A stretch of DNA of 64,000 bases from an uncultured delta proteobacterium. GTDB lineage: Bacteria > Desulfobacterota > Syntrophobacteria > BM002. Under the pieces are notes generated by a model. It did not search any database. It was not told the DNA's origin and saw nothing but the letters and a program-made list of their open reading frames with translations. The translations under genes were made by a program, and so were the position numbers. Below are positions 1-64,000 of this stretch, piece after piece. The stretch lies in contig CAVQGX010000002.1 of NCBI GenBank assembly GCA_963712115.1, positions 1-64,000 of the forward strand, in the 5' to 3' direction. How positions within the stretch are numbered: position 1 is the first letter of the stretch; the number at the start of each line of letters is the position of its first letter.

Positions 1-175
1 CGAGAAGAGTAACCTGCAGTTGTCTCTTTTTCCCATTATTCCACTATTCCACTATTCCAATCTTCCATTTTGATGCAAATCTTTGCTCTTGACTTGTTTT
101 TTTAATTGACGGTATCCTGCCTCTATATTTCAGTACTCTTAACTATTCAATTCTATAAATAAAAATCCCCCTCTA

Positions 176-228
176 CCCTGTTAAATCCCTGTTTCGCAGG
201 GTCCGCCTTAAGGCGGAATTTAACAGGG
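176..228. repeat. Small palindromic insertion element (CCCTGTTAAAT...ATTTAACAGGG ends)
   Basis: 11-bp perfect terminal inverted repeats enclosing two internal hairpins (ccctg..caggg, ccgcc..ggcgg). Confidence 0.55.
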
Positions 229-251
229 CGAGTCCCCTGCACGACAACTAT

Positions 252-290
252 TTTCCCCTCCCCTGGCGGGAGGGGATTAAGGGGAGGGGG
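252..290. repeat. REP-like palindromic arm upstream of the DUF559 gene
   Basis: C/G-rich hairpin; 38/39 identical to the reverse complement of 4568-4606. Confidence 0.8.
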
Positions 291-305
291 AAAAACAAGG
301 ATACC

Positions 306-644
306 ATGACTAGCAGACTTACTAACCTCGCAAAAACCTTGAGAAAAAGGTCCACTGATGTAGAATTGCTTTTATGGCAAAGGCTTAAAGCCAGACGGCT
401 CGAAGGAATCAAATTCAGAAGGCAACAACCGATTGAAGATTTCATTGTGGATTTTGTCAGTTTTGAGAAGCGAATCATAATTGAGTTGGATGGTGGACAG
501 CACGCGGATGATAGGAAAAGGGATCGCGAGAGGGATAGCCTTCTAAGAGAGGCTGGATTCAAGATACTGAGGTTTTGGAATAATGAGGTGTTAGAGAACT
601 TGGAAGGTGTGTTGGAGAGGATAAGAGAAACATGTTTAAGTTGA
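306..644 (+). CDS. DUF559 (YcjD/Vsr-like) endonuclease
   Basis: Motifs LRKRSTDVELLLWQRL, KFRRQQPIEDFIVDF, IELDGGQH, RDSLL, ILRFWN. Confidence 0.9.
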   Translation: MTSRLTNLAKTLRKRSTDVELLLWQRLKARRLEGIKFRRQQPIEDFIVDFVSFEKRIIIELDGGQHADDRKRDRERDSLLREAGFKILRFWNNEVLENLEGVLERIRETCLS

Positions 645-648
645 TCTT

Positions 649-687
649 TCACCCTCCCCCTGGCCCCCTCCCGTCAAGGGAGGGGGG
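649..687. repeat. REP-like palindromic arm downstream of the DUF559 gene
   Basis: Hairpin ccccctccc-gtcaa-gggaggggg; 31/39 identical to the reverse complement of 4528-4566. Confidence 0.8.
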
Positions 688-737
688 AGGAATTTAAAGT
701 TTGTCGGAAAGGCTCTAGCTGGGATTTGGGAAAAAAC

Positions 738-2930
738 ATGACAGACAAAGAAAAGTCCAAAGAGCAGCTATTGGATGAGCTGGCGGCATTGCGCCATCGC
801 ATCGCTGAGTTGGAAAGAACGGAGAGGGAGCACAAGCAGTCGGAGGAGGCACTCCGGGAGACTGAGGTACAGTATCGTACCATAGTGGAGGCTCAGATGG
901 AGCTGGTCTGCCGCTTCTTACCAGATGGTACGTTGACTTTCGTCAATGAGGCTATATGCCAATTACTTGGACAGGAACGTGAAGAGATAATCGGACAAAA
1001 CTTCTACGCATACGTGCACCCCGATGACCAGGAGAAAACCCGCAAGAAAATCAAAGCCCTGAACAAAGAAAATCCCCTGGGAATTAATGAAGAGCGCGTG
1101 ATTTTGCCGAATGGCGAAATGCGCTGGTGGCAATGGAGCAACCGGGCTTTGTTCGATGGCGAGGGTAAGTTGAGTGAGTTTCAGGCGGTTGGTCGAGACA
1201 TTACCGAGCGGGTGGAAACGGAGCAGAGGCTGCGGGAGAGCGAGGAAAGACACCGTTTGCTTCTGGAATCCTCCCCTGATCCTATAGTGGTCTACGACAT
1301 GGAAGGGAGAGCCACCTATGTTAATCCAGCCTTTGAGAGTACCTTTGGTTGGTCTTCCGAGGAGCTTTTAGGTAAACGCATTGATTTTGTTCCTGAGGAT
1401 AGTTGGCCGGAGACCAAAGCCGCTATTGACAGGATGAAAGGGGGAGAGAGAATTGTCTTCTTTGAAACCAGGCGACTAACTAAAGACGGAAGGGTCCTTG
1501 ACATACAACTGAGTTCGTCTCTTTTCGAAGATCGAGAGGGCAACCCGGCAGGTAACATTGTCATTCTCCGGGACGTTACCAATCAAAAGCTGGCACAGGA
1601 AGTTATCAGGGAAAGTGAGGAGAAGTTTCGTGCCCTATTTGATCACATGCCCACCATGGCCTTTGTCATTGACAGGAATCACCGACTCATTGCAGGCAAC
1701 TCGGCATTTACTGAAAAGATGGGAGACCAGGTCAACAGAACTACTTTGGAATTGTCAGGTGTACCTCGGTCCAAAAAGGAATTCTGGTATGGAATTGAAA
1801 AACAAGTGATTGAGTCCGGCCACCCCACCTGGTACGCGGAGGTGGTGGAGTCCCGTAATCAAGGGCGGACTTTCATTGAATGCAGAAAGCAGCCGGTTAA
1901 GGATCAGGATGGCGACGTTTCCATGGTCGTTGGTATCGCCACGGACGTTACAGATCATGTCAAGGAGCAGATCGCCCTGGCAGAAGAGGTGAGAGAGCTT
2001 CGAGTTCAGATATCCAAGGAGGCAGGCCCAACCATTATCGGCAAGAGCAAGAAAATTTCCGAAGCTCTCGGGCGGGTAAAAGCAATTGCTGGGACTGATA
2101 CCACGGTTCTCATCACGGGTGAGTCGGGTAGTGGTAAAGAGTTGGTGGCGGAAGCCATCCATAATCTGAGCAAGAGATCAAAGAAACCATTGATCAAGGT
2201 AAATTGTGCTGCCTTGCCTGAATCGATTATTGAGAGCGAGCTTTTCGGTCACACCAAGGGCGCTTTTACTGGTGCAGTCAGTAACAGGATCGGCCGCTTC
2301 GAGGCAGCAGATGGGGGTACAATCTTTCTCGATGAGATCGGTGATATCTCTCCCGGTGTGCAGGTAAGGCTACTGCGCGTTTTGGAAGAAAGAAAGGTTG
2401 AGAGGGTGGGGGATTACAGACCCATCAAAGTGGATGTGAGGATCGTTGCAGCTACCAATCAAAACCTCAGAAGCCTGGTGGAAAAGGGACGCTTTCGCGA
2501 AGATCTATTCTATCGCTTGAACGTCTTCAACATCCATATGCCGCCACTTAGGGAGAGGACAGAGGACATCCCTCTGCTGATAGCTCATTTTATCAAAAAA
2601 TGCTCCAGGGAGATGGGGAAAGAAATTAGTTCAGTGAGCGATGAGGCCATGAGCTCTCTCCTCCAACACAACTGGAGAGGGAATGTACGAGAACTCATGA
2701 ATATCATCGAGAGTGGTTGCGTTCTCTGCGCCGGCCAGACCATCCAAGCAGAGCATCTGCCGCCGATTCTGGAAACTTGGACCACGGGTATTGAGGCAAC
2801 CAGCGACAAGGACATTCGAGAGGCTCTGCGCCTTACGAGAGGGAACAAAGCAAAGGCGGCAAGACTTCTAGGTATCCACCGGAGTACCCTCTATCGCAGA
2901 ATGGAGCGCTACGGAATTGCGACAGAGTGA
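738..2930 (+). CDS. Sigma-54-dependent Fis-family enhancer-binding protein with three PAS domains
   Basis: PAS/PAC repeats, Walker [23 protein letters not shown]-terminal HTH ([20 protein letters not shown]). ATG at 738 chosen over TTG at 726. Confidence 0.93.
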
Positions 2931-2958
2931 CGCGCGACATAGGCGACATTTTGCGACA
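2919..2958 (+). promoter_or_regulatory. Putative enhancer (UAS): four GCGACA repeats
   Basis: GCGACA at 2919, 2934, 2943 and 2953, 65-105 bp upstream of a sigma-54 promoter. Confidence 0.5.
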
Positions 2959-3022
2959 CATCTTATTTAATACCAAAGTATTATCCTCTTGCAATCCCAA
3001 CACTTTTTTCTTAGGATTGCCT

Positions 3023-3038
3023 TGGTACGCACATTGCA
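3023..3038 (+). promoter_or_regulatory. Sigma-54 -24/-12 promoter
   Basis: TGGTACGCACATTGCA has exact GG-N10-GC spacing; IHF-like TACCAAAGTATTA at 2971-2983. Confidence 0.7.
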
Positions 3039-3173
3039 ATTGTCAACACCAATTATCCCCGCCCTCCAGTCCTTTTTCTCACCCTGGGGGGGAAATGGCA
3101 CCAAGGAAGTCTGAGGCATCTACTGGCGTCAGTGTTCTAATTATCCCAAAAACCCATACACTTCCTTGGGACC

Positions 3174-3920
3174 ATGAGTGCTCAACCTCCTTTAGGCCAT
3201 TCCAGCACTGGGCAAAGCCTGGAACCCTCCACTGGCAAGGTGATCTACATTGTCGGCCCCAGGAGGCTGCAGAACGAAGCCATAGCCTCGTGTTTGCAGC
3301 GACAAACAGGCGATCCGTGCTTTGTCCATGAAGTTCTAGGTTCCGTCCCTCTGGATGAGGCAAGTGACAACAGCCGACAAGGACTGGTGCTCCTGGACTG
3401 TCAGGGAAAAGATGAGAAAAACGTCCTGGCAGAACTGAGGCCCTATCTCAGCCGAAAACAATCTGAAAACCACATAGTCCTTTTCAACGTGTCCCGCGAC
3501 TCCGGCATTGAAAAAAGATGCATATCTGAAGGAGTACGGGGCTTTTTTTATGCCGAAGACCAACTGGAAATACTGGTAAAAGGTGTTCTGGCTGTGCTCA
3601 ACGGGGATTGGTGGCTTTCCAGAGAGGTCATGATCAAATGCATCCTCGAGGGGACAGATGAGGATAAATATGGAAGGCGGGGCAACGAGGTCCTCACCTC
3701 CAGGCAGATCGAGATACTGGCCCAGGTGGCAATAGGCGCTTCAAACGACGAGATCGCCGAGAGACTCAACATAAGTTCACATACGGTAAAAACGCACCTT
3801 TATAACATCTTCAAAAAGATCAAAGTTACCAATCGCCTCCAGGCCGCGCTTTGGGCCGCCAAGCACTTTAGCATGGAGCATGATGCTACAAATGCGCGCA
3901 TGGGGCATGGAATAGAGTAA
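3174..3920 (+). CDS. LuxR/CsgD-like transcriptional regulator (degenerate REC + LuxR HTH)
   Basis: LTSRQIEILAQVAIGASNDEIAERLNISSHTVKTHLYNIFKKIKVTNRLQAALWA. Confidence 0.9.
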   Translation: MSAQPPLGHSSTGQSLEPSTGKVIYIVGPRRLQNEAIASCLQRQTGDPCFVHEVLGSVPLDEASDNSRQGLVLLDCQGKDEKNVLAELRPYLSRKQSENHIVLFNVSRDSGIEKRCISEGVRGFFYAEDQLEILVKGVLAVLNGDWWLSREVMIKCILEGTDEDKYGRRGNEVLTSRQIEILAQVAIGASNDEIAERLNISSHTVKTHLYNIFKKIKVTNRLQAALWAAKHFSMEHDATNARMGHGIE

Positions 3921-4502
3921 AATTCGAATTCGAATTTCGAAATTCGAAATTGTTTTGATTCTCTACCTCTTACAATAAATGACAGCGTAGCGTAATGACC
4001 TAATGACGGCGAAGCCTTATGACCTTAGTCGCCTTGAGCCTTGTGCCGTGCGCCCTGTGCCCCTCCGTTTCAAGCGGTCAGTGTCGCACAAAGGACAGAA
4101 CATACGAAAAAAGTAGTAGCTAATTCAATTGCGGCCATACTTTCTTCGTATAGCTTCGTAATCACCAAAAATCTAAAAATACGAAAAAAATCATAATTTC
4201 TACCGATTGCGTTTCTTGACTGAATAAGTAAGATGGGGCAAGTGGCAATACTCATAAAAATTAATATATGGGATACCCTCTATTAAATTTCCTTTTCGAC
4301 TCTAAATACAACCCTACAGTTCCAGAAGCTAAGCCGATTATTCCCACAGATTTAGTCGTCTATCGCAAGGCGCTGCCTAAGAAGTTGTAGCTCTTTTTTG
4401 TTTATTTGTTTTTCTGCCCACTTGAAATGAAATAAATTCTTAAGAATAACCAGGCTTCAGTTAAACAACTAAGTATATCGCTTAAGGCAATGACAGCGAA
4501 TT

Positions 4503-4625
4503 GTGTTCATCCAAGGAACCCAAAAATCCCCTCCCCCTTGACGGGGGAGGGTTAGGGTGGGGGTGATCCCCCTCCCCTTAATCCCCTCCCGTCAGGGGAG
4601 GGGAAATGAGTTTTTGGATGAACAC
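4503..4625. mobile_element. Non-autonomous REPIN/MITE-like element built from the two DUF559 arms
   Basis: Outer inverted repeat GTGTTCATCCAA/TTGGATGAACAC enclosing arms at 4528-4566 and 4568-4606. Confidence 0.65.
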
Positions 4626-4646
4626 TGACTAAATAAGGTTTAATTG

Positions 4647-4971
4647 ATGAAAGACCGGCGAAAGTACGAGAGGTTCCAATTAGAACTTCCTGCTAGGCTG
4701 GAGATGAACTCTTCACAAAGAACAGAGATATTCGAATTACGAACCAGGGATATATCCGCCGCCGGTGCTTTGTTGTTGGGTACTTCAGCGCAATTTGCTC
4801 GCAGGCACCCGGTGTAATTTGGAACTGATCGTCACCAGTGAAAGGATTAAGGAACTAACCGGAGTTCAAGGCTTAATAAAGGTTGAAGGAACAATAGTCC
4901 GCTCTACACCAGATGGGGTGGCAATCTGTTTCGACGGTGACTGCCAGATCCTGGGCCTAAAGGGATCGTAG
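4647..4971 (+). CDS. Single-domain PilZ protein (frameshift near 4798)
   Basis: Manual translation from ATG 4647 gives MKDRRKYERFQLELPA...TRDISAAGA (RxxxR and DxSxxG motifs). It continues in the other frame as ...IKVEGTIVRSTPDGVAICF. Confidence 0.8.
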
Positions 4972-5034
4972 AATTTGAACATAGGAGAGCTATCCGATAA
5001 AAGGGACTTTACTGAAAGTGAAATAGTTATTGCC

Positions 5035-5190
5035 AAGTCCCCCTTGTACCAGAGGGGAGAGGCTACCCGGTGAAGGGGCAACATAGATCCCTCCTCCTTG
5101 ACGGGGAAGGTTATTATCCCCTCCCCTGTCCTAGGGGAGGCGGAAAGTTAGTTATCGGACAGCCTGGGGGGGATTTTAGGGGGGATTTAA
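5035..5190. repeat. Degenerate nested REP-like palindromes
   Basis: Contains ccctcctccttgacggggaaggtta (DUF559-arm-like) inside aagtccccctt...ggggattttaggggg. Confidence 0.5.
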
Positions 5191-5240
5191 ATTACTACTC
5201 AGACTTCTATGCAACTAACAAACATACAGGGGGGGAAGTC

Positions 5241-8200
5241 ATGAGGGGGCAACTTTTTAAGTTTCTAAGGCTCTTATTGTGTTTCAGTTTCGTCATAGCC
5301 TTGCTGTACCCCTGCGCTGCATCTGCTGAGAGGTGCGAGCAGTGGGTGGCAAAAGTGGTTTCAGTGCAGGGTACGGTAGAAGTAAAAAAGGTTGGCGAAG
5401 CTCTGTGGCAACCGGTGCAAATTAAACGACACCTACTGCCCGGGTGACGAGATTCGGGCAGGGGAAAATAGCCGGGCAAACCTTGCCCTGATCAACGAGG
5501 CAGTCCTCCGTCTCAATCAGAACACCAGCATGACCCTGGGTGAATTCAAGGAAGAAAAAACCTCCCTGGTAGATCTGTTCAAGGGGGCTGCTCACTTCTT
5601 CAGCCGCAAGCCCCGCTCCCTGGAGGTGAATACACCTTACGCCATCGCAGGGGTTCGAGGAACAGAGTTCTTCATTGAGGTCAAGGAAGATCAAACCTTC
5701 CTCTCCATATTCCAGGGAGAGGTCCTGGCTCAGAACAGGTTCGGAGAGCTCACCCTCACCAGTGGTCAGTCGGCAGTAGCCGAGAGAGGGAAAGCCCCTG
5801 AAATGCGGGTTGTGGTCCGCCCCCGGGATGCAGTCCAATGGGCTTTGTATTACCCACGGGTCATCTATGAGGGAGTTCCCGAAGATACCAGTGACCCGCG
5901 CTACCTTGCCTATCGCGCCCAGGAGCTCCTCGCTGTTGGCCGGGTTGACGAGGCCAATGCAAATATCGAGCGGGCCTTGAGGCTGGACCCGAATAACAGC
6001 GACGCCCTTTCACTTCAAGCGATCATCGCCGTGGTGCAGAATGAGAAGGAAAAGGCCCTCAGTACTGCCCAGAAGGCAGTCGACGCAAATCCGAATTCTG
6101 CCACTCCACAGATTGCCCTTTCCTATGCACAGCAGGCAAGCTTCAACCTGGAAGGAGCACGGGCAAGTCTCGAGAAGGCAGTGCAACTGGAGCCTGGAAA
6201 TGCACTGGCCTGGGCGAGGCTGGCAGAGCTCCAGGCATCATTCGGCGAGCTGGATAAAGCCTCTGGAGACGGCTCAAAAAGCGGTGTCCCTCGATCCGAA
6301 CCTCTCCAGGACACAGACTGTTTTGGGATTTGCTTACCTCAATCAGGTCAAGATAGGAGAGTCCAAGGCAGCCTTTGAAAAGGCGATCCAGCTCGATCAG
6401 GCTGACCCCCTGCCGAGGCTGGGTCTGGGTCTGGCAAAGATCCGCAAGGGTGATCTGGAGGATGGCAGGGCGGAGATCGAGATTGCCGCGAGCCTTGACC
6501 CCAACAACTCCCTGATCCGCAGCTATCTGGGCAAGGCTTACTATGAAGAGAAGCGCACCAAGCAGGATGGGCCCGAGTATCAAATCGCCAAGGAGCTCGA
6601 TCCAAAGGACCCCACCCCATATTTCTACGACGCCATCCGCAAGCAGACCACCAACCGGCCGGTGGAGGCATTGCGTGATTACCAGAAAGCAATCGAGTTA
6701 AACGACAACCGGGCGGTGTACCGTTCCAAGCTAAATCTCGATTCAGACGAGGCTGCCAGACAGTCGGCCCTTGCCCGGGTTTACAGTGATCTGGGCTTCC
6801 AGGAGCTTGCCCTGGTGGAAGGGTGGAAATCGGTTAACACCGATCCAACCAACTATTCCGCCCACAGGTTTCTGGCCGATTCTTATTCTGCCCGGCCACG
6901 CCACGAGATAGCAAGGGTGAGTGAACTGCTCCAGTCCCAGCTCCTTCAGCCCACAAACATCACTCCCATCCAGCCCCGGTTGGCTGAAAGCAACCTGTTC
7001 CTCATCAGCGCTCAGGGCCCCGGCTCTCTCTCCTTTAATGAGTTCAATCCCATTTTCAACAGGAATGGCGCTGCAGCGCAGTTCAGTACCTTGGCAGGTG
7101 AACAATGACACAGTTGCAGGGGAATTTGTCCTCTCAGCCATCCAAAATAAACTTTCCTGGAGCTTAGGCGCGACGGCACTTTAGACAGATGGCTGGCGAG
7201 ACAACGCTGACCAGGATGATAAAATCGCTAACGCCTTTATGCAATATGAACTCACCTACAAAACGAGCATTCAGGCTGAATACAGATACAGAGATGAGAA
7301 AAGAGGTGACACTCAGCTGAGGTTCTTCGAAGATGACTTCCGGCCGAACCTCACAGCAAGAAGACTTAACCAAAACAATCCGTCTTGGCTTCCGTCATAG
7401 CTTTTTCGCCAGGTTCTAATCTCATCGGTAATTTTTCGTATCAAGATGGAGACCGTAGTTCGATGGATCAACCTCTTCCTATTGTGGACATCGATCGTGA
7501 GATTGATGAGACTGCATATGGCAGCGAACTCCAGTACCTGTTCCGCTCGCAATACATAAATCTTGTCGCCGGCACAGGGTATTTCCATATAAAATCGGAT
7601 GACGATGTTACAGTAAATGTTACTACTGGCTTGCCTCCCCCATTTCCTCCTGTCATAACACAAAAGCAGACCTTTGATAGAGATGTGGATCACACCAATG
7701 CTTATGTGTATTCTTACATCGATCTTCCGCTGAATGTGACACTGACTGTTGGTGGAAGTTACGACGACTTCAACAGTGATGGTGACGATAGCCCTGATGA
7801 AGACCAGTTCAATCCTAAATTCGGGTATCACCTGGAATCCTTTTTCATCCACTACACTTCGCGGTGCGGTGTTCAGGACTTTAAAGAGAACGCTGGTTAC
7901 CGACCAGACCCTGGAGCCAACCCAGGTAGCCGGATTCAATCAGTTCTTTGATGATGCTAACGCAACAGACGCATGGCGCGCTGGTGGTGCTATCGATCAG
8001 AAATTCACTGAAAGCATATACGGAGGAGTAGAGTATACCTATAGGAATCTCAGTGTTCCCTTTAATGATGCGGCTGGAGATCTGCAAAACGAGAAATGGG
8101 TGGAAAAGATGTTCCGCGGCTACCTTTTCTGGACACCACATGAATGGGTAGCGCTCAGGGCGGAATATTTGTGGGAACGTTTTGAAAGGGATGAAGATCT

Positions 8201-8540
8201 TGCTGATGGCGCAAAAACCGTTGAAACTAGTTATGTTCCCTTGGGCATCAATTTTTTTCACCCCATAGGACTGAGTGCCTCGTTAACTGGGACCTATGTT
8301 GATCAGCAGGGCAGTTTTGAGCGAGCAACGGCTGTTGGCACCTTTGAAAACGGTGATGATGACTTCTTCTTGGTCGACGCTGCAATCAGGTATCGTTTTC
8401 CCAAGAGGTACGGTTTTTTCACGGTGGGAGTGTCAAATCTGACTGACGAAGATTTCGAGCATTTCGATACAGACAGGGATAACCCACGTATACAGCCAGA
8501 CAGATTCTTCTTCGCCAGCATCACACTGGCGGTTCAATAA
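5241..8540 (+). CDS. FecR-TPR-outer-membrane beta-barrel receptor (one gene split by several frameshifts)
   Basis: Signal peptide; FecR motifs (AKVVSVQGTVEV, GDEIRAGENSRA, VNTPYAIAGVRGTEF); many TPRs; barrel end GVSNLTDEDF...PDRFFFASITLAVQ. Consecutive overlapping ORFs join by single-base indels. Confidence 0.8.
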
Positions 8541-8654
8541 GGTTAACCGATCATAACGACAGGAGATACTGAAAAATTTCATGTATAAAGGAGGTGATAT
8601 TAATCGCTTGTTCTTCTTGTAAACATTAAAAACGGTTCTTTGAGGAGGAGTGAA

Positions 8655-9560
8655 ATGCAAAAGAACAGATATCTCTTATTATTTGTCTTGGCGGCTATCG
8701 TTACGCTGTTCGCCGTCACTGAGGTCATAGCACAGCCGACTTTTCCTACCGCAGCCAATGAATGTATGGTGATATATGGTACTAAAAACACGGACTGGTT
8801 TACGATCGGTCTTGACTATGGTCCGAATGGCGAATGGCCGGTTCAAACAACCTGTCGACTTGATGACGGTTCTACTCGCGAAGTATCAAAGTACGACTAC
8901 GTGATTACTGGCGGGAAGTGGTCAGCAGCTGCATATTACCAAACAATTCCCGGTATGCGTCCAGGTAATGATCAATACGATATAGACCTTGATTGCAGTT
9001 TCAGTTCAGTTAACTACATTCCCCCCGGTGAAGGGACCGGCTCCGGTAAGGTTCCTTGTTTTGCAGATTATCTTGGGGAAAGGGCTTTGGTAGCTTATAC
9101 GTCCGCGCCATCTGGCTCACCAAAGAAATTCGGGCATTCCTCACAATCCAGTGGCATCGGATGGACATCGCTCGCCATTGCAGTTGGGAGTAACGTGTTC
9201 TTCTGCAGACAATACGATGAGGATGGAATTCCCGTTGGATATGGGTTACCGGGGCCTGAAGTGGGAGCGACTCGCATTATTAAGACCACCGAAGAACTTA
9301 GGTGGGTTGGCCCCAAGTTGATAAGATTCGTAATAGACTATGAAAATTGTACTTATACGGCCTACGATACGGACAATCCAACAGTTCCACTTGAACAATT
9401 CCCCTTACAAGAACTCGAGATCGGTAAGGTGGGCGGAACAAAAGAAAAAATTAAAGAAAATTGGGGCCACGGAAAATGTGACCACTTTACACTTGCGGTC
9501 GGGGAGAATTCCTGCTTGCTTGATTGCTTAGGTGGTTGGTTCATCAATATATGTTGGTAG
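8655..9560 (+). CDS. Secreted Cys-rich hypothetical protein with C-terminal C-x12-C-W motif
   Basis: RBS GAGGAG, N-terminal signal peptide, ends ...GENSCLLDCLGGWFINICW. Confidence 0.75.
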   Translation: MQKNRYLLLFVLAAIVTLFAVTEVIAQPTFPTAANECMVIYGTKNTDWFTIGLDYGPNGEWPVQTTCRLDDGSTREVSKYDYVITGGKWSAAAYYQTIPGMRPGNDQYDIDLDCSFSSVNYIPPGEGTGSGKVPCFADYLGERALVAYTSAPSGSPKKFGHSSQSSGIGWTSLAIAVGSNVFFCRQYDEDGIPVGYGLPGPEVGATRIIKTTEELRWVGPKLIRFVIDYENCTYTAYDTDNPTVPLEQFPLQELEIGKVGGTKEKIKENWGHGKCDHFTLAVGENSCLLDCLGGWFINICW

Positions 9561-9604
9561 TGCGCAGAAGTTTTTATTGATTCAGGTTGTTTATCGTGGG
9601 GATT

Positions 9605-9636
9605 GGGCGGGGCACAATTTGTGCCCTGCCCTTTTT
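9605..9636 (+). terminator. Rho-independent terminator
   Basis: gggcggggcaca..tgtgccctgccc hairpin followed by a T-tract. Confidence 0.7.
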
Positions 9637-9759
9637 CGGTTTCACGTCTCAATATTAGTTGCATAGCGCAGCTTTCAACAGCTTCAGACCAGGGATCTTT
9701 ACCCCTTTTAGTGGACACACCGAAAAGCTATCTGTATATGATAGCAAGGAGGTGTGTTC

Positions 9760-10077
9760 ATGTCAGGAAAAAGACGTCGACGAACCTATGACAAAGCCTT
9801 CAAGTACGAAGCAGTGCGCTTAGTACTGGAAGAAGGCCGCAGTGCCGCCGAGGTGGAACGAAATCTGGGTACCGGAAGAGGGATTGTCTCCCGCTGGGTC
9901 CATGAGCTCACCGAAGATCCGGACCATGCTTTCCCAGGCAAAGGCCATCTTAAGCCCCCAGAGGAGGAAATCCGTACGCTTAAACGAGAACTTGAGCGTG
10001 TCAAAAGGGAGCGTGACATTTTAAAAAAAGCGGTGGCCATCTTCTCAACCGAGCCAGAGCGGTATTCGGGTTCATAG
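9760..10077 (+). CDS. IS3 transposase OrfA
   Basis: RRTYDKAFKYEAVRLV HTH; EIRTLKRELERVKRERDILKKA zipper. Confidence 0.9.
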   Translation: MSGKRRRRTYDKAFKYEAVRLVLEEGRSAAEVERNLGTGRGIVSRWVHELTEDPDHAFPGKGHLKPPEEEIRTLKRELERVKRERDILKKAVAIFSTEPERYSGS

Positions 10078-10922
10078 CAGAGCAGCGCTCTGAATACACA
10101 ACTGAGGAGATGTGCCGCATATTATCAGTGTCTCGCAGCGGTTTTTACAGCTGGCTTAACCGCGCTCAGAGCAAAAGAGACAAGGACAACGACAAGCTGC
10201 TCTGCCACATTGCTCAGATCCATGGTGAATCTCATTGCACTTATGGCAGTCCCCGCATTACCGATGCCCTTCGTCAACGCGGGATTATATGCAACCACAA
10301 GCGGGTGGCACGGTTGATGCGCATCAAGGGCATCAGGTCAAAGATAAAGCGCAAATTCAAAGTGACCACCAATTCGGCCCATAGACGGCCTGTAGCGCCT
10401 AATCTGATTAAACACGGCTTTAGCGCCAGTGCACCGAATCGACTGTGGACTTCGGACATTACCTACATTCGGACCAAGCAAGGTTGGCTCTATTTAGCTG
10501 TTTTCCTGGATGTCTGGTCCCGGCGAATCGTCGGCTGGGCCATGAGTCGAAGCCAAACTGATCGACTAATCACTCAGGCATTCAGGCAAGCGCTAGGTAG
10601 CAGGCGTCCAAAAGCCGGACTCATTGTTCACTCAGATCGTGGCAGCCAATACTGCAGCCGTTCTTTCAAAGAGCTGTTAACCTCAAACCGTTACCTGCAA
10701 TCTATGGCTTCTACAGGTAACAGCTATCAAAATGCAATAACTGAAAGTTTCTTTGCTAGCTTGAAAACCGAGCTGGTCTTTCATGAGATCTATCAGAGCC
10801 GCAACCAAGCTCGAAGGAGCATATTCAAGTACATAGAGATGTTCTACAACCGAAAAAGAATTCATTCTGCTCTGGGAGGAATCTCCCCTGAACAGTTCGA
10901 AAAATCGGAGACCTTAGCTTAA
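10023..10922 (+). CDS. IS3 transposase OrfB (DDE), reached by -1 frameshift
   Basis: Frame open from the slippery site; WTSDITYI, HSDRGSQY, NAITESFF, YNRKRIHSALG. Confidence 0.9.
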   Translation, partial: KKSGGHLLNRARAVFGFIAEQRSEYTTEEMCRILSVSRSGFYSWLNRAQSKRDKDNDKLLCHIAQIHGESHCTYGSPRITDALRQRGIICNHKRVARLMRIKGIRSKIKRKFKVTTNSAHRRPVAPNLIKHGFSASAPNRLWTSDITYIRTKQGWLYLAVFLDVWSRRIVGWAMSRSQTDRLITQAFRQALGSRRPKAGLIVHSDRGSQYCSRSFKELLTSNRYLQSMASTGNSYQNAITESFFASLKTELVFHEIYQSRNQARRSIFKYIEMFYNRKRIHSALGGISPEQFEKSETLA

Positions 10923-11029
10923 CTCTGTGTCCACTTTTTGGGGTGAACATCCAGGTAACGCAGAGCGCAGTAAGAAAGGATCAAAGCGAATTATTCTTAC
11001 TACGCGCTACGCGGATGAGTTAAGCGACT

Positions 11030-11266
11030 CTACCAACAGATCTTAATAGGCCAACCGCCTAGGACAATAATAATTCAGCCGGGACTTGAATGGGTATAGA
11101 GTATCGTCCCGACATGTTTAACCCCGGCTTCACTTTGATATATTTGTTGTAGTTCCGTTTGGGTTACTGGTGTAGCTGGATCGTTTTTTTCGTCCACTAC
11201 TTCAACAACTACTCCGGTTGCTTTATTCACCTTCATTTTAATCTTTTTTGTGCCACCTTGTGTCAT
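11030..11266 (-). CDS. Candidate 78-aa selenoprotein (in-frame TGA at 11077-11075)
   Basis: Strong RBS GGAGGT. Read-through gives ...HSSPG-U-IIIVLGGWPIKICW*, aligning with the C-LLDCLGGWFINICW* end of the neighbouring protein. Confidence 0.65.
11047..11061 (-). promoter_or_regulatory. Putative bacterial SECIS hairpin
   Basis: UAGGC-GGUUG-GCCUA; loop starts with G, 18 nt after the UGA. Confidence 0.5.
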
Positions 11267-11913
11267 TGTACACCTCCCTAGAGTTTCAAAATTAAATGAG
11301 TGTTAGTGATAGCTTCTCCTTAGTAAGCTAATCCTGCAGGCACCCCCTTTCTTGGTGTTTTGCAATAAATTGATCCAGCTAGCTTGGCCTATGTCCCACC
11401 GATGCTGTAGTAGCGGAGCGAATGGCTCAGCTGGCAGCAGACAGCAGGCAGCGTTGACTTAGCATGGCACATCATTGGTCCGAAATCGGAAAACAGAGTA
11501 AATTTGTACTTAACGTGTGTATTGGGAAAGTGAGGATTTACAGAATCAGTGCCCTGAGTTTGAACGGTTCGCTGACGAGCATAATAGACTAATGATGTGA
11601 TAAACGTCCATAAGATTTTTGCTTAGCGAGAGGGGCGAGATGGTGAGCAAATAGGGGACGTCCGTGAAATATTAACTTTCTTTTTCTTGAAAAGGTAAAC
11701 CCTGGATTCCCCTTCGACTTCGCTCAGGGTGGTGAGCCTGTCGAACCACGGATATCCGCCTCCGACGGATTCCGGAATGACGCGTTCGGCGAAGTGTATG
11801 TAGAGGGAGGTAGGTTTTGAAGGTTTTTAGTTAAAGAGGGACCTTGTACTAAGGAATGATATCCCCCTTCAGCCAGGGGAGGGGAAGCGAGTTTCTGGAC
11901 AGAGTCCTGACAC

Positions 11914-12312
11914 CTAGTTGCGCCAATCTTCGAGCTGAAGTCCCCCTATTCGAGAGAACTCATCCGTGTTGTGCGTCACTAATATTAGATCATAGGTCTT
12001 CGCTATGGCTGCAATAAAGAGATCATTCGCGCCTATTCTCATGCCGATTCTTTCCAGATCAGCCCTGATAGTTGCATACTGATCGGCGCAACGCTCATCA
12101 AACGGCAAACTGACAAATGGCGCACAGAATTCCTTTACCAAAGCAAGATTCTTCGCAACCTGAACGCTTTTCCTTGCACCATACAATAGTTCAGCTATGA
12201 CGATGGAGCAGAGATAAATCTCCGAAGGATCATGTTGCTCAAGCCGTTGTTTGGCTTTTGAGTTTCTATCCCTGAGAATTTCAATGCAAGGGCTAGTGTC
12301 GAGAAGGTACAT
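11914..12312 (-). CDS. vapC: VapC PIN-domain toxin
   Basis: YLLDTS, IAELLYGA, IGANDLFIAAIA, LVTHNTDEFSRI. Confidence 0.92.
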   Translation of the reverse strand: MYLLDTSPCIEILRDRNSKAKQRLEQHDPSEIYLCSIVIAELLYGARKSVQVAKNLALVKEFCAPFVSLPFDERCADQYATIRADLERIGMRIGANDLFIAAIAKTYDLILVTHNTDEFSRIGGLQLEDWRN

Positions 12313-12537
12313 CTAGAACTCCTCTTCAAGTGCCTCTGCTTCCTTTCGGATCAACTCCGGAAACTCGCCTTCCCATTTCCCACATACTCTCTCAAAATAT
12401 CCTTCTGGCCATCCTTGTCCGACTTCGCGTCTTATTACTTCTGCAAGATAACGCGAAACGGTCAAGTTGCGTGCCTTTGCATTCTCTCGCACCTTGGCGG
12501 CGACGTCTTCAGGGACGTAAAGGTGAAGTTGAGGCAT
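12313..12537 (-). CDS. RHH-type antitoxin (VapB-like)
   Basis: MPQLHLYVPEDVAAKVRENAKARNLTVSRYLAEVI; directly upstream of vapC. Confidence 0.8.
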   Translation of the reverse strand: MPQLHLYVPEDVAAKVRENAKARNLTVSRYLAEVIRREVGQGWPEGYFERVCGKWEGEFPELIRKEAEALEEEF

Positions 12538-12619
12538 AGTAAACTCCTTAGTTATTTTGTATGTGTTATATGCACATATAGCAAATATATTAGTCAATGT
12601 CAAAGTAATTCGGCGAGTC

Positions 12620-12980
12620 AAGAGGTCGGGGGAGACGAGCGAGACTGGGCAAAGGTGACGCGGAGAGACGGAGAAACGGGGAGACGGAGATAGAGGTCGG
12701 AGATCAGAGGTCAGAAGTCAGATGACAGATATTTACCAGGCACTATGCACTAAGCACCAAGTCTCAAGGTGTCAGGTTTCAGGTGTCAGGAGGCATAGAG
12801 CATAGGGCATAGAGCATAGAGTTAAAAATCCTAAATTCGAAATTATCTACCTTCTGTCATCAGTCTTCTGATCTCTGACCTCTGACTGCTCAGTTCCTTG
12901 GTGCCTAGTGCTTAGTGCCTAGTGATCAGCTGCCAGCTGTCAGCTGCAATCTGCCTGCTGAAACTCCATGCCCTATGCTC
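12620..12980. repeat. Mosaic of short (7-8 nt) tandem repeats
   Basis: Arrays of GGAGACG, AGAGGTC, GCATAGA, AGGTGTC, GTGCCTA and their complements. Confidence 0.75.
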
Positions 12981-12981
12981 T

Positions 12982-13248
12982 TCAGTAGGCATCTCCTCGG
13001 GGAAGGATTGCGTAGACGTGAATGATCTTTTGATCTTTCTCCGGAGTGAAGAGAACTCTCCAATCACCAACTCTGAGACGATAATCCCCTCGGAGTTTTC
13101 CTATCAACGGTCTCACGTTGGGGTGCATCAAAGGATTTTCGGATTTTTCCAATTCGAGCAGACTTGTCTTGATTCTTTTCCTAGTTTTTTTATCCAGCTT
13201 CAAATAAGATTTTTCAGCCGTAGGCTTTACTTCAATCTTCCAACTCAT
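12982..13248 (-). CDS. relE: RelE/ParE-family toxin
   Basis: YRLRVGDWRVLF, IHVYAILPRGDAY. Confidence 0.88.
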   Translation of the reverse strand: MSWKIEVKPTAEKSYLKLDKKTRKRIKTSLLELEKSENPLMHPNVRPLIGKLRGDYRLRVGDWRVLFTPEKDQKIIHVYAILPRGDAY

Positions 13249-13471
13249 AGAGAGACTTCCCTTTCACTCCCTCGGCTACTTCCGCTTTTCCTCTTTCGAT
13301 GATTTCCACCCATTCTGGGCGGGAAAGAAGGTCCAGGGTCTCTTTGTGCCGTGCGATATATTCGTCTATCAGTTCAGTGATAATATCCTTCATTTCCCTT
13401 TTCTCGAGGCTGGCAATGACTTTAAGAATGTCTCTCTTCTCTTCTGGAATACGAACGGTAGCAGTTGCCAC
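13232..13471 (-). CDS. Antitoxin (RHH-type) for RelE
   Basis: Overlaps the relE start; ATVRIPEEKRDILK..ETLDLLSRPE. Confidence 0.8.
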   Translation of the reverse strand: MATATVRIPEEKRDILKVIASLEKREMKDIITELIDEYIARHKETLDLLSRPEWVEIIERGKAEVAEGVKGKSLYELED

Positions 13472-13491
13472 AATATCACCCCCTTTTCTGT

Positions 13492-13686
13492 TAGCCCGGA
13501 TAATTCATGAATCGGCTGCTCCGACCGCGGATATGGCCGTCCTCTCGGGCGTCCTCGGGTGTCGAACCCTGCGACGTACCGTTCAGGTACGCCTCGGATC
13601 CAATCCCGCGGTACCGCGGGACGGTTGCCCGGTGGCACGCCCATCTTCACGGTCGCGCGACGCAGATTCGGGAATCATCCGAGGTA
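13492..13686 (+). mobile_element. ~190-bp MITE, copy 1
   Basis: TAGCCCGGA...ATCCGAGGTA termini; internal sequence shared with 18504-18687 (inverted) and 25323-25551. Confidence 0.8.
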
Positions 13687-13951
13687 GTAGCATAAGCCAC
13701 TAGGCGCCTAGTGTCAATTGGTGAAATCGTTAAAACTCGTAATTTTAGGTTTCAGGTGTCAGGTGTCAGTGGGCATAGAGCATAGGGCATAGAGCATAGA
13801 GTTAAAAATCCTAAATTCGAAATTCGAATTTCGAAATTCGCAATCATCTGTCCTCTGACCTCCGACCTCTGACTTCTGACCTCTGACTTCTTACTCCATG
13901 CCCCATGCTTACCTTATTTATTGTCATTACCTCACTATGTCCCTACAATGA

Positions 13952-14675
13952 ATGACTATGAATAGTCTACGCGGGATTTGGGTGCTTTCCTTTTACGGTG
14001 TGAGTACCGCACTGCTTAGTTTGGTCTCCCTGCTGATTAGCATCTGGTCCGAAAGGGAGGCTCGGGATTTGGCCCGAGTCTGGGCCAAGGCGAACTTGTG
14101 GGTGGCGGGGATCAAAGTAAAGGTTGAGGGCGAGGAGAACCTGCCTGCCAGAGCCTCGGCAGGGGACGACGAACGGGGTTTCATGATTGCGGCAAATCAC
14201 ACATCGGCAGCGGACATCTTTGCTATTATGGCCGGCCTGCCACTCGATCTCTGTTGGGTTGCCAGGGCGTCTCTTCTTGGAAAGCCCTTCATGGGCTGGC
14301 ATCTGAAGAGGCTTCATATCCCCCTGGCACGGGGGAGTGTAGGTAGCGCCAAAAGGTTCATTAGAAAGGGGAGATCAAAGCTGGATTCAGGTGCTGCGGT
14401 AGTGGTTTTCCCTGAAGGCACTTGGAGAGAAGATCCTGGGCCGATGCTTCCTTTTAAAAAAGGTTCTTTCCTTCTTGCCCGTTCTTCAGAAAGGCCAATC
14501 GTACCATTAGCGATCACTTGGCTCGCAAGAACTCCTGCCACCTGAAACATTGATCCCAAAAAAGGGAACAATTACTCTACGAATCGGCCCTCCAATCGAT
14601 CCAAAACAGTTCTCCAGATTTGAACACTTGGCGGATGAGACCTATCGGGCGATTACGATTCTCTTGGAAGAGTAA
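13952..14675 (+). CDS. plsC: Lysophospholipid (1-acyl-sn-glycerol-3-phosphate) acyltransferase, frameshift near 14519
   Basis: NHTSAAD, FPEGT, PFKKG; continues after the indel as GSQELLPP...LRIGPPID...LEE*. Confidence 0.8.
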
Positions 14676-14957
14676 AAACGGTGGTGCGGGCCTCATGGGA
14701 AGGACCGGGAGACGTTTCACTGTCATTTGCCTTCGGCGTCATTTGGTCATTACGCTGCGCTGTCATTTGTTGTAATAGGTAGGAGTCAGAATCCAGAATT
14801 CAGTTTGTTAATTTCGAAATTCGAAATTCCTAAGCATCTCGAAATCTGGTTCTTACTCCGATGCTCTATGCTCTATGCCCCATGCTGTGTCGTAACTAAT
14901 TGATTTATCTTTTTAAAAAATATTGAACAGTCTCTAATTATAGAGAAAGGTAAAGCT

Positions 14958-15741
14958 ATGTCGGACAAAGGCAATGATCTTCAGAATGAGGATCAAAAAG
15001 AAAAAGTCGATGTGTTGAGCACAGCGTCGGGCTTACCCGGTTTAGCCGGGTACTTTGAGACCTTCCTCCGGCGTTTTCGAAACTTAAGTTTTTCACTTTG
15101 CCTATCACCCATAGTAGTGCTCGGAGGCTTATGCATTGGGGTATCTCTGGTACCTGGCATTTACCTATATCGCTTCGTAGACGGTTGGACTCAAGCATGG
15201 CCTCAGTTTCTCCACATCGTAGCTCTCGGTTGTGGCTTGGCCTTTGCTTTCCTTGCCTATGGTGTCACGATTATATTCCTGGTGCCTTTGGTAAACTTCC
15301 TGATGCCATTCAAGATCAAACCATGGCGAGGAAGCTGGTTTTCAATTCAAACCATCCCGTGGTACATCCACAACGCTCTTACCTATATAGTTAGATATAC
15401 ATTTCTGGACTTTGTCACCCCAACACCACTTGAACGTTCTGTTTTACCGCCTGATGGGAATGAAGATTGGCAAAGGGGTAATCATAAACACCAGCAACAT
15501 TTCCGATCCCTGCCTCATTACCCTGGAAGACTATGTGACCATTGGCGGCTCGGCCACTCTCTTTGCCCACTACGGGCAAAAGGGTTATCTAATCATTAGC
15601 CCGGTTCACATAAAGAAGGGAGCCACCATCGGTCTTAAAGCCAGTATTATGGGGGATGTAGTGATCGGTGAGAATGCCAGTGTCAAGGCTCATTCTGTGG
15701 TGATGCCAAAGTCGCGAATTGAGGACAATGAAACGGTGTAG
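14958..15741 (+). CDS. Membrane protein with C-terminal left-handed beta-helix (acyltransferase-like), frameshift near 15430
   Basis: Two TM segments, then FYRLMGMKIGKGVIINT...ITLEDYVTIGG...hexapeptide repeats. Confidence 0.75.
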
Positions 15742-15867
15742 AGAGCATGGAGCATAGGGCATGGGGCATAGAGTGAGGAGCCAGCCCTTCGACAAGACCT
15801 GTCGGCCAGGAGTTCGACTGAGGCTCACTCGAAGTCCTCAGGTCGAGTCGCTCAGGGCAGGTAGTGA

Positions 15868-16115
15868 GAGTCCAGAATCCAGGAGCAAAGCCATCAAAAT
15901 TGACCTCATCTGAGCTACCGCCCCTTTGAACCGCAGAATGTCGAACAAGGAATTTCGAATATCGAAGTGATCACTTCATCATTCTGCGGTTTCTTGTTCT
16001 GCTGTTCGATATTCAGTACTTTGAACCATATGCCATCTGTCGTCTGCCCCCTGACCTCCGATCTCTGACCTCCGATCTCTGACCTCTGACCTCTGACTTC
16101 TTACTCCATGCCCTT
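15868..16115. repeat. Composite dispersed repeat (inverted copy at ~37890-38100; core again at ~63700-63790)
   Basis: Core gaaccgcagaatgtcgaacaaggaatttcgaatatcgaagtgatcacttc...ctgcggtttcttgttctgctgttcgatattc is shared. Confidence 0.75.
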
Positions 16116-16171
16116 TGCCTTGAGCCTTGTGCCCTGAGCCTTACGCCTCCTAGCTCCTGTCTCCTAACTCC

Positions 16172-18440
16172 TTACTCCTTCGTCGTCATCGTGAAAACGC
16201 CGTCCCAATCTGTTGGTGGGGGAGCTTCCTGATAGATTTGACAGCGTTCTGCCATGATCCGGGAAGGCCCATCTTCGGGAAGGAAAGCCAAGGATCTTTT
16301 GAAAAGATCCAGCGCCTCTTGCCATACCTGTTGCCGGTAAGCCTCGAGCCCGGCGGTAAAGTAATTCAAAGACTCCTCCATTTCCCTGGGCAAGGAGTCC
16401 CCGGAGTTGCCCAAGAAGTTCGTAAATTCGCACGGGCTGCTTCCTGCCCTTTACCCTCACCTGGTCTACTTCTCGCATGAGAAATGAGTCTTCTACGAGC
16501 CGGGCGGTATTCTCTCCAATCAAGATTTCCGTGCCATAAGTCTTGTTGAGTCCCTCCAGCCGGGAGCCGAGGTTCACCTGGTCCCCCAGGGCTCCATAGG
16601 CAAAGCGATATCGAGATCCGAGATTGCCCACCAGCATGGGGCCAGAATTGACTCCAGTTCTGGCTCTCAAGGGAGGGCGGCCCATGGTGGCCCATTCGGA
16701 ACGGAGGGCGCGGAGTCTGTCGCGCATGGCCAGTGCGGCAGAACAGGCCCTTTGGGCATGGTCGGCCTGTTCGAGGGGGGCGCCAAAGATGGCCATGAGC
16801 TCATCGCCCACGTACTCCTTGAGCGTGCCCTGATAGGTGAAAATCTCCTCGGTCATTTTTTCAAAGTATTCACTCAGCATATTAATCATATCATGAGGGG
16901 AGAAGCGCTCCGAATAGCCGGTAAACCCTGCCAGGTCGCTAAAAAGTACAGTGAGGACCTTTTCCTCTCCCCCCAGTTTCAGCCGCTCTGGCTCTTTGAG
17001 CATCTCTTCGATCACTATGGGGGCCACGTAGTGCTTGAAAGCCCCTTTGATCTTTTTGCGCTCTCGCTCCTCTGTCATGTAGTGATACACAGTAAGAGCT
17101 GTATAAGTAATGGCGATAGCCAACAAGGGATAGACAATATTGAGCCAGACATTCGAACTCACAAAAAGCCATTGGGCGATGAAAATGTGCAAAAAGAACA
17201 GCCCGGTGGCAAGGAAGACTCCTTTGAGAGCACTCATCCGGGGGAGGGCGATCCCGGTAATAGCGCCCAGCAAGATGATGGCTATGAGGTCGTAGATCCT
17301 CGACCACTTGGGTTTGGTCAGGAAGTTTTGGGTCAAGATGTTGTCGATTACCGTGGCATGAATCTCAATGCCGGGATAGAGAGGGTTAAAGGGAGTGGCC
17401 CTGAGGTCATGGGTCCCCATGGCAGTAGCCCCAACCAGGACAATCTTGTCTTTGAAGGTACCTTCACTGACCTTGCCGTGGAGAATATCGCTGATGGAAA
17501 TATGGGGAAAAGTCTTGGGTGGGCCGAGGTAGTTTATGAGGAGTTGACCGCTTTCGTCGGTTGGGATGAAGCCCTTACCAATTTGTATTCCTTCCACCCC
17601 ATAGCGAGCAACCCTAACCATGAGTTGTGGTCTATCAAGATAGTTGTAAACGCAAGATAAGGCCAAAGGAGGGAAGATGTCTTCGCCGCACTGGATTATG
17701 AGTGGCATCCATCTAACTACACCGTCCGGGTCAGCCGCAACACTGAAGAAACCCGAGGCATCGGTTGATTTGCTAAAGATTTCGAGATTGCTCTCAGGGG
17801 CATAAGCTTTAATAAATGGCAGAGGTTGCATGTCAGGATCTTCATAGATGATGAAGGGGTATTTAGAAGAGCTGATGCGCTGGAGTTGTCGGTTTATTTC
17901 CCCCTGCTCAATCCGGTAATCAAGGTCGGCCTCGCGCATGTGGAAGAAATAGCCGAGAACTACCGTGGCGGAGGAATTTCTAATAGCCTCTGCAAGGGCC
18001 AGATCATTGTCGGCATTTTTTCTGCTCTCAATTATGAAGTCGGCCAATTTGTTGTTTTTGATATCCAGATTATTTACTTGCTTGCCAAACTTATCGATAA
18101 ACCCTAGCTCTGAGTTCTCATCCGGCTCCAGAAAACCTATATCGAAACCGATCACCTTGGCCCCGTCTCTGGAGAGGATGCCCACCAGGGTAGCCAGTTT
18201 AGATCTGGGCCAGGGCCAGCGCCCTTCCGTATCGAGGCTCTTTTCATCTATGAGCGCCATAACGACCGCGTCCGCAGGTTGTATCTGGCCCCGTGAGAGG
18301 AAGCGGAGATCGTAGGTTTTCAACTCGATCAGGTCGAGGATGGGGGTACCCATTAGAAAGAAAATCACCACCAGGAGGATGGTACAGATTGTGAGGGAGG
18401 CGGGATTTACCGAGAAGAAGGATTTAAGGGAAAACCTCAT
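16172..18440 (-). CDS. CHASE2 + 3TM + class III nucleotidyl cyclase + TPR-like tail; probable guanylate cyclase (frameshift near 16410)
   Basis: CHASE2 (IDEKSL..GRWPWPRS, DPDGVVR, PGIEIHATVIDNIL); cyclase FSDLAGFT, KEYVGD, YGALGDQVNLGSRLEG; tail ...PPPTDWDGVFTMTTKE. Confidence 0.9.
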
Positions 18441-18503
18441 CGGTTATGTTCCATTGTGGAGGGAAGTAGCATTTAGCTTTGTAGCGTGCTGCGAAAAGGA
18501 GGC

Positions 18504-18687
18504 AAGCCCGGATGTTTCATGAATTGGTGTCACGAGACCACGAAGATGGGCGTGCCACCGGGCAACCGGAGGGTGTTGGTCCCGAGGCGTACCTGAATGG
18601 TACGTCGCAGGGGCCGACACCCGAGGACGCACGGAAGGACGGCCATATCTGTGGTCGTAGTAAGCGATTCATGGAACATCCGGGCTA
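18504..18687 (-). mobile_element. ~185-bp MITE, copy 2
   Basis: AGCCCGGATGTT...AACATCCGGGCTA terminal IRs; its end supplies the TAG of the kinase gene. Confidence 0.8.
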
Positions 18688-20454
18688 AACTTTGTCCACC
18701 GTAGTAACTTTGAGTTCGGCCCCTATCTGTTTGACTTCACGATTGAACTCTTCTATCAGTTTATTTAAAACCAGTTGTTGTTCATCCTCATAGAACAAGA
18801 ATAGATTCATCATCTTCCGCCGTTTATCCGTCTGCGGTCGCCTCTCCACCCCCAACTTGTCAGCGATGGGTTGAAGGTCACGGATGATTTCCCACACGGA
18901 TTTGAATCGAGCCGACGGATCTTTCTGGGTAGCACGCTTGATGAAATAATTTAGTTCGTAAGGCAAATCGGGAACCAGGGCTCGGGGGTCCGGGACATCC
19001 TCTTTGAGATGCAATTCCAACAGTTTCGCAGGATCTTCCTCCAGGTACGGCCTTTGGCCAGTGAGCATCTCATAAGCCATAATACCAAACGAATAGATAT
19101 CAGTCCGTTCGTCCACAGTTTCGCCTTCAATTTGTTCCGGAGACATATAATAGATGGTTCCCGGCATGGAACAATCTATGGTTCCCGGTGGGCAGGACAG
19201 GCCAAAGTCAACAATCTTTGTTCGACCATCTAATTGGATGAAGATGTTAGCCGGCTTGATGTCCTGATGAACTATACCCTGATCATGGGCATAACTTAAG
19301 CCGGTACAGACCTGAAGGAGAATGTCCAATGCCTTGGGTACCGTGAGCTTTGGCATTCTATACAAAATATAATCGAGGGGTAACCCTTCGAGGTATTCCA
19401 TGATGATGAAAATTGTCCTGAAAAGCTCTTCGATATCATACACTCTCACAATGTTATCGTGATTTAGCAAGGCAACGGTCTTGGCTTCGTTGTGAAATTT
19501 CTCAGCAAAATCTTTATTCATAGCCATGTCATGCTTTAACATCTTGATGGCCACCGGCATATTCAAGCTTTTGTGCACGCCTTTGTAAACAATACTCCAA
19601 CCACCACGGCCTATGATCTCACTTATGAGGTATTTTCCAACGGTTTTATTTGCCGTAACTTTTTCGGTTGAGAACCGACGAGTCACAAGTTCCGTTAGAA
19701 AGTCCAGCAGATCTGGGTAATCAGTGCAGAGTGAATCAAACTGTTCTCTGGTCAAACTCCAGAGAACCATGTCAGTTTCGGCATCAACGTTTGCGGTTCT
19801 AGGTTCACCTGTCAAAAGGGCAATCTCTCCTACTATATCGCCGCTGCGAAGACGGGAAATTGCGTGTTTGGTTCCATTTTTCTCTACATTGACCACACAT
19901 GAGCCTTCCTGAATTATGTAGAAGGTATGCCCTTCATCTCCTTGGGCAATGAATCTTTCTCCGGTCTTCACGTGGATTGGAGTCATACGATCCAAAAGAG
20001 GACATTTCGCCTCCAAAGGAATGGCATCAAAGAGAGGTGAAGCTATAAGGAATTCCAAGTCACCCGGGTACATCCTTCTTTTTCCTGGATCTACCTCAGG
20101 TCTCGTCCGCTCTGCAGAGAGAGCAACTTCCAGAAACTCCACCCCCAAGAGGTAGAAGCCGGATTTAATCGGGGACGGTTCTGTCCACACAACTCTGCCG
20201 TGGACTGCTTGCCAATCTTTCCCCTCGGGAGTTCTGGTCCAGAAGTCGACTTCAGTATTAATCTCCAATCTCTGAAGAGATTCGAGAAGAAATCCCCCCT
20301 CACTTACATTGAGGAGGTAAACCAGCAAAGTGTCTTTGCCTTCTTCCGATAACTGTTCACGTTGTTGTTCGGTGTAATGTGGATGAACGATGCCGACCTC
20401 TGGTGTGGGCAAAGTCTGTCTGCGATGCCGTCTGCGCTCTTTTCCTATGTTCAT
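18685..20454 (-). CDS. PilZ + cyclic-nucleotide-binding + Hanks-type Ser/Thr kinase
   Basis: RRRHRR...NVSEGG (PilZ); QGDEGHTFYIIQEG...GEIALLTGEPRTANV (CNB); GRGGWSIVY, VAIK, HQDIKPAN, DFG, YMSPE (kinase). RBS GAGGA before ATG 20454. Confidence 0.92.
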   Translation of the reverse strand: MNIGKERRRHRRQTLPTPEVGIVHPHYTEQQREQLSEEGKDTLLVYLLNVSEGGFLLESLQRLEINTEVDFWTRTPEGKDWQAVHGRVVWTEPSPIKSGFYLLGVEFLEVALSAERTRPEVDPGKRRMYPGDLEFLIASPLFDAIPLEAKCPLLDRMTPIHVKTGERFIAQGDEGHTFYIIQEGSCVVNVEKNGTKHAISRLRSGDIVGEIALLTGEPRTANVDAETDMVLWSLTREQFDSLCTDYPDLLDFLTELVTRRFSTEKVTANKTVGKYLISEIIGRGGWSIVYKGVHKSLNMPVAIKMLKHDMAMNKDFAEKFHNEAKTVALLNHDNIVRVYDIEELFRTIFIIMEYLEGLPLDYILYRMPKLTVPKALDILLQVCTGLSYAHDQGIVHQDIKPANIFIQLDGRTKIVDFGLSCPPGTIDCSMPGTIYYMSPEQIEGETVDERTDIYSFGIMAYEMLTGQRPYLEEDPAKLLELHLKEDVPDPRALVPDLPYELNYFIKRATQKDPSARFKSVWEIIRDLQPIADKLGVERRPQTDKRRKMMNLFLFYEDEQQLVLNKLIEEFNREVKQIGAELKVTTVDKV

Positions 20455-20630
20455 GATGTCCTCTCGCGACACCAATTCATCAAACATCCGGGCTAAGGAG
20501 GACTGAGATAATACTCTATTAAAGCCGATTTTGGCACAAAATGGTAAAAAATGTCAAAAATTTCTATTAATAAATGTTCTTTGACCAATTCCAACATCTT
20601 GTGGTAATCTCACCATAGTTATTGTTGGCA

Positions 20631-20646
20631 TGCTGATTTCGTGCCA
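20631..20646 (-). promoter_or_regulatory. Possible sigma-54 promoter for the kinase-cyclase unit
   Basis: Minus strand TGGCACGAAATCAGCA has GG-N10-GC spacing, but the -12 TT is replaced by CA. Confidence 0.35.
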
Positions 20647-20784
20647 ACGTCTGCTGATTTAGCCCGGATATTCCATGAATCACTTGCCGGAACATGATTA
20701 CTTTCGCTCAATAGTTTCAGAGTCCATCTCATGCCAGATCGGGTAGTACGGTTAGCCACTAATTAAGTAGTCTGTGCAACTAAG

Positions 20785-21666
20785 ATGGGGAGTCAAACTA
20801 TGCTGAATCTGCAAAAACTCACGATTGATCTTTGTGTCGAGGAACTAGGCAGGGCATACGAGCGAACCTACAGTCATATGGAGGAGCATCTCGGAAACAT
20901 CATCATGTGGTCAGGGCGACTCGCCCTCGAGAACATTGCCAATTCAGATGCTCTCTACCACAACGTAGAGCATACAGTGATGGTGACCTTGGCAGGCCAG
21001 TCGATTATAGAAGGAAGGCACTTGCTGGAGGGAGGGGTTGCTCCCAGAGACTGGATGAATTTCGTCATAGCACTTCTGTGTCACGATATTGGTTATGTGA
21101 GGGGAATATGCACGGGTGATAAGAACGGCACAATCGCCACGGGTATAGGCGATGAAACGGTAGAGATTCCCCCGGGGGCAAGCGATGCGGCGCTCTCGCC
21201 ATATCATGTCGACCGGAGCAAACTCTTCGTGCGTGAACGGTTCGGCAGAGGGCTACTAATGGGGATGGTATCGGAAATAGACGCAGAGTTAATTGCTTCA
21301 TATATAGAAATGACCCGCTTTCCTGTGCCCGACGACGATTGGTACAAGAACACCGAGGGATATCCGGGTCTGGTGCGAGCGGCGGACTTTGTCGGCCAAC
21401 TCGGGGATCCAAACCGGCCTCGCAAATCCCCGGCGCTGTTCTTCGAGTTTGAAGAAATCGGAGCCAACGAGAATCTCGGCTACCAGAGGCCCGGAGACCT
21501 GCACGACAACTATGCAAAATTTTACTGGGATGTGGTGAGCCCCTATATCCAGGAGGCTCTACGTTATCTTCGTGTAACTCAGGAGGGCAAACAGTGGATA
21601 GCCAATTTGTATGCCAATGTTTTCGGCTCTGAACATGGATGTCAGATCTACAGGACTTGCAGCTAG
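20785..21666 (+). CDS. HD-domain metal-dependent phosphohydrolase (putative cyclic-nucleotide phosphodiesterase)
   Basis: YHNVEH, CHDIGY, YHVDRS, ADFVGQ motifs. Confidence 0.8.
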   Translation: MGSQTMLNLQKLTIDLCVEELGRAYERTYSHMEEHLGNIIMWSGRLALENIANSDALYHNVEHTVMVTLAGQSIIEGRHLLEGGVAPRDWMNFVIALLCHDIGYVRGICTGDKNGTIATGIGDETVEIPPGASDAALSPYHVDRSKLFVRERFGRGLLMGMVSEIDAELIASYIEMTRFPVPDDDWYKNTEGYPGLVRAADFVGQLGDPNRPRKSPALFFEFEEIGANENLGYQRPGDLHDNYAKFYWDVVSPYIQEALRYLRVTQEGKQWIANLYANVFGSEHGCQIYRTCS

Positions 21667-21713
21667 CCTGCATTATTTGCGAATCTTCAGGGTTTCGCGA
21701 ATAATGCAGGCTA
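21664..21713. repeat. 50-bp palindrome with TAGCC...GGCTA ends (MITE-related)
   Basis: tagcctgcattatttgcga...tcgcgaataatgcaggcta; begins on the stop codon of the HD gene. Confidence 0.65.
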
Positions 21714-21795
21714 GAGAAGAGGCCATATCAGAAAAACCATAAATTAAGACTGGTTAACAATTCAGTCTTTGAATGCCTTGAATCTGTGACCTACC

Positions 21796-21865
21796 TGGAT
21801 CCCCGCCTACGCGGGGATGACGGGCGATTGCATACTGTCGCCATTCCCGCGAAAGCGGGAATCTA
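21796..21865. repeat. REP-like pair (ATCCCCGC..GCGGGGAT / ATTCCCGC..GCGGGAAT)
   Basis: Two GC hairpins in inverted arrangement. Confidence 0.6.
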
Positions 21866-22000
21866 GGGCATAAACAGACTTCTACTAAGAATTTCTTGGG
21901 GTACTTGCCAAAAAATAATGTTGTAGATATTTAATTTATCTGCTTAAAAAATATTGAACAGTCGCAGGTTTTGAGGCTAGGCGAGGATAGTCTGTCTATC

Positions 22001-23296
22001 ATGGCTGAAGGAAATCACGACGATACCCCGAAGAAAGTTCCCAGACCGCTCAAGAGGCTGATCGAAGCCCATCAGTCCCTGGCGGACATGGAGTCTCTTG
22101 ATGCATTATTGCCCGTGCTTCTGGACCTGGCCAGGAATGTAACCAACGCGGAAGCCGCGTCTATTATGCTCTACGATGAGAAACGAGAGGTTTTGCAATT
22201 CGCTGCGGCAAAGGACGAGGTTTTGGGCGAGAAAGCGAGGGAAGTCCTCAAAAAGGCAGTGGAACTCAGAAAGGGTGAAGGCATTGCCGGGTGGGTCGCC
22301 CAAAACAAACAGGCCATTAACATCGCAGATGCGCAAAAGGACCACAGGTTTTCCGGGAAAGCCGATGTAAAGACAGGCTTCATCACCCGCAACCTTCTCT
22401 GCGCTCCCTTGCTCTATGGCGATGACCTTATAGGGGTGATCAATGTGCTGAACTCAAAGGAAAAGCCATGCTTTGACGGCTTTGATGAATCTCTTTTGGA
22501 GTGTTTTGCGGACCTGGCCGGCACGGCCATAACCAGATCGAGATTTCTTGAACTACGTCTTCAACAGGAGAGGATGGAGGTTCAACTGGAGGCAGCAGCC
22601 AAGATACAGGCCCTTTTCTGGCCGAAACTACCGGATTTGGGCGTGGGGAGCAATGTTTGGGCGATGTCAACGCCAGCAACTTTTGTTGGAGGAGACCTTT
22701 ACGATGTCATTCGGATGGATGATGAAAGTTGGCTGATATATGTGGCAGATGTCTCCGATAAGGGTCTACCTGCTGCTCTGATCATGGCGGCATTGTCAAC
22801 AAAGATAAGGAGTGAGGCATTGTCGCGCCATGAGGTAGACAAACTCCTCGAGAACGTAAATAACGGTATATATGAGTTGACTGAAGAGGAAGGTTTCTTT
22901 GCCACCATAGTTCTAGGTAGATATTGGCCCAGCGACGGCAGAATGCAGTTTACCCTGGGAGGTCACTTGCCACCCCTGTGGGTGGTTGAAGGTAAATTGA
23001 GAGATGTGCCCGAAATAAAAGGGATGTCATTAGGGGTCAAACCAGATTCTGAGTATGAGAAAAAGGAGATTATTCTTTCTCCCGGAGAATCGATCCTCTT
23101 TCTGACCGACGGGGTCACTGAGGCAGAGAACGAGAGGGGTGAGTTGTTTGGTAGTGATCGTTTATTGAGCCATATCAAATCGGCAAGCGGGCCTCCCTAT
23201 GGTGGCGGGTTATTGGATGAGGTCAATCTTTGGCGAGGCACGGCCGAGGCAAACGACGACTTGACCATGCTTGAAATATGGCGTGAACCGAGGTGA
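22001..23296 (+). CDS. GAF + SpoIIE/PP2C phosphatase (RsbU-like)
   Basis: GEGIAGWVA..LLCAPL (GAF); VGGDLYD, ADVSDKG, TDGVTEA, DDLTM. Confidence 0.92.
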   Translation: MAEGNHDDTPKKVPRPLKRLIEAHQSLADMESLDALLPVLLDLARNVTNAEAASIMLYDEKREVLQFAAAKDEVLGEKAREVLKKAVELRKGEGIAGWVAQNKQAINIADAQKDHRFSGKADVKTGFITRNLLCAPLLYGDDLIGVINVLNSKEKPCFDGFDESLLECFADLAGTAITRSRFLELRLQQERMEVQLEAAAKIQALFWPKLPDLGVGSNVWAMSTPATFVGGDLYDVIRMDDESWLIYVADVSDKGLPAALIMAALSTKIRSEALSRHEVDKLLENVNNGIYELTEEEGFFATIVLGRYWPSDGRMQFTLGGHLPPLWVVEGKLRDVPEIKGMSLGVKPDSEYEKKEIILSPGESILFLTDGVTEAENERGELFGSDRLLSHIKSASGPPYGGGLLDEVNLWRGTAEANDDLTMLEIWREPR

Positions 23297-23679
23297 TAGG
23301 GAGATGAAACAGCGGGCAGCAGACAGCTGACAGCAGGCAGCCATTTCGACTAGGCACTAGGCACTATGCAGTAGGCACAGGGGGACGAAACGGGGAAACG
23401 GAGAGACGGGCGAGACGTTTCATCGTTCATTTGCCTTCGGCGTCATTTGGTCATTACGCTGCGCTGTCATTTGTTGTAAGAGGTAGAAGCCAGAATTCAG
23501 CTAGCATAGGGCATAGAGTAAGAGGTCAGAAGTCGGAGGTCAGAGGTCAGACGACAGAGGGCAGAAGGTCGGAGGAAGGAAGTTTATGGATTTTTGTTGA
23601 TAAATAGTGCATATAATTTACTTCAGTAGAATTAGCTCTTGACAGTTGGATTCTAAGGGGCCCGGGAGAACGTGAACTA

Positions 23680-24387
23680 ATGAAAACTGCTGCGGTAACC
23701 CATGTGGGACTAGTTAAAGAGCAAAATCAAGATCGATTCTTAATCAAAGAGTTTTCAGGCGACTCCGTTCTTATCGCCGTGGCTGATGGTGCCGGTGGAA
23801 CGCCGGCCGGCCAAGAAGCCTCTAGAGTGGTTATCGAGAGAATAAATGATTTCCAGCCGGATTCACAAACTCCTGAGGCCAGTCTTGTCAGATTGATGCA
23901 AGAGGCTGATCAGAAGATATGCGGGGTAGTGGAAAAGGAACCTGATTTGAAGGGCATGGGCAGTACATTGACCGCTGCCTTTGTAAGAGGAGAAGCCGTA
24001 TTCTGGGCACATGTGGGAGACAGCAGGCTCTACCTATTCCGAGGCGACGAGCTCACTCAAATAACCGAGGATGACACTATGGCAGGCTTTCTCCTGACAG
24101 AGGGGGAGATTACCAGGGAGGAGGCAAGGGTTCATCCAGGGAGAAACTTTCTTTTTGACTTCATTGGCAGTGGTGAATTTGAAGAGGAAACAGGATCTTT
24201 TACCTTACGCAAGGGTGATCTTCTCCTCCTCACCACGGACGGGCTGCACGATAGAGTGCCGGAAGAAAACTTGGTGTCCATTCTTCGTTCAAATGGTGAG
24301 CTCGACAAAAAGCTCCACGCCCTCATCTCAACTGCTCTAGGAATGAGCGGAAAAGATGATCTAACAGTGGTGGGAGTGGAGGTCTGA
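23680..24387 (+). CDS. Stp1/PrpC-type PP2C Ser/Thr phosphatase
   Basis: THVGLVKEQNQD, VADGAGG, GMGSTL, HVGDSRLY, TDGL, DDLTVV. Confidence 0.92.
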   Translation: MKTAAVTHVGLVKEQNQDRFLIKEFSGDSVLIAVADGAGGTPAGQEASRVVIERINDFQPDSQTPEASLVRLMQEADQKICGVVEKEPDLKGMGSTLTAAFVRGEAVFWAHVGDSRLYLFRGDELTQITEDDTMAGFLLTEGEITREEARVHPGRNFLFDFIGSGEFEEETGSFTLRKGDLLLLTTDGLHDRVPEENLVSILRSNGELDKKLHALISTALGMSGKDDLTVVGVEV

Positions 24388-24810
24388 AGACACTAGGCAC
24401 TAGGCAGTAAGCACTAAGCACTATAACTCGGAACTGGGAATGGGGATTGCGGATTTGAGAAGGCATAGGGCATAGAGCATGGGGCATAGAGTCCAAGTTC
24501 CAAGCTTTAATGTTCCAAAGTTTCAAGTATGAAAATGCGCCTTAAATTGGTCAATGAAACTTTGAACCTTGAACTTGTTTCGAACTTTGATACTCAGATC
24601 GGGCGGCTAGTTGCCGCGCTCTGATTTCCGAGCTTAAGTCGCGGGGCTGCTAGCTAAACATTGCCTCCAACCTCAAGCGAAGCGCTCCTCTTACTTGCAA
24701 CAGCTTTACTTCATGCCTGACGCTAACCAGGTTGAACGAAATAGCCGAATCGTGTTACTATGCCTCGGCCTTTAGACACCAAACTGGCCAAACTAAAGAT
24801 AAGAGGAAAT

Positions 24811-25137
24811 ATGTTCAGCTTAGGTGTTCCTGAACTCCTGGTAATTTTAGTCATCGTTCTCCTAATATTCGGTGCCAAGCGCTTGCCTGAAATCGGCAAA
24901 GCCTTTGGTAAGAGCGTAAGAGAACTGAAAGACGCCACCGGCGGCAATAAGGACGAAATTTCCAGCTGGATAAAAGACGATAAACAAAAATCCTCACCTG
25001 GATCAGACAGCAGTGAGAGCAAAAAGGACTTTATTCAGGAGAAGGTAGAAGATATCCCCGGAGTCAAAGAAGCCAAGGAAATAAAAGAGACCGCCAATAA
25101 GATAAAGGCGGCCAGTAAATTTTTCCTCAAGAAGTAG
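24811..25137 (+). CDS. tatA: Twin-arginine translocase TatA/TatE
   Basis: MFSLGVPELLVILVIVLLIFGAKRLPEIGKAFGKSVRELK. Confidence 0.9.
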   Translation: MFSLGVPELLVILVIVLLIFGAKRLPEIGKAFGKSVRELKDATGGNKDEISSWIKDDKQKSSPGSDSSESKKDFIQEKVEDIPGVKEAKEIKETANKIKAASKFFLKK

Positions 25138-25322
25138 CAGGAATTCCCGCTTCGACGTCCCACCCCATTCCGCAATCCTAATCCGAAATTATCAAAGTGC
25201 CTAGTGCATAGTCCCTAGTGTCTAGTTGAGGCCGCTGCCCGCTGCTTCCTGTCTGCTGGCTCCTGGATACTGTCTCCTGTCTCCTGTCTACTGATTGAAA
25301 TGTGAATAAACCTTGAAAGTTT

Positions 25323-25551
25323 TAGCCCGAATATTTCGCGAATTGCCTGCTGCGACCACGGATATGATTGTCCTTCCGGGCGTCCTCGGGTATCGGACCC
25401 TGCAACGTACTGTTCAAGTACGTCTCGGATCCAATCCCCAGCGGTTGCCCGGTGGCCCGCCCGCCTCGCCTGAGCGAGCAGGCTCGCGATGGCGGGCAGG
25501 CACAGCCATCTCCATGGTCTCGCGACAGCAATTCGTGAAATATCCGGGCTT
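25323..25551 (+). mobile_element. MITE copy 3 with nested 45-bp palindromic insert
   Basis: TAGCCCGAATATTTC...GAAATATCCGGGCT termini; extra segment at 25456-25500. Confidence 0.78.
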
Positions 25552-25639
25552 GAAGATAATATTTGATAAAATTTGGCCTTCATGCTATTTATCAGCCGAT
25601 TTAGGCTTTACGGTTCAATCAAATATGAAGGGAGTTTAG

Positions 25640-26674
<1,035 letters not shown>

Positions 26675-26743
26675 CCTAGCTAGCACGAAGCAAGACAGGA
26701 GTGTGCGTGGAGACAGTGCAAGACTCCGCGTCGAGAAACCAAG

Positions 26744-27601
26744 GTGCCGGTGACCAGTCAAGCACGGAAATTCATTATTCCCATCCTTATTTTTCTTCTC
26801 GCTCTTAGCCTCATTTCCGCCAATCTCCATAGCCGTGAGAACATGAGCTTTTTTGAATCGCTGGTGGTGGGAATCACTTCACCAGTGCAGAAGGCGGTTT
26901 GGGGGATCATTGGGGGAGTTGGCAGTCTTTGGCGAGGCTATTTCTATCTAGTGGGGCTAGAGCAGGAAAACCAGGATTTAAAGAGAGAACTGCAAGAATT
27001 AAAGCTCCAAATGAACCGTTATCGTGAGGCTGATCTCGCTAATGAACGGTTGCGAGCCCTACTAAACTTTAAGAAATCCATTGCTACGCCTTTGCTGCCC
27101 GCACAGCTGGTGGCCTTTGACCCTTCAGGCTGGTTTCAGACAATTCTGATTGACAAAGGCAGAAATGATGGGGTGGTGCAGGATATGGCAGTGGTAAGTT
27201 CCGAGGGGCTGGTGGGAAGAGTGATTGGGGTGGGCAATCACCATTCCAAGGTGCTGTTGATCCTGGATGGCAACAGTGCGGTGGACGCCTACATCCAACG
27301 CTCAAGGGCTCGTGGTGTGTTAGTGGGTTTGGGACTGGAACTCTGCCTTCTCAAATATGTGCAGAGAAATGAAGACGTTCAGGTGGGCGACCAGGTAATA
27401 TCTTCGGGAATGGGCGGAGTATTTCCAAAGGGGCTTCTAGTGGGTACAGTCCAGGAGGTGGTGCGCGGCAGCTCCGGCCTCTTTCAGAGGGTGGAAGTGG
27501 AGCCCGCCGTGAACTTTAGCAGGCTGGAGGAAGTGCTGGTAGTCATAAAGACCCCGCCCGAAAAGCCTGCCATGTCAGGCTCACAGAAACGACTGGAGTA
27601 A
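26744..27601 (+). CDS. mreC: Rod shape-determining protein MreC
   Basis: ENQDLK..ANERLRALL, IDKGRNDGV, SGMGGVFPKGL; operon order. Confidence 0.95.
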   Translation: MPVTSQARKFIIPILIFLLALSLISANLHSRENMSFFESLVVGITSPVQKAVWGIIGGVGSLWRGYFYLVGLEQENQDLKRELQELKLQMNRYREADLANERLRALLNFKKSIATPLLPAQLVAFDPSGWFQTILIDKGRNDGVVQDMAVVSSEGLVGRVIGVGNHHSKVLLILDGNSAVDAYIQRSRARGVLVGLGLELCLLKYVQRNEDVQVGDQVISSGMGGVFPKGLLVGTVQEVVRGSSGLFQRVEVEPAVNFSRLEEVLVVIKTPPEKPAMSGSQKRLE

Positions 27602-28119
27602 TGCGTACCTTCATACTATATCTGCTATTGGCCCTTGGGGCCTTCCTTTGCCAGACAGTTCTCTACCCGGCATTCCTCATGCCGGAACTACGGATAGATT
27701 TATTCCTTGTACTGCTGCTCCATTTCAGTTTCTTTTACGAAAGATCCAAGGCCCTGATACTGGCACTTTTTCTCGGCTTGATCATGGATGTAGGCTTGCC
27801 CCTGCGGGGCTGCTTCTATCCGCTGATCTATCTTAGCATTGCCTTGTTGGCATCGATGCTCCGGCAGAACCTAAACCTCCACAGTAGAAGGTATCAGGCA
27901 TTTTTTCTAGGCCTCTGTGCCCTGATTGAGGGTGTGGGAGTAAGGACAATCTTGGGCTTGCAAGATGCCGGCTTTGCCGAAGCAGGTTATTTCCTGAGGT
28001 TGCTGGCTTGGCGAACCATAATTACCGCGCTGGTCGGCCCGCTACTGCTGGCGGGGTTGGAGAGAGTTGACCGTTACCTTTCTGCCTTCATAGTCCATCG
28101 GGAGTCCCAGGAAGCATGA
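27601..28119 (+). CDS. mreD: Rod shape-determining protein MreD
   Basis: Hydrophobic protein with DL and GLIMD motifs, between mreC and mrdA. Confidence 0.85.
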   Translation: MRTFILYLLLALGAFLCQTVLYPAFLMPELRIDLFLVLLLHFSFFYERSKALILALFLGLIMDVGLPLRGCFYPLIYLSIALLASMLRQNLNLHSRRYQAFFLGLCALIEGVGVRTILGLQDAGFAEAGYFLRLLAWRTIITALVGPLLLAGLERVDRYLSAFIVHRESQEA

Positions 28120-30023
28120 TAGGACCGTTAAATACATCATCTGTAAATGGAGAACGATTGCGCTTCCAGGTGGTGATATACCTGGTGGTTTCCATCTTCG
28201 TTGTGTTGCTTTTGCGGCTCTGGTTCCTGCAAATAATTCGGGGCGAATCCTACCGCAATCTCTCAGAGAACAACCGGATTCGCTTGGAGGATATTCCCCC
28301 AACTCGTGGCATTATCTACGATCGCCACGGACGAATTTTGGTCGACAACCGGCCGGCATTCAAATTGGCCCTGGTGCCTGCTGATGTAAGTGATCTGAAA
28401 CTGACCCTGGGCAAACTGGGTCGAATTCTAAAAGTTGAGAAGCCCCAGTTAGAAGAGAAAGTAAAAAGCGCCCCCAGAGGCGCGCCATTTCGTCCAATAC
28501 TTCTCAGTCGGGACATGAACCGTGATCAGGTTGCGGCAGTGGAAACCCATCGATTCAATCTCCCCGGCGTGATGGTACAGATCGAACCGAGGCGGAGCTA
28601 CGAAATGCCGTCTTTTGCAGCCCACCTTATAGGCTATCTGGGCGAGATCGAGGAAGCCCAATTGAAGGAAAGGCGGCACCTGGGCTACAAACTCGGAGAT
28701 TATTTGGGGAAATACGGCGTGGAGATGGAATGGGAGGCGGATCTCAAGGGTTTGCGGGGTGGCAGACAGATCGAGGCAGACGCAGCAGGACGCCAGCTTA
28801 GTATTTTGCGAGAAGTTGCCTCACAACCTGGACACAATCTGATCCTTACTTTGGACACCCAATTGCAGCTCCGGGCAGAGAATGCTCTGAAGGGCAAGGC
28901 AGGTGCCATTGTCGCTATGGACCCTACTACAGGAGACATTCTGGCAATGGCCAGCAGCCCTGCCTTCGATCAGAACCAATTTGTCCGAGGATTCACGCCC
29001 AGTGAATGGCAGGCAATTGTGGACAATCCTCTCCATCCCCTGGAGAACAAGGCCATTCAAGGACAATACCCACTTGGTTCGACTTTCAAGCCGGTGGTGG
29101 CGACAGCGGCCTTGGCCGAGGGATTAGTTGATCCCCAGACCACCTTTAGTTGCAGTGGCGAGTATCAGTTAGGCAATCAAGTCTATCGATGTTGGAAGAA
29201 GCGGGGCCATGGACAAATCGCCCTATATCAGGCTTTGGTTCAGTCCTGTGATGTCTACTTTTATCAGTTGGGGCAGAAACTTGGGATTGATCTCATGTCC
29301 GCTTACGCCCAACGTTATAGACTTGGAAGTCGAACTCTTGTTCGACTGAACAATGAGGCGGGGGGATTGGTACCAACTGCCCAATGGAAAATGCGCCGTT
29401 TCGGCGTTCCCTGGCAGAAGGGTGAGGATCTGGTTACGGCCATTGGCCAGGGCTTCTTGCTAGCCACTCCAATACAAATGGCTGTTTTCTATGGTGCCAT
29501 TGCCAACGGAGGCAAATTCCTGAGGCCAAGGGTGGTTTTGCGAGTTGAAGACCCCGATGGTGGAGTTGTCAAGAACGTGAGCCCTGAGATTCTGGGCAAG
29601 CTCAATCTGAGCCCGGACACCATCTCCTTTATACAAAACGCTCTGGAAGGTGCGGTCAATGAGCCCAACGGTACGGGGCGGGCTGCTCAGATGCGTGGCA
29701 GATTGCGGTCCATAAAGGTTGCCGGCAAGACCGGCACAGCTCAAGTGGTGCGGGCACCCGAGGACGAGGAAGAGGAGCGGGATGAAAGCCAGACCCCTTA
29801 TGAGTATCGCGATCACGCCTGGTTCGTCGCCTATGCTCCGACTGAGGCAGCGGAAATTTTGGTTGTGGTATTAGTGGAACACGGCGGCCATGGTGGTACT
29901 GCAGCGGCACCCCTGGCCCGCGAGGTGATGGAGGAATATTTCAAAAACAGACCTCCGGTGCAGGAAGCACAGGATGAAGCTGGCAGCTGGAACGGGCAGC
30001 TGGCAGGAGAGACTAGGCACTAA
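28116..30023 (+). CDS. mrdA: Penicillin-binding protein 2
   Basis: RGIIYDRHG, GSTFK (SxxK), SCDVYFY, KTGTAQ. Confidence 0.96.
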   Translation: MIGPLNTSSVNGERLRFQVVIYLVVSIFVVLLLRLWFLQIIRGESYRNLSENNRIRLEDIPPTRGIIYDRHGRILVDNRPAFKLALVPADVSDLKLTLGKLGRILKVEKPQLEEKVKSAPRGAPFRPILLSRDMNRDQVAAVETHRFNLPGVMVQIEPRRSYEMPSFAAHLIGYLGEIEEAQLKERRHLGYKLGDYLGKYGVEMEWEADLKGLRGGRQIEADAAGRQLSILREVASQPGHNLILTLDTQLQLRAENALKGKAGAIVAMDPTTGDILAMASSPAFDQNQFVRGFTPSEWQAIVDNPLHPLENKAIQGQYPLGSTFKPVVATAALAEGLVDPQTTFSCSGEYQLGNQVYRCWKKRGHGQIALYQALVQSCDVYFYQLGQKLGIDLMSAYAQRYRLGSRTLVRLNNEAGGLVPTAQWKMRRFGVPWQKGEDLVTAIGQGFLLATPIQMAVFYGAIANGGKFLRPRVVLRVEDPDGGVVKNVSPEILGKLNLSPDTISFIQNALEGAVNEPNGTGRAAQMRGRLRSIKVAGKTGTAQVVRAPEDEEEERDESQTPYEYRDHAWFVAYAPTEAAEILVVVLVEHGGHGGTAAAPLAREVMEEYFKNRPPVQEAQDEAGSWNGQLAGETRH

Positions 30024-30262
30024 GCACTGGAAACTAGGCACAAGTGCCAAGAAGCAGAGGTCTAGGTCGGGATTAGCGAGACGAGATTTTCAGCTAGCAG
30101 CGGAGCAACTGGAGCTGGCAGAAACACATATCCAGCACCAGCATCAATGCTCCATGCCGGAGCTGACCGCTGAAGCTGCTAAACCTGGCTAACCTGAATT
30201 CTGATCTCTGCTCCTAACTCTACAGGCTACCACTACACGCTTACCTGCGACTTTAATGACCA

Positions 30263-31366
30263 ATGATAGATAGACGCCTCATACAAAACTTCGATTGGCT
30301 TCTGTTGCTTCTGACTTTCGCCATAATGACAGTGGGTCTGGCAACTCTTTACAGCGCTATGTTCTCGGGAGGTGAAGTGCACAGCGCCGTGGTCAAGCGG
30401 CAGCTTTACTGGCTGGGGACTGGGGCACTGGTGATGATTTTAGCTTTCAGTATAGACTACCAGTGGTACGAGCGATTTGCTTACCCGGCCTATGTGATTG
30501 GCTTGCTCCTGCTCTTGGCAGTGCTAATCTTTGGCAAGACCGTGTCCGGTTCCAAACGGTGGCTCGACCTTGGACTAGTGGTTGCTCAACCCTCTGAAGT
30601 GATGAAGCCTCTTCTGGTGATAGGTTTGGCTCGCTTTTTTGCCAGACAGGAAAAACGGGGGGGCTACAGGCTGCGTGAGCTTTGGCTGCCGGCACTTATA
30701 GTTCTTCTGCCCGTGGCCTTGATCGCCATGGAGCCGGATCTGGGAACTGCCGCTCTGCTGCTCGCAATTTCAGTGTCGGTGATTTTTTTCGTAGGAGTGA
30801 ATCCTTCCTCACTTATGGTTCTTGGGGGATTTGCTCTTGGGTGTCTTCCCCTCTTTTGGTTTCTGATGAAAGGTTATCAGAGGCAGAGAATTTTGACCCT
30901 GCTGGATCCCGGTAGAGATCCTTTGGGGGCCGGCTACCACATAATTCAATCGAAGATTGCCGTTGGCTCAGGTAAGTTTTGGGGTAAAGGCTTCCTCCAG
31001 GGAACCCAGGGTCAGCTCCGTTTTATTCCAGAACACCACACCGATTTCATTTTCACCGTTTTGGCAGAGGAGTGGGGTTTCATTGGTAGCATGCTGCTCC
31101 TGGCTCTTTTCCTCTGCTTTCTCTTACGGGGTTTGAATGTGGCCCGTCGCTCCAGAGATCAATTCGGTACTCTCCTTGCTTTAGGAACCACTGCCATTGT
31201 CTTCTGGCATGTGGCGATTAACGTGGCCATGGTTCTGGGAATGTTGCCGGTGGTGGGCATTCCCCTTCCTCTGGTGAGCTATGGTGGATCGTCGGCAGTG
31301 GTGACCCTGGCGAGTGTAGGCATTTTACTCAATGTGGCCATGCGCAAGTTCGTCTTTCAGAAATAA
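30263..31366 (+). CDS. rodA: Rod shape-determining protein RodA
   Basis: QPSE, PDLGTA, QSKIAVGSG, HTDFIF, SYGGSS. Confidence 0.96.
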   Translation: MIDRRLIQNFDWLLLLLTFAIMTVGLATLYSAMFSGGEVHSAVVKRQLYWLGTGALVMILAFSIDYQWYERFAYPAYVIGLLLLLAVLIFGKTVSGSKRWLDLGLVVAQPSEVMKPLLVIGLARFFARQEKRGGYRLRELWLPALIVLLPVALIAMEPDLGTAALLLAISVSVIFFVGVNPSSLMVLGGFALGCLPLFWFLMKGYQRQRILTLLDPGRDPLGAGYHIIQSKIAVGSGKFWGKGFLQGTQGQLRFIPEHHTDFIFTVLAEEWGFIGSMLLLALFLCFLLRGLNVARRSRDQFGTLLALGTTAIVFWHVAINVAMVLGMLPVVGIPLPLVSYGGSSAVVTLASVGILLNVAMRKFVFQK

Positions 31367-31629
31367 GTGAGTGTTTCCTTGATCTTGCAGGATATTGTGA
31401 TTTTTTTTACTTTTTTTCCTTGCAATGGATAATTTTGTGTGCTAATAAAATCTGCCGAGCAGATACAGTAGATACAAAGGGATTGCCACACCAAATTTCG
31501 TACCAGAATTACTCTTTACGACTAAAGTCTTCTTTGAACAATTTAGGGGAATGGTGGTTTTGGAAAGGGCTGGGGTGCTTGATATTGGACAGCGCCCAAC
31601 CCTGAGAAGGATTCTTCAAGGAACTGAGA

Positions 31630-31647
31630 TTGTTAAGATTTTAACAA
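31630..31647. promoter_or_regulatory. Rex-like operator upstream of the atp operon
   Basis: Perfect 7-4-7 palindrome TTGTTAA-GATT-TTAACAA, similar to Rex consensus TTGTGAA-N4-TTCACAA. Confidence 0.55.
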
Positions 31648-31700
31648 GGACACATTCGCCCCGGGTCTGAGGTGCGCGAAGCATTTCGGAGAGCGAGACT

Positions 31701-32129
31701 ATGATCAATCCGGATATTACCCTTATTATTCAGATGGTCAATTTCTTTATCTTACTTTTTGTCCTCAACTTGATCCTCTTTCGCCCCATCCGCAATATCA
31801 TCAAAGAACGAAATCAAATCATGCAAAACTTCAACTCGGACATTAACTCCTTGACAGACGAGGCCCAGGATTCCATGGAGCGCTTCGAACAAAAAGTCCT
31901 GGAGGCCAAGAAAGAGGGAATGTCCCGAGTACACAACATGAAGGGTGAGGGCGAGCAGGCAGAGGCAGAGCTCATCGCAGCTACCAATACGGAGGTCCAG
32001 GCCAAGGTCGAGGAGGCCCGGCAGAAAGTGGCGTCGGACATCCAGGAGGCTCGGACCCAACTGCAAGCTCAAGTGCAGGCCTTTTCTGTGGCCGTGACCG
32101 AGAAAGTCCTGGGGAGGAGCATTCAATGA
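31701..32129 (+). CDS. atpF2: ATP synthase Fo subunit b'
   Basis: TLIIQMVNFFILLFVLNLILFRPI plus coiled coil. Confidence 0.9.
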   Translation: MINPDITLIIQMVNFFILLFVLNLILFRPIRNIIKERNQIMQNFNSDINSLTDEAQDSMERFEQKVLEAKKEGMSRVHNMKGEGEQAEAELIAATNTEVQAKVEEARQKVASDIQEARTQLQAQVQAFSVAVTEKVLGRSIQ

Positions 32130-32722
32130 ACTGGTTGAGGCAGAAAGGGTCCGGCACAATTATCGTCCTTCTTGGCTGTTGCGGCCTCACGGTATTTCTG
32201 TCCACGGGAATGGCCTGGGCTGCAGCTGAAGGTGGCCATTCAATGTGGCCGGATTTCTTTTATCGGCTGCTCAATTTTACTATCATGGTGGCCGTGCTGG
32301 TGTTCCTCTTTAAGAAAATGAATCTCAAAGGCTACTTCACCAAAAGGACCGAAACCATCTCCAACACCCTCAGGGATCTTGAAGAAAAGAAGAAGGAAGC
32401 GGAGAAAACCTACGAGGAATACAAGCAGAAGCTGGCCCGGCTGGATGAGGAAACCGATCGCATCCTGAAAGAATATATTGAGCAGGGCGAGAGGGAGAAG
32501 GCCAAGATTATTGCCAACGCTGAAAAGGCTGCGGCGGAGATCCGCAAACAAACAGATGTTGCCATTGAACAGGAGATTAAAAGCGCCAAAGAGGGGCTGC
32601 AGCGAGAGATCGCTGAGCTGTCCGTAACTGCTGCAGAGGCGCTTCTTAAAGAGAAAATTGGGGACGAAGATCAGAAAAAACTGGTTGATGACTTCATGAC
32701 AAAAGTAGTGGAGGCCAAGTGA
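32126..32722 (+). CDS. atpF: ATP synthase Fo subunit b
   Basis: RLLNFTIMVAVL plus coiled coil; operon order. Confidence 0.9.
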   Translation: MNWLRQKGSGTIIVLLGCCGLTVFLSTGMAWAAAEGGHSMWPDFFYRLLNFTIMVAVLVFLFKKMNLKGYFTKRTETISNTLRDLEEKKKEAEKTYEEYKQKLARLDEETDRILKEYIEQGEREKAKIIANAEKAAAEIRKQTDVAIEQEIKSAKEGLQREIAELSVTAAEALLKEKIGDEDQKKLVDDFMTKVVEAK

Positions 32723-33261
32723 CCAATCAGATCTTAGCCAAAAGGTATGCCAAGGCGCTGCTGACTTTAGGTCGCGAAGACGGCAATTACGAGAAATACG
32801 GGGAAGAGCTGGATCAATTCGTGGCCATTTGGGAGGGGGCGCCGGAGTTTGCAGATGCTGCTTCCAATCCCATGTACACCAAAGAAAGCCGCAAGGCTAT
32901 TTGCAAGGCGGTGGTTGAGAAGATGGATTTTTCTCCGGTCTTTAAGAGCTTGATTGATTTGATGCTGGAGAAGAACCGGTTGGCCATTATCCCGCAGGTT
33001 AGCAGCTTCTATGAAAAACTTCTGGACGAAATGGCCAAAATTAGCAGGGCCAAGGTAACAAGCGCCATACCTCTTACTGAAGAGGCGGTGGAATCCATAA
33101 AGGCTTCCTTGGAAAAAACAGTTGGCCAGAGCATTGTTGTTGAAACAGAAATCGATCCCGAGCTTATTGGTGGAGTTATAGCTCGGGTGGGAGATTTGGT
33201 TTTAGATGGTAGCGTCAGGACTCAACTGGCGAGTATCAGAGAAACTCTAATAAAGGGGTGA
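32719..33261 (+). CDS. atpH: ATP synthase delta subunit
   Basis: AKRYAKAL, DPELIGG, DGSVRTQL. Confidence 0.95.
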   Translation: MTNQILAKRYAKALLTLGREDGNYEKYGEELDQFVAIWEGAPEFADAASNPMYTKESRKAICKAVVEKMDFSPVFKSLIDLMLEKNRLAIIPQVSSFYEKLLDEMAKISRAKVTSAIPLTEEAVESIKASLEKTVGQSIVVETEIDPELIGGVIARVGDLVLDGSVRTQLASIRETLIKG

Positions 33262-33270
33262 GGCGAGCCG

Positions 33271-34821
33271 ATGGAAATCAGGGCCGAAGAAATCAGTCAG
33301 ATTATTAGGGAACAGATCAAGGACTACGACAAGAAAGTTGAACTGAGCGAGACTGGCACCGTTCTCACTGTGGGTGACGGTATTGCCCGCGTCTACGGGG
33401 TAGAGAAGTGCATGCTCATGGAGCTCCTGGAGTTTCCCACCGAGCACGGCATTGTCTATGGCCTCGCCCTCAACCTGGAAGAAGACAATGTGGGTTGCGC
33501 CATTATGGGCGAGGTTACCCACATTAAAGAGGGCGCTGAGGTCAAGCGCACCGGTCGTATCGCCGAGGTGCCGGTGGGAGATGCGGTTGTCGGTCGGGTG
33601 GTGGACGGAGTGGGGCAGCCTCTGGACGGCAAGGGTCCCATCGAGGCCACCGAGTTTTCCCGAATCGAGCGGATCGCCCCCGGCGTTATTCAGCGCCAGC
33701 CGGTGAACGAGCCCATGTATACGGGGCTCAAGGCCATCGATGCCATGACCCCGGTGGGCCGGGGTCAGCGGGAGCTGATCATCGGCGACCGCCAGATCGG
33801 CAAGACCGCCATCGGGGTGGATGCTATCATCAATCAGAAGGGCCAGGATGTTATCTGTATCTACGTTGCCTGCGGCCAGAAAAAGTCCTCGGTGGCCCAG
33901 GTGGTGGAGACTCTCAGAAAGCATGGCGCCATGGACTACACCATTGTGGTCGCGGCCTGCGCCAGTGACCCTGCTGCGCTGCAATACCTTGCTGCATTCG
34001 CGGGGTGTGCCATGGGAGAGTACTACCGGGACCGCGGCCGACACGCGCTGATCATCTATGACGACCTCTCCAAGCAGGCGGTTGCCTACCGGCAGATTTC
34101 CCTGCTGCTCCGGCGGCCGCCGGCCCGCGAAGCTTTTCCGGGTGACATCTTCTATAACCACTCCCGTCTCTTGGAGCGGGCGGCAAAGCTATCGGACAAA
34201 GCCCCCGAATTGGATTCCCAGTTCGTCAAAGGCGGCGGCTCCTTGACGGCCTTGCCCATCATTGAAACTCAGGCCGGCGACGTCTCCGCTTACATTCCCA
34301 CCAACGTTATTTCCATCACCGACGGCCAGATCTACCTGGAGCCAGGTCTTTTCTTCGCCGGTGTACGCCCCGCCATCAACGTGGGTCTTTCCGTATCCCG
34401 GGTGGGCGGTGCCGCCCAGGTGAAGGCGATGAAACAGGTTGCCGGCCGTCTCCGTCTGGATTTGGCCCAGTTTCGCGAGCTGGAGGCCTTCGCCAAGTTC
34501 GGCAGTGACCTGGACAAGTCCACCCAGCAGCAGCTCAATCGAGGTATGCGGTTGGTCGAGCTTTTGAAGCAGCCCCAATATGTGCCCATGTCCATGGCCA
34601 AGCAGGTTACCTCCATCTACGCTGGTACCCGGGGCTTCTTGGACAAGTATCCGGTAGATAAGTTGGCGGCATACGAGCCGCAAATGCTGGAGTTCATCGA
34701 GCAAAAGCATCCTGAAATCTTTGCGGAGCTCGAAGAGAAGAAAGAGATCGGTGACGAACTGGACGGGAAAATGAAAAAAGCTCTCAGCGAGTTCGACGAG
34801 ATCTTCCAGGCCGCCGTTTAG
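33271..34821 (+). CDS. atpA: ATP synthase alpha subunit
   Basis: [22 protein letters not shown]. Confidence 0.98.
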
Positions 34822-34852
34822 AATCAGACAAAGTGAGCGAGAGAAGCGACCT

Positions 34853-35725
34853 ATGGCAACCCAACGTGATATAAAAAGAAAGATCGAGGCGGTCAAAAAG
34901 ACCCAGCAGATCACCCGGGCCATGAACATGGTGGCAGCTTCAAAGCTTCGCACTACCCAACAGAAGCTGGACCAGTTTGTGCCTTATGCCAATCAGCTTA
35001 CGGAAATTATGAACCGGGTGGCGGCCGGGGTTGAGCCCGAGGGTTTTCCTCTGCTAATGGACCACGAGGAAGTGGTCAAGGTGGAGCTGATCTCTATCAC
35101 TGCCGATCGAGGTCTTTGCGGCGCTTTCAATACCAACCTGATCTCTGCCGCGGAGAAGTTTATGGCAGCAAAGGATCAGGAAGGTTTGGAGGTTTCGCTC
35201 TCCCTTATCGGCCGCAAGGGCAGGGACTATTTTCGCCGACGGAAGCGTCCCACCCGTGTTTTTCATGAGGGGATGCTCAACAATCCCAACATGGGTGACG
35301 CCACCGCCATTGGCCAGGAAGCAATTGACCTGTTCCTCACCCATGAGGTTGATGAAGTCCATCTTTGCTACGCCCAGTTCATCAGCATGGCCAACCAGAG
35401 GCCCGTGGTCAAGAAGCTGTTGCCCATAGCCCCCGTGACGGTGGAAGAGGAAGAGCAGGAACTTCTGGAATATATATTTGAACCCTCAAGAGCGGGGGTT
35501 CTCAATGATCTCTTGCCCAACTATATCCATTTGCAGGTCTTGGAGGCGTTTTTCCAGACCGCGGTGAGCGAGCACGCCGCCCGGATGGCCGCCATGGACA
35601 ACGCGGTCAATAACTGCAAGGAAATGGTGCGGGATCTGACCCTTGTCTACAATAAAGCCAGGCAGGCAGGCATCACCAAGGAACTTATGGATATCGTTGG
35701 CGGTGTGGAAGCTTTGAAGAAATAA
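34853..35725 (+). CDS. atpG: ATP synthase gamma subunit
   Basis: ITRAMNMVAASK, DRGLCG, RQAGITKEL. Confidence 0.98.
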   Translation: MATQRDIKRKIEAVKKTQQITRAMNMVAASKLRTTQQKLDQFVPYANQLTEIMNRVAAGVEPEGFPLLMDHEEVVKVELISITADRGLCGAFNTNLISAAEKFMAAKDQEGLEVSLSLIGRKGRDYFRRRKRPTRVFHEGMLNNPNMGDATAIGQEAIDLFLTHEVDEVHLCYAQFISMANQRPVVKKLLPIAPVTVEEEEQELLEYIFEPSRAGVLNDLLPNYIHLQVLEAFFQTAVSEHAARMAAMDNAVNNCKEMVRDLTLVYNKARQAGITKELMDIVGGVEALKK

Positions 35726-35748
35726 GAGTTTTTTTCAGCACTTCGTGA

Positions 35749-37167
<1,419 letters not shown>

Positions 37168-37232
37168 CGGGCTATTTCCCCGGGCGATTTTCTGATTGAG
37201 CCTGGGAGCCCAATAGCCTTGCACTTCGTTCC

Positions 37233-37351
37233 TGGAATAATGGAACGTTGGAATGATGGAAGAATGGGGGAAAAGAGGAAGAGGTCATATTAATAATCTG
37301 TCCAGTTCCTCTTGACCCATTATTCCACTCTTCCAGTATTCCAACATTCCA
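37233..37351. repeat. Inverted arrays of 8-nt TGGAAT(A/G)A-type repeats inside the atp operon
   Basis: tggaataatggaacgttggaatgatgg... / ...tattccactcttccagtattccaacattcca; same class at 33-68. Confidence 0.65.
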
Positions 37352-37390
37352 AATGTGAGTGAAGCGAACTAACTCGAAGATGGTGATTCT

Positions 37391-37804
37391 ATGGCAGAGA
37401 AAACCCTACATCTTGATGTGGTAACTCCTGAGAAGACGCTAGTTAGCGACGAGGTGGATATAGTGATGGCTCCCGGGTATTTTGGTGAATTCGGCGCCCT
37501 GCCCAATCACATTCCTTTCCTTGCCCAACTTCAACCCGGAGAGGTGAAGTATCGCAAAGGCGGCAAGCTCGAGTCCATAGCCGTTAGTGGCGGCTATGCT
37601 GAAGTGCTGCCCACCAAGGTGACTGTCTTGGCCACAACCGCTGAACGGGCCCAAGAGATTGATGTGGAAAGGGCGCGGGCTGCAAAGGAACGGGCCGAGC
37701 AACGTCTAAAAGAGCGGCAGGAGGGAGTAGACTTTGCCAAGGCGGAGGCCGCCCTGCAAAGAGCTATCGCCCGTATCAAAGCTGCGGAGAGAGCAAAGTT
37801 GTAG
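37391..37804 (+). CDS. atpC: ATP synthase epsilon subunit
   Basis: [24 protein letters not shown]. Confidence 0.97.
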
Positions 37805-37830
37805 CTGAGAACGACATCCGATATACACTA

Positions 37831-37862
37831 GGCGGATCCTTATAGGGGGTCCGCCTTTTTTT
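37831..37862 (+). terminator. Rho-independent terminator after atpC
   Basis: ggcggatcc..gggtccgcc followed by a T-tract. Confidence 0.75.
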
Positions 37863-38163
37863 ATGCGCATAGGGCATAGAGCATGGAGCATGGAGTAAGA
37901 AGTCAGATGTCGGAGGTCAGAAGTCAGACGGAGATGGTTCAAAGTGCTGAATATCGAACAGCAGAACAAGGAACCGCAGAATGATGAAGTGATCACTTCG
38001 AAATTCGAAATTCCTTGTTTGACATTCTGCGGTTCAAAGAGGCGGTAGCTTAGATGAAATCAATTTTGTTTGTTTTTCTCCTGCAATTCTGGCTCCTGGA
38101 CTCCTTTGGCTGGTACCTAGTAGCACATTGCTATTTTGGCCTAGATAAAGTAAAAGAGAAATT

Positions 38164-38908
38164 ATGAAGGATGTTGCTGCCTTGGTCCTGGCCGCAGGTA
38201 AAGGGACCAGGATGTACTCAGATCTTGCTAAGGTCCTGCACCCGATTTGCGGGCGGCCTATGCTGTCATATCCCCTGGCAGCACTGGAGGAATTGAGATT
38301 AGGCCGGGTGCTGGTAGTGGTGGGCCATCAGGCTGAAAGCATCCAGGAGATTTTCGCAGAGGCCCCGGTGGAATGGGTATTGCAAAGCGAACAACTGGGA
38401 ACGGGCCATGCGGTCCTTTGTGCGCTGCCACATTTGGCTGATTTTACCGGCTCAGTACTGATCTGCTGTGGTGATACACCTTTGCTCACCACAGAGACCT
38501 TAGCGCATGTTTTTGACTACTCATGTAAACAGTGACAATGATCTGAGTGTCTTGAGCATGTTGTTGGAGGAGCCGGGAAGTTATGGGCGCATTGTGCGGA
38601 GTTCTGCCGGTGAAGTGTCAGGAATCGTCGAAGCCAAGGATGCTACTGGTCAAGAGAGGGACATTCGAGAGGTGAATACAGGGATCTATTGTGCCGGGGC
38701 AGCTTTGTTGCAGGGTGTGATCCCAGAAATCAGTAATGCTAACGCTCAGGGTGAGTACTATTTGACGGATATGGTAAAGCTGGCTTTGGAGCGGGGCTGG
38801 AAGGTGCAAGCCGTGGCTGGTTCCGACCCTACAGAATTTATGGGTGTCAATACCGAAGAAGAACTCGAGGAAGCCGCCAGGGTGATTGCGCAGCGCTCTA
38901 AAAGATAG
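38164..38908 (+). CDS. glmU: GlmU N-terminal uridyltransferase domain only (frameshift near 38510)
   Basis: LAAGKGTRM, EQLGTGHA, YGRIVR, EVNTGIY, EYYLTD, GVNT; stops before any hexapeptide domain. Confidence 0.8.
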
Positions 38909-38917
38909 TGATTAATC

Positions 38918-38987
38918 TGTGGGAGTGGCTTTTAGCCACGACCAGATTATGCAGGATAAGAGTCGCGGCTGGAAAGCCGCTCCCACA
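38918..38987. repeat. REP pair (TGTGGGAG...CTCCCACA type)
   Basis: gtgggagtggctttagccacga / tcgcggctggaaagccgctcccaca; partial copy at 63835-63875. Confidence 0.65.
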
Positions 38988-39028
38988 AGTTCTCTGCCAA
39001 AGCTGCAACATAAAAATTTGAGGTAAAA

Positions 39029-40858
39029 ATGTGCGGGATAATTGGACATATTGGCCAAAATGACTGCGTATCTCTGCTGGTAGACGGGTTGAGACGGCTG
39101 GAATATCGTGGCTATGACAGTGCCGGTATAGCCGTGGTCTGCGATGACAGAATCGAGGTGCGGCGCTGTCAGGGGAAACTGTCGCAACTCGAAATGCTCC
39201 TAACTGAACAGCCAGTGAGAGGCTCTGTGGGTATAGGCCACACTCGCTGGGCAACCCACGGGCCCCCCTCGGACATCAATGCCCATCCGCACAAAGTGGG
39301 GCCCATTGCGGTGGTTCACAATGGGATCATCGAAAACTATCTCCCCCTGAAAAAAGAACTCCTAGAGATGGGCTGTAAGATAAGCTCCGAGACGGATACC
39401 GAGATTGTGGCTCAACTCATCAACGAGGAGGTCAAAGGCGGAGCTTCTTTCGAGGAAGCGGTGATCAAAAGCCTTAAGCGCATAGAGGGCTCCTATGCTC
39501 TGGTCATTCTCAATGAACAGGAGCCGGACAAGCTAATTGCCGTGCGGAAAGAAAGCCCGCTGGTTTTGGGTCTGGCTGCCGATGCTTTACTGGTCGCCTC
39601 AGATATCCCCGCCATTTTGGGTCACACCAGAGAAGTTATCTTCCTGGATGACGGCGAGATGGTAGTACTTACCGGGAATTCATTCGAAGTGAGAGGCGAG
39701 GACGGCACGTCTCGGGAAAAAGAGGTGGCCCACGTCACCTGGAACCCAGTGATGGCTGAGAAGGCTGGATATACCCACTTTATGGAAAAGGAGATTTACG
39801 AGCAACCCCGAGCAGTTATCGATACTTTTCGCGGACGCATTAGCGAATCTACCGGTGAGGTTTTTCTGGATGATTTAAACTTGGACGATAAGTTGATTCA
39901 GTCCCTTGACAAGATCTTCATAGTGGCGTGCGGCACCTCCTACCATGCGGGTTTGGTGGGAAAGTTTCTACTGGAGTCTCTTTGTGGTTTGCCGGTGGAA
40001 GTGGAACTTGGTTCTGAATTTCGCTATCGCGACCCCATCATCAATTCGAAGACCCTACAAATTCTCATATCACAATCCGGTGAGACAGCTGATACGCTGG
40101 CGGGCTTGAGAGAAGGCCGTAAGAAAGGTGCCTTTCTTCTGGCCATTGTAAATGTGGTCGGTAGTAGTTTGGTCCGCCAATCTGATGGAGTTCTTTACAC
40201 CCACGCTGGTCCGGAAATTGGAGTAGCGTCCACCAAGGCCTTCACCACTCAATTGGTGGCGCTCTATCTACTGGCCCTTTATCTGGGGGTCAAACGAGGT
40301 AGGCTCACTCTGCAGGAGAGTCAAGAGCACATTTTGGAATTAGTTAAACTTCCAAAGAAAATGGAGACCACTCTGGATGAGGACGAGCGGATTAAAGCTA
40401 TTGCCCGCGAATATGCCAATGCGCGCGATTTTCTCTATCTTGGGCGTGGAATCAACTATCCCATTGCTTTGGAAGGAGCGCTAAAGCTCAAGGAGATTTC
40501 ATATATCCATGCCGAGGGCTATGCGGCCGGTGAAATGAAACATGGCCCTATTGCTCTCATTGATGAGCATATGCCTGTGGTTGCAGTGGTGAGTCGAGGC
40601 CTATCCTTTGAGAAGATGCTTTCCAATATAGAAGAGGTCAAAGCTCGCCGGGGGAAGATTATTGCAGTATGTGACAACTCGGAAGAGGAACTGGTTGGCA
40701 AAGTGGATGCCTATATTCAAGTGCCGGCCACCGAACCATTTCTGGCACCGATTCTTTTCACCATACCAATGCAACTGTTGGCGTATCATGTAGCGGTATT
40801 CCGCGGGACTGACGTGGATCAACCGCGGAATCTCGCAAAGAGCGTCACGGTCGAATGA
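39029..40858 (+). CDS. glmS: Glutamine--fructose-6-phosphate transaminase
   Basis: MCGIIG, GHTRWATHG, PRNLAKSVTVE. Confidence 0.98.
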   Translation: MCGIIGHIGQNDCVSLLVDGLRRLEYRGYDSAGIAVVCDDRIEVRRCQGKLSQLEMLLTEQPVRGSVGIGHTRWATHGPPSDINAHPHKVGPIAVVHNGIIENYLPLKKELLEMGCKISSETDTEIVAQLINEEVKGGASFEEAVIKSLKRIEGSYALVILNEQEPDKLIAVRKESPLVLGLAADALLVASDIPAILGHTREVIFLDDGEMVVLTGNSFEVRGEDGTSREKEVAHVTWNPVMAEKAGYTHFMEKEIYEQPRAVIDTFRGRISESTGEVFLDDLNLDDKLIQSLDKIFIVACGTSYHAGLVGKFLLESLCGLPVEVELGSEFRYRDPIINSKTLQILISQSGETADTLAGLREGRKKGAFLLAIVNVVGSSLVRQSDGVLYTHAGPEIGVASTKAFTTQLVALYLLALYLGVKRGRLTLQESQEHILELVKLPKKMETTLDEDERIKAIAREYANARDFLYLGRGINYPIALEGALKLKEISYIHAEGYAAGEMKHGPIALIDEHMPVVAVVSRGLSFEKMLSNIEEVKARRGKIIAVCDNSEEELVGKVDAYIQVPATEPFLAPILFTIPMQLLAYHVAVFRGTDVDQPRNLAKSVTVE

Positions 40859-41112
40859 GGCATGGAGCGTGGAGCAAGAGCTCGGAGCATAGCGTAAGGA
40901 GCCAGGAGTCAGAATCCAGAATTCAGGAGACAAGCAATCAAAATTGAGTCTCTGTCAACTATCTGACTCTTCCGCCGTGTCTCCGTCTCGCCGTTTCACC
41001 GCGTCGTCGCCAGCTGCGCCAGTAGCAAAATAGTGACTGACTTGACTAAAAATTGACAGGAATATTACAATACGGCATGAAATAGGGGCTGAAGCCAGGG
41101 GGAGATAATCAA

Positions 41113-41394
41113 ATGGGAGAGGAAAATAGCACTATCGGAAACGCAACCATACCTGTAGAAGAGGCAAGAACAGACCAAGAGACGCCTTTCGATCGCTTGG
41201 AATCGCGGATTGACACTCTCATCGAAAGGTATGAGAGACTCGTTGGCGAGCATAATCAGTGTGGTGAAAGGCTAGCGGAACAAGAGGGGCAAATCAGGGA
41301 CTTGGAGGCCAAGCTGGAGAAGTCTGAGAAGCAGAGGTCGGAGATTCGTGCTCGTCTGGATACATTGATAGAAAAACTTAGCCGTTTTTCTTAG
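41113..41394 (+). CDS. zapB: Cell division protein ZapB-like coiled coil
   Basis: FDRLESRIDTLI...IRARLDTLIEKL; directly upstream of zapA. Confidence 0.7.
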   Translation: MGEENSTIGNATIPVEEARTDQETPFDRLESRIDTLIERYERLVGEHNQCGERLAEQEGQIRDLEAKLEKSEKQRSEIRARLDTLIEKLSRFS

Positions 41395-41407
41395 GGGAGG
41401 CGAGAAT

Positions 41408-41677
41408 TTGGTCCAACAGGTGAAGGTAGGGATCCTGGGTCAGGAATACACCATTCACACCAAGGCCGACAGGGCGTACGTGGAAAAGGTGGCCCAACAT
41501 GTGGCCTCCAAATGCCAGGAGGCGCAGAACAGGCTCCACTCTTCTTCACTAGCGACCATTGCTCTTTTAGCCGCTCTGAATATTACGAGCGATTACCTCC
41601 AAATGAAGGAGGCTTATGAGCAACTGGTCGATCGGATCGAGAGTAAACAGGAAAAGCTCTCATCCATGTTGCCCTGA
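41408..41677 (+). CDS. zapA: Cell division protein ZapA
   Basis: ILGQEYTI, IALLAALNI; TTG start. Confidence 0.9.
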   Translation: MVQQVKVGILGQEYTIHTKADRAYVEKVAQHVASKCQEAQNRLHSSSLATIALLAALNITSDYLQMKEAYEQLVDRIESKQEKLSSMLP

Positions 41678-41688
41678 AGTCATTGATA

Positions 41689-41801
41689 CCCCTGGGGTGT
41701 TGGTGATTGGCAGCTTTCTCACGGGCCCAACATTCCCATCAATGAGGGGCAGTTAAAGAAGGGTTGCGACTGGTTCTCCGACCGGTATTACTAATAAGGG
41801 G
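41689..41801 (+). ncRNA. Short 6S-like structured RNA (paralog or partial duplication)
   Basis: 5' end CCCCTGGGGTGTTGGTGATTGGCAGC is nearly identical to the 6S 5' end; it has its own closing stems. Confidence 0.45.
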
Positions 41802-41852
41802 AAAAATCTAGAATATATTGTTATAATGTGTTTTATAAACCGGTAATTTATA

Positions 41853-42031
41853 CACCCCTGCGGTGTTGGTGATTGGCAGCAAGTTCTTGAGCCAACATTG
41901 ATAGAAGGGGGACCCTTCCTTGGCACGGTGTGCCGCGTCGGTGCTTCCGAAGCGCCTAAAGTGTCAACAGGGACCCCACCTGGTTGAACCAGGTTCATAA
42001 CAACCTGCCAACACGGCATCCTCGCGGGGGA
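41853..42031 (+). ncRNA. ssrS: 6S RNA
   Basis: ~180-nt long hairpin (cccctgcg/cgcgggg, ttggcag/ctgccaa) with a central bubble, in the canonical position after zapA; extended -10 TGTTATAAT at 41819-41827. Confidence 0.85.
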
Positions 42032-42665
42032 TTTTTTTGGCTAAAGCCCAGGAATCATTTTTATCTTGCTTAAATCATTATTTTTCGATATTTTCGTTAT
42101 TACCGCTCAAGAGGTTTCCTAGGCGGATTCCTTTTACGGCGGAGTGATGGTACATATCCGGTGTTGTAAGACTAAAGGGGTCGGGAAGGGGTCCCTGCCC
42201 GAGGCTTAGGAGGGGTAACTCGTAACCATCGCCGTTAAATGTGAAAAGGTTTTTCGAGCCTGCCATCAAAGGGGGCGTGAAAATAGGCCGGCGATTCAGC
42301 GGCTTGCCCAAATTCTTTTCAACAGCTGTCTGCTGAGATAAGCTGTTCAAATAAAAACTTTTTTTGTGGACCAATTTACCGAGGCATCTATATAACCAAG
42401 AAAAGGAGGATCTTTAGTTAACTCAGGCAGGAATGCCTATCTAGGTTGTCCCCTACGGGAAGAAGTGTGCTGAGGAAGGTGCAGTTCTACCGGACAACAA
42501 TACCCCACCCCGAATATCTCGCCGGAATGCTTTACGCCACCCATCAACTTTTCCACGGATCCGTCTGGTGATTAGGCCTGAGCGGGACTTCTGTACCGGT
42601 AAGCAGTTGATTTCTCTCTCTTTTGAGGGACTAGTACAGTTCCTAAGGATGTGGGAGCTAAGACC

Positions 42666-58364: not shown

Positions 58365-59717
58365 ATGGGACTGACTGGAATTCAGATTTTTAAGCTGCTG
58401 CCAAAGACCAACTGCGGCGAATGTGGGGTGCCCACTTGCCTTGCCTTTGCCATGGCCCTGGCATCGGGCAGTGCGGAACTGGACGCCTGCCCCTATGTCT
58501 CCGATGAGGCCAAGGAGCAACTGGCTGCGAGTTCTGCGCCCCCTGTCAGACCTCTTACCGTAGGAACCGGTGACTACGCGGTCAAGGTCGGCGGTGAAAC
58601 TGTTATGTTTCGCCACGAAAAGACCTTCGTGAACAAGCCTGGTCTGGCCGTGTTGGTTACTACCGAGATGGACGATGCCGCAGTAAATGACAAACTCGCA
58701 AAGCTGGACAAGTTCCAGTATGATCGGGTGGGGCTCAATCTGAGGGCGGAAATGGTGGCGATAAAAGACGCCTCGGGTAGTGCCGACTCTTTTGTAGCTC
58801 TGGTCAACAAGGTAAAGGATGCTTCTAAGGCCGCGCTCATTCTGATGAGCGACAATGCGGATGCACTTGCTGCGGGCGTCAAGGCCTGCGCCGACCGCAA
58901 ACCCCTCATCTACGCAGCCACAGAGGACACAGCTGATACACTGGGGGCACTGGCAAAGGAAACAGGTTGTCCTTTGGCAATTAAGAGTAGCAATGGCTAC
59001 GACGGCTTGGTTGCCCTCAGTGACAAGCTCACCGGTATGGGCCTAAAAGATCTGGTACTGGATACCGGTGCCCGCACTGCCAAACAGGCTTTTGAAGACC
59101 ACACAGTTATTCGGCGGGCCGCTGTCAAAAAAATCTTTCGGCCTTTGGGATTTCCCACCATCACCTTTCCCTGTGAGATGGCCGACAACCTCATGGATGA
59201 GACCCTGCTTGCCGCCATGTTCATTGCCAAGTACGCTGGGTTCATTGTAATGAGCGATCTGGAGGCCTACAGCCTTTTCCCGCTTTTGCTGGAACGGCTC
59301 AACATTTACACCGATCCCCAACGGCCCATGACTGCCGAGCAGGGCGTCTACCCCATTGGTAATCCCAACGAGAACTCGCCGGCGCTGGTGACCTGCAACT
59401 TCTCCCTTACCTACTTCATTGTTTCGGGTGAGATCGAAGGAAGCAGGGTGCCGAGCTGGCTGGCCGTTGTGGATACCGAGGGATTGAGTGTGCTCACCGC
59501 CTGGGCCGCAGGCAAATTTACCGGTGAGAGCGTGGGCACTGCCATAAACAAGATGGGTCTTGCTGACAAGATCGCCCACAAGAACTTGATCATTCCCGGT
59601 TATGCGGCAGCGATTAGTGGCGAGCTTGAAGAGGAACTACCGGACTGGAAGATTCTTGTGGGTCCGCGGGAGGCAGCCCACATTCCCAAGTACCTTAAAG
59701 AGTGGAAGCCGGCATAG
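58365..59717 (+). CDS. acsC: Corrinoid iron-sulfur protein large (gamma) subunit
   Basis: LPKTNCGECGVPTCLAFA, IYTDPQRP, SVLTAWAAGKF, VGPREA. Confidence 0.97.
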   Translation: MGLTGIQIFKLLPKTNCGECGVPTCLAFAMALASGSAELDACPYVSDEAKEQLAASSAPPVRPLTVGTGDYAVKVGGETVMFRHEKTFVNKPGLAVLVTTEMDDAAVNDKLAKLDKFQYDRVGLNLRAEMVAIKDASGSADSFVALVNKVKDASKAALILMSDNADALAAGVKACADRKPLIYAATEDTADTLGALAKETGCPLAIKSSNGYDGLVALSDKLTGMGLKDLVLDTGARTAKQAFEDHTVIRRAAVKKIFRPLGFPTITFPCEMADNLMDETLLAAMFIAKYAGFIVMSDLEAYSLFPLLLERLNIYTDPQRPMTAEQGVYPIGNPNENSPALVTCNFSLTYFIVSGEIEGSRVPSWLAVVDTEGLSVLTAWAAGKFTGESVGTAINKMGLADKIAHKNLIIPGYAAAISGELEEELPDWKILVGPREAAHIPKYLKEWKPA

Positions 59718-59909
59718 CCTCACATCTGAGTGCATCGAGCTGATACCAATACCTGGTGTCTACGTGGTTCGGGGCCTGAGGGCCCCGGACCTGCTGCCTC
59801 CTAATTTTCTAAAAAACAATCGAGGTGTTCATCTACTGGTAAAGGGCTGGCGAGTTATTGCCAGAGTGCACCACGTCCTAACTTTACTGGTGAAGGGGAA
59901 GGAGGGTTT

Positions 59910-60794
59910 ATGATTCTAATTGGCGAAAATATGAACATTATGAGCATCAAGTATGGTAAGGCTATGAAAGAAAAGGACGCCAAGACCATCCAGGAGCTGG
60001 CAGTCCAAGAGCAAAAAGCCGGGATGGACTACGTTGACCTCAACATTGGCCCAGCAGGCAGGATTGGCGAGGAGTTGATGGAATGGATGGTCAAGACTGT
60101 CCAAGAGGTGGTGGATCTGCCCTGCGCCCTTGACACCTCCAACGTCGCTGCCATAAAGGCAGGGTTGAAGGTGCACAAGGGGAGGGCGCTGGTTAACTCC
60201 ATCTCGGCACGAGAGGACAGGTTAGAGGCCCTGCTGCCGCTCGCCAAAGAGTTTGACGCTGACTTTGTGGGGTTGCTTTGGGGCCCTGAAGGAATGCCTA
60301 GAGACGAACATGAGCGCGGGGCGCTGGCGGAGGTGATCCGGAGCAGTGCTGCGGCAAAAGGCATTTCCATGGAGCGTATCTTTCTGGATCCTATTGTCAC
60401 TCCGGTAAACGTTCAACAAAACCAGGTGATGGCACTCTACAATTTCATGAGAGACTACTACAGTGCGGGTGTTTTCGAAGGGTGCACCTCCACCTGTGGA
60501 CTTTCCAATGTTTCCAACGGACCTCCGGAACACTTGCGGCCCATCCTCAATCAGACATATATGGTTATGCTCAGGCGGTTCGGTATGGGTTCTGCCATCG
60601 TGGACACATTCGACACGGAGCTTCACAAGTTTGCCCGCGGCGAGATGGCGGACATTGAACAACTAGTATACAAAGTGTGTGACGGCGAAGAGGTAGACAT
60701 AAGCAGCCTCAGTAAGGAAGAGGCTGACTATGTTAAGACCGCCCGCGTGCTAATGGGGCACAGCCTCTACTCTGATTCCTGGCTTCAAATCTAG
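59910..60794 (+). CDS. acsE: Methyl-THF:CFeSP methyltransferase (pterin-binding)
   Basis: LIGENMN, DLNIG, LDTSN, VNSISA, CGLSNVSNG. Confidence 0.9.
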   Translation: MILIGENMNIMSIKYGKAMKEKDAKTIQELAVQEQKAGMDYVDLNIGPAGRIGEELMEWMVKTVQEVVDLPCALDTSNVAAIKAGLKVHKGRALVNSISAREDRLEALLPLAKEFDADFVGLLWGPEGMPRDEHERGALAEVIRSSAAAKGISMERIFLDPIVTPVNVQQNQVMALYNFMRDYYSAGVFEGCTSTCGLSNVSNGPPEHLRPILNQTYMVMLRRFGMGSAIVDTFDTELHKFARGEMADIEQLVYKVCDGEEVDISSLSKEEADYVKTARVLMGHSLYSDSWLQI

Positions 60795-60816
60795 GACGTA
60801 CCGCCTTTGGAAGATA

Positions 60817-60852
60817 AAACTCCCTTCCGTGCTTCGGAGGGGAGTTTTTTTA
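60817..60852 (+). terminator. Terminator after the acs operon
   Basis: aaaactcccttccg..cggaggggagtttt followed by a T-tract. Confidence 0.75.
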
Positions 60853-61024
60853 TGAAAAGAGCACAACTGACGCAAAGCGCATAGCGAAAATGATAGTAAA
60901 CGGTAAATGGTAAACGGTGAAGAGTTCGAGACTCATTGCCAAATCCCTTTATCGTTCACCGTTCACTTTTTACCAGACGCTCTGCGCTATCCGTTATTTC
61001 CTTTGTGGTTTAAAAAGCAGGGAA

Positions 61025-61585
61025 CTACTCTGGTTTGTACGGTGGGAGGGTTTGCTTCATCTGTTCTAGGTTTTTGCGGTAAGATAGGAAGGCTTGAAGG
61101 AGAGAGTCCCGTTCCACCACGGCATAGCGATCCGGCCCGCGGCTCCAAAGAAGTTTAAGTTCGAGCTTATTCTGATAAAATATAACCCCATCGTCGGTGG
61201 GGTGGGAAAGGATGAATTTCTTCTCCTTTGGGGTGGTGGCCAGATGATGCTCAGCAGCAAAGAAAAAGAGGGCAGCTGCGGGTAGGGAGAAAAATCGATA
61301 TTCCGGGCCAAATTTATTCCAGGGTGCGCTTTCGATGTTGTAGATTACAGTTGAACCGTTAGGGGGTATCTCAACGGTCAGGGCTGCTTGAATCTGGATG
61401 GAGAGAGGATTTGCAGTCAAGTCGGGTCTTTGTTCGATACACTCGGCCAGCAACTGAGAGAAATCAGCAAGACGGGTCAGCAACAAGAAGGTTTTTTCCG
61501 AACTACTTTCATGTCTCCGGAGGAGTTCCCAGACAAAAGGACGGCGGTACCATTCAAGTTTATGCAATAGCTCCCAAGCCTCCAA
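61025..61585 (-). CDS. Hypothetical protein
   Basis: Long ORF filling the gap between acsE and the HDAC gene; TTG start at 61585 chosen to avoid overlap; no recognisable motif. Confidence 0.5.
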   Translation of the reverse strand: MEAWELLHKLEWYRRPFVWELLRRHESSSEKTFLLLTRLADFSQLLAECIEQRPDLTANPLSIQIQAALTVEIPPNGSTVIYNIESAPWNKFGPEYRFFSLPAAALFFFAAEHHLATTPKEKKFILSHPTDDGVIFYQNKLELKLLWSRGPDRYAVVERDSLLQAFLSYRKNLEQMKQTLPPYKPE

Positions 61586-61712
61586 ATCCCAGTCGGAAAA
61601 TAGTCGGCTGTTGTGCAAATCCAAAGGAGCGATGGTGGCAGGGACCAGAAACTTTTTTGCCCGGTTAAGGACAACAAAGGTATCTTGCCTAGGTAATGGA
61701 GAGACGAGTCCA

Positions 61713-62486
61713 GTGTTAGAGGTCATATACCATCCAGATTACGAAAATGATTTTTCGCCCGGAACCATTGAGGCACCCCAGCGAATCAAGGCTATCCGGG
61801 GTAGTCTACAGAAATATGAGCCTTTTATCAAACCTCAACCGGCTTCTGAAGCAGACCTATATCTGGTTCACGAACCGGCCATGGTGGCAAGGATTAGAAG
61901 TAGAAGGCTACTGTTGCAGGCAGTCTTATTCGCGGTGGGCGGGGCAATTGACTGTGCCAAATTGGCATTGAGCAACAGGCCTGCTTTTGGACTTGTGCGA
62001 CCTCCAGGCCACCACGCAGACCAGAGCGGATCGTGGGGATTCTGTTATGTGAACAATTTGGCCATTGCCGTCAGAAAGATACGTCAGGAATTCGATGTTC
62101 GCTGGGTTTATATCATTGACTTGGACCATCACGTGGGAGACGGCACCCAGCGAATTTTTGCATATGATTCACAAGTTTCAGTGATGAATGTCTCGGCCGT
62201 AGAACGAGAGAAGTATCTGGAAAAGGTGCAGCACGTCTTACAAGTTATCAGGAAAACCGAGCTGCTGGCGGTTTCAATGGGTTTTGATACCTATGAAAAG
62301 GATCTTGGCGGGTTGTTGAAAACTGAGGACTACAGACTCTTGGGTTCTTGGCTGCGTCAGGCCTCCGAGAGGCTTTGCAATGGGAGGCGGTTTGCCTTGC
62401 TCGAGGGGGGATACTATCTTCCGGACCTAGGGAAGAATGTCCTGGCTTTTTGTGAAGGTTTCGCCGGCGAGACTGGCGAGACGTGA
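61713..62486 (+). CDS. Histone-deacetylase/AcuC-family Zn deacylase (compact form)
   Basis: RPPGHHA, GFCYVNN, DLDHHVGDGT, GFD, LEGGY; GTG start with GGAG. Confidence 0.9.
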   Translation: MLEVIYHPDYENDFSPGTIEAPQRIKAIRGSLQKYEPFIKPQPASEADLYLVHEPAMVARIRSRRLLLQAVLFAVGGAIDCAKLALSNRPAFGLVRPPGHHADQSGSWGFCYVNNLAIAVRKIRQEFDVRWVYIIDLDHHVGDGTQRIFAYDSQVSVMNVSAVEREKYLEKVQHVLQVIRKTELLAVSMGFDTYEKDLGGLLKTEDYRLLGSWLRQASERLCNGRRFALLEGGYYLPDLGKNVLAFCEGFAGETGET

Positions 62487-62652
62487 GGTCGGGCGAGAGG
62501 GGTAAAGATTCAATTTTGCTGCCAACTATCTGCCAATTTCATAATATAGTGGGGCAGCAACAAGCTAAAGATGAAACGCGGCGTAATTTGGCCCATGGAA
62601 GTGTGAATGATTCATCCATTCAAAATTACTGCCAAAAAGAGGGAGTGCGCAA

Positions 62653-63582
62653 ATGATACGCTTGAGACGGTCGGTACTCTCTGTACCGGGTAGCAGTGAG
62701 AAAATGATGAGTAAAGCATTAGCACTGCCTGCGGATGAAATTATGCTGGATTTGGAGGACGGGGTTGCCCTGGAGGAAAAGGAAGAAGCACGGACAAAAG
62801 TCATCCGGTACTTCATTGATTACGATTGGGGGGGACGGGTTCGGGCTTTTAGAATCAACGGCCTGGATACTCCCTTTGCCTATCGAGACATAATCGACGT
62901 CGTTGAACAGGCGGGAGCGAGTATTGATGTCTTGGTTATCCCCAAGGTGGAAAAGGCTGCTGATGTACAGTTTGTAGATCTGCTTGTGAGTCAAATTGAA
63001 CTGAGGATGGGGCTGGAAAAGAGAATTGGTCTTGAGGCATCCATAGAGACGGCCTTGGGAATGCTGAACGTCAAGGAGATAGCCTTTGCCAGCCCCCGTC
63101 TGGAAGCGCTGGTTTTTGGCATAGCTGATTATGGTGCGTCTCTCACCATGCCCAGCGCCGGCGTAAGCGGGCATGGCGATGCGGAGGAAAAATATCCAGG
63201 ACACCGCTGGCATTTTCCCTTGAGCCGCATGGTAATGGCAGCAAAGGCTGCGGGACTGGCGGCCATTGACGCACCCTTTGGGGACTTCGAGGATCTGGCA
63301 GGCCTGAAGAGATCGTGTCAAATTGCCGCCTCACTGGGCTACGACGGCAAATGGGCTATTCATCCCGCCCAACTCGAAATTGTAAATAAAACCTTCACCC
63401 CTAGTGACGACGACATCAACCTGGCCCGACGAATCTTGCAAGCCTATAAAGAAGCCGAAGCCGCTGGGGAGGGAGCCACGGCTTTGGATGGAAAGATGGT
63501 GGATGGGGGTTCAATCCGCCTGGCCCAAGTGACATACGAAAAGGCTAGAAGGTTGGGGCTGGTGGAGGAGGAAAGCGGATAG
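62653..63582 (+). CDS. CitE/malyl-CoA-lyase-like CoA ester lyase (HpcH/HpaI family)
   Basis: RRSVLSVPGS, LDLEDGV, IPKVE, IETALG, GYDGKWAIHPAQ, GKMVD. Confidence 0.92.
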   Translation: MIRLRRSVLSVPGSSEKMMSKALALPADEIMLDLEDGVALEEKEEARTKVIRYFIDYDWGGRVRAFRINGLDTPFAYRDIIDVVEQAGASIDVLVIPKVEKAADVQFVDLLVSQIELRMGLEKRIGLEASIETALGMLNVKEIAFASPRLEALVFGIADYGASLTMPSAGVSGHGDAEEKYPGHRWHFPLSRMVMAAKAAGLAAIDAPFGDFEDLAGLKRSCQIAASLGYDGKWAIHPAQLEIVNKTFTPSDDDINLARRILQAYKEAEAAGEGATALDGKMVDGGSIRLAQVTYEKARRLGLVEEESG

Positions 63583-63929
63583 CGCTTTGGAAATTTCGGA
63601 TTTCGGATTTGAAAAGACAAAGAGCATAGAGCATGGGGCATGGAGCATAGGGCAGAATTGTGGATTGAGAAATTATCAGGGACTTTTTCCTTTGGACTTT
63701 CGAATGTCGAACCGCAGAACAAGGAACCGCAGAAGTGTGTAATGATCACTTCGATATTCGAAATTCCTTGTTCGACATTCTGCGGTTCGAGGTACTATCT
63801 GCCAAGATCTGTGCAAAAATCGTATAGCGTACAAAGTGGTTTAGCCCCCCATCGCGGCTAAAAGCCGCTCCCACAGAACATATTAATCATCTTGACATAG
63901 CCTGTGCCCTGTGCTAAAAATTAGAGCTG

Positions 63930-63947
63930 ACTGAGCGCTCGTTCAGT
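63930..63947. promoter_or_regulatory. Palindromic operator (TetR-like) just downstream of a sigma-70 promoter
   Basis: ACTGAGCG-CT-CGTTCAGT, 8-bp arms with one mismatch; TTGACA at ~63892. Confidence 0.4.
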
Positions 63948-64000
63948 AAGAGCTAGGAGCTCTCCGCCTAGCGTCATTAGGTCATTACGCTTCGCTGTCA

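What the first reader, a model, noticed from the sequence alone, without database searches (positions are those of the whole stretch)
16570..16950. CHASE2 cyclase carries the guanylyl-cyclase signature (Glu and Gly) instead of Lys and Asp/Thr
Seen: the catalytic domain reads GTLKEYVGDE and RFAYGALGDQVNLGSRLEG (Glu codon 16817-16815, Gly codon 16595-16593). Established: class III adenylyl cyclases read DK(Y/F)xGD and Y(T/D)xxGDxVN. The Lys-to-Glu change selects GTP, and the Glu+Gly pair is the one in the Synechocystis CHASE2 guanylyl cyclase Cya2. Both metal Asp residues and the transition-state Asn/Arg are intact. Inference: an active membrane receptor guanylate cyclase that automated annotation would label only adenylate/guanylate cyclase.
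Basis: partly seen in the sequence, partly recalled or inferred. Interest (0 to 1): 0.8.

Follow-up and report, generated by a model that had tools for sequence, protein, structure and literature searches.

The report
Predicted bacterial membrane guanylate cyclase
A membrane sensor enzyme from an uncultured sediment bacterium carries the two residues that make its one studied relative produce cyclic GMP instead of cyclic AMP, so it probably makes cGMP, a messenger rarely documented in bacteria, but this has not been tested.

Summary
Window 16164-18440 (-) encodes a CHASE2 / class III cyclase. Glu542 (16817-16815) and Gly616 (16595-16593) align without gaps to Glu488 and Gly562 of the Synechocystis guanylate cyclase Cya2, and to Lys and Thr of the adenylate cyclases CyaB and CyaC. 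The neighbouring Lys541 is not at the specificity position. Both metal Asp, the Asn/Arg pair and the phosphate Lys are kept.

The pair is conserved in 115 of 121 orthologue rows. It marks a well-supported clade nested among Lys/Thr CHASE2 cyclases, together with D541K, A547E and D614A/S. The clade is no closer to Cya2 than a Lys/Thr paralogue is, so the pair probably arose independently.

Caveats:
- The Tyr that boosts Cya2's GTP activity is Ser here.
- Nothing is assayed.
- This assembly has a one-base insertion near 16413 that puts the last ~80 codons out of frame. Relatives and environmental contigs lack it.

In its closest relatives the gene lies beside a PilZ-cNMP-binding Ser/Thr kinase, a GAF-PP2C phosphatase and an HD protein whose model resembles class I cNMP phosphodiesterases.

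Verdict: a probable guanylate cyclase (about 0.65), a new member of a known kind, of moderate interest.

The parts
16164..18440 (-). CHASE2 / class III nucleotidyl cyclase gene as listed (758-aa ORF). Only 16416-18440 is in the frame shared with homologues.
18318..18422 (-). N-terminal hydrophobic segment (residues 7-41), a predicted membrane helix before CHASE2
   Evidence: Kyte-Doolittle scan
17262..18377 (-). CHASE2 sensor domain (residues 22-393)
   Evidence: Pfam PF05226, 6.3e-64
17088..17303 (-). hydrophobic block (residues 380-451), probably three membrane helices between sensor and cyclase
16419..16955 (-). class III cyclase catalytic domain (residues 496-674)
   Evidence: Pfam PF00211, 4.3e-24; PDB alignments
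16815..16817 (-). Glu542 codon at the Lys (base-specifying) position. The preceding codon (16818-16820) is Lys541.
16593..16595 (-). Gly616 codon at the Asp/Thr (second base-specifying) position
16563..16565 (-). Ser626 codon at the position of Cya2 Tyr572
16412..16416 (-). site of the one-base insertion that shifts the frame: the window reads CTTCTTGGG where the 91%-identical locus L001 reads CTTC-TGGG
16172..16414 (-). conserved C-terminal tail of the cyclase, encoded in the other frame in this assembly. It is in frame with the cyclase at all 27 homologue loci that hold the tail.
18685..20487 (-). upstream gene on the same strand: PilZ, cNMP-binding and Ser/Thr protein kinase domains (600 aa); candidate effector
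   Evidence: Pfam; conserved directly upstream in L001, L003, L006, L013, L014, L016, L027
20785..21666 (+). HD-domain metalloprotein (NCBIfam NF045583, 390 bits, cut-off 400). The model is most like class I cNMP phosphodiesterases; candidate phosphodiesterase.
21971..23296 (+). GAF and SpoIIE/PP2C phosphatase domains
   Evidence: Pfam
23680..24387 (+). PP2C-type phosphatase
   Evidence: Pfam

Best explanation
The gene encodes a membrane receptor-type class III nucleotidyl cyclase. It has an extracytoplasmic CHASE2 sensor, membrane helices, a homodimerising catalytic domain and a short C-terminal tail. Its purine pocket has been remodelled from the Lys/Thr (ATP) state of its relatives to a Glu/Gly state, so it most likely converts GTP to 3',5'-cGMP, as Cya2 of Synechocystis does. 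Shown: the domain architecture, the register of the two residues, retention of the catalytic residues, and conservation of the Glu/Gly state in a distinct clade. Inferred: GTP preference, and the proposal that the product acts on the co-located cNMP-binding Ser/Thr kinase and is hydrolysed by the neighbouring HD protein. In this particular assembly the tail is frameshifted. I think this is more likely an assembly error than a real lesion.
For: (1) Register. Gapless phmmer alignment to Cya2 2w01 (4.5e-36), CyaB 3r5g and CyaC 1wc0 puts Glu542 on Cya2 Glu488 and on Lys of CyaB/CyaC. It puts Gly616 on Cya2 Gly562 and on Thr of CyaB/CyaC. A gapless BLASTP alignment to the genome's own Lys/Thr CHASE2 paralogue (54% identity over 221 residues) shows LKEYVGDE against LDKYIGDA, and FAYGALGD against FDYTVMGD.
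(2) Published function of the pair. Cya2 has a Glu-Gly pair and strongly prefers GTP (passages of PMC6005667). The single change E488K turns it into an adenylate cyclase (passages of PMC5995499). A Lys/Thr-type photoactivated adenylate cyclase was turned into a guanylate cyclase by three specificity mutations, with about 7:1 GTP over ATP (passages of PMC4569695).
(3) Catalytic residues. Seven of the eight Cya2 active-site residues tabulated in PMC6005667 are identical: D502, E542, D546, G616, N623, R627 and K664.
(4) Conservation. E/G occurs in 115 of 121 rows of orthologues at 65-96% identity. Among the 150 best cluster representatives (154 domain rows plus the query) the counts are K/T 133, E/G 19, Q/G 1, E/T 1 and E/gap 1. 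In a FastTree with the trait columns removed (154 rows; one fragment under 170 aa dropped), the query lies in a clade of 19 rows (17 E/G, 1 E/T, 1 Q/G) with support 99.
(5) Co-ordinated pocket changes between this clade and the K/T rows: D541K, K542E, A547E, T616G, and D614 to S/A. This looks like selection for a new specificity, not decay.
(6) The same genome keeps a K/T CHASE2 paralogue of equal length.
(7) Context. The cNMP-binding kinase lies directly upstream on the same strand at 7 of the closest loci. The HD protein lies within 16 of 35 cyclase-centred loci, 13 of which can be typed, and all 13 are E/G. It is in 0 of 8 non-E/G loci.
Against: No assay exists for any member of this clade. 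The Tyr at Asn+3 (Cya2 Tyr572), reported to greatly enhance guanylate cyclase activity (PMC4215837 citing Rauch 2008), is Ser in 121 of 121 orthologue rows, as in the K/T relatives. Cya2 has Lys two residues before the Gly (alignment), whereas the query has Ala. The Cya2 Arg450 equivalent is Ala. Engineered Glu/Gly enzymes can be weak or poorly selective: Ma1120 mutants reached only equal preference for the two substrates, and bPGC made one cAMP per 4-7 cGMP. The clade is not specially related to Cya2 (128.0 against 130.2 bits), so function cannot be transferred by orthology. The gene as assembled has a frameshifted tail. Context support is soft. The Thr in the kinase's phosphate-binding cassette (PRTAN) is replaced by Ser in the more distant kinase homologues L007 and L023. 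In 80 HD-centred metagenome loci only 6 held any class III cyclase ORF, and only one of these was an adjacent E/G cyclase.
Confidence: 0.65

Rival explanations
1. It is a purine cyclase of mixed or weak specificity, making both cAMP and cGMP. The Glu/Gly pair alone, without Cya2's Tyr572 and Lys560, does not give clean GTP selection.
For: Ser is at the Tyr572 position in 121 of 121 rows and Ala or Ser at the -2 position. Ma1120 K101E/D157G(/A167Y) mutants reached only equal preference for the two substrates (passages of PMC4215837). The engineered bPGC still made cAMP (PMC4569695). Cya2 itself is said to bind both substrates equally well.
Against: The clade has its own extra changes next to the pocket (D541K, A547E, loss of Asp614), which could replace the roles of Tyr and Lys. 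The genome keeps a separate K/T paralogue. A mixed-product enzyme would make that division of labour less meaningful.
Confidence: 0.2
2. It is still in effect an adenylate cyclase, with Lys541 taking over adenine recognition.
For: Lys541 is conserved in 115 of 121 rows, directly beside Glu542.
Against: The alignments to Cya2, CyaB, CyaC and the K/T paralogue are gapless between the invariant Gly538 and Gly545-Asp546, so Lys541 occupies the column that holds Asp in 132 of 133 K/T rows. In a beta strand that side chain points to the other face (inference from the known class III fold). The Thr partner of the adenine pair is also lost.
Confidence: 0.05
3. In this genome the gene is a real pseudogene or a crippled allele, because the +1 frameshift replaces the conserved C-terminal tail.
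For: The extra base is in the assembly and is not in a long homopolymer. The Cya2 C-terminal extension influences activity in fusion constructs (passages of PMC5995499).
Against: A second one-base insertion breaks another conserved gene 1 kb away, at 15432, which suggests scattered assembly indels. Contigs from 4 of 4 public runs laid on the region lack one base at 16413-16416, but these come from relatives 90-99% alike, and no run is shown to be the source. All 27 homologue loci that hold the tail have it in frame. The catalytic domain itself is intact.
Confidence: 0.2

Closest known systems
Cya2 (Sll0646) of Synechocystis PCC 6803, CHASE2 guanylate cyclase (PDB 2w01)
   Same: CHASE2, membrane helices, class III catalytic domain and C-terminal extension. 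A Glu/Gly pair at the two base-specifying positions. Identical Asp, Asp, Asn, Arg and Lys catalytic residues. About 128 bits in a gapless alignment over both motifs.
   Different: Ser instead of Tyr572, Ala instead of the Lys two residues before the Gly, and Ala instead of Arg450. The query has its own Lys541 and Glu547. It is no closer to Cya2 than the Lys/Thr paralogue is, so the pair is probably convergent. No biochemistry.
Lys/Thr CHASE2 adenylate cyclases (class IIIb type), e.g. CyaB of Pseudomonas aeruginosa (PDB 3r5g) and the paralogue at G000:C19
   Same: Same architecture and length (758 aa for the paralogue). 54% identity in the catalytic domain with no gap. These are the nearest sequence relatives outside the clade.
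   Different: Lys/Thr instead of Glu/Gly, Asp instead of Lys541, Ala instead of Glu547, and Asp instead of Ala614. The paralogue's neighbours are different: deacetylase, S41 and M23 peptidases.
Engineered guanylate cyclases from Lys/Thr enzymes (bPGC/BlgC from Beggiatoa bPAC)
   Same: They show that changing the specificity residues of this kind of catalytic domain is enough to make cGMP (PMC4569695).
   Different: They are artificial, weak and leaky. The identity of the three mutations (K-to-E, T-to-G, and D-to-K at -2) is recalled by me and was not seen in a call. The query has Ala, not Lys, at -2.
Eukaryotic class I cNMP phosphodiesterases (for the neighbouring HD protein)
   Same: The model of the HD protein (pLDDT 69, pTM 0.75) matches class I PDE catalytic domains best. 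Ranks 1-16 and 18 of 48,161 chains are class I PDEs, with Z 11.6-13.8 and 229-251 residues aligned. All of the ~50 listed Foldseek rows are class I PDEs. There is a weak Pfam PF00233 hit over the YHN..H and HD motifs (E 0.029).
   Different: Below every curated threshold. The Prosite pattern quoted in PMC5617230 is not met, because Tyr replaces the second His. Z values of this size can arise between helical proteins. Most members of the HD family are not next to cyclases.

Membership tests
Class III nucleotidyl cyclase (Pfam PF00211) | Profile match above the curated cut-off | tested here: met
   85.6 bits against a cut-off of 21.9, residues 496-674
Class III nucleotidyl cyclase (Pfam PF00211) | Two metal-binding Asp, the transition-state Asn and Arg, and the phosphate Lys | tested here: met
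   D502, D546, N623, R627 and K664 align to Cya2 D448, D492, N569, R573 and K608
CHASE2 receptor (Pfam PF05226) | CHASE2 domain flanked by hydrophobic segments | tested here: met
   216.4 bits, residues 22-393. Hydrophobic blocks at 7-41 and 380-451.
Cya2-type guanylate cyclase | Glu at the Lys position and Gly at the Asp/Thr position | tested here: met
   Gapless alignments. The Cya2 residue table is in PMC6005667.
Cya2-type guanylate cyclase | Tyr three residues after the catalytic Asn (Tyr572), reported to boost GTP turnover | tested here: not met
   Ser626 in the query and in 121 of 121 orthologue rows
Cya2-type guanylate cyclase | A supporting Lys that helps the Glu | tested here: inconclusive
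   PMC6005667 mentions a supporting Lys without giving its number. Rauch 2008 is not held. Cya2 has Lys two residues before Gly562 where the query has Ala614. The query has Lys541 instead.
Cya2-type guanylate cyclase | Common descent with Cya2 to the exclusion of Lys/Thr cyclases | tested here: not met
   Query 128.0 bits against 2w01, own K/T paralogue 130.2 bits. The nearest K/T representatives are 50-58% identical to the query. Cya2 could not be placed in the tree because its sequence is not held as a usable record.
Cya2-type guanylate cyclase | Preference for GTP in an enzyme assay | not testable with these tools
   Needs purified protein
Class I cNMP phosphodiesterase (neighbouring HD protein) | Pfam PF00233 above cut-off, and the Prosite pattern H-D-[LIVMFY]-x-H-x-[AG]-x(2)-[NQ] | tested here: not met
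   14.5 bits against a cut-off of 24.8. The protein reads H-D-I-G-Y, with Tyr for the second His.
Class I cNMP phosphodiesterase (neighbouring HD protein) | Fold of the catalytic domain | tested here: inconclusive
   Best structural matches are class I PDEs at Z 11.6-13.8 over 229-251 of 293 residues, ahead of SpoT/Rel HD domains at Z up to 11.7. The model is only pLDDT 69 and the protein is helical.
NCBIfam NF045583 (Npun_R2479 family HD metalloprotein) | Score above the curated cut-off of 400 bits | tested here: not met
   390 bits, full-length match over positions 2-274 of 275; just under the cut-off, so a close relative of the family
cNMP-dependent protein kinase (upstream gene) | cNMP-binding domain fused to a Ser/Thr kinase domain | tested here: met
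   PF00027 at residues 171-256 (2.7e-21) and PF00069 at 288-529 (1.9e-51), plus N-terminal PilZ. Which nucleotide it binds cannot be tested here.

The most novel reading that the evidence does not exclude
The locus is a complete bacterial cGMP signalling cassette that evolved independently of Cya2. It would comprise a CHASE2 receptor guanylate cyclase, a PKG-like cNMP-binding Ser/Thr kinase that also reads c-di-GMP through PilZ, opposing GAF-PP2C and PP2C phosphatases, and an HD hydrolase with the fold of eukaryotic class I phosphodiesterases acting as the cGMP phosphodiesterase. That would be a prokaryotic counterpart of the animal receptor-GC / PKG / PDE circuit, in sediment Desulfobacterota.
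Probability: 0.2. Interest if true: 0.75.

Novelty: new member of a known kind. Interest (0 to 1): 0.45.

Why it matters
I know of only a handful of assayed bacterial guanylate cyclases (Cya2, and from recall those of Rhodospirillum centenum and Xanthomonas). Automated annotation calls this protein 'adenylate cyclase' or 'adenylate/guanylate cyclase' (source names). If the prediction holds, a whole clade of uncultured sediment bacteria uses cGMP. More than a hundred 90%-identity clusters are seen, and contigs of close relatives (90-99% alike) from the four marine- and estuary-sediment runs that were laid cover the gene. The Glu/Gly solution would then have arisen at least twice from Lys/Thr ancestors. 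The conserved neighbours give concrete candidates for a bacterial cGMP-dependent protein kinase and for a class-I-like phosphodiesterase; I know of no characterised bacterial example of either. As it stands this is a sound sequence-based prediction, not a discovery.

Tried and rejected
- The first PDB search used the wrong frame and was repeated in frame.
- Rauch 2008 (PMC2572937) and Ryu 2015 (PMC4644428) are not held. What I say of them comes from other papers' passages or from recall, and their alignments of Cya2-like bacterial cyclases may already include this clade.
- Searches for cGMP / guanylate cyclase / Desulfobacter, CHASE2 with guanylate cyclase and Npun_R2479 found nothing on this clade or on the HD family's function.
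- The BlgC mutations could not be confirmed in PMC11629205.
- The idea that the HD family is a dedicated partner of Glu/Gly cyclases is rejected at family level. Of 80 HD-centred metagenome loci, a class III cyclase ORF was found in 6 (L075 E/G and adjacent; L055 a fragment; L082 K/D; L084 Q/T; L086 and L113 K/T), plus a CHASE2 fragment in L052. Many others sit beside miaA, aldo-keto reductase and acyl-CoA ligase genes. The Pfam scan covered 92 of the 247 neighbouring ORFs, and many loci are short.
- In a sample of 401 genomes of the phylum, the HD family was found in 3 and a close Glu/Gly orthologue in 2. That is too few for a co-occurrence test. The third HD genome, G390, has a distant Glu/Gly cyclase on another contig.
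- The Thr in the kinase's PRTAN motif was considered as a cGMP marker (recalled from PKG and CNG channels) and rejected as diagnostic: it is Ser in L007 and L023.
- The HD protein has no sequence match in the PDB at E up to 1.
- Promoter and terminator scans gave only a promoter-like site upstream of the kinase, and nothing in the 244-base gap before the cyclase. That is weak support for co-transcription.
- RNA contigs of run X15 cover the gene of relatives, but this does not show expression of this gene.
Full report
**What is there.** Window 16164..18440 on the minus strand is a 758-codon ORF. It has a CHASE2 domain (residues 22-393, 6.3e-64) and a class III cyclase domain (residues 496-674, 4.3e-24). 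Hydrophobic blocks lie at residues 7-41 and 380-451. This is the usual receptor layout: helix, extracytoplasmic CHASE2, helices, cytoplasmic cyclase. Reading the strand confirms GTLKEYVGDE with Glu542 at 16817-16815, and RFAYGALGDQVNLGSRLEG with Gly616 at 16595-16593.

**Register.** phmmer against all PDB chains gives these best hits: a phytochrome fusion of the Cya2 E488K cyclase (6fht), Cya2 itself (2w01, 4.5e-36), CyaB of P. aeruginosa (3r5g) and CyaC of Spirulina (1wc0/1wc1).
- The alignments have no gap from before the first metal Asp to beyond the Asn/Arg pair.
- Using the Cya2 residue table in PMC6005667, the correspondence is a constant +54: Asp448/502, Glu488/542, Asp492/546, Gly562/616, Asn569/623 and Arg573/627. 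After a two-residue gap it continues with Lys608/664.
- CyaB and CyaC have Lys and Thr in the two columns.
- A gapless BLASTP alignment with the genome's own Lys/Thr CHASE2 paralogue (54% identity over 221 residues) shows the same.
- Lys541 therefore lies in the column that is Asp in 132 of 133 Lys/Thr relatives, not at the specificity position.

**Is it more than chance?** The 120 best full-length homologues are 65-96% identical, about 755 aa long, and named from Deltaproteobacteria, Desulfobacterales and Thermodesulfobacteriota MAGs where named.
- Aligned with the query, they give E/G in 115 of 121 rows. The rest are D/G 2, G/S 2, E/D 1 and E/S 1.
- A search of 1.84 billion cluster representatives with the catalytic domain found 105,632 proteins at E up to 0.001.
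- In the best 150 (154 domain rows plus the query) the pair is K/T 133, E/G 19, Q/G 1, E/T 1 and E/gap 1. All the nearest representatives are E/G or Q/G, except the tandem-domain protein P0133.
- In a FastTree made with the three trait columns removed (154 rows; one fragment under 170 aa dropped), the query sits in a clade of 19 rows (17 E/G, 1 E/T, 1 Q/G) with local support 99. Two further E/G rows, the two domains of P0157, lie elsewhere.
- The clade differs from the K/T rows at few positions, mostly around the pocket: D541K, K542E, A547E, T616G and Asp614 to Ser/Ala, plus I503L, L526F, M607L and S642G.

**What the literature allows.** Cya2 has a Glu-Gly pair and strongly prefers GTP. The Glu does most of the selection, helped by a Lys, and the Gly acts sterically together with a Tyr (passages of PMC6005667). 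E488K alone makes Cya2 an adenylate cyclase (passages of PMC5995499). Three specificity mutations turned the Lys/Thr enzyme bPAC into a guanylate cyclase, though a weak and leaky one (passages of PMC4569695). Ma1120 mutants with Glu/Gly gained guanylate cyclase activity but not clean specificity, and the Tyr at Asn+3 is said to enhance Cya2's guanylate cyclase activity greatly (passages of PMC4215837). I could not read Rauch 2008 or Ryu 2015. Their alignments may already list relatives of this protein.

**Points against a simple transfer of function.**
- Ser626 stands at the Tyr572 position in 121 of 121 orthologue rows.
- Ala614 stands where Cya2 has Lys, and Ala504 where Cya2 has Arg450. Ala is also common at position 504 in K/T relatives (35 of 133).
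- The clade is not specially related to Cya2. The query scores 128.0 bits against 2w01 and the K/T paralogue scores 130.2, while K/T representatives are 50-58% identical to the query.
- The Glu/Gly state therefore probably arose here independently. The prediction then rests on mechanism, not orthology. It also shows that the same solution was selected twice.

**The frameshift.** After IYELL the listed ORF runs into unrelated sequence. Homologues continue with a conserved ~75-residue tail, which the window encodes in another frame at 16172-16414.
- At all 27 homologue loci that hold the tail, it follows the cyclase in frame.
- The window reads CTTCTTGGG where L001 (91% identical) reads CTTC-TGGG.
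- Contigs of four public runs (three sediment or estuary metagenomes and one metatranscriptome), laid at 90% likeness or more, all lack one base at 16413-16416. They come from relatives, and none is shown to be the source sample.
- A second single-base insertion breaks the hexapeptide-transferase gene at 15432.
- I read both insertions as probable assembly errors (about 0.8). A real lesion would leave the catalytic domain intact but remove a tail that matters in Cya2 constructs.

**Surroundings.** Directly upstream on the same strand (18685-20487) is a PilZ / cNMP-binding / Ser/Thr kinase gene. Divergent from it are an HD-domain protein (20785-21666), a GAF-PP2C phosphatase (21971-23296) and a PP2C phosphatase (23680-24387).
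- In 35 cyclase-centred loci from reference genomes, the kinase is directly upstream in 7 of the closest, and nearby in L007 and L023. The HD gene is present in 16, often immediately upstream of the cyclase.
- Of the 31 loci that hold the catalytic domain, 22 are E/G (one more has Glu but is cut before the second position), 6 are K/T and 2 are T/G. All 13 typable HD-bearing loci are E/G, and none of the 8 non-E/G loci has the HD gene. These loci are kin, so this is not a statistical test.
- The genome's K/T paralogue has unrelated neighbours.

**The HD protein.** It has no Pfam family above cut-off, but its only weak hit is PDEase_I over the YHN..H / HD motifs (E 0.029).
- Its AlphaFold model (pLDDT 69, pTM 0.75) matches class I cNMP phosphodiesterases first, both by Foldseek (all ~50 listed rows, E about 0.01-0.08) and by an all-against-all aligner (ranks 1-16 and 18, Z 11.6-13.8, 229-251 residues aligned).
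- The class I Prosite pattern is not met.
- The family as a whole is not tied to cyclases.
- It is therefore a candidate phosphodiesterase only.

**The kinase's nucleotide.** Among the genome's cNMP-binding domains (31 matches, of which the first 29 were examined; a phosphate-binding cassette was recognised in 12), only this kinase (PRTAN) and a second cNMP-kinase on contig C4 (PRTAH) have Thr after the Arg. More distant kinase homologues have Ser. The nucleotide it binds stays open.

**Verdict.** This is a probable CHASE2 receptor guanylate cyclase (0.65), otherwise a mixed-specificity purine cyclase (0.2). It is a new member of a known kind. It belongs to a sizeable uncultured sediment clade that probably reached the Glu/Gly state independently, and it sits in a gene cluster that offers testable candidates for a bacterial cGMP-dependent kinase and a phosphodiesterase. 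Interest is moderate (0.45): the prediction is well founded and useful for annotation, but it repeats a known signature and nothing is assayed.

Noticed in passing
window 14958-15741 (+), site 15432: A hexapeptide-repeat transferase gene is split into two overlapping ORFs by a single extra G at 15432 relative to L001, L006 and L038, where it is one ORF. This is the second one-base insertion within 1 kb of the cyclase frameshift, which suggests scattered indel errors in this assembly.
   Followed up: partly
G000:C12:15281-18538 (own genome, locus L128): A 1086-aa protein with an N-terminal class III cyclase domain followed by CHAT protease, TPR repeats and a weak CsgG-like match. By HMM alignment it also has Glu and Gly at the two specificity positions. 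It is a second, unrelated candidate guanylate cyclase in the same genome.
   Followed up: partly
G000:C4:5469-7019 (own genome, locus L130): A second cNMP-binding / Ser/Thr kinase (517 aa, no PilZ) whose phosphate-binding cassette reads PRTAH. It is the only other domain in the genome with Thr after the Arg.
   Followed up: partly
L011 and L015 (Desulfobulbaceae MAGs), cyclase catalytic domain: Two orthologue loci (about 67% identity) have Glu one position earlier, Thr at the specificity position, and Gly at the second position. This is a shifted variant of the pair.
   Followed up: no
orthologue alignment, query residue 664: The equivalent of Cya2 Lys608 is Lys in the query but Val in 78 of 121 orthologue rows, each followed by a conserved Gly. 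An adjacent Arg seen in the rows printed may take over its role.
   Followed up: no
P0157 (representative): A 1011-aa protein with two cyclase domains, both Glu/Gly. The first lacks the first metal Asp (Gly instead). It lies outside the query's clade in the tree.
   Followed up: no
window 21971-23296 (+): The GAF domain of the PP2C phosphatase contains N-S-K ... F-D-G-F-D-E, which partly resembles the NKFDE motif of cNMP-binding GAF domains. The motif is recalled, not taken from a call (sequence).
   Followed up: no
window 10110-10922 (+) and 11914-12312 (-): An IS-type integrase/transposase (rve, HTH_21) and a PIN-domain gene lie a few kb from the cluster.
   Followed up: no
L057:34-1062 and L059:67-732 (metagenome loci): In some HD-family loci the gene directly upstream encodes a cNMP-binding-GGDEF or a GGDEF protein. 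L051 and L066 have GAF histidine kinases beside the HD gene. Part of this HD family thus sits in nucleotide-signalling contexts other than cyclases.
   Followed up: partly
window 25643-27601 (+): mreB and mreC lie downstream of the signalling cluster.
   Followed up: no
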